Below, one piece after another: positions 1-64,000 of a stretch of 64,000 bases of DNA. Within the stretch, counting starts at the first letter, position 1. Each line of letters starts with the position of its first letter. The stretch lies in NCBI GenBank assembly GCA_010093815.1, contig ML996581.1; one strand, 5' to 3'. The notes under the pieces were generated by a model. That model was given only the letters and a program-made list of their open reading frames with translations. It was not told where the DNA came from and did no database searches. The stretch is from Pseudovirgaria hyperparasitica. Taxonomy: Eukaryota. A program made the translations under genes and the position numbers.

Positions 1-305
1 CGGGTGATATCACGAACCTGGGGGAGGTGGTAGCACCGGGCCACCACCAGAAGTTGGATTTTGCGATTGTGGTGGTTGCGCAGGTGCAGAAGTACCACTA
101 CGAAAAGATGTGTTAGCTAAATGTATAGGACGTATTGAATCGCTTGCGACGGCTCACGACCTATGCATAGGCGAAGTTGTACTTACTCGTATCTTCCTAT
201 GAATGGTCTTGACGATGGCCCAGATCCTGAATCATTGTTTTGAGGACCTGTTCCAGGAGTCTGATTCTGTCCTGAAGCCCACGGCTCGCGAGATCCTGAA
301 TTCAT
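1..305 (-). CDS. 5' end of a spliced gene running off the window start; Gly/Pro/Gln-rich N-terminus, identity uncertain
   Basis: ATG at 305 (MNSGSREPWASGQNQTPG...). Intron 98-186 has GTAAGT donor, CTAAC branch and TAG acceptor, and splices in frame to DGTSAPAQPPQSQNPTSGGGPVLPPPP. A probable next donor (GTTCGT) starts at 17. Loosely recalls Sin3-type N-termini, but this is not verifiable here. Confidence 0.6.
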
Positions 306-3300
306 TATAGGCAACGCCAGCCGATCGTCCGTTTGATTTATTCGTCTTGTTCGACACCGAAACAGTCGCTCCCAGAATTCGAAGCGCCGTGTTCAAGGGG
401 TGGTATTTGTATAGTAAGGTGTATGCTCGATGAATTAGGGAGGTAGCGGACGGCATGCGCCTTGTAAATGTTCGAAACTTCCTGTTGCAGCGCAAAACGC
501 GGAGCGTGTTTGAGCTGATGGCGCGTTGCTAGGTCTTCGCAGAAGAGAAGGTAGATCAAGCAAGAAAAACGGAGCTTAAGGAAGCCCAGAATCTCTCTTC
601 ACATAGGTAGAGCCGCCGTAGAGGGAGGGGTAAACGTGTAGGTAGACAAGTGGTGATCGTGAGGGAGCTCTGATTGCGCTTTCATGACCAAAGCAGAATC
701 TCGCGCAAGAGCTTCGGAGAAACAATTTTCCATGGGTCCATCACGCAGGGGTACCTGGGCAGTTGAAAGCATGCGTCAGTGGTCTGTGCACACATCATTC
801 AACGCTTTGTACTGAGCAATCCATACATCGAGCATCATTATATTGACCGCAGCTAAGTCTGGATAACCCGTGTTTGACGCGCTTGTCAGCATCACTTCCC
901 TCTACCCTGACTACTTAGAGTCGCACTCTTCACCTATATTTATACCGGAATACTTTGACCATTTTGATGGTCGTCTCACGTATATTCGCCAGTGATGGAG
1001 TATATCCATCAATCATTTGGACATCATAAAGCAGTCTCATGTATTACAAGCATGCAAACAGCGCACTTCTGCGCTATATTCCGACGGATGAACCATAAGA
1101 CGAATGAATGGGCTGCGCGTAGACTGGCGTTTCCATCCCAGACTACTTCTACCAGTGATGATAACTACGGATTCGTGAACGCGAGACCGCTCACTAGATA
1201 AGAACCGGTATTCTCAACCACGATATCGCAGGGCAAGTAAGGCCGCTAAATGATTTGCGTGGCAAGCTCGCTCGCCAGCTACGTATAGCTTCCGAGATTG
1301 TTCTGGACAAGTACGTCCCTCAAGGTTTCCCGTTACGCGATATCAGGATGTGCTGTGATACTCAGTCATTATGCGTAGAGGAGAGATTTGTATTATGTCT
1401 GCGCTCATCCAGTGTAGCAAAGGCTTGTAGAAGATAGATCCAGGGACTGCTCCACTCTGCACATCTTCACTTCGAAATACCAACACCGGTATCAGTCGAT
1501 AGCCAGATGAAACAATATAATCAGAGTGAGATTTGACGAGCAGGTAGAGGCACGCCACATCACAGCATGCCTTTCCAACGACACTAGAGATCGACAACAA
1601 TTTGAGAACCGAGAGTGGGATGCACACCGAACAAGGGTAGTATGGCATCTCAAATAGTTTTCAAGTGAAAAGCATTGCACTTTGAGGGATAGATAGCGAA
1701 GACAGAGCCGAGACGAGAACTGGAGAATACCATTAGTGTAGATTCTGTGAGCAATATCTTCGGCGGCCACTCTATTGGTAATAAATATTCAACGTACCGT
1801 CTCGTGGTGTCGTCTCCGGAAGGGTAGATTGTCAAGTTCACGGTATACAGGCAGGGGATCAATTCAAGTCGCACAAGATCAGACTTCAATGCGTCGCTGT
1901 CTTGGCTCTTGTGGCACGGTGGGGTATAGTATCACGCCCACAGTGGTGCAGGCTGTAGTCATCGCATGGCCATGCCCAGACTCGAAGAGGCTTGTGCCCA
2001 CCTATTGTGCGATACATAGGTTGCGAGAATGTCTGAATCCTTCATGGATATTATGAGCCGCCATGGTCAACGAAGGTATGGAGTCAAAGTCAAAGATATG
2101 CTGTAAATACGTGATAGATTGAACCATCTTGAGATTGAGCGATGAGGGATCTTTTGCGTCCAGCGCCCCTTGTTTTCGAAAAGGCAAGAGGCGCGAGATC
2201 ATCCTGTACCAAAGATTCCGAGGACTTATGGTGGTGTGGAGGCTAGAGTGGCCGAACGGAGTTACCCCACATCCTGGAGCTGATGTTGTGGTTGCAGTAG
2301 TGGCAGGGTTATGTTCGGGTGCATACATCGACGTACATCAGAAAGACGCCCGCTGAATCACCAGGATACCAGAGCACCATAGTTGGCATTCCGCAGAAAC
2401 CCAACCGAAAATTCGGGTTTGATAGCGAAGGTACTCGTGATTCCTGCATGGCTGCATGGCTGCATGAGTGAGATCGAGCTGCTCGTTGTAATAGCCATGG
2501 ACATCCGAAGGTATCTCCGGCTAAAAATGCACTCGAGATAACCAAACCGCTGGGGACATGATGCAGGATGCGACCCGGCCTTCGCAACGCAGCTTGGATA
2601 CGATATCCCGAAGTGGCATTGCATAGTCAACAAGTCTATGATATGTGTCTAAAATACCCGGAGACAGACCGAAGTCCGTGATGCCTGCCACCTAGATCCT
2701 AAGGGCTTAGGGATATTAGCACATGAGAAACGAAAACCGTTCACCAGTGCTTGGCAAGAATGAGGTCGGATGATGATGGCTGCCCACATTCATCCACGAA
2801 CAACGAATGGGAACGAAGCCAGGACTGCGGCGTTTCCCCATGATCGGCCGTTAAATATGCAGGATGAAACAGCATGGAAGTAAGCGAGCCAACTGTGCAG
2901 TTCAGCAGCCCGCACGAAATTTGACGTGCTGGTGACCCAAGAAGCAAGACAAGCCTCGCTGAAGAGGGGCGGGGAGTGTGGAAGAAGTTCACCAACTACG
3001 GCAAACGCTCGATTCGGAGAACTAGCATACACGTAGTATTCGAAGTGCATCCACAATATGGTCGGTAAGGGTACGGTGTCATGGCTGCAGGAAGACTACG
3101 AACTGCCATCCATAGAATCTCACCTGACGTGTGAGTGGACGTAAGGACAAGCTAGCGGAGAGCGGAAACAACACGAAGCATATCTGGGAGGCTGTGAGAG
3201 GCTACACCACGGCTGGTTAAGAAAGACTAAGAGAATTGAATCGAGTCTCACATTGTGTTGACGTGATCCATCGTCGAGTCCATCTTCCATCCACGGGGTG

Positions 3301-3964
3301 GCAGCCAAAGGTTGTGGCTGTGATGATATCTATTGGTGTGGGGATTATTGGGACTTACAATTGACCCTAGGGTAAGGACATACCAGGAGACTAGGCAAAT
3401 ATAGGTTAGAGGCAACATTAGCTGGATGCAGAGGTGGAGGACAAGGACCCAGTCACCCAGGACCCCTCACTTTCCCTTACGGACGCCAGTGCCAAAGCGG
3501 ACTCAGTGCTTAGGTACGCCGTTTCTCAGAGGAACCACACACACACACACACTTACCTACCTATACTTCGTCTAACTTTCTCCTGTGCTTCGTCTGCCGT
3601 GAACTTTTCTTTACTATACTTCGATATCTTCTATTCACGTCTGTCCAACTACGCGTCTCGGTCCAGCTCCTGTCCAATTACGTCTTCGCTATCTTTCACG
3701 ATGCGCGTCTGACTGGTCTTGTTAAACATCTCAACCCGGCCGTCCTTGAGCGAATGCCACCACGCGTCGTGACCTCGATCGGCCCTCTTACGCTCGAGTT
3801 CTCGCCCGCGAATCTCGTCTTGCTTGCAAACAAGAGCAGTGTCCATGATGGTCCCGCACCCAACTGCCGCATAATCCGCCATCTGCCTCCCCCCGGCTGG
3901 GCGGACCACGACAACAAAGGAACTATAGTCATAAGAGAAAGAGATTCTGATTCCTTCTGTCATA

Positions 3965-6900
3965 ATGTCAGAGGAAGTTCCCAAACCTATGGCTCCTCCA
4001 GCTGTTACAGCCCTGCGAGAGGCTGCAGCTGGTGAGCGTCATCTTGGACCACGCATACCGATGGAAAGGTCGGTCAGCCAAGATATTCGAGAGGAACGAC
4101 AAGACCTGAAAGAGGCCGCTGAACACAGCCTTAATGTGCTCATGGACTTGGATCTCGATGGCAATGTTCGATGGGTTAGTCTGAGCTGGGAAGAAGTCAT
4201 AGGAACATCGCCGGATACTGTAAAGGGAAAGCCTATCTCGGACATCCTGGTGGGCAATAAGACCGCATTCGCTGATGCTGTGGATTCAATGAAGAAAGAT
4301 GACTCTCGAAGTCATATCATTCGCTTTACAATGCAGATGGGGCCTTCTTCGGTCCTCAGACCAGATCCCAAGTCTCCAACGTCGCCAACTAGCGTTGATC
4401 CAGCAACCTCTGAACACGAGGAGACAGAGTACCTGAACCTAGAAGCACAGGGGATTATGGTTTACGACTCGACGACAGGAAATGAAAGTCATGTGAGTTT
4501 TCACTAAGTGGTGCTCGTGATCTAGGGACTTTGCTAACAGCGGAAGACTATGTGGATGATCAGGCCCTCCGTCGTTCGCGAAGTGACGATCGATCTACCC
4601 GAAATACTGGTGGAGTCCTTAGGAATAGGCGCAGAGATGCTAGCTCATTATCTGACGGGCCTGGCAGAGGCGGGCCCGACCAATTCGGGGGAGCATGCCC
4701 CTCCATTGCCTGTCTTATGTCGAATCTGTGAACGCCAAATTACTCCGTGGTGGTTCGAGAAGCATACCGAACTCTGTCTCCAGGAACATAAGGCCGAGAT
4801 GGATGTTCAAATGGCACAAGAGAATCTTTCAGAACATCGCAATGCCATTGTCAGAGTCTTGGATGCGTTGGAAACCAGTCACCAACAAGTCACAGCTGCG
4901 TCAACGGAAAGCTCAGGGACTTTATCCACGGTCCCAGAGTACAAGGGCTTGCCTATACAGCCGTCGTCAACACCTTCATCTGGTACTGTGTCCGGACGCG
5001 CGTCTCCCGCCTCGCCTCCATCTCGATCTCAGGACAGGTCTACCGGATTTGGACATCACCGAGCACGGTCCTTTGCAGTCCGGAGGCCTATCGCCAGGAT
5101 AGTGGAGCTTGTGCTCGACCTATGCGACACTGCAATTGAAATCAACACACCAGCCATCAAAGACAATCGTGGTACCTCGAATGAGCTACGTACCCAATCA
5201 CCACAGTCAGAGAACCGTATCTCGCAAGTATTGCAATGGCAGTCACCCAATACAGGCTCTTTAGAGCAAGGTCTCGCTCTTCTATGTGAAGACACTTCAA
5301 AGCTCGCTCGAGCTAAAGTTGACAGTGTGTACCGTCATCGTCGAATTCTCGAATATTCGGAGAGAATAAGGTGTGAGTTTGACGTACTTGTGCATGAATG
5401 CATCGAGGCCGCGATGCACAAAGCTGCCAAAATTGCTGCGGGAGAAGATAGCGAATCTTCTGAAGAGTCTGCTTCACAGGTAGACGAAGACGAAGACGAA
5501 GATGAGCCGTCTGGATCCTTGCTGGCTGCACCTGAAGAGAATGTTCCGGATGGTGGTATATTTCCAGGATCGTTCGATGCCCCTTCTTCTATGGCGCAGG
5601 CGTTGCGCAAAGCCTCTGATGCTCTAGCTGCAAACCCCGAACGTAGAGCACCTTCAACCACAGCCTCTACCAGATCAAGTAGTCCACATGGTAGCCAAAC
5701 GCCTCGATCGCATGCCGGTACAACGGGTTTCGTCTCACAGACTAAGCGAGCATCCATGCAGTTTGAAAGTGATGCGGGTGCGGATAGTGACGCCAGCGTC
5801 AGGTCATCAGCCAAGTCTGCAGCTAGAAGAGGTGACTCTCCTGGTTCCGAATTGAACCTCAGTCGCGTTGCAAGCTCTCGCGAACGCAAGAGAAAGAGTT
5901 TGGTCCTTCCAAGTGTAATGTCAAGCCGGCAACAGTCTCCCGCGAGAAGCATGGGTCCACCATCTTCCCCTCTAAGGACGAAGCCACGCATACCTAGTGG
6001 AGCAGAGCCTTTCCACTCCCCTATAACATCCCCTGTTCTGTCCAACAGTGACTTCTCTTCACCGGCCATTGCTCCGCAGCACAATCATCATCATCATCAG
6101 CAGCACCACCGACGTCAGTCATCGGCTGCTGGTTCCGACATTCTGCGACCTTTGTCACCGCGTATGGTGCCAACTAGCAATCCCCAGCCTCGTGCTGTAG
6201 CTCCCTCTATCAGGGATTTTGAGATTATCAAACCTATTAGCAAAGGCGCATTCGGGAGTGTCTACTTGGCAAAAAAGAAGTCGACCGGAGATTACTTTGC
6301 AATCAAGGTTCTCAAAAAGAACGACATGGTGGCCAAGAATCAAGTCACCAATGTAAAAGCTGAGCGCGCAATCATGATGTGGCAAGGTGAAAGCGACTTC
6401 GTAGCGAAGCTTTATTGGACGTTTTCAAGCAAAGACTTCCTGTACCTCGTCATGGAGTATCTGAACGGAGGTGACTGCGCATCGCTTATCAAAGTTCTAG
6501 GAGCTCTGCCGGAAGATTGGGCGAAGAAGTATCTTGCAGAAGTTGTCATGGGAGTGGAACATCTCCATAGTCGCAACATCGTCCATCGTGACCTGAAACC
6601 CGATAACCTTCTCATCGATCAAAAGGGTCATTTGAAGTTGACAGATTTTGGACTGTCACGAATGGGTTTGATTGGGCGCCAAAAGAATGCACTGAATAGA
6701 AAGTCAGATGAAGCAGCTGTGCCTGATCTCCTCAAACAGGGTCCCTTTCAACGCGCTAAATCGATTGGATCATCGCGTTCGGCCTCGTTCGACTTTCAAG
6801 GCAATAATGCCTCTCCATCTGCCACACCAAGCTTGACACCGGCCCTTACGGGTGACATCGGTCAGCCATCGTACTTCAATCTCAATCGTGATAGTTCCCA

Positions 6901-9868
6901 CAACCGCGAAGCCAGGAGAACGTCAGGCAATCGGAGTGATAGTGGCGATACTGATGTACTGCAGGCCATGTTTCGTCGCTTCTCTCTCGTAGAAGAGCAG
7001 CAAGCCAATCGTAAATCACCCATCGAAGAAGAGAATCCCAGCGAAGACAGTGGCTCCCCAGATCCCTATACACTGCATCCCATACTGAGCCAATCGAGCG
7101 CCGCGCAAAACATGACACCTCCTCAAGTGTCAACCATGCTACCCCCGCCAACTACCTTGTTTGATCCTGAAGACAAGAACCGGCGATTCGTTGGTACACC
7201 CGACTATTTGGCCCCTGAGACCATTGAAGGTGATGGTCAAGGAGAAGTAAGTGATTGGTGGTCCTTGGGATGCATCTTGTTCGAGTCCTTGTATGGTTAC
7301 CCTCCTTTTCATGCCGATACACCCGAGGAAGTGTTCCAAAATATATTGGACCGCAAGATCGACTGGCCAGACGAGGAGAACGATATGGTATCAGACGAAG
7401 CAAAGGATCTGATGAACCGGCTCATGTGCGTGGACCCGAACAAACGCCTTGGTGCCAATGCCGAGGAGAGGTACTCCTGTGGCGGGGAGGAAATCAGAAA
7501 TCATCCGTGGTTCAGCGACATCAATTGGGAGACTTTACGTGAGGATGAAGCATCCTTTGTTCCTGCTCCTGAAAATCCAGAAGACACCGAATACTTCGAT
7601 GCACGAGGTGCTACGTTATCCAGTTTTGCTCCGGAGTTCGAAGATCAGCAGTCGTCCTCCAACACCAATACCCCCGGAGCAGACTATCCTGATCGACCAC
7701 ATGATGCACTTTCAAGGATTAGATCACAAGTCAATGTCAACACTATGAAAAGGGGTCTCATTCCGCTGCATATACCTCCGCACGTTAGAGAGGGAAGAGG
7801 TCGCCGACTTAGTGAACCAATGGCACAGGACGACTTTGGAAGCTTCAACTATAAAAATTTGCCCGTACTCGAGAAAGCCAACAAGGACGTTATACAAAAA
7901 CTTCGAGCAGAGGCAAAGCAATCACAAAGCAAGCCACCTTCTACACTTACATCACCAGGTGTAAGTTCGCCGACGCCTTCGCTCGAGTCTAGCCCAATGT
8001 TACCAATGCCGCTCAAGCGCACGATGTCCACGAGCAAGAGCGGCCAAAATGCGAACCGACCGGCGTCGCCTTCGGTAAGCCAAGCGAACTCTTCGCCAAG
8101 TCGAACGTCTCAACCTTCGTCACCTTTGTTAGTACAATTCAGCACAGGCCAAAATCATGAGCGACGAAAGACTTCGAGCGGCTCCTCTTCACTCTCTCAT
8201 CAGCAGCCGTCGCTGCAACCAGGTAGCTTCTTTGATCAGAGTCGTCTTCCACCCGGTCTCAAGACTAGTTCTAGCGTGTCGTCACCGGTCAAGATTGCCA
8301 AGACTCCCGGAGCAATGCCAGGCCTTCACACTGAGAAGACGTTCCCCGGTCAACGGCACTCTTCAGGTTCTGGTAGCTCACTAACATCCCCAAGAGCTCG
8401 ATCTCAGACTGTTGGTTCTCAAGAGAGCGAAGCATCCAAGGACTCACTACCAAGTCATCACAAAAGGAGGAGTCAAGTCATGGATGTGTCGCCATCTTCA
8501 TCTGATAATGAGGATCAAAGGGCCAAGGCACTTCTACGAGTCCAAAGGCGAAGGCAAAGCTCACGCAGGCTTTCACAAATCAACATAACCGATGGCCCAT
8601 TTTTTAGACCACTAGATGTATTGGTATGCGAAGACCATCCCGTCTCGCGCTTAGTCATGGAAAAGTTGCTGGAGAAATTACGATGTCGTACAATAACAGT
8701 ACAGGATGGCTCCGAAGCCGTGCGGTATGCTATGAGCGAAGTCAAGTTCGATATTATCATGATGGAATTCAAACTTCCCCAGATCAACGGTGCCGACGTT
8801 GCACGGATGATTAGAGACACCAAGAATGCCAATTGTCATACCCCCATCGTAGCTGTCACAGGCTACTTGAAAGACCTACAAGCGCCACATCATTTCGATG
8901 CTCTGATTGAGAAGCCGCCTACTATCGCAAATCTCACAGAAGTCTTGGGTCGACTTTGTCAATGGAAACCTCCACCGCCCAATTGGACACCAACAGCATA
9001 CTCAGCCCTTGCTCCGTCCAGTCTACGCATGGAATCGTCCCGCTTGGGCGATAGTCCTACGTCTAATACATCAAGCTTTCCTCAAATGCCTTCTGGTAGC
9101 TATCGTGGATCTAGTCGGGAGGATTCCATCAGCTCAAGCTTTTTCGGAGACGGTGAAAGTATGAATGACCTACCTATCGTCATCAGTCGATCGGCAACAG
9201 AGGACTGGCGTGACAGAGACCTGAGCACCGCACTTGGTGGTCTTGGTATTACAGAGGAGGCCATTGTAACATCAGATATGAAGTTACCACCACGAACCGA
9301 AGAGAGGAGCCTGGCTCTGGACCATCAGAATTCAGCTCCCGCGGTGTTGCAACATCCTACACCCAAGGAACACCGCTCAGGCGAGCAGAGCACCAAGATT
9401 CGAGTACAAGAGAACAGGCGAAACGAAGCAGCAGATATGGGAGATGACGAAGATGAGGAGCTTGGTGATGCACAGGTGCGCGCCAAAAGTCCCAGGACTC
9501 GGCCTAAAGCTTCGTCGAAACTTGGAACCGAGATGATGCGGACCAACAGCCACGGTAGCGTCATTTCTGTAGAAGAGATCAAGGATACTGTCGACGTACC
9601 ATCTTCAATACCGCCATGTATCACCGAGGAGATCAACCCACTCGAGACAAGCAAGACTCCCAAACAGCAAGTCTCAATGACACCCCCTGAGATATTCCCA
9701 CCTCGGCCAGGAGACAATGTACAGATCATCGATATGGATGCCACGCCCAAGGCAGTGCAGACTGATTTGTTGGAAATATCCCCTATGCCTACACCAAAAG
9801 CCTCGGCACTCAATGCCAGCGTCGAACGTTCTGACAAGTCATCGGGCTCGCCAAGTGAGCGAAAATAG
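3965..9868 (+). CDS. RIM15: Rim15/Cek1 (Greatwall-like) Ser/Thr kinase with PAS, C2HC zinc finger, split kinase domain and C-terminal receiver domain
   Basis: Exon 3965-4492, intron 4493-4546 (GTGAGT..CTAAC..AAG), exon 4547-9868. Motifs: CRICERQ..EKHTELC, ISKGAFGSV, HRDLKPDN, DFG followed by a long insert before FVGTPDYLAPE, and receiver domain VLVCEDHPVSR..DIIMMEFKLP. Confidence 0.95.
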
Positions 9869-10530
9869 AAAATCTGTCTGAGTCTGACTACCTTGGCTCC
9901 GTAGCCCAACCCAGTCTTACTACTTTCCCTTTGTCCGCCTTCTCTTTGTGATTAATTTCCTGCAACTTATTGAGCTTTGAGCAAGGTGTTGGCGGAGTTC
10001 CTGTTGCCATTGTGTATAAGCATTTTCACTGGCGTTACCCAATGTTCACAAAGACAGGCATTCCTGCCACTACTACTTTCCTTCAGTTTGGGGACCTCGC
10101 CACGAATCAGCGGAACATTCATCTTTTCTCAATCATATTGTTGTGTCGTTTGGGGACCTGATCAGTCCTTGGCCCGTGGGCCCTTTGAGCAGATCACAAC
10201 CCAATTGTTTTTTTTTGATCCTTGTCCTCAGTTGGCGTGCGCATTTCGCCGCTTTGTCAAGGAACACATACCTCGACAGCCTACGTACCTACAGTGGTGA
10301 CCCATCGTTTCGATTGCTTGCTCGTATATAATTTATTAACAACAATCACAAAATTGAGAACTCACCCTCCCCGCCTCCATGAATGGTGTATGTGCATGTG
10401 TGTGTGTGTGTATTGAATCTTGTCTGTGTGGTGTTTTGAGGCCTGTGCGTATCCTGCTCACGGCTTGAGGATGTATGTGTTCAGGAAACATCCGCAGAAT
10501 ATAATTATCAGGCTTTGATATGTGCGTGTG

Positions 10531-10585
10531 TGTATTGTATTGTATTGTATTGTATTGTATTGTATTGTATTGTATTGTATTGTAT
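10531..10585. repeat. (TGTAT)11 pentanucleotide microsatellite
   Basis: Perfect tandem TGTAT units read directly from the sequence. Confidence 0.95.
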
Positions 10586-11009
10586 GTATGTGGATGTGAT
10601 ATATATGCTGAACACATGAAAAAGTAAAATAAACCAGGCGGCTATGTAAGGGGCAGCAGACTTGCATGATCAAGGAGCTGATATTGGTATCAAAGTCGAA
10701 CTCATATATGTGGACAGGAGTCCGAATATTCATGCTATCGTGTAACATTACTGTTTGTAGATAACGTGTGTTGACCTTCGTATTAGCACTCAAAGCAAAC
10801 CTCTAATACGGATTAGTTTAGGGACACTTTGCTGCCTGAGATATGCCTAAACTGTCCCCAGACTAATATTCCCTTACTGGATGTATGTATACGGTTCATG
10901 AAGCACGCATACTCGTAGCAGGCCTATTCCAAAGGAATCATAAAAAGATGCAATGTTTTGTCTAGCGCCCGCTAGCGCCCTCACCAAAATCACGTCTGAA
11001 AATTCACCT

Positions 11010-11240
11010 TTTGCCACATATTAAATTAACCACGCCCTTAATTAAAAATTTAACCGATAATTCTGTGGAGAACAAAACGCCGTGTAATTCTATATACTTT
11101 TTACTATCTATAGCCGCGTCGTCGCGGACGAGTAGGGTTTATAAGCCTCTGGTGTCGTTTGGTGGTAGGTTTAAAAATTCGACTTTACCGTGGATTTTCC
11201 GGCGTGCCTTAGTGCCTTAAATTCAAGACTGCACGCAGTC
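11010..11240. mobile_element. Possible short RIP-mutated repeat or transposon-end relic
   Basis: Local AT and TpA enrichment (ttaaattaac, attaaaaattta, tatatactttttactatctata) with few CpA/TpG but retained CpG. No coding homology recognised. Confidence 0.3.
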
Positions 11241-12550
11241 TGCCGGCCGCAGGCCACCCTAGTTCCATATAATCATATCTCCTAACAACGACGAGACCTA
11301 CTCCTCTTCCATCGATCAAATGTATTTTCACGGGCGCTGGTTTAGTCCAGATGGATCATCTGGATGTATATAAACCAAACAACTACTACATGCAACCGTG
11401 CGTGCTCTTATCTTTCACCCGTTCCCGGCGATCCACGGAGTCGGGGCGGGATAATAACCAACCATCTTAGCTCCGGCGGCGGCAACGGGAGGAAGACACG
11501 AAACAACAAGTGTAGATAGATAGAACAGATGTATTTACTGCTGTGGATAAATGATCCATAAAAGACGAAACCGTGTCATAGACGTCAACATACCGCAGTA
11601 CGATCAAAGCGGATATTATATTTGGGGACCGCCGTGTTGTGCCGGTCACGTGCATCCAGGGGGCTGAATCGGCGTGTATATCAGCCCGAGCCGCGTCTGC
11701 TGGATGGATTAGATGGTTTCAGGCGGATGGGCAGGCATGGCACTGGTCGATATGCCATGGATGTGGAGCAAGCGACTCGGCTGTCCCTGCGCAGCTGTTC
11801 TTGTTCCTCTTTTCAGGGCTTTTTTTCGCGAAAGAGTCCAGACCCAACGCCTCAATGCCCCACACACACACACAAACACACACACGCCGCTTGATCTCTT
11901 CCATCTCACCACTCATTGCTACACACTGCGGGTGCATAGCTGCTCCGCCCGGCGGTGTATTAGGGCGCTGGCTCACTCGCTTTACGGCCGTCGTCGCTAG
12001 CTAGGGGCAGCCAGGCATGTAAGGATGGATTTCGTATGACTCGCTATGGTATGGCGTACTTGATACACGAGATCCCTCGACGGGATGATGCATGGCCGCC
12101 CGCCGAACATGAGTGTGAATGAGTGAGGGCTGGAAAGTCGGAGACGGGGGGGCTATAGTACGCTCCTCCGTGTGTTTCTGGGTTTGAGTGTAATCCGTCC
12201 GTGTGTGTGTGTGGCGCCTGGCTGCCTGGGTGTTTTTTGTCCGGGTGTGTAGATGTACATGTGTATGTATATATATATATATATCAGATGCCGGGGCTCG
12301 TGGCGTGAAGATGTTATGTGTCGGACTATCCATGATATTTGAGTATTCTTAGCGCTTTTCACATACACGCACGCACGCACGCACGCACGCACAAAAACAC
12401 GCAGGACTGTGGCGTGGTTTGGGGCTTTGTCTGGACTTGAGTTGGCTTGTTCGCACATTGACTTGTTGACTTTTTGTCTTTTGTTTTTTGCGTCGTTGAT
12501 CTTGGACAGTCAGTCAGTCAGTCAAACAGACAGGCAGACAGACAGACATC

Positions 12551-14396
12551 ATGGGGAGGTCTTCTGAAGACACTCAGGCCAAAGACTTGCCGTCGGAAGC
12601 TCACTCTAGCACGTCCGAAGACCACTCGACATTGCCGGCGATACCTGAGCCGGAGGGCTTTAATCCGGGATGGCGGTTCTTTGCTGCCTTTTCGTCGCTG
12701 TCTGTGATTACACTCATGGCAGCACTGGATGCTACGTCTCTATCGGTGGCCCTGTCGGTATGTTTCTGATATTTTGAACATCTCTGGAGCAAAATCTGAC
12801 ACGCGTTCTTGTTAGATAATGGCTAAAGCTCTTGGTGGCACTGCAATCGAGGCTTTCTGGGCTGGTATGTTGTGCGCTATGCCATCTTAGGAATATTGTT
12901 TACTGACTTTGCCATAGGCACGTCCTTTCTCCTGACCAGCACCGTCTTCCAGCCGATTCTGGGCTCTCTGAGTAGTATCTTTGGACGCAAGCCTCTGATA
13001 TACGTGAGCTTGGTGCTGTTTCTGGCCGGCTCGATAGTCGCTGCTGTTGCGAACAACTTCACGGTCATCCTTGTCGGTCGCAGCATTCAGGGGACAGGAG
13101 GCGGAGGTATCATTGTACTTACTGAGATTGTCGTGACGGACATGGTCCCCCTGAGGGAGCGTGGCAAGTACTTCTCCTTCATATCAGCCATGTGGTCTGT
13201 CGGCACTGTTGTTGGTCCTCTACTCGGTGGTGGCTTCGCGCAGAATGTCTCCTGGCGTTGGATTTTCTGGATCAACCTTGTAGGTCATCCCTTCGTTCCA
13301 TGATATGTGGTGATATGACTAACGCACAACCCAGCCTTTCATCGGAATTGGCGCCGTTATGATCACTCTATTCCTGAAGCTCAACTACATCACAGCCGCA
13401 TTTCTTGACAAGCTCCGCCGCGTCGATTGGCTCGGCATGATCCTCTTCCTGGCGTCCGTCACCGGCTTCCTCATCCCGCTATCCTGGGGTGGCATCATGT
13501 ACGAATGGACCAGCTGGCGGACGCTCGTCCCACTCGTCTTGTGTGGCGCGGGCATGATTGCCTTTGTTGTGCACCAAGAGTGGTTTGCGCCCGAGCCCCT
13601 GATCCGCACCTCTGTATTCAAGAACCGTACGTCGGCGGCCATGTACGCGGGCACGCTGCTGCACGGCATGATCCTCTGGTCTGGACTGTACTATACCCCG
13701 CTATACTTCGAGGCTGTAAAGGGCTTCTCGCCCATCCTTACTGGCGTGGCGCTGTTTCCGCAGACTTTCACTGTTGCGCCGGCGGGTATGGCTGCTGGTG
13801 TGTACATTGCGCTCACGGGCAACTACCGCCGTATCGTGTGGGCTGGTTGGACGCTTACTGTGCTGGGATACGGCTTGTTGCAGCTTCTCGAGGTGGACTC
13901 GTCCACGGCAACGTGGGTGTGCGTCAACATGGTCGCGGGCCTGGGCACGGGTATGCTCTTCCCGGGCATGGGCATCGCGGTGCAAGCTGCTGCCTCGCAG
14001 GCCGATCAAGCGTATGCGGCGACGATGTTCAGCTTCATCCGGGCGTTTGGACAGACGATCGGTGTTGCGGTTGGTGGTGTCATCTTCCAGAATCAGCTCA
14101 AGAAGAAGCTGATGGACTCGGTGGTGTTTGCGCCGGTAGCGGATCTGTACAGCAGAGATGCCAGCGGGCTCGTTGAGATCATCAGGGCTATGCCAGATGG
14201 TGCGGAGAAGCTGGAGCTGCGAGGTGCATATACAGATGCACTGAAGGTGATTTGGCTGGTCATGTGTGTGCTCGGGGGCGTGGCACTGATCCTGTCGGCG
14301 GTATCGAAGCAGTTTTCTCTGGACCAGGAGATGGCAACCGAGCAAGGTTTCCAGCACAAGGAGAAGAAAACCGACGAGGAGAAGACCGCGGCGTAG
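12551..14396 (+). CDS. MFS drug:H+ antiporter, DHA2 (14-TMS) type
   Basis: Introns 12758-12815, 12865-12917 and 13280-13334 splice in frame. Motifs: LMAALDATSLSVAL, motif A-like SSIFGRKP, GRSIQGTGGGG, motif C GTVVGPLLGGGF, WRWIFWINLP. Confidence 0.92.
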
Positions 14397-15747
14397 ATTT
14401 TTTGTTGGGTATGTTGGTGTTGTAATGATATTATGATTGATGTAGTATGGACGGATCCCAGCTCAGCATTGGCGTTTGGTGTGCGAGATATATAGGTAAA
14501 TATAGGCATATAGAGTGTAGTATTCATATTAATATTCCATATTCTAACCTTGATGGGGATGTTAATCTTTAATGGTCTGCGTCGGAGCATTGTGACTTCC
14601 CCTAACATAAGCCAGACCCGATCAGCACCGTCATGGACTCCAGAAATGTGTCTGAGCCGCAATAGTACCCTCTGAAAGCATTCCAAAGGATGAGAATGCT
14701 AAGTCATGGCGATAATGAAGAATATTCCATGGGGTGAGGAGTTGTAGGACAAGATATTTCTGTGATATATCACTTGGACCGTTGTAGGAGAGAGAGGGTA
14801 GTGACTCGTTTTTGATTCTTATGATGGATAGGAAACTGAACTTGTGGGCTGATAGAGCGACGATTTCCCACTATGCTAGAATCATTCACTGATGATGACA
14901 GCTGCGTTAAGCAAATGGCTCATCTTAAAGTGTGAACCGACAAACATAAAGATAGCTCCTCCGTCCTCGGCGTAGCAAGTGATACTTGACGTTTCCGACG
15001 ATCTGTTTACAATTATGGCAATGTCCAAATCTTTCACATTTCACTAGCGAGGCCAGCACAGTACCGAGTCTACGCAATATACCTTCGAGCATAATAAATG
15101 GATCGCCCTACCTGAAAAGGTTCAAAACCTGAGCGACGACCAGTAATGTACTTTCGATGAATGCTGCGAGACAGATTAATACCAAGCGATATACAAAACA
15201 TCACTACGCATTGCTATATCAGTTCAGTTCATGTTTATTGACAGAAGCCTTTTGCGACTACCAGTGTGTTGTTTTCTAGACATTGGAGCTGTGCGAACAG
15301 CTTGGCTTTGAACAAATTCGCGATACGCATTCTATAAGGTATTATCATACAGACTATAGTCATGTAGAGATTATACTTCCTTATGCAGTAGTCAATAAAT
15401 AGATGTGTGGTGATGTCTAGAGAGCGCTGACTCAGTCACGGTGGATCTGACGCGTCGACTGACTCGTTTCAATTCTTCGCGTCTCCACTTCGGAGCTTGA
15501 AGCTTCCCACGTTTACAGCGCTTTGACCCGGAAAGGACGACAACGTCTCCGCCGGGCGCTGGATTCGATCGTCTTATCTCAGTGTTGCCCAATCTCGGCT
15601 CTACCATTCACTGTCTTGTTTGTTGCCAATGATCGCCGTACGGACGCAAACGGGAACTTTGGGAACAGGGACCCAATGTGAAGGCTGCGCAGGATCTGTT
15701 GGAAAGCCTCAATACGTTTCTACTTCGCCGCCTTCTTGTGTGATATA

Positions 15748-17406
15748 ATGCCGCTACTTTCACGACATGGCACCCGCAGTTTGTTGCGCACGGTGAACGG
15801 CAAGACCCACGCCACAGACCAAGACCATGAGGAGGCAAGACCGACTACAACGACAAGCAAGAGGGAAAAGACGAAAGAAGAGATTGAAGAAGAGATCAAT
15901 CGCTCCCCGCGCAGCTCAGACAGCGAGTCTTCGCCTTTGAGGAATGACGCTACACTGGAGGGCAAAAGCTCCAGCAATACCACCAAACGTCCGTCAACAC
16001 CAAACCTCTTCGCAGCGAAGCCGACCAAAAGGACCAACAAGCCCCGAGTCAGAGCTCCAACAAGAGCAGCATGCAACAACTTGAACGAAGCGAGGAAGCG
16101 GAGAGCTGAGAATGAGCACGACGATGTGTCTCCCAAAAAGAGGCCGCTTAGCCCCACACAGTCTGCCGACAGCTGGAATGAAGCCGCTTTCATCAAAGCG
16201 CCAATGCGAAAAATGAAGACAGCAACGTATGGGAGAGCCAACATACGCAAAACCACGTTTGGACCTAGCAAAAGCTCGAGCAGCAGCGCTGGAACAAACA
16301 CGGAAGAGCGATTACATGGGTCAGTGGCGAAGTCGTCAGTGAAGCCAGAGAACGGCATGGCCGCAAGATTTGCAGGGTTGAGCAAACGAGCTTCTCCTGT
16401 GCAAGAAGAGCCTGTGAAGCCAAAGGATGATCTGGGAGCGAGATTCGCCTTGTTGTCGGCGCCCAAACAGATGGAGGACGAACATCCGCCTTCTTCGGCT
16501 GAAAGCCTGAAGGAAAGGTTTACTGGTCTCGGTACGACGGGATCGAGCGTAAGTGTAACAACAGCAACTACATCTGCTCCGAGAAACGACACTCTGAGAT
16601 ACAGCTCCCCTCTCAGTTCTCCACCAGACAGCGAAGCGTCAGATGTCGAAGGACTGGAGTATACAGGCGCTATTTGCCCGTTCTGCAGAGAACCCGTGGA
16701 TCCAACGATACTCCAAGCCTTCCTCGGTACTCGAAGGGCATTGAAAGTCCGACAGCAGAATGAATTCCATGTCGTTCACAAGAAGCATTCTGCGCTACAG
16801 GAATACAGAAAGCAGGGTTATCCCGAGGTCGATTGGGGCAGCTTGGAGAATCGACTCGCCAGCCACCACACCTATCTGGAATCCATTCTCGAGGACAGCG
16901 TTCCGTCCCATTTCCGAAATGTGTTGGCAGACAAGGTAGACAGGGGCAAGGAGCGAACGTTGATCCAGACTGAGAACACAGGTGCTTTGTCGGGCATCAT
17001 GCCTGGCTACTATGGCACGCATGGCGCGCGTTTGATGTAGGTCTCTTTTTTTAAAGATATGGATAAATGTATCTGAACCCGGCACTGACAAGACTGCAGG
17101 GCCGACTACATCATACGCAAGTACGGCACAACACTAAGACACCTCGCCGTGAAGGACAAGACCATTGCGTCTCGTGATACTACGGGATTTGTGCAAGCCG
17201 TGCTAGTCCCAGAGCTTGCCATGAAGCTCATCATGGAAGACATGGACGTGGACGAAGGCCGAGCCCGCGAGATCATGCAGGAAAGTGCGCTTCTAGGAGA
17301 TCTCGTCAACGAGGAGGTCGACGACATATTGCGGATGACACAGGCAGCAAGCCAAAATCTCTCGTATGGACATTCCGAATCTGGATCTGACTCTGACTTG
17401 AAATGA
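15748..17406 (+). CDS. RTC4-like domain protein (restriction of telomere capping 4 family)
   Basis: Low-complexity N-terminus, then CPFC..H..H, YPEVDW, PGYYGTHGARLM. Intron 17037-17099 splices to ADYII..FVQAVLVPELAMKLIMEDM..ES..LGDL, typical of the RTC4 C-terminal domain. Confidence 0.75.
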
Positions 17407-18456
17407 ATGAATGCTTCAATTGATACGTTCATTCTGTACTGTGGATATATATACACTATCCACATTGTGGGGCGGCGCACCCAGCGACGAAGTGAGAGTG
17501 CAGTTTTCATGTTGGAGGTATATATGTACACGGCATTACGGATGGATTGGCATGTATGAATGACTACATTTACGCATTATGGTACAGCAAAGACAGACAG
17601 ACAGCATCTATTTGAGACGGGTCTAGCTAGCCTCATCATCCTTCTTCCATAGAGGTATAAAACTGTTCAGAATTCTCGCTCGTCCCATAATACAAATGGA
17701 CCTTTTGCAGCATCTCATATACATATAGACCAAAAATGGTAATAGTGAATGCAGACAATAATGTTCTCAGCCAGAAAGTGTTAAAAAGATCGGACTACTC
17801 AGTCTGCCAATCACCACCCGGACAAGCCGATGCACATTTGGGGGGGCCCATCACAGACCATCCCAAACAGGAAAGACAAGCTCGTCTCCGATTGGCTGAC
17901 AACAGGTTTACTATCAGTGTAGCCGTGTATCGGGTGCAGGGCCGATTGTACCCGCATAGGGCCGCCCGCATTATCGATTAATTCACTTCTTCATTGGATC
18001 ATCTGAGCTGCGTTGCAGTGTTGCGGTGTTGCGGTGTTGCGGAGTCCTCCCCGCCCTCGCTCTCATACCAACAAAATGGGTCATACTAATACTGTAGCAA
18101 TCGCTAGGCCAAGCCTGGTCTGGTCCGGTCTCGGGCTATTGTCTGTCTGTCTGTCATAGGGCGTGTGTGCGTACGTACTACCGTATGACTCTCTACTCTA
18201 CCACCTGTGGCTATTTTCGTCTTTTACTTCAAACGTCAACTTGAGCCGATACATACCCATTGCCTTGGGTGAACCAGAGAAAAGCATAGAAAGAAAGGAA
18301 GGAAAGAAACATACGCTCGAATTCTCGCTCAACTGACTTTGGCCTCCTGTCCCGTACCAGCTACCAGCTACCAGGTATCAATCAATCAATTATTCATTTA
18401 CTGGCAGCTACCTACCCAGGTCCTCGCTGTACATACATACATACATCAACACCGCC

Positions 18457-20197
18457 ATGGCACCACACGCAGCAACAGAAACAACCGCAATCACCGACAC
18501 CGAGGGCATCCCACTACCAAACCCACTGACCGCCAAGATCCCTATCAATGATATCCTCAACCGCCGCGCAAAGGCACAGCAAGCACAATGGGGCGTCGCA
18601 GCACCCACCAGCATGGACGCATTCAGAATCAACAGACAGCAGCAGCAGGAGCATAAGCCCAAGGCAAAACGCTGGGATCGTAAGTGCACATGATTTATTC
18701 ACTATATGTTTCCCCCCCTCCCCCTTTTTCATTTGACAAACCCCCTCCTGACCTCTCTCTCTCTCTCTCCCCACAGACTACCTATCGCACGAAACAACAT
18801 CGCGCACAGGCTCCGCGCTCAAAGACGCCGCAAAATGGCTCGGCACACCAGGCATCATCTCGCTCGGCGGCGGCCTGCCCTCAAGCGAATACTTCCCCTT
18901 TGCCTCGCTGTCCATCAAAGTGCCACAAGCGCCCTTCTTCAGCGAAGCCGCAACGGCGCAGTCCGGCACCCTCCTAACAGCAGGCAAGCACGATCTCGCC
19001 GAGGGGCTATCCATCTTCGACATTGCGACGGCGTTCAACTACGGGCAGGGCTCGGGGGCCGCACAGCTGCTGCGCTGGATCTCCGAGCACACGGAGCTGG
19101 TGCACGAGCCCGGGTATGCGGATTGGGCGTGTACGATGACGGTGGGGAGCACGGCGGCGCTGGACATGTTGCTGCGCATGTTTACGCGGGCCGGGGATGT
19201 GGTAGTGAGCGAGGAGTACACGTTTGCGTCGGCGGTGGACACGATGCGGCCGCTGGGCGTGCGGGTGGCGGGCGTGGCGGTCGATGCCGAGGGCATGCTG
19301 CCTGCTGCGCTGGACGGGCTGCTCGAGGCGTGGGACCCGGCTGCGCATGCCGGGGCGCGGAAGCCGCGTGTGCTGTACACGGTGCCGAGCGGGCAGAATC
19401 CGACGGGGGCGACGCAGTCTGGCGCGCGGAGGGCGGCGCTGTATGCCGTGTGTCGGAAGCACGATGTCATCGTGTTCGAGGACGAGCCGTACTATTTCCT
19501 GCAGATGGATCCGTATAGCGCTGGGGCTGAGGCGGATACGCCTGCTGCTGCGCCTGCTTCGCTGGCCGAGTTTCTGGACGCGCTGGTGCCGAGCTACCTC
19601 CATCTGGATACGGATGGGCGTGTGGTGCGGCTAGACTCATTTAGCAAGGTGCTTGCGCCGGGCACTCGGATCGGATGGATCACGGGCTCGGAGCAGATTG
19701 TCGGGTTGTTCCGTAAACACGCGGATTTGTGCACGCAGGGGCCGAGCGGGGTCAGCCAGCTGATGGTGTTCAAGCTGTTGGACGAGCACTGGGGCCACGG
19801 CGGCTATCTGGCGTGGCTGATGCATCTGCGCGCCGAGTACACGGCCAGGCGCAATGTGATTCTGCAGGCTGCTGAGCAGCATTTGCCCCGGGAAGTGGTG
19901 CAGTGGACGCCGCCGATGGCAGGCATGTTCTTCTGGATGGGTCTGGATTGGAAACGGCATCCCGACGCCGCGAGCAAGAGCGTGATGGAGATTGAGGAGC
20001 AGGTGTTCATGCGCAGTATCGAGCATGGCGTGTTGGTGATGCGTGGTAGTTGGTTCAGGGCGGATGCAGATAGCGAGATGACGTCGTTGTTTTTCAGGGC
20101 CACGTTCGCGGCTGCGCCGTTTGACAAGATTCAGGAGGCTATACGGAGGTTTGGCGAGGCGATTAGGGTCGAGTTTGGGCTTGTGCAGACGGCGTAG
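18457..20197 (+). CDS. ARO8: Aromatic/aminoadipate aminotransferase (class I PLP-dependent)
   Basis: Intron 18680-18776. Motifs: IISLGGGLPS, YTVPSGQNPTG, EDEPYYFLQM, DSFSKVLAPGTRIGW (PLP lysine), FFRATFAAA. Confidence 0.88.
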
Positions 20198-20396
20198 GGT
20201 TGGGGGTTTGGTGCCGCCGGAAAGTGGAGGAGCACTGTGGATACAAGTAGCAGATCAAAATGATTCACAGCAATGTTTTTGCAAAACTTTTGACCAGTAT
20301 TGAGTATACCCCTGAATGGCTCCATAAATGCTTTAGTATTCATACAGATATCGTGTTTGTATCTGAAAAAAAGGCCATCTCTCTCCACTCTCTTAT

Positions 20397-21087
20397 TCAG
20401 TTGATAAAGTTTACACAAAAGAAGTGTAGAATTAGACTGCCAAAGACAAAGTCCGCGAACGCTCTGTGGATGTGTCAGTTTCTGTGCGCGACGCAGCCAA
20501 GCTAGATGCCACAATCTTACCTCTCATTCGATATGCTCTTGAACTCGTTCTGATTCTCTGGGTTTGTCTGGATGCGCAAGCTCGCCGTGAGCACGAATTG
20601 GCCTACACAAGCGCTAAAGCCCGACAGAAACGCATTGAACGGCTGGATTGTAAACAGTTAGTGAAGAGTTCTTGCAATGCGTAAATTCAGTCTCTCATGG
20701 CTCTTCGCGAGTGTCTGCGCCCAAGCTCTTCGGACCACCTCTTCCCTCTCGCCCCCTCCCACAACGTCCTCCCCATATCAACACCATTCAGTAAGAAGTG
20801 CCACTTACATAATTCCCCACCAGTATAACATAGACAAACTGCAGCGCGCCCACAACCGCAAGAAAGGCCAGGAAAGCATCGAGCAGCTTCGTCCGCTGAG
20901 GCGTGTTCTTCACGTAATTACTCCAGATCTTCTCTGCGATGTCCTTGGCATCGTATTGTGAGGCGGGCTTCGCAGTCGTTTTTGTCGACTTGGATGATTG
21001 TGCGGACGGGACGGCTTGCTGCTGTGACGATAATGTGGTGGTGGGTGTGGAGGAACCGGACGATGCGGCGGTGCGTTTGGGCGCCAT
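20397..21087 (-). CDS. OST2: Oligosaccharyltransferase subunit Ost2/DAD1
   Basis: Introns 20643-20808 and 20464-20520. Spliced product contains [70 protein letters not shown]. Confidence 0.95.
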
Positions 21088-21507
21088 GTCTCTCAATTGG
21101 CGAGCTGAGAAAGGGTTGGGTGAGTGTGTTTGGTTGTCGAGTGCTGGTGGTGCGGTGCTGGAGTGGATTATTATGTATTCCCTCGCTCTGGATTGATGAG
21201 GCCAGAAAGTCGATGGAGCTCGGTTGCTTACGTACGTGTTGCCTGATGGCCTTAGGTACTCGAAATGCCTGAGGTACTCCGTAGCGCCAGCAGTGCAGCC
21301 AATGAGAGCGCGCGGAATGGAGCTTTCCCCGCGAGATGTCGTGATGACAGCGGCGAGGAGCTATAACTGACTATTACGAGAATGGAGCTCCTTTACTTCT
21401 TCGTCTGACACTTATTACACTGTCGCATTGCTTTGTACACAACCACTTGCCAACTACACTCCAGCCATACCCAAACCATCTCATCATATCTCAGCCCTGT
21501 CTTCATC

Positions 21508-21928
21508 ATGGTATGTCTCCTCCGTCATCACCAGCATCAATCCATCAATGTTCCACGCCATAAACATCGTCATCCATAGCCTCGGTCCACCGAACTAACA
21601 ACCCGCGCAGACGACCCTCGAACAAACCGCCTTCATCATCGGAACCCTGACCTCCGTCGGCGGCAGCATCGGCTACTTCCGCACCGGCTCCGTGCCCTCC
21701 ATTGCTGCCGGTTTGACCGTCGGCGCACTGTACGGTCTGGGTGGTCTGCGCATTCAGAACCGCCAGCCTTACGGTGTCGAACTTGCGCTGCTTGCTAGCT
21801 TGGTGCTTGCCGGTAGCTCGATTCCGAGAGCGATCAGGAGTGGGAAGCCGCTTCCTGTTGGATTGAGTGTGTTGGCGACGTATGGACTGTATCAGTTTGG
21901 GACGGCGTGGAATGGCAGGATCCGGTAG
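21508..21928 (+). CDS. TMEM14 / UPF0136 small membrane protein
   Basis: ATG 21508-21510 is followed immediately by intron 21511-21610 (GTATGT..CTAAC..CAG). Exon 2 reads TTLEQTAFIIGTLTSVGGSIGYFRTGSVPSIAAGLTVGALY, with the TMEM14 GY.RTGS.PS..AG signature. Confidence 0.88.
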
Positions 21929-22457
21929 ATGACGTATATTTGGGGAATCGGAGAGTGCTTTCATTTCAGAGGCGGTCTGAGGTGGAGTTGACACTACGAG
22001 GATATGACGTATCAAGAGGCGAGCTATAGGATGAAGAGAAGACATAATATCAATATACAGCAGAGGTGTGGATCATTATCGATGTGAGATGTCATTGTCG
22101 CTCTGCGATCAGACTGACAACAGGCAGCAGCGCAATTGAACCTACACCTCCCATGCCATACCCACCACCATTGCAGCACACCATACACGGGAAGCACTGA
22201 AACACTTTGGTTCGTTCTTCTTTCGCAGATGCTCAGATTAACAAGATGATCGATTGCTAGTTTACAACGTCCAGCCCAGGCTAGTGATCAGGTATTTATA
22301 CATCCGTACCCTCCCAAGTGCTGCTGTGTATATGTGTGCGACCGAACACGCCATCTCCAATGCACCGTCCACATCGCCCTCGATCGCATCTTCTCTTCCC
22401 TTGCATATGTACGTGAAGTCGTCGTAAGTGGCATGAATTGTCGTAGGTTCCCGATGT

Positions 22458-23032
22458 CTAGCAGCAGTCTGCCGCGCACTCGCAGCAATCCGCGCAGCAC
22501 TCGCATCCTTCTTCGCAGAGGAAACAGCAGCACATTACGGCCAGACTGTGTGCGTGGTTAGTCTGTCATGTAGTCTGCTGAATGTCCAAACACAGTTACG
22601 TACCAGGACATGAGACAGCCTCTGTCCTTCTTCTGCCTGGTCTTCTGACCGCCGGCGCTGTACGCCATCTGCATTCGTAGTTAGGCCCTGTCGCATCAGG
22701 CACCGCATATGCTGGGATACGTACCGGCGCTTGTTGGTTGTATCCGCCTGGTGGGAACCCGCCGCCCTGCTGGTATTGAGGGTATCCGCCTTGTTGAGGA
22801 GGGTAATTGCCTTGGGGCGGGCCGTATCCTTGCTGGGGATATCCTCCGCCGTATCTGTTGAAGGCTGCGTGTTAGCAGTGCTTTGTAGGCTCACAACGGT
22901 CCAATGGTGCTCAGACTGCGCCATGGCGAATGGCGATACGTACGATTGCGGTGGCTGCTGAGGATAGCCGCCATGTCCTTGTGGTTGGTTGTAGAACTCG
23001 GCGGCTGCTCCTTGGTTACCGTAGCCCGACAT
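22458..23032 (-). CDS. CYSTM (cysteine-rich transmembrane module) tail-anchored protein
   Basis: Four exons with introns 22855-22943, 22669-22724 and 22546-22603, all with GTACGT donors. The G/Y/P/Q-rich N-terminus is followed by KKDRGCLMSCLAVMCCCFLCEEGCECCADCCECAADCC*. Confidence 0.88.
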
Positions 23033-23088
23033 GGTGATTGTGTACGTTTGCGCTGGCTGGTGTGAGGTGCGTATCGACGAGGCGTAGA

Positions 23089-23091
<3 letters not shown>

Positions 23092-23156
<65 letters not shown>
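23092..23156. repeat. (TG)~32 dinucleotide microsatellite
   Basis: Perfect 65-nt TG run, 60 nt upstream of the CYSTM start codon. Confidence 0.97.
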
Positions 23157-23157
<1 letters not shown>

Positions 23158-24134
23158 AGACGTCTATGAAGCTGGCTAAGGGATGGTAAGAAATGCAGGC
23201 AAACGGATGCGACGAGGCTTTGGCTAGGCTAACTGGGACACGATCGAGAAAGCACGGGAATGGCCGCGTTATCCGTGTAATGACTAATGAAACGTCTATG
23301 TCATACTTATGAAGATCGGGATTTTATTCACTTCCACACCTCCCGTGGTGATCACATGAAGTCTCCAGCCGTCACACCGCAGTAACAAGTAATTAACGTC
23401 TATTAATGCTGAATCTGACGTTGACGTTGCTTGCTGCTGCTGCTGCCAACCAATCACAGCTGACCCCGCCTCCCGGGCCGCAATCAAGAGGTTCTTGTGC
23501 TTAAGCTTTGCCAAGAGGTTGCACAAGGCGGCTTGGCAGATATGTGTCACGTGGCAGTCTATATTAATCCACAGTCGGTCCGTCGGCATAGCATCATAAC
23601 AATGACTTCCACACCGTCTTCTGCTTCATTAGCTTTGAAGTCGCTAGACGATGCCCATATCGGCCACAGCGATACGGTCTTGTCTTGGTTCCCCGGACGT
23701 CGTGTCATATATCGCTCGCATTACTACTTTAATCGTAATGCCGTCTGCATGCTATGGCGATGAAAAAGACGATATATGTTATATATGGTGAATGATGGAG
23801 GTTATACGTATTATCGCTAGAGTTCATGCGATGAAGCTGGGTGGTACGTCATTTTTCAAAAGGGGTCAACTTCCAATATATGGTCGACCACCGACCCCCA
23901 TACCACGGAACGGCCATGCTTCTGATACCATCGCGCTCTGAACATATGGCCAGTACAAAAGATGGCAATTCCCCCAATCTCGTGCAACCTCTACCAATAC
24001 ACTCAAAGCATTTTCTTGCAAGTCTACTGCCCTGATCCGTCTACCAGCTTCTATTCCATTGACTACGCCCACGACCTTACCATCACGAATTCATCACACC
24101 AACACCACTACACCACCACCAACAACGACACATA

Positions 24135-24812
24135 ATGTCACCCTCCCCCATCCAAACCACCACCCACCCCAAGGCACCACCCACACCCCCTCAAACCCCA
24201 TCCCATTCTCCATCTCCACCTCCACATCACCGCCCTCCCCCCAAACCCTCTCACCCAACCGACCACTGCTTCCCCTGCACTCTCTGCCCCAAAGCCTTCA
24301 CCTCCCTCGCCGCCCAGCGCAACCACCAGCACAGCTGCGGATACAACTTCTGCTGCGGCAAGCGCTTCAAGACCGCCAAGCGCCTGCTCCAACACGCCGA
24401 AACCCACTCTTTCACATGCGCTACCTGTGGAAGTGGGTTTGGCACTAGGTATTTCCTCATGCTGCATTTGAGCGAGTGGAGGGCGCATGTTGTTGGTGAG
24501 GGGCTTGTGCAGGCTGTGCAGGCTGAGAGCGAGGAGAGCGGTGGGAGTGTAGGGAGAAAGGAGGAGAGAACAGAGGAGAGTAAGGAAAGTATAGGGAGAA
24601 AGCAGGAGAGGAGGACGACTCCGTACCTCACGCTCGAGATACTGGAATATGAGCGTCTGCACAGGGCTACTGAGGGGCGTGGTATGCAGTGTGCATACTG
24701 TATGACGCAGTTCTGCGAGAACGACGATATCATAACCCACGTGCGAGTGTGCGCGCAAGCACAATGGGCGAAGACGGCATCGTTGTCGAATGGCGTTGAA
24801 GGTTCGGTTTAG
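24135..24812 (+). CDS. C2H2-type zinc-finger protein
   Basis: Intronless 225-aa ORF with a Pro/His-rich N-terminus and Cys/His motifs CTLC..F..H..C, CCGKRF..LLQHAETH, CATC..F..H..H and CAYC..F..H..C. Confidence 0.7.
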   Translation: MSPSPIQTTTHPKAPPTPPQTPSHSPSPPPHHRPPPKPSHPTDHCFPCTLCPKAFTSLAAQRNHQHSCGYNFCCGKRFKTAKRLLQHAETHSFTCATCGSGFGTRYFLMLHLSEWRAHVVGEGLVQAVQAESEESGGSVGRKEERTEESKESIGRKQERRTTPYLTLEILEYERLHRATEGRGMQCAYCMTQFCENDDIITHVRVCAQAQWAKTASLSNGVEGSV

Positions 24813-26080
24813 GTTAATTGTAATTTCAGTTGGCAGGTGCTAGATATGGGAGATTTGCGAACATCGGTGTTCTGCGTGGCAGAAAAGTGATCGTTGCTCA
24901 TGAGTACGTCTGGAAGCGCGGGTGTATGATCGCTTTTGTTGTTTTGGTTACTGCATAGGCTTGCATGGTGGATTTGAGAGGACGCAGCGGGGGAGTACTG
25001 AGTGGTTAGGGGTGTATTTTGGATGTATATAAAGGGCTGATCGATAGTCTAGCCCTGACTCAGGGGTCGTAAGCTCGATGTAACGAATACAAATATAATG
25101 ATGTCTATTTTCTGATTAGCCACGAGACAGAACAGTGATTTGACACGTCTGGACATAGAATCAACGCTCAGCAAAGAGAAACCTTTCAAGACTCCTTGCC
25201 TTACGCAGGCATGTAGTCACCGTATCGTGTGACCAAATATAGACACGCATAACTAACTTACCATCTAGCATTCATTGCACATCCAACATTCTCTACCAAC
25301 GACCAAGCTTTTTCAGAGCACTGGGACGCCAGACAATGGACATGTCAAATCCCATGCGAATTCTCGCGCACGGAAACCGCTGGATCTACATGTTATCTCG
25401 TGCGCGTCAACCCAATACCAGGATATGCCCCTGAGGAAGAAAGCAGCTAATCCCTCGATGAATCCGAACTACGCAGATCCGGTCTCAGGTGAATACTTAA
25501 TCTGCCCGGGGTCACACACATCAAGCCAAGCCAAGTCGCCCGCAGTATCGAGTTCGAGCACTGAATCAATAACGTCTGGAGAGATGACAGGATGGCGTTG
25601 AGCAACGCGTCTGGTGCAGTTGAACTTGTTTGGAAAAATAAAAGTCAGTCGGCAAGTACAAGAATCCCAATACGAAGCCGAGCGCACTAACGTAGCGCTG
25701 GATCATCGACTTTATGAAGCTGCATGGATAGATTACTTGGCATAGTACAGTACAGTAGTCTGCTCAACGATACGGAGTGCATGCGGGATTTGTCTAATGC
25801 GGGTGTTGGAGCAACGGTATCCCGCCTTCTTGCTCGGGCCTTCTCTGCCCGCGGATGCAACGCCGAACGCGAGACGAAGCGGACCCGAAAGATCGGTTCG
25901 GAAGCACCGATATCCATCACATATACCCTATCACTTCGGCATGCTTATCCATCATCTGATAATTGAAACCCACCCCCGCAGACTTTCTCCACTCACTTCT
26001 AGCATACTTGTCTCGGACGTTTCGAAAACATGATATACTGATATAATAGCATCGTCGCAATCTTTTTTTTTTCGCCCCCA

Positions 26081-27730
26081 ATGGACAGACTGACAGCAGA
26101 GCCAGTCCCCAAAGTCATCCAGGACAACATCAAGCATCTCGCCGACCTGCCCGTGAGCGACGATGAGGCCGAGACGAAATTCGCAAGCGAGCGACTCATC
26201 CGGCTCAAGACGGACTTCAGACTGTGCACCATAGCCGGCATCCTCTGCAGCCTCAACCTGCTAGACTCGGGCGTCATCTCGAGCGCATCCGTCACTTCGA
26301 TGCTGTCGGACCTCGGACTCGACCATGGGAACCGCTACTCGGTGTCAATCTTCATCTTCACAATCGCCCAGATCGCCTTCCAGCTCCCCTCGACCATTGC
26401 CGTCCGCACGTTTGGCCCGCGCAGATGGTTCGCCTTCGTCACGTTCTGCTTCGGCCTCGTCACGCTTTGCACGGCTTTTGTGACGAACTGGAAACAGATG
26501 ATCGTGCTCCGCATCCTGCTGGGCATGTCCATGTCGAGCATCTATCCGGGCCTGACGTACCTGATCTCGACCTGGTACACCCGCAAAGAGCAGCAGCTCC
26601 GCTTCGCCTTTCTCCAGAGCGGCGAGGTCATCATCCTCGGCACCGGGAGCATCGTCAACTTCGGCCTGAACCAGCTGAACGGCCGAGGCGGACTCAAGGG
26701 CTGGCAATGGATGTTTCTCGTCCAGGGCCTGATCACCTGTGTCATCGGCTGCGTCACGTATTGGTGGATGATCGACTTCCCGGAGAATGCAAAGGACAGC
26801 TTCTGGTTCCTCACCGAAGAGGAGAGCATCGTGGCCGCCGCCCGGATTGAGCGCGATCGCGGCGATGCCATCATCGAGCGCTTGTCCGTCCGGGGGGTGT
26901 TGATCCATGCCAAGGATCCCAAACTCTACGGCTTCTGCGTCATGTTCTTTCTCCTCAATCTCGTCTCGACCTCGCTCTCGTACTTCCTGCCCATCATCCT
27001 CCAGTCCGGCATGGGCTTCTCGTCCAATCGTGCCATCCTGCTGAGCGCGCCGCCATACTACTATGCCGTCGTCCCTGCCATAATATCAAGCTGGATCGGA
27101 GACAAGTTCCAGATCCGTGGTCCGATCATCACATTCAATGCACTGTCGTTGATCGCCGGGTTCGTGATGCTCGGCTTCAGCAACCAGGTGACAGTCCGCT
27201 ACGTCGGCACCTTTCTGGCTACAGGCGCATATGTCGCAAATTGGGCTGCCCTGAACGCATATCTAGCCAACAACATCACCGGGTCAGTCGCGCCGATCCG
27301 ACCCGACCAGATCATCTACCTCAGCTAACATTATTAAATCAGACAATGGAAACGCGTCTTCACAGCTGCCTCTGTCACAATGTGCAATGGCGCAGGAGGT
27401 ATCGCCGGCAGCTTCATCGTACGACAACCCGAAGCACCGCAATACATGACCGCTGTCTGGGTATCCATCGGGTCTGTCCTCGTTCTTTTTGCCCTGTTCA
27501 TGTCTAGCCAGCCATCTCTCATACTGACCTATCCATCCACAGCTCCCATATCCTGATCATCGCCTGCGTGGCAGCGTTTACATGCTATTTCTTCGTTGCT
27601 AACAGGGCGCAAAGGAAGGGCCTGCGCACTATCGAAAGAACTGTAAGTTTTGATTGCCTGCGAAAGCGTCACAATAGGGGGGTCCGGAGCTAATAATCCC
27701 CGTCAGCAAGGCTTCCGCTATACATACTGA
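26081..27730 (+). CDS. MFS transporter, anion:cation symporter (allantoate/nicotinate permease-like) family
   Basis: Introns 27283-27342, 27472-27542 and 27643-27706 splice in frame. Motifs: YLISTWYTRKEQQLRFA, GLKGWQWMFLVQGLIT, NNITGQWKR and the C-terminal GFRYTY*. Confidence 0.9.
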
Positions 27731-28476
27731 TCTCAAACTAAACACAATACTAACAAGCTTCTTTCCTCATCTTCATGTCCCTTTTTTTCCCGTCTGATGC
27801 GCACCTGATCCCAAGCCTAGTTCCCAGCAGGCATTTCGAATGCGTCGTCCTTTTGAAAATGTGTGCCTCGCCAATGGTGCCTGAGTCTACGCGTCACGAA
27901 TGAATGAATGTATCCTCGCTCATTAACACATGCCTATATACCCGAACCACGCCACTGCTTTGTTCATACTGCAACTTTCCTCATGCATTGCAGACGTGTC
28001 GAAATGTTAGATGCTATCTAAGTGGTAACGGGCTTTAATTGGAGTTTGTATATCATACTCCACCTCTGAACGCGCTTCTCCGAGTCGTGTATGTTATAGA
28101 GGTACTAGTGACGGCAGAAGCACGGAGGTCCGTTCACATTCACCTCTAGACACTGTCACATACAACATCACAAGCAGTCAGGCACGGCCAGGCAAGTAAT
28201 TGGCAGGCATAGTTTTCGATGGCTAACTAGTTATACACTCCCTACACCCATCCATATTCCCTCCTCCTCTGCACCTTACTATAGCCAGCCCTATGTAGCC
28301 GTTTTGCATAACTGTTCTCGTCGTGTGCGACGAAGATCATCTAGGTTCCTAGATAAAGTATATATGTTAGTAGATGCCAGATAGATGTACAATTGGGAAG
28401 CAACGATACGCTTCCTCTGGACGCCCCAACACCCCTTGCTGCTTCCTTCCATATGAAACGCCCCCAGATGACCCTC

Positions 28477-31400
28477 TTACACCAAGATATCTAGCTCGAA
28501 CCGTGGCAGCTTGGCGTCGTCCATGACAGGATAGTATGGAACCATGCTGTCGGCCTGCTGCACATATGTGCTGTTGTAAAGTCGCCAGTACGGAACCCTG
28601 ACCTTGCGCGCTGGGTGGAACAGACCAGCCCACACGTAATTCATTACCAGACCGGGGCCAACAGCCATACGAACGGCATCAATGGCCTCGATGATGCGGT
28701 CAATGACATGGGGACTAGTCTCGAACAAATTCGGGTACAGAAGGTTGAGCAAATGTAACATGGCGTCTTCGCAACCTAGACCAACAACACCGAGCGCAAC
28801 GTGCTTGACAACTGAGGCTGCAGTCTGTCTATGGACTTGATCGCGGTCGATGAGAGCGTCTTCCAGGAGCGGCGTAACGGCGTAGACGTAGTCCTTGGCC
28901 ATTTCACCGATGTATTCGAACAGGAAAGAGAGGGATTTGAGGACACCGTTCTGGACGTTAAGTTCGGGCACGCGGTATTCGTTCATAAGAGCCGGAAGGA
29001 CCGTGAACGGTGCGCATGTCTCGGCTACAATGCCGATGGCCACGGCGGTACACACACGAGACTGGCGTTCTTGAACACGCAGATTGTTGAGGAGTGTGGC
29101 GAGAACATCCTGCGGACCGATGGCCTTGGCAATGAAACCAAACGTGTTGTTGGCTGCGCGACGGATTCCCTTCTTGTGCGCCTTGAGCATGTCGAGCAGT
29201 TCGAAGCAAATACGCATCCACTCACGCGCGTTGACAGCTTCAGGTCCTCTGTCAGCGATACGTCCTACCAGATCAATTGTATTTTCCTGCACTTTCTCGT
29301 GTCGATTTCGCAGAATGGGTGTCAGGCGCGGAAGAAGGTCTTTAATTGGAGGCTGCATTGTAGAAAGACCAACAACAGTGACAATGGATCTCAGAGCCCC
29401 GAGGATGGAGCCGAGAACCTCTGGATACTCTTCACCAAGATACTCATAAAGGACTGTGCTCAACTTTCCGAGAAGACCATCTTCACCACACTGACTCATG
29501 ATAGGCGCAATGCGAGAGATAAGATCTGCAGACTGTTGACGCACCGGTGCAGACTTGTGGTTGAGCCTCCACAGGATGGTGCTGACAATCTGTGGCAGAT
29601 ACTTCTTGCAGCGAATACCCAGAGCGTTCACGACGGTGCCGAAACCGTTCAGCATGATGATGTCTTCTACACTCTGTTCTTGGAACGAATGCAAGATTCC
29701 GTCAATCAACTCCTCTTCAAGTCGCTCGGTGACGTCGGCTGCACCAAGGCCTGCAATGATCTTTTCGATGGTCTCCACCGCCATCTTGCGGTATGCTTCG
29801 CTCTCATCTTTCAAATTCTTGACAATCCTAGAGATGATCTCACCAGCACCAACCTTCTGCCCGAGGTCAACGGTGGTGTCTACGACTTGGCGATAGTTGC
29901 GCTTGTCGAGAGCCATGCGTCGTACCCAGAAGCTTTTGAAAAAGTCATCCAACACCGTCTCTTTCAGATATCCAGCCGTGACACCAGCGGTGCTAGAACA
30001 TTGAGAGACAACTTTCAGTACCACCTTCTTCATCTCTTCGTCGGGCGACGAGAATTCTCGGATGAGGATCTCCATGATAACACTGGTGTAGTAATTGGCA
30101 TATTCTTCGTCCATCAGAGGAATGATATAACCAATGGCTTTCAGGAATCCGGCCAACCCTTTACCACGTTGCTTGCGAGCTCCCATCCAAAGGGGGTTGA
30201 GAATGGCATCGAAGCTTTCGATACCGTAGGGATTGGACGCCTCGGCGAGAGCGGCGATAGCAAGACTGGTCACTGTCCTCACCTTGGCCTGCTCGTCGTT
30301 GAGATTATCAGCGATACAATCTACCAGCTGCTTCAAATGTGGTAGAACGGCACATCCCATTAAAATAGGAATCTGCTGAATAATCTTGACGCCAGTGTGT
30401 CGTGCCTGCCACGACTTTCGACTCTTACAAACGGCATTGAGAAAGGGTAGAAGTGGGGGAATGGTCAGCGCGGATGCGACGACAGCGAAAGCTCTAGCAG
30501 TGGTATTTCGGACGTATTCGTCGGCGTGATCAATATCTGGACGCATAGTACTGATCATGTGGGCCAGACCAGCAGCCTTGCTGAGATTGGAGATGATTTC
30601 ACGACCTTCAACGCGAGCATAATAGTCCTGGTCGATTAGGAGAGGCTCAATGACGACCAGAATTTTGTGCACGAATGGGCGAACAAGGTCATCGAGCTTG
30701 TAAAGAACGCGATCAATGACTTTGACCAGAAGATGGCGTTCTTGGTCTTCAAGTGTCTTTTCCATTAGGAGGGGAAGAATTTGGTTGAATAGAGCACCAG
30801 CCCCAAATTGGCGCGCGTTGTCAGTGATCTGACGCAGAGCTGTCTTTCTCATGGGGGGCGTTCCGTTCTTGACCTTGAGTAGTAGTCGCATGATCTTGCG
30901 CTCCTTCAACTCCTCCACAGACAATTCATTCTCTTCAGCGCCGTCCACGAGTTTGCCAAAGTATTGCATGTCCTCGGCCTTGAAGAATTGTAGATCACCA
31001 ACGCCAGGGATATCTGTTGGTAGCTGCTTGCCCATGGATCTCGGATCTTCAGATTGCTGGTTCATGAAGCCACCCGTCGCTGCGGCAGGAGTCGGTAACA
31101 GCCGCCTGGCGGCAGCAGGCAGAGGCTCATAGCCTGGTGGAGGATCCAAAATCTTATATCCTTCGTTGGGTAGCATCTCATTAAGCTCCTCGTCGCTCAA
31201 TGACATATTTCGACCGGATATATCTGTTCCAAAGGACATCATCTGCGATGGATGCATTGGTGTCGCGAGCCCCGCACCACTTGCAGGCGTAGCTGTAACG
31301 AGGGCTGGAGCCAGATCCCATCGAGACCGCTTCGCTGGTGCAGCACCAGGCGCTGGAATCTCATCCCATCGAGACTTCTTAGGCTTCACGTCCTCCATCT

Positions 31401-32175
31401 GGACATCTTCAGACACCTTCTCTTCCGTAGATACGTCCCATCTCCGCTTCCTTTTCTTCTCTGCAGATACCGCGACTGTGGAGCCGGCTTCGGCATTCTC
31501 TTTGTCACTAGGGCCCTTTAGAGTTGGAGAGTGGTGTGTGTCACCATTTTCGCCGTTCTGCTCCTTTTGTTCGATCGCCTTTCTGACACGTTCTTCCTCT
31601 TGTTCGACCTCGCGCATAGCCATGATCTCTCTGTAAGACTGACCATTCTCTTCGACACCGGCCTGGCGATTTTCCGCAAACGGGTCTGCACGGGTTGGGG
31701 TAAGGACTCGTCGTTCCATGCCCTTGCGTTGGTAATCGGACTGTCTCGAAGCAATCTGAGCTTGCTTCTCACGTGTCACCAAGATATCTGCTTCTTCTGT
31801 CCCGCCATTGGCAAACTCCTCCCTCTGTGCGGTAGTTGCAGTGTATTGACCAACCAGATTCCTACCCGAGTCACCATCAGCGTCTTCCATCTCTTCGTCT
31901 TCTTCATCGTTGACCGCGATGGATGTATTGTAGCCCGCGAATTTGTCAAGCCCATTGCGTTCATAGAGCTCAGTATCGAAGGTATCAGTCAATGAAGCCT
32001 TGGTCGAAGTGTCAGTCCTCTGGGTGGTCGGATCAAAGGCTTTTGAACCTTTCTTTCCCGCAGCTTTTGCGGCATTGCGCTCTCTCTGCGCTTGCAGGAC
32101 TTGGTCGGCGGCTGTAGGTGGCGTAGTCAGAAAATTGTCATGAGCGAAGTTCTGATGCAGCTTACCGTCCGACAT
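28477..32175 (-). CDS. SF3B1: U2 snRNP splicing factor 3B subunit 1 (Hsh155/Prp10)
   Basis: ATG 32175, intron 32112-32165, RWD (ULM) repeats, and conserved HEAT region [40 protein letters not shown]. Confidence 0.97.
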
Positions 32176-32504
32176 GGTGAATCTTTGCGAGTTCCCCTGT
32201 ATTGATGAAGTTTTCACTGTATGTGAGATCGCCAACGATAGCTTGCGCGATTCAGCCCATGTGGTTGAGGTTGATGATGGCGGTGCTGAGGTGAAGAACC
32301 CGCGAGGAGGCAAGCTTCACATACTCAGCGCGACGTCGAGGTCACGTGTGACGCGTCGGCGCCAAGCCAAATCTTATTTGTATCAACAGCACAGTATATT
32401 GGACACCCACGGTTTCGCAGTGGAGTAATGAATGAGTGATGTTTCTGCGTTCTTCATAATATAATATTGAATACTCAAATAATATAAGCACCTCGTGATA
32501 AAAT

Positions 32505-33416
32505 CTATAGGAAGCCACCACCAGAAAACTTTGATCCAAAATCCGCAGCACGGTTCATCAGTTCTTTACGCTGTGCATGTCCCAATTTCAACCCGACACC
32601 CATGTCTTTCTCCCGATCAAAGGCACGTTTGCTTGGATCGTCTTCTTCGACAGTATTGCGCTCTTTGTGCTGCATGTATAGGGACTCACCACGACTCTTG
32701 TCCTGCCGAGAGTTAGACATTGCATATAATCATGCTATACACAGACTTACTAGGTTTTCTTTGATCTTGCGAGCCCTCTGCTCCTCACGACTCTTGCTCT
32801 TGCGACTAGAGTCTGAGCTTCCAGCAGTTGCCGGTTCTGTGATGCCGAGAACTTCATTCTGTAGCCTCCTTTGTTTCTGCTCTGCCGTCTCCGTCCATAG
32901 AGAGCTGCCGCCACCTGCATCTCCAGCTTTTGCACCCTTGCCTGTGTTAAACTTCCGTGCGCGTATCTTCGTCGGATCCATTCGAGCGGCAAGATCATCC
33001 TGTTTGGGAGGTAGCATCATCCACTCATCTCTTTGAGGCTTCTTCTCTGAGGTGTGACATTGCATTTTCTCAGCTGCTGGTAGTTTGTCTTCACGATAAT
33101 CAGTCTGGAATATGTCAGCTGTGATAGTATGAGACGTCGTTGAGATACGTACTGCAGACTCATCACCAGTGGGTAGCGCTGGGCCGAAGTCATCATCACT
33201 GCTACTACTGTCGTCGACTTCAGGGCTACGGGGCGGTAACTCATCTAGAGGTGCAGGTGGTGGTGCAGGGCCTACTATTCTTCTCCGCTTCTCGCCTGCA
33301 TCGGGACTTGGGCGCGCATCGCCTTTTGGGATGGCTTTGGCAGTGGTTTGCTCCTCTGCTTGCCTCTTTCGCTTTGCAAGAAGGTGTGGTGGTAGCTCAG
33401 GGCCGATCGAGGACAT
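32505..33416 (-). CDS. GPALPP motif-containing protein (DUF3752)
   Basis: MSSIGPELPPHL, GPAPPP, DDDFGPALP, RDEWM..PP, SLWTET, and after intron 32703-32750 RGESL..H..RAFDREKD..FGSKFSGGGFL*. Probable in-frame intron at 33105-33152. Confidence 0.88.
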
Positions 33417-33885
33417 GGTAGCCAAATGAAGGCGAGGATGATGAGTGTGTTCGGTTTGTAGTATGGCGCAGGAGTCCTCTCTTAGGTGGAGCAACCGGGT
33501 GGAGCTTTGGAGCTTGGGTTGTCTTAGCGCAGCGTCCAACCATCCGGAGGATATCGGCCTCTCTAAAGATAGCATCAGCATCAACTTCGTGTAGGCAGCA
33601 AGCTACAGCTAGGTGTGCGAGCTTCGAAAGCCGCAATTACGTATCACTTGTGAGTTTGAACATTCTGTAGTAAAGCGCCACAATATATACTGAGCAATTA
33701 GCATAAGTCGAAACAACTGAGGAACATCACCGGCGCCGTCATTCGCCGCACTGATAGTCAAACCCGGTACACGGATTGCATTCTCGTAGACATCTAGAAT
33801 TTGACGCACGTCGTCAGTACCTGGATCGCCTCCATACTAAGCTATAGAGTATTGGTGGAGCTATGCGCTCTCACCCGAAGTCCCC

Positions 33886-36800
33886 ATGAGCTCCGTTCCT
33901 GGGGAGAACAGCGCCGAGAACAAGGAGCCAGACAGCGGAGAGGAGACGATAGGCTCGGTTGAAGAGCCGAATGAGGGATCTGAAGAGTCGTCAGCAGGCC
34001 GTGGGCATAATGGAGAGATTGATGATGTGCCACAACTTGGACAGGATGTCCACGGAGGATTCTTCGAGACGTTTCAATCTGAAGAGAAGGACACGAATGG
34101 ATATGGTACTTCCGGCACTCCACGTATACCTTCTGTGAAAACGCCAATAAGTCCGGAAGCCTCCGTGTCAACACCGGACGATACGCCATCAATACAAGGC
34201 TCTCTACTGTCTTCGCCCAGTAGCAGCGTTCCCGCATCGCATGCTTCAGCGAGCCGGGGGCATCACCGCCCGTCGCTGAAACCCTTTGAAAGAAGATTCT
34301 CGTCTAGGCTATCGCTATCGCCTTTACCTTCCCCACGTTCACAGACACCTACATTCCTAGCTCCTCACTCAAGACAATCATCGATTTCGTCCCAGCTCGT
34401 ACCATCTCGCGATGAGTCGGAGACACCACAACCGCCCTGGGAGGTAGTCAGATGGACTAAACTGAAAAGGATATCCGGACAAGTGTTCTCAGAAGTTGGG
34501 AAGAGGAACTTTGGCCGCGCTACCTGTTTGTGCGTTGCTGCATCAATCATTATTGGAACTTCAAAGGGCTTTATCTTGGTTTTCGATTACAACCAAGTAC
34601 TCAAATCGATCATTGGTCCAGGAACTAAGGCTATAGAATGTGGAAGTATCACGTCTCTTGCAATTTCTGCGGACCATTCCACCGTTGCTGGGGGCCATGC
34701 CGATGGCAACATCTTTACCTGGGAACTCGCCAGACCTGCGAAGCCTTTCTTGCACATCCCTCCATTGGACCGTGCTCAACTCGATGATAGACGAAGCGAT
34801 GGTCATATATCAGGCGTTGCTATTCTCCATTTGGGTTTTTTGGCTACTCGCCACACCGCATTGGTCTCTGCAGACGATGCTGGCATGGCGTTTTCACATC
34901 TAGCGACCAGAGGACTGGGCGTCGTGGCAAGATCTATCAAGACTACCCGTGTTTTAGGACGCTATCCAGTCAACAACGGCACTTTTGATCGGCCAAGAAA
35001 ACCTAGTTCTGTTCTAGCTTTCGCTCCGCTTCCCCTCGGGAATGTGGAACAAGCAACAGACACCTTAGGGCTGACTGCTCTCCTGACTCCCTACCTCTTG
35101 GTGATTGTATCTACCACACCCATTGCCCAAACGCAACACAAGTCATCCAGGCCTAAGGAGCTAGCACCGCACAGTACTCTAAGCGGTTGCCTTGCTTGGT
35201 TTCCTGCCGTGCGACTGAAAAATAGAAACTCGGGGGAACCACAAGTGTCAAAGACGAAATTGGCTTACTGTTGGTCCAACATTCTTACTATTCTAGATGT
35301 AGAATCTGCAGAAAACGCGGACGAAGGAAAACCTGCAGATTTAGATTTCCAGCCGCGCAGCCGTTGGAGATCGGAAGAGGCAATTGTTGCTATACAGTGG
35401 CTGAGCCGCTCCGTCTTGGGCGTTTTGACGATCAGTCAACGACTGGTCATTCTGGAAGACGTATCAATCAGAATGACAGATACATTCGATCTAATACAGA
35501 AGCACATCTTTCATCAAGACTTGTTCTCAAAGCAGTTGCAGCCTGTAGTGGAACAACTGGATGAAGAAGACGCGTCCATGCATGGAGTTGTGGCGGATGC
35601 TTTTTATATGAGCTTCAGAGCTTACAAAAGCAGGCTGTTCCTTCTAGGTTTCAATGATGTCTCGATAGGAACACTGTCTAACTGGGCCGACCGTTTGCTT
35701 GCACTGATGGATGAGGGCGATGTCATCGCAGCCTTGGAGTTGGCAACCTCATATTACAATGGTGATGCGGACAAGCTGACTGTTGGACTTCCGGAGGACG
35801 ATGGTGCTCGACATGGCCTTGTTGAAGAGAAGTTGCTCCCCATGATATCCGCATCTTTGCGATATACTTTCAGCCGAGAAGAGAGCTATAGCGATCAGGA
35901 TCAAGCGTTGAGCCATAGGAAACAACTTGCCTCAATATGTTTCATAGCTTGTCTCAGTATGGACCAGCTGGAAGTCCTTTTCGAGGAAATCTATGAAGCC
36001 TTCGAGAGCGGCGACTGCGAGGGCATCTTCTATGAAACCCTTGAGCCTTATATACTCGATGGGCAGATCAAATCGGTCCCACCAGACGTTCTGAAGTCGA
36101 TGATAACGTACTATGCGTCGGGAAATCTAGCCACAAGAATTGAAGAAGTTATCATTCGCCTTGAGACATTGACAATGGATATCGACCAGGTCACTACACT
36201 ATGTCGTCAGTATAGCCTTTACGATGCACTTATCTACGTGTGGAATCAGGCACTCGGAGACTATGTAACTCCATTAGTCGATCTCATGGACCTTATCAAG
36301 CTACTCGTTCACGATGAAACAGGTGATGGGCAGATGGAGAGCTTATATCATGAATCAGCAATGAAGGTCTTTCCATATCTGGCATATTCGTTGACCGGAC
36401 GTATCTATCCAGGCGGGCTTTTCATGGAAGATGAGACAGCTTTGAGAGCAAAAAACGAGCTCTACAGCCTCGTGTTTGCTAGTACAACCAAGGAGTGGCC
36501 GATAGGAAGTAAAACAAAGATCCGCACCCAGATTGGTAGATCAGCTGAGCCTGCCTTTCCCTACCTGAGCCTGTTACTGGAGTTCGACTCGGCTAGCTTT
36601 ATGAGTATGCTCAATGAAGCGTTCGAGGATTCCTTCCTAGATAGAGATTCTGACGCGAACGGTACTGTCAGCCAGGCGAACGGCAATTCACCATCGCCTT
36701 CGTTGGTCGCAACTCGACAGTATGTCATCAACATCTTACTCAGAGTCATCACACCAGAAGCCTATGATGCGGAAGATCGGATATTCTTTCTCATGTTTCT

Positions 36801-38610
36801 GGCCCGAAATCTGGCCAAATACCAGCATGCACAGACAATCAATCTTCCAGGTTCTACGCTTTATGGTATCTTGGTTGGTCTCTGTCAGTATCCCAATGTG
36901 GAGATCAAGGAAGATTGCCAGCTAAGCGTGGAGTACCTGTTATCTGTTTATCAACCGTCAGACCTCCCAAAGATCATTGCACTATTCGAAGAAGCTGGTT
37001 TCCACCGAGTCCTAAAATCGATATACCGAAAAACGAAACAGTACCCAGAACTGTTGATTGCTTATCTGAAAGACGATGATGACAAGGAGGCGATATTTGA
37101 ATGCATTAGTTCATGCCTTAGGTTAGAAAGCAGCATGACGAAACGACAAGTATCTGAGTTTCAAAACGCCCTCGTCGCCCATTCACACGAGCTTGCTAGC
37201 ATCAACGCACATAGAACAGCTCAGATTGTGAAGACTCATGTAGCGCATCTACTCGAACCAATCATTTCAACCCTGAGCAATGAGCCTGAGCTTCAGTACA
37301 GATTTCTACAAGCGTTGATCGAACCAGTTTATAGAGGAGACATTGATCAGCGAGCAATACGGCATGATCAGCCTCAGGCTGTCACCGGGCTTTATGTCCA
37401 ATTGATGTGTCGATTCGACCCGACCCGCGTGTCTGACTTCGTCGGACTGTTGAACTCTGGCGATCTGCAGCTCGATGCTGTCCTCCCAGCACTTGAGAAA
37501 GGGGGCGTCATTGACGCAGCTGTGGTCCTCATGGCGCGCGACGGTCTCGTTCAGAAAGCCATGCAAAGACTTGTGGCTCATCTCAGCACTCTAGGCAAAG
37601 CACTTACAGGCCTCATCGCCGCATCAGAAGAGAGCCCCGATGCGCAAAGTACAGAAGAGTCGATCGAAGCTCTCCTTGAAGAAGTTGAGAAGTACTGCAA
37701 AGTGGGTATCTGGCTGTGTCAAGGCCAAACCAAATCTAGACAAACACGCCCTACGCACAAAGACGAGCGCAAGCTCCTATCCCGTGCCACAGAACAAGAC
37801 CTCGACCCTGACGAACTCCTCTGGCTCGACCTTCTCGATGCCATCGTCACCCTATCCCGTAACGTTATATCCGCCACCGACGACCTGCAGACCCCCTACG
37901 CTATCGATACGACTAAGATATCGTCCACTCTCCGCTCCTCAATACAAGCATCCTTCAGTGCCCTGCTCGCCGCGACAACACCCTCGTCTACCCCATCCTC
38001 CAAATCTCAAACTACACAAGTACTTCATCATCCGTCCTTCCTCCTCATCCTTCGGTCCTTCCTTACCCGCGCATCTTCCACAGCGCCATCGCTCGCTCAC
38101 CTGCGCTCCGTCCTCAGCTCTATATTCGCCACCTACGCACACGAAGAAACCATCCTGTCGCTCGCAGGCCGCTTCCTTGATGCCGATGCATTCGCACATG
38201 TCGCTGAGCTCCAAGAGCGCAGAGGCCAGGGCTGGCGTCCACGTGGACAGGCGTGTGAGGGATGTAGGAGGCGAGCGTGGGGACCTGGTGCAGGAGGTGA
38301 CATATGGCAGAAATGGGAACGGAGGCAAGGCGCGGAAGAAAAGAGGAGGCGGGAGAAGATGAATCCTGGATTCAAGGGGACGAGGGGGAAGGCAAGGGAG
38401 GTTGTTGAAGCTGAAGAAGAAAGAGTTGAGGATACGAACAAGGAGAGCCCGGGCCCGTTGGTGGTTTTTGCGTGTCGGCATCTGTGGCATCGGGGTTGTT
38501 TGGACAAAGCGCAAGGACCGGGCAGTGATGCAGGGCAAGTAGCTTCGTCGGCGCAAACCAGAATTGCAAATGATGCCAGACAGGCTCTTACGTGTCCGCT
38601 ATCACATTAG
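33886..38610 (+). CDS. VPS8: CORVET complex subunit Vps8
   Basis: Intronless 1574-aa ORF. Contains PWEVVRWTKLKRI, a WD-like propeller (ITSLAISADHSTVAGGH), a central domain LYDALIYVWNQALGDYVTPL, and a degenerate C-terminal RING (CEGC..FACRHLWHRGCL..CP). Confidence 0.92.
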   Translation: MSSVPGENSAENKEPDSGEETIGSVEEPNEGSEESSAGRGHNGEIDDVPQLGQDVHGGFFETFQSEEKDTNGYGTSGTPRIPSVKTPISPEASVSTPDDTPSIQGSLLSSPSSSVPASHASASRGHHRPSLKPFERRFSSRLSLSPLPSPRSQTPTFLAPHSRQSSISSQLVPSRDESETPQPPWEVVRWTKLKRISGQVFSEVGKRNFGRATCLCVAASIIIGTSKGFILVFDYNQVLKSIIGPGTKAIECGSITSLAISADHSTVAGGHADGNIFTWELARPAKPFLHIPPLDRAQLDDRRSDGHISGVAILHLGFLATRHTALVSADDAGMAFSHLATRGLGVVARSIKTTRVLGRYPVNNGTFDRPRKPSSVLAFAPLPLGNVEQATDTLGLTALLTPYLLVIVSTTPIAQTQHKSSRPKELAPHSTLSGCLAWFPAVRLKNRNSGEPQVSKTKLAYCWSNILTILDVESAENADEGKPADLDFQPRSRWRSEEAIVAIQWLSRSVLGVLTISQRLVILEDVSIRMTDTFDLIQKHIFHQDLFSKQLQPVVEQLDEEDASMHGVVADAFYMSFRAYKSRLFLLGFNDVSIGTLSNWADRLLALMDEGDVIAALELATSYYNGDADKLTVGLPEDDGARHGLVEEKLLPMISASLRYTFSREESYSDQDQALSHRKQLASICFIACLSMDQLEVLFEEIYEAFESGDCEGIFYETLEPYILDGQIKSVPPDVLKSMITYYASGNLATRIEEVIIRLETLTMDIDQVTTLCRQYSLYDALIYVWNQALGDYVTPLVDLMDLIKLLVHDETGDGQMESLYHESAMKVFPYLAYSLTGRIYPGGLFMEDETALRAKNELYSLVFASTTKEWPIGSKTKIRTQIGRSAEPAFPYLSLLLEFDSASFMSMLNEAFEDSFLDRDSDANGTVSQANGNSPSPSLVATRQYVINILLRVITPEAYDAEDRIFFLMFLARNLAKYQHAQTINLPGSTLYGILVGLCQYPNVEIKEDCQLSVEYLLSVYQPSDLPKIIALFEEAGFHRVLKSIYRKTKQYPELLIAYLKDDDDKEAIFECISSCLRLESSMTKRQVSEFQNALVAHSHELASINAHRTAQIVKTHVAHLLEPIISTLSNEPELQYRFLQALIEPVYRGDIDQRAIRHDQPQAVTGLYVQLMCRFDPTRVSDFVGLLNSGDLQLDAVLPALEKGGVIDAAVVLMARDGLVQKAMQRLVAHLSTLGKALTGLIAASEESPDAQSTEESIEALLEEVEKYCKVGIWLCQGQTKSRQTRPTHKDERKLLSRATEQDLDPDELLWLDLLDAIVTLSRNVISATDDLQTPYAIDTTKISSTLRSSIQASFSALLAATTPSSTPSSKSQTTQVLHHPSFLLILRSFLTRASSTAPSLAHLRSVLSSIFATYAHEETILSLAGRFLDADAFAHVAELQERRGQGWRPRGQACEGCRRRAWGPGAGGDIWQKWERRQGAEEKRRREKMNPGFKGTRGKAREVVEAEEERVEDTNKESPGPLVVFACRHLWHRGCLDKAQGPGSDAGQVASSAQTRIANDARQALTCPLSH

Positions 38611-38686
38611 AAAAGGGGCTTAGGTGGTTTCGTCATGTACATCAAGCGTAGCGTGTATTCATCAGTCTTCTACTCTATTTCCTTTC

Positions 38687-39819
38687 TCAAGTGTTTAGGT
38701 CCCTCTTCGCACTCTCCATCATAATGATGAACGCCTGGCCCTCCGGGCTCCCAGATGTGAATCTGGTAAAGTCGCCCCAAGCCAACGGATTGACTGCCGG
38801 GCTCGCGATGCCATCTTTCCCGATGTGCTGCCACACGACACGGCGCCTCTTGTCCGCCCACTTTACACAGTCGCCACCAAACATCTCGGGCTCCAGCTTC
38901 GCCATTCGATAAATTGCCGCCGCAATCAACGAGGTCCCCGAGATCTCTCCCCACCACTGGTCCTGCTGAATATAATTCCGGACGAGACCTGCGCCTTGCT
39001 CGTCGTCCGCAAGCGGCGCACTACGCACGCCATCAATGATACCCTTCATCAACACCCTGAGATCCTTCATCTCGGCCCCCAGTTTCCCTGCAAACGGCCC
39101 GTTCTTGATCGTCGCATACACACGCGCCATGCCGGCCAGCGCCCACGCATTTCCCGTGCTCCACAGCCCCGTGTCGTCAGGCGTCTCCTGGTCGTACGGC
39201 TTGCCGAGGATATGCTGCCACAAGCCCCTTTCGGGCGCCAGCTTGGCGGCATACTTGACGGGCTGGCGGGCGGCGAAGCGCAGGGCGTTGAGGTCGTGTT
39301 TGCCGACGGCGTAGTAGGCGAGGAACGGCGGCACCATGTATTCGCTGTCGGCCCAGAGCTCGGTGGTGGATTCGCGGTGCGAGATGGCGCCGTCCCAGGT
39401 CTTGCCGGCGAGTGTGTGGTCGTTTTGGCGCTGGGCGGCGGAGGCGTAGGCGGCGTCGTGGACGGCTAGGAGGACGGCGGATACGCCTAGGGAGTTGGGG
39501 TCGCCGAGAGAGCCTTGAGGGTTTGTTAGTATGGTATATTGCTTGGGCCGTGATGTGGAGAGGGTATACCGTCAGGAGTCAGGGTGTCAGCGTCGAGCTC
39601 GATGGTGTGTTTGGCATACGCGAGACCCTTGACATCGTCGGCGGTGAAGTCTGTGGGTAGCTTGCCGTTGGGGAAGGCATTTGCACTGAACACGGAGAGC
39701 TCTGGGTTGTAGTATTCAAGAAGGGCTTCCGCGAGCGTTCCATTCTCCCAGGAATATGTTGCGAGGCGTGTGGCTTGTGATATCACAGCCGTGATTAGGG
39801 CGGTGTCGAGAGCGACCAT
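38687..39819 (-). CDS. Glycoside hydrolase family 105 (YteR-like unsaturated rhamnogalacturonyl hydrolase; Glyco_hydro_88 fold)
   Basis: Intron 39514-39569. Motifs: SWENGTLAEALLE, GSLGDPNSLG, GAISHR..ELWADSEYMVPPFLA, GLWQHI, WSTGNAWALAG, GSPEGQAF. Confidence 0.85.
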
Positions 39820-41101
39820 TGCAGACAGAGGAGCAAAGCTAGTGCGGAAATCTTGGAGAAGGGATCTTGCATGATGTTAGTCCCAAGTAGCCGGTGGATG
39901 GCTATATAGTCATATCATAGTGATACAAAAAAGCCTGGAAACATCGATCATGCCTGATCAGCACACTTTACGCCCGCCCGGTACGACGTTCGGCAAACAA
40001 ATTTTGAATTAGGAAGACGCCTTTTGGAACGAATTGGCAACGGATATGACCACGGAAGTAGACATTAGTCGAACTGCCCGTCTATTTTAGAGTTTCCAAG
40101 CTTCTTTGGAATGCTTACGGATGTCTTGGGTCGTTTCGAACGGGGTAGTCCATGACTCGCCACTCGCACTTGGTTTAGTTTATTTGTGTGATGTGAGAAG
40201 CCCCCCTATTATAGATGTAAGCACCTTATCTAAGTAGTGTCACCCCATCTTGTTTGTGTCATGGCAGCACACGATGTGTGTCCGCCAATATAGTGCGACC
40301 TCAGATCGCAGCAGAACGTTTAATTAACCTACGTCATGTCAGGACAACGATGCTCAACACCAGGCATGGCGCGGAGAAACATCCCAGAGCTCCAACAGCT
40401 CTCAAGGCTCATGACTTTCTAATTGGCTGGACGAAACAATCGAATGACAAATAAGATAGGCTGCGTGTAGATTCCGGGGCGTAAGGCTAGATAGTCTGTC
40501 TGACAGGCGACTCGCCACTAAAAGCCTAAAACGGATATCCGAGCCCTGAGACGCCTGGGTGTTTCGAACTATTTTTGCAAGCGAAGATAAGTGCAGTATA
40601 AGGATAGCTTAGTCACTGTGGGGATGTAACATGTTTCTGGAGGATCGTCGAAGAAACACAACATTCGATGTTCTCCACCCGAAGGATGCATCAACAGTAT
40701 CATCTCAGATGTACGGAGTAGCGGTACGTGGAGACGTCGACGATTTCCGGATCGGGAAAGGTGGTAAATATCACGGAGCGCGCTAACGCTTGATTGGGTG
40801 GTGGCTTGGCATCAATCTTCTGCTTCCGAAGTACTCACTGCACGCCATACACCCAATAATACACTTCCATCTGCGCATCATCATCAGTAATTGCCATCTC
40901 GGCCCTCAATCACTGTCCTATAGTTTCTCTGTCTAGCTGACCACGCTGGAGCTCTACCTCCAGAAGGAAGTAAGAGATATCGACCGCGTCAAGCGCTTGC
41001 AGCTCCGGTCCTTCAAGCTGACCTCCGGGGGTCTTTTCTGTCCTGTCTTACTCTACAAAGGCTGTCAGTAGCTTCATGCGTCAGGTTGTTTGCTAGTAAA
41101 C

Positions 41102-42674
41102 ATGTCGCTTGGGCCCGGTGTGTGGCGTCCGGCCATACGACGAGGATGCAAACCTTGCTCTTCTATCAGACTTATAATCGTTGCCCGGCGAGGTTATGCA
41201 TCCACCACGGAATCAATACCGGAGATATACGATGTAGTATGTGTTGGTGGAGGACCAGCTGGTCTGAGTCTATTGTCTGGTCTACGTAGGTCTATCAGAG
41301 AAGAAGTCACGTGCTCAATGCTCATGTACTTCCAGGCGCGACAAAGGCAACTTCTGGACTTCGGATAGCCTTGATAGAGTCCCAAGACCTTCAGAAGTCT
41401 GTGTTCAAGAGGGATTCGCAAAATGAGTTTTCGAACCGATGTAGCTCACTTACCCCGGCGTCTGTCTCATACTTCAAAAGTAGTCCATTCATGACCGGCA
41501 GTGCTAATTATATACTGACTACATACTAGAAATCGGAGCATGGGCACATTTCGACACGTCTCGCATTCAACCTTACCAAGAAATGCAAGTATGGGACGGT
41601 ATCAGCGATTCTCGCATCTCGTTTGACTGGGGAAACCTTCAACGCTCTCCAAACCCACACTCCACAATCGCCTACATGACCGAAAACCTCAACATCACAA
41701 ATGCCCTCAGATCACACCTCTCCTCCCTCGGCGGCATCGACATCTTCTCCCCGGCCAAAGTCGACGCCATCAACTTCGGTCCTGAGACAGAGGACACAGA
41801 TCTCAGCGCCTGGCCCACCGTCACCCTCAGCACAGGCCAAACCATCGCAGCCCGCCTCCTTGTCGGCGCCGACGGTGCAAACTCTCCCGTACGTACCTTC
41901 GCCGGTATCGAAAGCCGCGGCTGGGACTACGGCCGCCACGGTGTCGTCGCCACGCTCCGTCTCCAAGGCCCGGGTTGGGGCGGCAACACTCACAAAATCG
42001 CATACCAGCGCTTCCTCCCCACAGGGCCCATCGCCATGCTCCCTCTCCCAGGCAACATGGCAAGCCTCGTATGGAGCACGACGCCCGAGCGCGCGTCACG
42101 GCTCAAGTCCCTGTCTCCCACCGACTTTGTCGCCATGGTCAACGCCGCGTTCAGACTCTCGGCCGTCGATCTGTCGTGGTTGCACGACCTACCATCAGGA
42201 CAGGACGCCGAGGTACAGTGGCGCGAAGCGAACACGCCCGTCAAAGAACGTGCTATTCCCATGCGCGTCACATCCGTGCAAGAGGGCACCGTGGCAAGTT
42301 TCCCGCTCAAGATGCGCCACGCTGACACGTACACGGGCGAGCGCGTCGCGCTGGTCGGCGATGCCGCCCACACGATCCATCCGCTTGCCGGGCAGGGCTT
42401 GAATCAGGGCCAGGCGGATGTCGCGGCGCTGTTGGATACGATTGAGACGGCGGTCGTGCATGGGCAGGATATTGGGTCGACGATCTCGCTTGAGGCGTAT
42501 AATGCGGCGAGGTATGCGGAGAACAACGCGTTGCTGGGCGTGGTGGATAAGTTGCATATGCTGTATAGTGTGGAGTCGGGTCCGATTGTCGGTCTGAGGA
42601 GTTTGGGCTTGAGTGCGGTTAATGCGATGGGGCCTGTGAAGGAGTTCTTCATGAGGAGGGCGGCGGGCGCGTGA
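41102..42674 (+). CDS. COQ6: Ubiquinone biosynthesis FAD monooxygenase Coq6, mitochondrial
   Basis: Arg-rich presequence, YDVVCVGGGPAGL, introns 41286-41335 and 41480-41529, SNRCSSLTP, LLVGADGANSPVR, AYQRFLPTGPIAMLP, GDAAHTIHPLAGQGLNQG. Confidence 0.95.
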
Positions 42675-42753
42675 GAGTTGGATTGTAGGGCATATGTATT
42701 ATAATCTCTGGGAGGTCGATGTATCGAATAGAGACACATAATGCTGGACGCAG

Positions 42754-44908
42754 CTACTTGACTTCAAACTTTCCCTCCTCGACCGCACTCTTGATAATCC
42801 CATCTCCACTCACGATCCCCGTCGTACAAATCACTAACCGCCTCCCTTTCCCTTCTTCTCTCAACTTCTTGCCCACGAACCGCAACGCCGCAATCTCCGC
42901 CCGACATATACCACCCAGGTAGAACACAACAACAGTCTTTCCCTCTGCGCCCGCACTCCCATTCAGAATCTGACGCGCCCGCACCGCCTTCTCCTCGCCG
43001 CGCTGCACCTCGTCAAATGCCACGCCACGCACCTGCTTCACCGCATCCTCAAATGGCTTCCACCCAGTCGACAAACCCAGCGTACTGGCGCTGACCCCTC
43101 TCTTCTCCGCCAGACCAGCGACGACGCTTTTCTGGAGTATGCACTGCACGAGACGCACGCTGAGGGGCGCGTAGCCGCTGTACACATATGCTACATCCTC
43201 GGGGGTGGACTCGTTGACTTCGTCGACGATGAGCTTGAGGTGCTTGCGCGCCGTGTTGAAGTTTGTCGTACTGCCTGGTTTCGCCGACGCGCCGCCGCCC
43301 AGGGGCCCGCCGCGGACGGTGAGCAGGCCGATTTTCTCGAGCGCGGAGAGGGTGAGGATGTGTTGCGGACCGTAGGCGTGGATGATGTCGCGCTTGAAGG
43401 CGTCGAGTTCCTTTGCCTTGATGCCTGCGCTCATGACTGATTCGAGACACAGGAGCCGGAGCACGGTGGGTAAGGGAAGGGCACGGGCGATGAGTTCTTC
43501 GATGGTCTCGTGCTGCGAGCTGGGGTCTGCGCCGGCGGCGATGTTTTGCTGGACCTCGAGGGAGCGGGAGAATTGCTCGGCCATGGTGTACTTCTTGACT
43601 TCTTCGGCGAGCGAGGTGTGCAGTTTGAGGCTGCCTTGTTCGGACTGGAAGCCGGGCAGCTTTGCTACGAAGTCCTTGAGCTCGGAGATGCCTTTGTTGG
43701 CAATTTGCTTGGAGTCGTAGGAGGCTTGCAGACGTCGGGCAACGGTGTTGAGGATTGGGCCTACGGTGGCGAAATTTGCGTCCACGAGCGTGCTGTAGAG
43801 GGGGTCTTTCTGGTCGAGTTGAATCTTGCGCTTCAGACCTTGTGGAGCAGCAGCCGATTGACTGCCTTGTTGCTGCTGGGAGCCGGGGGCGGGCCCTATG
43901 ATAGAGGTGTCTATTTCGGTCTGGTTGGATTGGATGGTGAAGACCTCGTCTAGGAGGCCTTCGTATGTAAGTTGGGTCATGAGAGGTGTGGCAAAGTCAG
44001 ATTCACGGTCGATTATGATCAGGCTCTCTATCGAAGAACTGGGAGTTAAACCTAAGAACGAGTTTCCAACATCGGCATTGTCTTCACCGGCAGATAATTC
44101 CTGGCGCATGCGGAGAAGAAGGTCTGCGAGCCGTTTGGCATTGTCTCCTTTGCCTGTGATTCGAGGAAAGAGGCCATGTTGCTGTTGCAGAAGCATCAGT
44201 GCTTTTGCTGACAGAAAGACAGACTTTGGGTCTTTCCGGAGATACAGATCACCAAATGCGTCTTCCAGCTCTAATGAAAGCACGTCGTCTGCAAGCGGCA
44301 TGAAATGGAGCGGATATTCGAAGATGCTCGTCTCTCCCAGGACACCCTCGGCCTCAAGTAATTGATCGGAGACCAGGGTCCGCCTTGGTATCCAGAAAAT
44401 GAAGAACTCATGATCAGTCTGCGACTCTTGTCGCAGTTTCTTTATTTGAGCTGTGCTGGGTCAGATGAGTGTCTCGTCTATCAAGATACGAAAGGGTGAC
44501 AAAGCCAGATTTCATGCTGTTACAGTTGAGAGGATTTTGAGGCTCCGAGACATAGGCCATAAAAGATGCATACCTGCGATTTCTAGCACGATTTTAGAGT
44601 TCTCGCCCCGTGCAAGGAATACAACATTGCGCTGGGAAGAGTTCAAGTTGTGATTCTCCAAGAAGAATATCTTCTCAACGCCATATTCCTGCAACGTCGA
44701 GACTTTAACAAGCAGATTGATTGGGCCTGCAAGCGCTTTCTCTAGAACAAGGTTCTTCTTCCCTCGAACCTGCAGTAACGTGAGCTTAGGTGATTCGGAG
44801 TGTGGAATAGACGATGAGGAATAGTCTTACACCTTCGAGAAGCTGTAGCAACGATCGCCGAGCCTTTTCAGCTATGTCCGAGCTACCGATAGCCGCATGA
44901 GGTGCCAT
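42754..44908 (-). CDS. VPS33: Sec1/Munc18-family protein Vps33 (HOPS/CORVET core)
   Basis: ATG 44908, introns 44770-44830 and 44451-44573. Motifs: LLEGVRGKKNLV, LQEYGV, IFWIPRRTL, IIIDRESDFATPLMTQLTYEGLLDE, YVYSGYAPLSVRLVQ, VVFYLGGICRAEIAALRF. Confidence 0.95.
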
Positions 44909-45168
44909 ATGTTGTTAATATGTGACACAGGCATCAGCGGATGAGGTTGTAGTTGCAAGTTGATGTTATTCATCCGATAGGTTGATGTTTACTAACTCCG
45001 GCGCCCGTAGCGTGGTCGGATTATGGCGTACCGAAAGTCCCAAAAGGGTGCAAAACTCACACTGCTTGACGCCTGACGTCGTCAGGCATAATTCGTGTTC
45101 GTCATTCATCGCTGGAAGCTTTCAAAACATTGTGACTCACCAGCTTCACCCCAAAGCCGCATATTTGT

Positions 45169-47038
45169 ATGCGCGTCCTCTCTCTCTCTCGCGCCCGACT
45201 CTTCCAGTCAGGGCCAACAAGCTACCTGCGCTCCACATCATTCTGCTGGCACCTACCCCACTACCGCCGGCCGTACTCCACAAACAACGAGAGATCACAC
45301 AAAACTACCGTGAGCGGCGATAACGGTGAAGACATCATGGGCAAGAAAGAGGCAAAGCAGAGCTTCGTGCTCAAGACCCCCAAGGGCACCAAAGACTGTA
45401 TGTCCTCTATCGCATGCGTATTCGCGTGACAATTCGGCTGATTTGCACAGGGGAGGGCCTGGATATGGTCATTCGCGACAAAATATTTTCCACGATAACT
45501 CAAGTATTCAAGCGTCACGGAGCTGTGACAATTGACACGTACGTGTGACTCATTTGGTGTTCTGAAGGCTCATAATAACACCATGCTAGTCCTGTCTTCG
45601 AACTCAAGGACATCCTCGCTGGCAAATATGGCGAGGATAGCAAACTCATTTACGACCTCGCAGATCAAGGTGGTGAAATCTGCTCACTACGCTACGACCT
45701 CACCGTTCCGTTCGCACGATGGCTCGCGCAGAACTCGTCTGTACAAAGCATTAAGCGCTACCACATCGCCAAGGTCTACAGAAGAGATCAACCTGCCATG
45801 AGCAAGGGCCGTATGCGAGAGTTTTACCAGTGCGATTTCGATATCGCCGGAGTCTACGACCCTATGATTCCCGACGCCGAAATCCTCCGAATCACAAGCG
45901 AGATCTTCGAGGCTCTGGGATGGGGAGGGAATTACACAATCAAGATAAACCACCGCAAGATTTTGGATGGTATATTCCAGGTCTGTGGAGTACCACAAGA
46001 TAAGATCCGAATGATCAGTAGTGCTGTAGACAAGCTGGACAAGGTGAGAGAAACTGGTCTCTGAAAGTGGCAAGACACTGACCTTGACAGTCTCCTTGGG
46101 ATGTGGTCCGAAAAGAAATGACAGAGGAAAAGGGCCTAGACGGCGAGATAGCAGACAAAATCGGCGAATACGTTAAGCTGAAGGGGACCCGCGACGTCCT
46201 GGACAAGCTCAACAGCATAGAGGCTCTCCAGGCCAATGAATCGGCAAAGCAAGGGTTGGCCGACATGACCCTGTTATTCTCCTACCTAGAAACATTTGGT
46301 GTGTTGGATAACATATCACTGGACATGAGCTTGGCGCGTGGCCTGGATTACTACACAGGTGTGATCTACGAAGTCGTCACCGAGGGCTCTGCGCCACCTG
46401 CTGCTAGCAACGTAGAAGGCCAGAAGGTACAAGAGACTGGCAGAAAGGAGAAGAAGGAGAAGAAACCAGCGGAAGACGACGACGATCGATCGAACGATCC
46501 TACCATTGGCGTAGGAAGTGTGGCAGCCGGTGGACGCTATGACGAACTCGTTGGCATGTTCAGTGGTAAAGGTCAAATACCCTGTGTCGGTATCTCGTTT
46601 GGCGTAGATAGAATCTTCAGCATCACAAAAGCGCGTATGGAGAGCGAGAAAGCTCAGCAGCTACGGAGGACGGAGGTCGATGCGTATGTCATGGCTTTTG
46701 GCGGAAAGGGGTTCACTGGCCTCCTACCTGAGCGTATGGAGGTCGCTAAATCGCTTTGGGACGCCGATATCAAGGCCGAGTTTCTGTGGAAGGTCAAGCC
46801 TAAGCTACCCGCTCAGTTCAAAGCTGCCGAGCAGAGTGGTATCCCGTATGGCATCATTCTTGGTGAAGATGAGCTGAAGGCAGGGAAGGTCAGCATTAAA
46901 GAGATGGGTCTGCCCGAAGGTCACCCGGAAAAGAATGGTGTGCTTGTGGACAAGGCCAACCTGATCCCTGAGATGAAGCAGCGACTGAAGCAGTATGAGG
47001 AGAAGCTGGCGTCACAACTATCCGGAGTCAGCATATAG
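45169..47038 (+). CDS. HTS1: Histidyl-tRNA synthetase, probably with mitochondrial (ATG 45169) and cytosolic (ATG 45337) isoforms
   Basis: Introns 45398-45450, 45539-45589 and 46044-46090. Motifs: [61 protein letters not shown]. Confidence 0.96.
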
Positions 47039-47187
47039 GAGCACCTAGGTATACAAAAAGTGCAAGCGATTCTGACAACTCGATGTATTTACATAGATGG
47101 TTTCATACAAAATACCCGATTACAATTCAATTCATCTAGAGGCGTCGTCCTGCCATCTCCGTCTCTTACATCCAACTACTACTACTA

Positions 47188-48189
47188 CTATGACACAGGC
47201 CTATCAACCCGCGTGATCCTCTCCGCAACATTCAGCCACGCCTCATACTCGACCTCCTCCCCCTCCACATCCCCATGGTAATGACCCCCCTCGCCATGCT
47301 CCGAAAAGCAATGCGTATGCTCCATCCTCAAGCCCAACCCAGCAGCATCAACACTATGCAACGTCACCAGCCCAACCAACGGCGGCCCCATCTCAAAAAA
47401 CCTCAACCACCCCTCCACCGCCCCTCGATCCTCCAGCGCCGTCTCGCTGAAATCCGGCATCACATGCACCCTCACCCGCCCCCCTTTCACAAGCATCACC
47501 CCGCCCAGCGATACCTGCTGCCCGGCCCCGAAACGTCGGGCTAGTCCTTGCCGGACACATTCTGTGAAACTCGCCGTTGTGCCGTGTCGTGTGCCGCTTG
47601 CGCTGATGTGTAGTACTTCGCCGGTCGTGCCCTCGCTGCCGTATAGATTTGCCATTAGTCCGCAGGTGTGTGTGTCTAGTGGGCCGCATATACATGCGCC
47701 ATCGGGTCCGACGCGCGCATACCGTGTGCGGTTTACAACGACCTTTTCGCCGTTTCCCGTGCCTTGCCCTTCCCCTTTTCCTTTCCAATCGGCGTCCGGC
47801 GTGGTGGTCGTGGTGGTATACCACGCCATATTCGGCATAAGCTCACTATTCACCCCCAGCTCCCCAAACGGCCCAGCAGCAGCGCCCAGAATCAGGCCTT
47901 GCGAGTCAGGCAAGCCCATAAGCGCAGCCATTTGAGGTAGAGAGTAAATCTTGACGCGATTCGGGAGCGGCGCGAGGTGGGCCTGGCCGCCTATGTCGGC
48001 GATGCAGGGCGAGCCGCTGAGGCCGGCGGCGGCGAGGGAGTAAGGGGGCAGGCGGAGGTCTGGGGGCGAGGCGATGGAGATGTGGTGGGTGGTGTAGTTT
48101 TGTGCGAGGGCTTGGCTGATAGGGTGGAGGAGGGTGGGGAGTGGGGTTTTGGGGAGGGGGTGCTGGGTTGTTGGGTATGAGGTGGACAT
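47188..48189 (-). CDS. DUF1907 / C11orf54 (PTD012)-like zinc ester hydrolase
   Basis: PPDLRLPPYSLAAAGLSG..IADIGG, GAAAGPF..GVNSELMPN, HVMPDF, and the zinc-ligand motif EHTHCFS..GGHYH. Confidence 0.88.
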   Translation of the reverse strand: MSTSYPTTQHPLPKTPLPTLLHPISQALAQNYTTHHISIASPPDLRLPPYSLAAAGLSGSPCIADIGGQAHLAPLPNRVKIYSLPQMAALMGLPDSQGLILGAAAGPFGELGVNSELMPNMAWYTTTTTTPDADWKGKGEGQGTGNGEKVVVNRTRYARVGPDGACICGPLDTHTCGLMANLYGSEGTTGEVLHISASGTRHGTTASFTECVRQGLARRFGAGQQVSLGGVMLVKGGRVRVHVMPDFSETALEDRGAVEGWLRFFEMGPPLVGLVTLHSVDAAGLGLRMEHTHCFSEHGEGGHYHGDVEGEEVEYEAWLNVAERITRVDRPVS

Positions 48190-48517
48190 TGCGAGGGTTT
48201 GTGTATGTGTGTGTTGGGGGGTCCTGGTGTGGTGTTTTGGTGTGATCAGGAGGGAGGGAAGGATATGTGGAATTGAGGGAGGTGGGAGAACACTCATGGC
48301 GAGCGCTGTGTAGGGATGGATGTATGACGTGAGTAGCGGGGTAGCTTCTTTCTTTTTGGTCGATTACTGTAGATGTGATTGATGGTGATTTACTCGACTC
48401 GGTCCTCGTGGTATCAATTATTTAGTAAGCGTTACGAGTGAAGTAAGAGTCGAGAATTTGATCTTTCGTGTAGAGCTGAGATCTTGTTGTTGTTGTTGTT
48501 GTTCAGACTGATATGAG

Positions 48518-49973
48518 TCATGGGTTTCCTCCTCCTTGCTGCTCTTCTTCCTCTTCCTCTTCCTCCTCTGTATAGTAAGAGAATGGCCCAACAGGACCGT
48601 TCTCCTCGTGGTCACAGCCACTCCAGATGCCAAAAATTGGGCCTGTTCTGATGCCACCAGGCTGGACGCCTTCGAGCTGCCATTGATCCAGGCCAGAATA
48701 GCTATGCTCTTTGTTACTAAATGTCACTCTGGCGTGCTACAGGAAGTGCTTACCGAATGATGAACCTCCATCGTACCTCTTTTCCTCCAGGCACCAGTGA
48801 TACACACCCTCGTATGCCAGCACCATGTGTATGCATCAGCCCCTGACTTTGGGATGATCCCGAAAAGTATATTGTGGGGAGATCTTCACAAACAGGTAGC
48901 CTCGTTTTCAGGGCCTGGTCGTCCTTTATGCGGTCGTCTCGATGGAGACAGAGCCGACTTAGAAGCCCAGAAGCCTCATCGAACTCGCCAAGCGAGATTG
49001 AGACACCTCGGGCACGCTCAAAATTGAAGAGCGCAAGATCGGCATAGTCCAAGAAGGCGTACGTGCCCATCCAGACATCGCGTTCGTAGGATATGCCTGC
49101 CCAGTCGGTTTCTGGATCGCACGGGTACTTGGTAGCTGGCTTTTCGAACGGGCAGACTTGGAAATTATCCGCTTGCATGTGTACGGCCTGAGCCATCAAG
49201 CTGGAGACAGCCTCGACCACGTGCCAGTTCACGCTGCCGTCGGGATGGAAAGGGCCATAGTCACAGTCAGGGCTAAACTTGCTCCAATCATATACCAGCT
49301 CTCTCGCTGACGACTTGGCTCCTGGCCTTTCCTGTGTTCTCTCACTTTCGGTGATTCCATGATATATATGAATCTGGCTCGCACACTCAGGCACTCTACG
49401 TTTGCTTGTTCTAGACCGCGTCATCGGGCCCCCGGAATGATCCTCGAAGGGCAGTGCAGAATCCCGATCAATCGTGAAATCGTTGAGGAAAAAGCTTGCC
49501 TTTGGCACTTGAAATATGTCTTCCAGGAACTCCAGGTTCCTGTCATAGGGATGTGGGCAGTAATCATTGAAGTACTTGTGATTGTGCCGCCCCGTCTCTA
49601 GAATGTCGAGGAGGGCGTGCATAACGTCCTCAAAACGATCTCTCTTCAATTCTATCGTCACGTCGTCGTCAAGTATGATTCGTCTTGCTTCAAGTCGACG
49701 CTCCAGTTCGCCATACCAGTCCCATTCCTCCTCGCGCTGCTTATTATTGGCCCTTGCTGTAGGCGTCAATCCTTGCCAAGCCCTTTGCGGATTCTCAAAG
49801 ACGTTCAAGAATACCCTGCGCCACAGTGATTTGTTGCCTCGATCGAGGTGTCCTCGCGCCTGTTTACATGAGAGGCCAAAGTTTGAAATCTCCCCAGGCG
49901 ATAGGTACGTCAAAATCTCGTGTATTAGCTCTGCCGGAAGCTCCAGCACTGACGATCTGCCTGGTTCCGTCAT
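48518..49973 (-). CDS. F-box domain protein (fungal conserved hypothetical type)
   Basis: N-terminal LELPAELIHEILTYL F-box, YGPFHPDGSVNW, WMGTYAFLDY. Intron 48702-48753 joins VRWRFIIR to YSGLDQWQLEGVQPGG..GPVGPF. Confidence 0.8.
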
Positions 49974-50189
49974 CAAATTTTTGGAACAGGGATGGATGTC
50001 ACAGATCTTATCTCATTCAGAATTCCGGGATGTGCCTATTCATCAAATCCAAGAGGTGCCCCATGTGGATGAAGGTGTATGACGATGATTAATATTTACG
50101 GACGTTGATCCGAGTTGCACACTGGACCGAGCGTCCGGCCCGGACTTACCGGCTCTAATACACTTTACGGTCGGCACATGATATATGTT

Positions 50190-50575
50190 TAGGAGATGTG
50201 CAAATTATATAAGCTTCCATAAGATCATTAAAAATGATTAATAGAGTTAGATTATATAATATAGAGAGATAGATATATAAAATCTTTTTGATACTAGGCT
50301 ATTTTAGTAATATATTATATAAGGGTAGAAGTCTAAGCTTATTTTAGTACTAAATAATTACCTTTATTTTTATTATACTCTACTATCTCTTAATCTTATA
50401 TTTCTTGCAAAAACCTTCCCTAGCCTTTACTGTTACTTAGTAACAACCTATCGCGAAAAGACCACATAGCCCACTAAGTAAGAACTACGTCTAAGCGTTT
50501 AAGAAGCGTTACCTAGAGACTTCGTTAAGGAGGCTTAGAGCGCTAGTTTAGAATCGTTATAAGAAAAATCACTAC
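50190..50575. mobile_element. AT-rich RIP-mutated repeat relic
   Basis: Abrupt AT-rich tract with very frequent TpA (attatataatatagagagatagatatataa, tattatactctactatctcttaatcttata) and scarce CpA/TpG. No ORF. Confidence 0.65.
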
Positions 50576-50589
50576 GCAAAGACAGTTGC

Positions 50590-52449
50590 CTACGGACTGC
50601 CAACCTCACCAAATGGCCAGAGGGCCCTTGCCCGCTCTACACTAGCACCCGACTCCTTGATGCTCTCAGTCCATTCATTGAACAACCTCGTATTTTCTTC
50701 TTTTGCAGAAACCCATTTATCAGCAGGAACCCATCCATCCGAGTCTGCCTCCAGAACACGTTTAAGAAACAATTTCAGGTGTTGCGCGGTTTCAAAGTCT
50801 TCATACTGCTTCTTGTGTTCGGCTAGCTCATTTGGCGTTGGTTCGTACGGACAACGACCGGTAAGCCCAAGGGCAGTCCAATGCTGTGAGAGATCAATAA
50901 GTTCTTGTCGCAAAGCGGCAGCGCTATTCTTCCAGGACGCGTCGCAGTATTGGAACGGCCTGAGCAAAGTTTGATCCATGACCCTCGCGTCGTGGAGTTT
51001 TCGCACATAGCCCCGCAGCACAATTTCAAAAGTCTTCCTGCACGTCAAGACGTCCTTCTCTCTTCTTTTTCTTGCCATGTCTTCTGCATTGTCCACTATT
51101 ACTTCTTCCTGAAATATTGTTTGAGATAATTTGCCTTCTGAAGGAATTAAATTTTTCAAAATTGCTATGTCGGCAGTAGCATCCTCGACTAGATCAGGTG
51201 TATCGTTTGCATAGATGAATGTTGGTTCTATACTGGTGGATTGCCAGTCGATAATTGCGGTAACGCATGACGGATCTTTCTCGGAGACGTAGATGTTTCG
51301 CTTGTGGATGTCGGGGTGAAATAATGATGGACCAGCTACATGTTGTATAATGGGGCTCTGAGTCAATTCCTGAATGACTCTGCTGGTAATGTCCAACAGA
51401 CGGCGGTGCTCCTGGACAGAGCCGCGATACGAGAGCTCTGTTCGGTGTTCACCGTTGTTCGGTAAGCGTGAAAATCCAGCGTCGATTAAGCCAGAACAGT
51501 ATGACGCGGCATCGCTCCCTGCAATGTTCAGTGCTTTGCTGGCCTCGTCTCGTGCGTGTGAGAAGAAATGAGCGACTTACAGGGTCCCTGGTTGGGCGCT
51601 CTTTCACCATAAAATCTAGATTCTCCAGCGTTGCAGTCCCAGTACTTTGCACCGCAATGTGGCCCTATGCAGTAGCCTTCCACAAAATCAAACTTCGACT
51701 CTGGATCGATAGGCGCGTTAGCAAAGTACAGACTTCCATATTGCGGAAATTGAAGCTTTGCCATTTCGTTTATCATGAAAGCTACATTCTTAACGCACAA
51801 CATGTGTTGATGTGGAGTCATTGAAGGCCATGCCTTGTGTAGCTGAACTCCGCGAGCTTGCTCCATGATGATATACTCGGTGCCGATGGAGGTGTCATCG
51901 TCGGACCAGTCAAGGACTTTGGGGACAGGTATCTTCGTGGATGATCGTACTAGGAGCCGTCAACTGGGGGAGCCATGACAGCATTTGTTTGCCATACTAT
52001 AAGTCATAGTCGCCACTTCGGAATTTGTGGTCAGTCGTCGTGGATCAGCAATACGATAGGGCACCCGTGCGACAACGCGAGCTCCATTATCCAAGGTCAT
52101 GAGGAAAGCTCTATTAAAGCCTCCCTCTCTCTTCTCATATTGGACTACTTTTGTCGCGCCAGGACATACGTTCACAGCTTTTGCGCAGAGTGCAGCAAAG
52201 TCGAATCTCACGCAACGCGCTTCGCGGTGCAGCTTGTCATTGTTGAGCCAGCGGCCAGAAGTGTAAAGGTAGGGATCAGTCACTAAAGGCTGTATCAGGT
52301 CGTGTCAAGGTTCCAAAGGATGCGCCTTTACGATGGGATTGTTCGTATGCACACGGAGCAGCCGGACGCAAAGCTTTGCTTGCGTTTGCTACTGTCTCAG
52401 CTAGTGTGGGCTTGCTGTCAAGTACAAGCCGTCGTACTTGCCTGAGCAT
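50590..52449 (-). CDS. APH-family phosphotransferase / AIM9-like protein kinase-fold protein
   Basis: Introns 52283-52331, 51950-51997 and 51519-51580 give an unbroken frame. Motifs: YTSGRWL, EGGFNRAF, VARVPY, SEVATM, PVPKVLDW, EYIIME, LFHPDIHKRNIYV, IIDWQ. Confidence 0.85.
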
Positions 52450-52744
52450 GGCAGCATAACAAGTGTAATGAAGAGGAGAGACATAAGTATTGAGGAGTTC
52501 TGTTGTTACTTCAAAGAGAAGAAAGCAAATGTCGGAGTGGCGTTCAGCCACAGCAGCACAGCCTCAACAGCGTGCATCCTCCAGAAGACTGCTGAGTAAT
52601 TACACTCCTCTCACATCTACCCGAATATCTGTCTTGGCACGTTACAGACGAATGGCCATGGTATGTATATAGGAGGAGCGAAAAGAAGACCTCGTCCTCG
52701 GCACTACATATGCGCGAGATGCGTGCTGCTCGTGGAGAAATGCT

Positions 52745-53300
52745 CCAGAGCTTGACGGACGGCTCGCAAAGAGTCTGTGTATAGACGCGCCAGAAGAAAC
52801 CTAAAGCTCATATTACATACTGCAGAGCAAAGACAGACGAGACTCCTCACATGCCGTCTACTGCCCTCGATACCTTGTCTTCGATCTCGTTCTGCAGGTC
52901 GTTATTGCGTTGCACACACTTGGCTAGATACTCTGTCCGGCCAGCCACAAACCGTCGAACGTCGAGCTCGGTCGCACGAACTTCGAGTGTAGGCAATCCG
53001 GCAAATTGGCTTTGAATGTCCGCGATAAATCGTGAAGTAAACATCAGGCGGGTATCCGATTTCACCTGTAGAGGTCTTGAAGTGTTGCTACAAGTTGTTC
53101 TCGAGAGCGCTCTTGGGTGGGTCATCCATCTATCGCATCAACAACAATAAATACAGTTGTGAACTCTGCTTAGACGAGCTGAAGAGTCTGGAGTATCTCT
53201 GCTGATGACGGCCTTGTTTTCTTTGCCGCGTGACGGCTGTAGAGTTCTTTTAAAGGGCTCGCGCTTTCTGCGCGGCTTTGTACAAGCTGCTTTATGATAG
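52745..53300 (-). pseudogene. NACHT NTPase (fungal NLR-type) gene fragment
   Basis: Reads AIIKQLVQ..KTRPS..V*AEFTTVFIVVDAIDG*P (Walker B region; stops at 53170-72 and 53122-24). After a frameshift it continues RLMFTSR..LEVRA..DVRRFV..AVDGM, then intron 52801-52850, then FLLARLYTDSL. Confidence 0.8.
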
Positions 53301-53496
53301 CTAACTCCTGTTCCATTATATCTATAAAAGAATAGATTTCATGTTATAGTAAAGATGTTCCTCCTACTCTAGTTCAGCATAGTGCCATGATGTATGAAAC
53401 GATAAGACACATTAGCTCGCACTCTTCAGGGGAATGACGGTGAACAAAACTCTTTGGACTGATCTCTAATGTTGACAAGAACTCATAACCCTAGTA

Positions 53497-54250
53497 TCAG
53501 CCACTCCTTCCCTTACTTTCACCAAACCGTCTTGCTCTCGACGCTGCCCATTCTGCCCGCTCAGACCTTGCTTCCGTTAGCTTGTCAACAAAATAAGCCG
53601 AGATTTTCATTTCAAAGAGCCGGTCCTTTAGACCTTTGAGAAAGAACGTATCACCTGTACCAGGACTAACGGCATATAGTGTATTCGGATTAGGTGTGTG
53701 CGTTTTGGCCCCTCTGCTTACGAGGAGGTGGTGTATTTTGACATACCCCATCACATCTGCGATGTGATAAGGGGTGAAGCCATTAATCAGCTTGGCTTCG
53801 ACATTCGCTCCACTCTCTAGCAGCACTCACACAACTTCGTATTCGTTCTGAAAAACTGCAATGTGGAGTGCTGTAGCTCCGTCATGAGTCCGCAAATCAA
53901 CCTCAGCGTCATGCTGTATGAGAGTGTAAGCAGCTTCAAGACTGCCACAGTCGGCTGCGAGCATCAGCGCAGTTCTGCCGAAGAAGTCTCTCTGTTTAAC
54001 ATCCATCCCTTTTCTCACAACATCGCTCAGTCTTGCGACGTGAACCGTGAACTGCTGCCCATTGAAGGAGACCTCTATGTTGGAAGTCCGTTGCGTTTGG
54101 ATCAGCACCATGCTCAATCAACATGTCGACTATACCGAAGTTTCCTGCCTGTGCAGCGCGGAAAATTGGCGAATAGCGCTCTGTCTCGAACTTGCATCCG
54201 GCATTCTTCTCCAGTAACAACTTGACAACCCAAGGCCCTTTTGGTTTCAA
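53497..54250 (-). pseudogene. Ankyrin-repeat gene relic
   Basis: Ankyrin units SPIFRAAQAGNFGIVDMLIEHGADPN, GRTALMLAA..LIQHDAEVD, GATALHIAV..VV*VLLESGANVE and GFTPYHIA. There is a frameshift near 54030 and an in-frame TGA at 53827-53829. Confidence 0.8.
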
Positions 54251-54367
54251 GCGCATAGAACTAGACGGGCTGAACACAACGTCCTCAAGACCATGTTTAG
54301 TTTCTGACCTGCCCACCCAACGTCGTTCGTTGAACAGTGTTTTATGTCCTGCGGTGCGACTGCCTAT

Positions 54368-55533
54368 TCACAGACCCTCGATTCGATTTTTCAGTGCGAT
54401 TACAAGCTCCGAAGAGTCGAGGATCTCGCCATCTAGGGATTCGATGCAAACATCTTTAACCCTGAGCTCGCTCAGGCCCTGTATGCACGGATCGGAAAGG
54501 AAGTCTGCAATGTCTCTGTTGTCGAGGATCTCCGCTTCCATCCGGAGGACCAAGTGCTTCAACCGCTTGCATGCTTTCAGCAACATTATACAATTAGACG
54601 TATGTATGAATGGAAGCCGTAAATGGTGTACTTCGGCGGATTCAGGCTGGTCCTTCCACAAAGCAGCCAACGAGATGCGGGATTCCAACGGGAAAGATAA
54701 GGACTCGACGTTATCCCGGCCAATGTCGCCAATAGCCGTCAAAAACATCACTAGGTCGTCCATATCCTCGACGTGAAACGTTGTTTTGCGATACACATGA
54801 GGTAATACTTCGCGACGTAGAGACTTGTTGACTCTCAATAGGGCCATGTCACTCCACATTGGAAAGAAGAATCCACTAGGATCAGCGATGCCTCTGGTGA
54901 ACGTCCCCTTAATGTCATCCGTACAGTTGGTTACCGTTCGAGACTCGGGGTCATCACAAACGAAACCGTATATAATGTCTCTAATCTCAGTGGGGAGTTT
55001 ACAGAGTGTCGGTGGCGGATTGTCAGACCCCGGACGCGTCATCTAGGTAAAAAAGGCTCAGTACTGACCAAAACGATGAAGAGAGAAACCGCACCTGAGC
55101 AACTCTGCGCATCTCGTCTACCTCGCTTTGAGAGCAAAGTAGTCTAATGTTCATGCCAAATGTGAAAAGAATATTTACTTCGTACCGGTAGTATCCCAAG
55201 GAGTCGAAAGGGGCTACCTCTATGGCATGCGAACCAGCCATAGTAAGCTAAATTTTGTCAGCCGAGTACTGGCAATGCCTGATCATTGCTGACTTCTGTT
55301 TGGGGTTCCTTCACTCCATTGCATTCTGTAGAAACTATGGATGGCGTTGCGTGATGAGAAATGTACAAGTGCTCTTCGTACTCTCGATTGATTCTATCAG
55401 ATCCATCATCAAATTGCATAAGATCAGAATAAAACCTCTCGTTGGCAAAGCTCGGCTTGCTAAACGAGGCTGAACTGTATCCAAGCGCACCCTCCATTAC
55501 TTCAGGCTTCGGGAAGCCTTGTCTCTTCGCCAT
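54368..55533 (-). CDS. Hypothetical protein with an F-box-like LxxLPxEIRxxIY motif; multi-exon, 5' exons tentative
   Basis: Terminal exon 54368-55042 (LCKLPTEIRDIIYGFV..LLRVNKSLRREV) is preceded by a pyrimidine tract and TAG acceptor. Plausible upstream exons start at ATG 55533. Confidence 0.6.
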
Positions 55534-55825
55534 TATAAAATATGTATACAGCGAGACTGACGTCGGAAAACAAACCAATATTCTAGAGAAATGGCCAAAG
55601 ATGAGATATAAATAGTTGATCATAACATGATGGAGACACATGTACTCATAAAAATTGGAACAATGTTTCAGTGATTCAATCTTGGCATCAAGTAGTTAGC
55701 GTCGTCGGATAAGCCAGGACCCGCCAATCAAATTGGGTGATCTGTGTGAGACCACAAAATTGTTTGCATAAGTAACAAAGGCATACCTCACAACTCTATG
55801 TTCATTGTCCTCTCTGAAAGTGTCC

Positions 55826-57025
55826 ATGGACAAACATAGTTCCTTCTTTGCTCGTGCAAAAGACCAAGGACTCGTATGGGATGGAATCGCTTTCGCCCCT
55901 ATTGCTGGACTCGGTAACGGTGTCAAAGCAACCCGGCCACTGAAGGTAACTTGCCTATCATCATGCAGTTGCTCATGTATTCTTGTACCGGGGACTTGCT
56001 GAATTGATTTTTATCAGACTGGAGATGTGGTATTAACGGTCCCGGCGTCGACCTTCCGTACACTTTCAACATTATCACCTCGAGTAGTCGAAGCTCTCCC
56101 CGATCATATGTCACTGCACGGCCGTCTAGCTGCCGATCTCTCCCTCGACAATACCCCTGAATTCGCACAATGGAGTGCCTTGTTTCCCAGTATATCCGAC
56201 CTTGAAACAGCCCTTCCCTTCTTCTGGCCCAAAGCCATTCAGGAGCTGCTCCCAGCACCAGCCAAGGCCTCCTTGGAAGCGCAGACAAAGCGCCTCAACA
56301 GAGACAAAACACAAGTCGTTCGTGAGCTGCCGGATATACCACCGTCTACCTTCACGTACTACTGGATGGTAGTCAACTCCCGCTCCTTCTACCTCCCCAC
56401 GCCCGAGATGCAAGCCCTGGACTTCATAGACCGCCTTGTGCTCATGCCAGTTGCCGACCTGTTCAACCACGCCGATGCCGGCTGCCGCACGACCTTTTCG
56501 CCCGATGGCTACCAGTTCGCCGCTGATCGGGATTACGCCGAGGGCGAGGAAGTCAAGATTTGCTATGGAGACCACACGAACGATTTTCTCTTGGTCGAGT
56601 ACGGCTTTGTGCAACGGTTCAGTCGGTGGGATAAGGTGTTTCTAGACGACGTCATCCTACCGAAGCTTGATGTACACCGCAAGACGGTATTGAACCGCCG
56701 GAAGCTGCTTGGTAGTTACGAGATCGGACCAGAGATGCTTGGGTGCCCCCGGACACAAGCGGTGCTGCGACTATTGTTCTGTGGGAGAGGACAATGGGAG
56801 AAATTCGTAAGGGGAAACAGCGATGGTAAGGAGAGCCAGGCCGACGCTAATGCGTTGCTGGAGACTCTTTTGGCCGAGTATGAGGAGCTTGTGAATCAGC
56901 GTATCGAAACGATCGCAGGGGTTCATGATGGCTTAGAGGCTCAAAGACGTGTTCTCATGGATAGATGGAAACAGATCGAATTGGTTGTGTCACTCACTAG
57001 AGAAGCGCTAAGGGCGAAGATATAG
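55826..57025 (+). CDS. SET-domain protein lysine methyltransferase (Rkm2/SETD4-like)
   Basis: GLGNGVKATRPLK, intron 55946-56017, TGDVVLTVP, VNSRSF, PVADLFNH, ICYGDHTNDFLLVEYGF. Confidence 0.88.
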
Positions 57026-57225
57026 CCCATGTATACTCAACCTGCCCTTGCATTCATCAGGATTTGGAAGACCCTACTCGTACTTAACTGCTCATGACCG
57101 TTAGCGTATTACTGTCACAGATGGTAATACTGCGATCCTCCAGCAAAGTATTCATTTTGGACAACCACGCCTCCAACGCCACGCCATAAGAACATCACAT
57201 TTATTTTAATCTATACGCCCAATCC

Positions 57226-59870
57226 TCATACCACCCCAGTTTTCCCAACCAGAATCCCAGTTGGCTCCGCGTCCCGACCTCCCAGCTTCACCGTCACGGC
57301 GCTCTGCAACCCTATGGTTTCGAAGTTGATGGAATGTCCGTTGATCATATAAGGCGCATTCTGCTCGCCAGCGTCAGCAGGAGGAGCGCCCGTTGGCGAG
57401 GGGGCTTTCTCGCTTGTCGCAGGCGACATGACCGAGGGCTTGGATTCCATGGCGGGCTCCTTGACTGCTGAGGGAGTCTCTTTGGCAGACTCCACCATGA
57501 TTGAAGAGGGTGTTTCCAGTGCCATGGATGGGCTCTTGACAGAGGACTCGACGACTGCTGAAGGTGTATAGACAGCCGAGTCCGCTGGGGTAGACAGCGT
57601 ATGCATCATCATAGGTATACTGGACTTCATCATGGTCTCGTGAACCATCGGTGGCACAAGAGAAGACCCGACAGACACCACCGGCATAGAAGAATTTACA
57701 AACATATACGGTGCCGACGAAGGCGGACTATGCACAGTGAGCAGCGTCGAAGCTGGTGGCGGGGGCAGCATTTGCGAATAGTGGCTCGCGATGACAGGGG
57801 GTACGGGCGCTGGGTATGCGAATTGGCCGGGTGGACACATGCACTTGCAGTCACAAGAGTTGTGCATTGCTTGGGTTGGGACAGGGACTGGAGCGTATGC
57901 GACGGTGGATTCGGCGTTCACGATTGCGGCGGAGGAAGGAGCGAGTTCGAAGGATAATGGGGGACCGGACTGAAGATTCTGTGATTGTTAGTGTGATTTT
58001 GATTGAGTATTTTCGATTGAGGATGTGCACTTACTGCCGTGGCTTCGGGTGCGCCGGCCTCAGTGACAGTCACGACGTGAGTGATTGACTGGGTTGAGAC
58101 GTAAGGGGAGCCCTCTTGCGTGACAGTCACTTGCAGTTCCTCAACGGAGGTTACCAAGACCTAAAAGTGTCAGAGAGCGGGTTTTCGTAGGTACGTTCAT
58201 GCCTACAGTGTGTTCCATCACAATGGTTTGTTGGACAGTGTGCTCCATCAGTTGTGTGGAGACAAGTTGCTCAGTCTGAACAACTTCAATGGTCTCAGTG
58301 GCCTGGTCTTCCACTGTAACGGTATGTTGCTGAACCTCCGTCTGGATAACTTTGACAATTTCCGTGGCTTGGTCCTCGACCGTGACAGTCTGTTGTTGAA
58401 GATCAGTCACAATTTGCTGTTGAACCTCGGTCTGAACGAGAGTATGTTGCTGCACATCTGTAACTTTGATAGTCTGCTGTTGAACCTCAGTCTGTACTAC
58501 ATGCACTATCTCTGTCGCTTGGTCCTCAACGGTGATTGTATGTTGCTGGACTTCAGTTTGCACGACCTGGATGGTCTCGGTCGCTTGATCTTCGACCGTA
58601 ATGGTATGCTGCTGTAGTTCAGTTTGTACAATCACTTCAGTCGCTTGGTCCTCGACGGTAATGGTTTGCTGCTGGATATCGGTGACCGTCTGCTGTTGAA
58701 TTGAGATCTCAGTCTGAATGACATGGACTGTCTGCTGTTCAACATCCGTAACCTCAACTGTTTGCTGCTGCACTTCGGTCTGTACAACATGGATAGTCTC
58801 CTGCTGAAGCTCTGTTTCGACGGCGGTCACGGTCTGCTGTTGAACCTCGGTGGCCACGATGGTCTCTTGCTGAGTTTTGACATCGGTCTGAATTTGAACT
58901 TCTACCTGCAGCTCAGTTGAGACTTGGAGCTCGGTCTGGACGTGTACTTCTGTCTTGACATCGGTTTCAACGGAGAGCTGAATCTCTGTCTGTTTTTGAA
59001 TTTCAGTCTTGACCTCAGTTTGCTTCTGAACTTCGGTCTGGACCTCGGTCTGGACTTGCAACTCGGTTTGCACCTGTGTCTGCACTTGCAGCTCAGTCTG
59101 AACAATCGTCTTCTCGATGAATTCAGGAACCTTCTCCGTTTGCACGTGGATTTTAGTCTCCAGGATAGTTTCAGGGATGATCTCAGTTTTATGGATAATC
59201 TGAGGGGGCGCGGTTTCCACAACTGTCTGGTGCATGACTTCGGTCTGGACGATGGTTTGCGGGACGACCTGGGTTTCCACCACGTGTTGGACTTGAGTCT
59301 CGACTACGTGCATTACTTCAGTCTGTACGATGGTTTCCGGCACTAGCTGCGTCTCGACGATGTGTTGGATCTGAGTTTCGACGACATGTTGCAGTTCGGT
59401 TTGGACGATGGTCTCTGGGACCATTTGTGTCTCGACCATGTGTTGCACTTGTGTCTCAACCATATGCTGGACTTTTGTCTCAACTACATGTTGGATCTCG
59501 GTCTGAATGACGGTCTCGTGTATCGTCTCTGGAGGAGATTGCTCAGTGACGGTATCATGCACTACCTCGGTGACATAGTAATAGACAGGGGGAGGCGGCG
59601 GTGGTGGAGGGTGGTAATATTCCTGTGATGGTTAGTGGAATCCAATTTGTCTCCAAGATTAGATCAACACACTGCCTATTGTTAGTGAAAGAGCACAATG
59701 TATAGTCAATTACAAGACGCGTACCAGGTGGAGATGCATAGTCATCAGTAGGTGCAGCAAGAGTCTGTCAAGCTGTTAGTATGGTCCCCTACGTGAGAAG
59801 CACTGCGTGTACAGACCAATGGAAGAGCAATGAGAAGCGCAACGGCGCCGCTTGGGAGTATAGACTTCAT
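57226..59870 (-). CDS. Putative secreted or cell-surface Gln/Thr/Val/Glu-repeat protein
   Basis: Signal-peptide-like MKSILPSGAVALLIALPLTLAAP. Introns 59765-59816, complex intron 59623-59725, 58161-58206 and 57970-58034. About 470 aa of VQTEVQQQT / VVETQ repeats, then a CDCKCMCPPG motif and a Ser/Pro/Met-rich tail. Confidence 0.8.
58207..59560 (-). repeat. Intragenic degenerate tandem repeats encoding QHVVETQ, QTEVQ and TVEDQATE units
   Basis: Repeated peptide units are visible in the 58141-59562 ORF translation, e.g. TVEDQATE occurs five times. Confidence 0.9.
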
Positions 59871-60809
59871 TATGGCTAAGAATTTTCGAGACGGCAACGA
59901 ATAGAAGAAACAGTTAAATTAATATATCAGACCAGCTGCAAATGAATGAAAGCGAAGGTCGGCTGGCCGAATATTAGATTGCTTTGATGGTAAAGCTCAA
60001 AGGTCAAAGGAAAGCAAAGAACGAGCGAGAGGCATGTGAGATGCAAACCCAAACACTATAGGAGTGTAGCGGAGTACCAGACGATAAATACAAGACTGTA
60101 GGCGAAGATGTGCAGGCTTCAAGGGCAAAGTAGCCCCAGTCTCAGCCATCTCGGTGAGTGATTACAGAGGATTGTTTGCCGTGTATACGCGGGCCATGGT
60201 CATAATGGCAAAAGGTACAAATTCATGGGAGATCATGAGAGACACATGTCGCATTACTCTGGCACCTATACAATCTTAGCGACGTGCGACATAGACACGG
60301 TCTCAGACAGGTCTGATCTGGGGCCTCGCTGGTGTTGTGAGACGGCCAAGGTGTGAATAGCAAGGCCTTGTTACAGGACGCGTTTCGGCTGATGCCCACC
60401 CGAACGATGGCTTGGAGTCTTTTTGGATTGGCCCCTTCAGCTTTGCCAGGACGAAATAAGATGCATATTCCTAATATTCGCGACTGTTATGATGTCTCTA
60501 ATGTGTTGACGTCGGAAATCCAACATTAGTGGCCATCCACGTGTTGGCATTGGATAGGGAGCGATACAGCCGATTGCTAGCGACCATCGGGGCCGTTTCC
60601 ACGATCGATGTCGTCATGATGGCGCCGTCATCGTTCCTACAACTCATCGGCCTTTGCGGGCGCAGAACTCACCGCAGTGACCTCACGACTTTCGCTGATA
60701 CACTTGTAAAGATACTATTTGAAGCCCGTAGAGCAGCTCCCCTGTCTTCAAACGCGCATTTTCAAAGACCTGACTGTAAGGCACAATAATTCTTAATCTG
60801 GTAATCAAC

Positions 60810-61892
60810 ATGGCGACCCCTGTCCACGTCCTCGATGACTACTATCTGGCCATCACACTTCTCATCACCGTCGCATACCAACTCATTGGCTTCTCCATTG
60901 CATTTAGCCTCAAATTCGACAAGCTCACTGATTTCATGGGCGGGACGAATTTCGTCATCCTCGCAATCATCACCCTTGCCTTTAGCGGCGTCCACCACGC
61001 GCGCAACATAGTATGCTCGCTCTTCATCATGCTCTGGGGCGCGCGCCTCTCCGGCTTTCTACTCTTCCGCATTCTCAAGACGGGCAAAGACGACCGTTTC
61101 GATGATAAGCGCGACAAATTCTTCCCGTTTCTCGGCTTCTGGATCTTCCAAATGTTGTGGGTGTGGACGGTCAGCCTGCCCGTGACGATTTTGAATTCGC
61201 CAAAGGTTACGCAGTACGCACAACCCGACTTTGGCACGGGGAGGGATATTGCGGGTGTGGTGTTTTGGGCCGTGGGCATGCTGTTGGAGAATACGGCGGA
61301 TGTGCAGAAGTATCGGTTCCGGAGTAAGCACCAGGGTGATGGGTCGGTGTGCGATGTTGGCGTGTTCAGCTGGTCGAGACATCCAAATTACTTCGGCGAG
61401 ATGCTGATTCAGTTTGGTATGTCGAATCTCATGGGAACTCCATGTTTGCTTTACTGACCATCCGTAGGTATTTTCATGATCGCCGTATCGCCCGCAGCGA
61501 TCGGCTACGTGCATGGCGGCGCCTACAAAGCCCTCTACGCGTCCATTCTCGGTCCATTTTTCTTGACCCTTCTACTCATGTTTGTATCCGGCCTAACACT
61601 CCAAGAGCGTCCTGGAGCCAAGAAGCGATACGAGAAAGGCAACAACTGGGAGGCCTATGCACGATGGCTTCACCGAACCAGCATTCTGATTCCTTTTCCG
61701 CCGCAATTTTACGCACCAATGCCCGTCTTTCTGAAGCGCACCATTTTCCTCGAATTTCCAATTTATGTTTTTGATCCCGCCAAACATGCCGACTCGAGCA
61801 AGACACAGTCAAACGCGGAAAATGGCAGTGTGCGGCAGAATGATAATGCTGATGGGGCGAGGCCGAGTGATGAGCGAGGTCTCCGAGCTTGA
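60810..61892 (+). CDS. DUF1295 family (steroid 5-alpha-reductase-like) membrane protein
   Basis: DKLTDFMGGTNF, WGARLSGFLLFR..DDRFD, ADVQKYRF, WSRHPNYFGE. Intron 61417-61467 splices in frame. Confidence 0.9.
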
Positions 61893-62630
61893 TCGGTCGA
61901 AATGCGAGCACTTCGATTGTCACACGTTCGATAGTCAATAGGATTTGCGCGAGGTATAGATTTGACGTTTGTGTTTCTATTTTTATTCAGCGACGGTGTT
62001 TCAGGTCTCACTCGGGAATTCGACTTGTCACGAGATATCCGTGTACTATTATTATTACGGAAGGATTATACCAGCTATGCTCTGCCAGCAATGAACTTCG
62101 CGCAAACAACATTATTGATTTGGTTGATAACACGGCATATAGCTCACCATGTAAGTCATGGATCAACAGTCTAGTCATTCGACGGCTGTCCTTGGATCTA
62201 ATATACCACGACGCCTGATGTTCTTGTGCGCGAGACGGAGGCTTTGGCCAAAACCATATCGGAGTCGACAAGAAGCCAACGATTTCTAAACTTGTGTAAA
62301 TGCCATCCAGCGAAGGCCGCCAGTTGCCTATGGAGTCTGTTTGATTTGGTTCATACTCGGCTCTTTCCACTTATTTTTCAAGGGGTTCTTGAAGCGTGCG
62401 CGACAGACTACGTCCTCGATGAGATCGGACCGGCACTGATGTGGTTGGCGCCCTTTCGTAGAAGCTGCGTCTAATATTTCTCTGTACCCCCTACTCGGCA
62501 TTGATTCATGGGTCTTCAGATACGCCACTCCACGCTCACACGCGTTTGACGATGACGCATGTGATATCGAATCAGGAACATGGCAGCATCGGCACCATAC
62601 GTTGTTTTTTATGGACCCCAGATGCGAATT

Positions 62631-63646
62631 TCAAGAGTCGGCTTCTCCTTCCTGACGTTCTGGCTGGATCGGCATCGCTTCCAATCGAGCTTGCTTCTCA
62701 CGTCGTTTCTTTTCACGTTTTGAGATCGGATTATCTGTACTTCCAGAATCTGCATCAACTTTTCGCTTGTTGTTCTGCTGCTGTTTCGAACCTTTCGAGA
62801 CCAATGGCAAAGTAGTCTGCGGTTTTGGCCTCTCCCCTCCATAAACCACATTCACGGCACCACGATAGCTGTTCCGTTTCAGTTGAGCAAAAGCTACAAG
62901 ATTTCTGGACTCAGTAGATAGGGCTTCTTTGCCTCTTTCTTGACTCAAGCCCCAAACAGTGGTAAGGTTTATGACGTCCCACGGAGCCCGACAGCCTAGC
63001 GCATTAGTCGCGCCACTGCTAATGATGATACCTCTGCCTCTTGTCGCGCGTATAAGCTGGATTACATTGCTAATGACGTTCCTTCGTGCAAGACTGTCCT
63101 TCGCAAGGATGCTTGGTCCGTAACAAATCTCAATGCGCGCTCCTCGCTCTATGGCTTGGGATAGCATTTTGAATTTGAAATAGTACGACAGTCGCTGTGT
63201 CATGTCGATCGACACGATATCGCAGTCAGCGCTTTCACAAGCCTGTTTTAGCGTCTTTTCATCCGTAGGCCTAAGGGCAAGGATATCGTAATTGGCACTC
63301 AGTGTGCTTATGCGGTGATTTTGTGAGGGGTCATGTAGCGTGAGTGTACAACGGCGCAAGATACGCATCGATGGTGGTACAGGAAAGTCGGGCGTCTGGG
63401 GTATGGGACAGGTCTAGTTGAGTCAGAAAATGACTGACGCGCGGTGAAGTAGGATACCAACTAGATCACCAGGAAGCTTGCCAGAAAGCGTGTGATTGAG
63501 AGCAACGACATTATATCCTACTTCACATAATTAGAATTTTGGCCCATGATTTTTCAAAGCATCCCCTCACATTCGTCGAGAAAAGCAATTGTACGTTGTA
63601 GCTCGCGGTCCTGTGCGGCCCAGGGTACATTGAGATCGTAGAACAT
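62631..63646 (-). CDS. RPP1: RNase P/MRP subunit p30
   Basis: MFYDLNVPW, introns 63521-63570 and 63414-63461, LGYNVVALNH, YDILALRP, EICYGP, RGRGIIISSGA..RAPWDVINL..VWGL. Confidence 0.93.
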
Positions 63647-64000
63647 CTTGTGCAGCTCTTATCGTGACTTTGTCACTGTGGCAATACTAATATTGGCATT
63701 TTGGCAAGTGGAATAGAAAAGTGACCCGAACAGTGAAACCACGAGTTGTATATCGTAGCTTTAGGGCGGTGGTTGACATCTACCCGCGCGCCTGCCCGGC
63801 GCCGGTAGCCTGGTAGTTTAGTCATCACTTAGCGCGCAAATCGGTCTGTAGGGGTACCGGCGAAAGCATCCATCCCACTTCACTTCATTGCTGCGTTCTG
63901 TGCTGTCTGGCCCGTAATCCCCAACAGTCTGGCGATTGTGGTCGTCTAAAGTCATATACAGACGAGCATCTCTCTATCGGTAGGTCATCCATCCATCAGA

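Follow-up and report, generated by a model that had tools for sequence, protein, structure and literature searches.

Stwintrons, or spliceosomal twin introns, provide direct evidence that splice sites can pair across introns in filamentous ascomycetes. An alternatively spliced [D1,2]/[A2,3] stwintron has been described in dhaoS, a DHA1 antiporter gene of Trichoderma reesei (Fekete et al. 2017, PMC5587772), where introns of 66 and 88 nt are reported to overlap by one G and both splicing intermediates were cloned and also occur among expressed sequence tags. A [D1,2] stwintron is described as starting with two Gs (5'-GGU), the first of which is G1 of the external donor (PMC5587772, PMC5639578), and the [A2,3] alternative as needing a downstream exon that begins with G (PMC5639578). 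The combined form has been proposed as an intermediate of one-nucleotide intron shifts, and gene predictors are described as unable to model it (PMC5587772). Another [D1,2]/[A2,3] stwintron has been reported in the alternative oxidase gene of Helminthosporium solani, with both routes experimentally verified (Ag et al. 2015, as cited in PMC5587772 and PMC5639578). In the Hypoxylaceae and Xylariaceae, sequence-similar 'sister' [D1,2] stwintrons have been described (PMC9024468, PMC8469720, PMC12403724), their excision being verified by RNA reads or EST contigs that join the bounding exons; one-step mis-splicing of a [D1,2] stwintron is reported to leave one G behind (PMC12403724). Among the studies considered here, cases of the [D1,2]/[A2,3] form documented at the RNA level are apparently few, and earlier surveys may already have screened the present species.

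In this study, we analysed a 64-kb stretch of the genome of the Dothideomycete Pseudovirgaria hyperparasitica (hereafter, the window) and compared one of its intervening sequences with these systems. The locus is a real further example of an unusual intron organisation known from other fungi: positions 59725-59623 on the minus strand very probably constitute an alternatively spliceable [D1,2]/[A2,3] stwintron in a gene for a repeat protein. Like the dhaoS stwintron, as described, it has a GGT start after an exonic/intronic G, a one-G overlap, a G at the start of the downstream exon and the same mRNA expected from both routes. Its units are 53 and 50 nt long as against 66 and 88 nt in T. reesei, and it is known from its mature junction only, whereas both intermediates were seen for dhaoS. 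The hosts also differ, a conserved transporter gene in T. reesei and an orphan repeat-protein gene here, and because the host gene is an orphan, the comparison across orthologues that can reveal a 1-nt intron shift is not possible. The alternative two-route architecture is likewise that described for H. solani, in another gene. H. solani is a Dothideomycete, as is P. hyperparasitica, but belongs to a different order. With the sister stwintrons of the Xylariales, which are marked by sequence-similar copies at other positions and by near-terminal inverted repeats or internal symmetry, the locus shares the [D1,2] type. Within the 64-kb window it shows no sign of belonging to such a family: no second copy was found there, its two halves are no more alike than signal-preserving shuffles and it lacks a near-terminal stem.

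Recursive splicing in animals, with its zero-length exons and ratchet points, is also a stepwise removal in which a donor is regenerated after the first step. The present locus would resemble it, as one intervening sequence removed stepwise with regeneration of a donor. In recursive splicing, however, no intron interrupts a splice-site element of another, whereas here the internal intron lies inside the external donor G/TGTGT (or the acceptor CA/G), the property by which stwintrons are defined (PMC5587772).

Architecture of the 103-nt intervening sequence

The intervening sequence contains two complete sets of splicing signals on the minus strand, each unit having its own donor and an ACTAAC branch element 10 or 9 nt ahead of its CAG. 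The 5' constituent intron (59672..59724, 53 nt) lies directly after G 59725 and follows the pattern GTACGC..ACTAAC..N6..CAG, with ACTAAC at 59686-59681 (branch A at 59682) and CAG at 59674-59672. The 3' constituent intron (59623..59672, 50 nt) has the donor GTGTGT, ACTAAC at 59636-59631 (branch A at 59632) and, after N5, CAG at 59625-59623. G 59672 is common to both units: it ends the 53-nt unit and starts the 50-nt unit. The overlap of the two possible internal introns is thus exactly this G, as in alternatively spliced [D1,2]/[A2,3] stwintrons.

The roles of the units and of the flanking Gs depend on the route. On the [D1,2] route, the 53-nt unit is the internal intron, and it splits the external donor after its first base, G 59725. 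As in [D1,2] stwintrons, the sequence accordingly begins GGT, this G standing directly ahead of the GTACGC that starts at 59724. The remaining piece, 59671-59623 (49 nt, starting with TGTGTT), makes up the external intron together with G 59725; judged on the sequence, joining this G to TGTGT creates a GTGTGT donor with its own ACTAAC and a CAG ending at 59623. On the [A2,3] route, G 59725 is exonic and the 50-nt unit is the internal intron. On the [D1,2] route, the first G after the final CAG, at 59622, opens the downstream exon (GAA TAT TAC). On the [A2,3] route, where removal of 59672-59623 joins GGCA to this G, it completes the rebuilt CAG. All of the coordinates and motifs given in the original prediction were thus located on the minus strand, and the alternatively processed [D1,2]/[A2,3] layout that it proposed agrees with the published definition in its GG at the 5' end, its shared G and its exon-starting G.

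Transcript evidence and reading frame

Transcript data were assembled Logan contigs of two public runs, X1 and X2, which come from one sample of one study and whose kind is given as '?'. We infer from two intron-shaped skips that the runs are RNA; one of these is the 52-nt GT..AG intron 1, and since the contigs skip this intron as well they were treated as RNA. As the data may be those behind the annotation of this genome, X1 and X2 do not count as independent replicates. Two contigs per run were aligned to the window, corresponding to the mature mRNA and to a transcript of the neighbouring gene, and all aligned pieces match it without a single differing letter or gap. Contig assembly loses rare variants, and none of these contigs reaches into the interior of the 103 nt (59640-59684).

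Each of the two runs contains one contig in which 59725 is followed directly by 59621, with 59622-59724 (103 nt) missing; this contig also lacks the canonical intron 1. The joint can be shifted by one G, and the ends of the gap are GT..GG or GG..AG; therefore, no one canonical intron accounts for it. In agreement with this, no single GT/GC..AG pair in a list of donors and acceptors yields the observed junction. At the joint, the contigs of X1 and X2 pass directly from one exon to the next, and neither contains a micro-exon.

The reading frame distinguishes the possible products. When the 103 nt are removed, a single frame stays open for 795 aa and has its only stop at the end. The product shrinks to 53 aa if 59724-59623 is taken out in one step, to 54 aa with a GCA micro-exon and to 33 aa if the inner intron alone is removed; the sole other in-frame model is a GCAGT micro-exon, which adds Gly-Ser. 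The original prediction had held that twin-intron removal keeps the frame whereas one-step splicing or a GCA micro-exon leads to an early stop, and the computed lengths (795 versus 53 and 54 aa) bear this out. The mature junction that it had foreseen, CCT-GAA appearing as a non-canonical 103-nt gap, is present in the X1 and X2 contigs, and the GCAGT micro-exon, which it had named as the contrary outcome, is absent, the contigs skipping 103 nt with nothing between the sides. The interpretation as a [D1,2]/[A2,3] stwintron is therefore supported.

Comparison with chance

The two-intron layout exceeds chance. We shuffled the interior by mononucleotides, keeping the 5' heptamer and the final four bases in place, and recovered the full two-intron architecture in 12 of 200,000 shuffles. 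We also searched with the published [D1,2] pattern (PMC5587772) after loosening donor position 4, the trailing G being present at this locus. The strict pattern of the T. reesei study (GTRWGY) fails here because the donor GTACGC differs from it at position 4 (PMC5587772), the position at which it also deviates from GURWGY, an Aspergillus nidulans consensus. The relaxed pattern matched twice in the 64-kb window, at 59725 and at 18609, both on the minus strand, against a mean of 0.13 matches in 60 first-order Markov simulations.

An origin of the twin intron by duplication was considered and rejected, as the 53- and 50-nt halves are no more alike than signal-keeping shuffles: with the donor and the branch-to-acceptor segment fixed, 1134 of 2000 shuffles aligned as well or better. 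When the sequences were shuffled whole, just 10 of 2000 shuffles scored as high or higher, a result that arises because the halves share splice signals. A search for a sequence-similar stwintron copy elsewhere in the 64-kb window found none. Neither a near-terminal stem nor an unusual fold was detected in the intervening sequence: its minimum free energy is -18.7 kcal/mol, and shuffled sequences average -18.36 (z-score -0.12).

Alternative explanations

U2 introns with GT..GG or GG..AG ends are rare. Removal of the 103 nt as one such intron in a single splicing reaction, with the internal signals present by coincidence, would nevertheless give the observed junction, and the contigs display the end product alone, no intermediate having been observed. 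A related possibility is that one G too many stands at 59725/59724 or at 59623/59622, through an assembly error or a strain difference, and that the true intron is an ordinary GT..AG intron of 102 nt; if one G were dropped, a canonical intron would yield the same mRNA, and the intron side of both GG pairs is invisible to RNA-like contigs. Both explanations leave the interior to chance, but the nested canonical layout, with an internal acceptor-plus-donor and a second branch element, arose in only 12 of the 200,000 interior shuffles, and each half carries its own ACTAAC at a proper distance from its CAG. Moreover, the other local introns measure 46-56 nt, roughly half of 103 nt, a discrepancy that an extra G leaves in place. 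Such a G would also be confined to just two sites, and the contigs agree with the window throughout. We therefore regard the single reaction as unlikely and the extra G as highly improbable.

Two introns flanking a micro-exon, either GCAGT (in frame) or GCA (out of frame), could be formed by use of the TAG at 59678-59676, which is a YAG and the first AG beyond the branch element, and the GCAGT form leaves the frame open. This TAG lies only 2 nt past the branch element, however, and the published stwintron tool sets a minimum of 4 nt between branch element and acceptor (PMC5587772). Both runs skip 103 nt, rather than 97 or 99, with no letters between the sides, so that a micro-exon as part of the major mRNA is contradicted by the contigs; it may occur as a minor isoform, given that contigs lose rare variants. 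We hold this to be the least probable of the explanations considered here. A further proposal accepts the stwintron and assigns an on/off control to its mis-splicing, in which one step from 59724 to 59623 would keep one G and lead to a stop after 53 aa. Some [D1,2] stwintrons are known to be mis-spliced in just this way, with one G kept (PMC12403724), and here such an event would cut the protein to 53 aa. On the other side, none of the aligned contigs retains the G, with the proviso that rare variants drop out of contigs, and the folding analysis points to no special RNA structure; such a control is, like the extra G, highly improbable. A broader scenario, in which a gene with no detectable relative carries a young stwintron at the intermediate state of a 1-nt shift, and competition between the routes together with mis-splicing switches a secreted surface or repeat protein on and off, appears very unlikely.

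Proposed splicing mechanism

Under the preferred reading as an alternatively spliceable stwintron, excision would take place in two consecutive canonical U2 splicing reactions; both the two-step removal and the route that is used we infer. On the [D1,2] route, the 53-nt intron (59724-59672) would leave first, bringing G 59725 to TGTGT and so forming the donor GTGTGT, and the 50-nt external intron would then be removed at CAG 59623. On the [A2,3] route, the 50-nt intron (59672-59623) would leave first and join ..GGCA to G 59622, and the CAG acceptor rebuilt in this way would pair with the donor GTACGC in the second step. Either route would produce the identical mRNA, CCT-GAA, and the protein ..SPP-EYY... 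The routes should be distinguishable by their intermediates: the [D1,2] route predicts exon 2 plus G joined to TGTGTTGATC (TGTGTT..), and the [A2,3] route predicts AATAGGCA joined to GAATATTAC (GAATAT..).

With this locus, the form gains a transcript-supported case in a lineage-specific gene of a Dothideomycete group that is distant and little sampled. The case bears on annotation as well, since predictors limited to GT/GC..AG introns must truncate or miss the 795-aa protein.

Host gene and search for relatives

The gene product is a V/T/Q/E-rich repeat protein of 795 aa that is apparently secreted. All parts of the gene lie on the minus strand. Exon 1 (59817..59870, 18 codons, ATG at 59870) encodes a hydrophobic start that, judged by eye alone, resembles a signal peptide; the contigs run from upstream to 59817 and then jump. 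Intron 1 (59765..59816) is a canonical 52-nt intron, GTCTGT..CTAAC..GACAG, which one contig each in X1 and X2 skips exactly, with plus-strand ends CT..AC that correspond to GT..AG on the minus strand. An acceptor for intron 1 at the nearer AG, at 59773, would bring a one-step 102-nt intron into frame, but was rejected because the contigs show the 52-nt skip to 59765. Exon 2 (59726..59764, 39 nt, 13 codons) ends with the codons CCA CCT and is represented by the contig piece 59725-59764 between the two joints.

The rest of exon 3 (58207..59621, 472 codons when 59622 is included) encodes a proline run followed by degenerate V/T/Q/E-rich repeats in tandem arrays. It lies in an open frame that extends over 58141-59631, and contigs cover 59460-59621; the remainder of the exon and its 3' end at 58207 are predicted from the open frame and a GTAGGC donor. 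Sequence and frame continuity alone likewise suggest intron 3 (58161..58206, 46 nt, GTAGGC..CTGAC..TAG). Downstream of it, a putative exon 4 (58035..58160, 42 codons), a predicted intron 4 (57979..58034, 56 nt, GTAAGT..CTAAC..CAG) and a predicted last exon (57226..57978) would complete the gene, the last exon comprising 250 codons and TGA and encoding an S/P/A/M-rich sequence with a CDCKCMC motif. Intron sizes nearby are thus 52 nt from RNA, 50 and 48 nt in the adjoining annotated gene, and 46 and 56 nt as predicted.

An exhaustive HMMER search with the 496-aa exon against 1.84 billion representative proteins found no counterpart. It gave 20 matches at E <= 0.001, the best with 31% identity, but on inspection of the first 90 residues and of the amino-acid make-up all of them looked driven by composition or repeats, and they were rejected as relatives. 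The C-terminal 253 aa had no match among proteins of 139-443 aa or of 444-2000 aa, and the protein atlas held no usable match for the C-terminal part. Searches of Pfam with the three exon open reading frames returned no family, and of the pattern matches in two metagenome scans (107 and 404), 0 were confirmed by tblastn. No orthologous locus at which conservation of the stwintron could be judged was found in these protein and metagenome searches. In contrast to the long exon, the product of the neighbouring gene is on record at 100% identity.

Results

Structure of the 103-nt element

On the minus strand, the gene opens with an ATG at 59870, and its second exon ends in CCA CCT G, this last base lying at 59725. 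There follow a 53-nt unit, GTACGC ... ACTAAC aatagg CAG (59724-59672), a further 49 nt, TGTGTT ... ACTAAC catca CAG (59671-59623), and the downstream exon, which starts with GAA TAT TAC at 59622; the layout of 59725-59622 laid out in the original prediction matches the minus strand at every base. Because the G at 59672 is both the last base of the first CAG and the first base of a GTGTGT donor, the element can be read as two canonical introns, one of 53 nt (the 5' unit) and one of 50 nt (the 3' unit), that share one G, and this overlapping pair is bordered by a G on either side. The first AG past the first branch element belongs to a TAG (59678-59676) at a distance of 2 nt, and use of the CAG rather than this TAG as acceptor would fit the minimum branch-element-to-AG distance of 4 nt used in the field (PMC5587772). 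Local intron lengths also agree with a two-intron reading of the 103 nt: the units of 53 and 50 nt compare with 52 nt for intron 1 (from RNA-like contigs), 46 and 56 nt for two predicted introns, and 50 and 48 nt for the annotated introns of the neighbouring RNase P p30 gene (protein P0021, tblastn gaps). The donors of the latter, GTGAGG and GTTGGT, indicate that donors are loosely conserved in P. hyperparasitica.

Transcript contigs and reading frame

Logan contigs of two public sequencing runs, X1 and X2 (single sample, single study, library kind '?'), were aligned to 59460-60800; in each run, the fraction of sampled gene words present was 0.86. One long contig per run (4475 and 4420 nt) covered the locus without mismatching letters or gaps, apart from two joints. 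At the first, 52 nt are skipped (59765-59816; CT..AC on the plus strand, GT..AG on the minus strand), and at the second, 103 nt (59622-59724; CC..AC, or GT..GG on the minus strand), a cut that can be shifted by one base to give GG..AG ends. As two skips with the shape of introns, in contigs that are perfect elsewhere, are what transcript assemblies would contain, we infer that the contigs derive from RNA, the library type being unstated in the record. The flanks of the 103-nt skip abut with no letters in between, which makes CCT|GAA the mature junction in both runs, exactly as had been predicted.

The long downstream exon is in frame only when 103 nt are removed or when a 5-nt GCAGT micro-exon is kept (97 nt removed). 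One-step GT..AG removal of 102 nt (59724-59623) keeps an extra G and leads to a stop at 53 aa, and a GCA micro-exon leads to one at 54 aa; removal of the 5' unit alone, of the 3' unit alone, or full retention gives stops at 33, 68 and 87 aa, respectively.

Chance and search-pattern tests

With seven bases at the start and four at the end kept in place, shuffling of the interior produced the full two-intron layout (a branch element, then 4-24 nt, an HAG merged with TRNGY, 25 nt or more, a second branch element, another 4-24 nt, and HAG followed by G) in 12 of 200,000 trials. The strict published [D1,2] search pattern (PMC5587772) does not match the element, owing to a C in the 5' donor at a position where the pattern demands W; once this one donor position is relaxed, the whole 103 nt is matched, also with the trailing G. 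The relaxed pattern has two matches in the 64-kb window, at 59725 and 18609 (both minus strand), for an expectation of 0.13 (mean of 60 first-order Markov simulations). The second (18430-18609, GGTGGGT...CAGTGGGT...) is probably due to chance, as it lies antisense to a plausible plus-strand ORF (18337-18693) and its branch elements are weak.

Discussion

Removal of the 103 nt by two consecutive canonical U2 reactions is the best-supported explanation, and the 103-nt skip in the contigs supports the stwintron interpretation originally proposed. Excision of the 5' unit first would rebuild the split donor G|TGTGT ([D1,2], donor split after its G), and excision of the 3' unit first would rebuild the split acceptor CA|G ([A2,3], acceptor split between its second and third bases), with identical mRNA from either route. 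According to PMC5639578, a [D1,2] stwintron is also [A2,3] whenever the downstream exon begins with G, as it does here, which is the basis of this dual-route reading. Sequence layout, end product and reading frame are shown by the data; we infer both the two-step course and the choice of route, since contigs cannot show transient intermediates.

One-step non-canonical splicing of the 103 nt, for which the GT..GG or GG..AG ends of the cut would have to serve, is quite unlikely. One-step canonical splicing does not account for CCT|GAA, since no single canonical pair among all GT/GC and AG sites of the region gives this junction. It is very unlikely that the assembly carries one extra G at either GG pair and that the real locus holds a plain 102-nt intron. 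The frame-preserving GCAGT micro-exon, named beforehand as the outcome that would contradict the prediction, is absent from the assembled mRNA, and its use as a minor isoform is extremely unlikely. A regulatory role for one-step mis-splicing finds no support here; mis-splicing of that kind is documented elsewhere (PMC12403724).

All sequence-level features that define such a stwintron are present, and the mature junction occurs in contigs of X1 and X2. The configuration is that of the alternatively spliced [D1,2]/[A2,3] stwintron of the Helminthosporium solani alternative oxidase gene, given as the first case shown, and of the next, T. reesei dhaoS, a 154-nt sequence with 66- and 88-nt internal introns that have a single G in common (PMC5587772). 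For T. reesei, the same source describes cloning of both intermediates, whereas the present case is known from layout and mature junction. The 103-nt element adds a new example, with RNA support, to a type of complex intron that is already known and fairly rare; it represents no novel mechanism. Within the 64-kb window, nothing marks it as belonging to the propagating 'sister stwintron' families of Xylariales: no second copy is present, similarity between the two halves of the element does not exceed that of signal-preserving shuffles (1134 of 2000 reach the same score or a higher one), and its predicted RNA fold is ordinary (z-score -0.12). Among the literature matches listed, papers on stwintrons and papers naming P. 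hyperparasitica did not overlap. The finding serves as an annotation correction, relevant to specialists; the gene is an orphan, and its lineage has been sparsely sampled. P. hyperparasitica (Dothideomycetes, Acrospermales), when introduced, was described as a mycoparasite of rust sori (PMC3317363).

Five joined exons (59870-59817, 59764-59726, 59622-58207, 58160-58035 and 57978-57226, minus strand) form a 2388-nt frame of 795 aa with a single terminal stop, introns 3 and 4 (46 and 56 nt) being placed solely from sequence and frame. The predicted product has a hydrophobic, signal-peptide-like N-terminus (judged by eye), a stretch of prolines, degenerate V/T/Q/E-rich repeats over about 470 residues and a tail rich in S/P/A/M. 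Its C-terminal exon contains a compact CDCKCMC cysteine motif (57850-57870, minus strand) with no Pfam family and no relative found. None of the three exon ORFs matched a Pfam family, and no relatives of the protein were found by HMMER, a C-terminal search, a protein atlas, or metagenome scans and tblastn; for the 496-aa repeat exon (58141-59631), a set of 1.84 billion representative proteins yielded no counterpart exceeding 31% identity. Neighbouring genes encode RNase P/MRP subunit p30 (62631-63413, minus strand; Pfam), whose ORF product is 100% identical to an NCBI protein from P. hyperparasitica (next best 64%), and a DUF1295/steroid-reductase-like membrane protein (60780-61457, plus strand; Pfam); a third neighbour is an ORF with a weak SET-domain match under the Pfam cut-off (56003-57025, plus strand). 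Because the repeat exon is unmatched while this same-species p30 product is on record at 100%, public annotation may lack the gene or model it on the opposite strand. The plus strand is likewise open over the repeats, in stretches of 141-150 aa.

Upstream of the ATG at 59870, the spliced-gene contigs run on unspliced for at least 665 nt in X2 (to 60535) and at least 742 nt in X1 (to 60612), and 59871-60612 (minus strand) holds short ORFs only. Such an extension points to a 5' leader of unusual length or to overlap with the transcript of the divergent neighbour.
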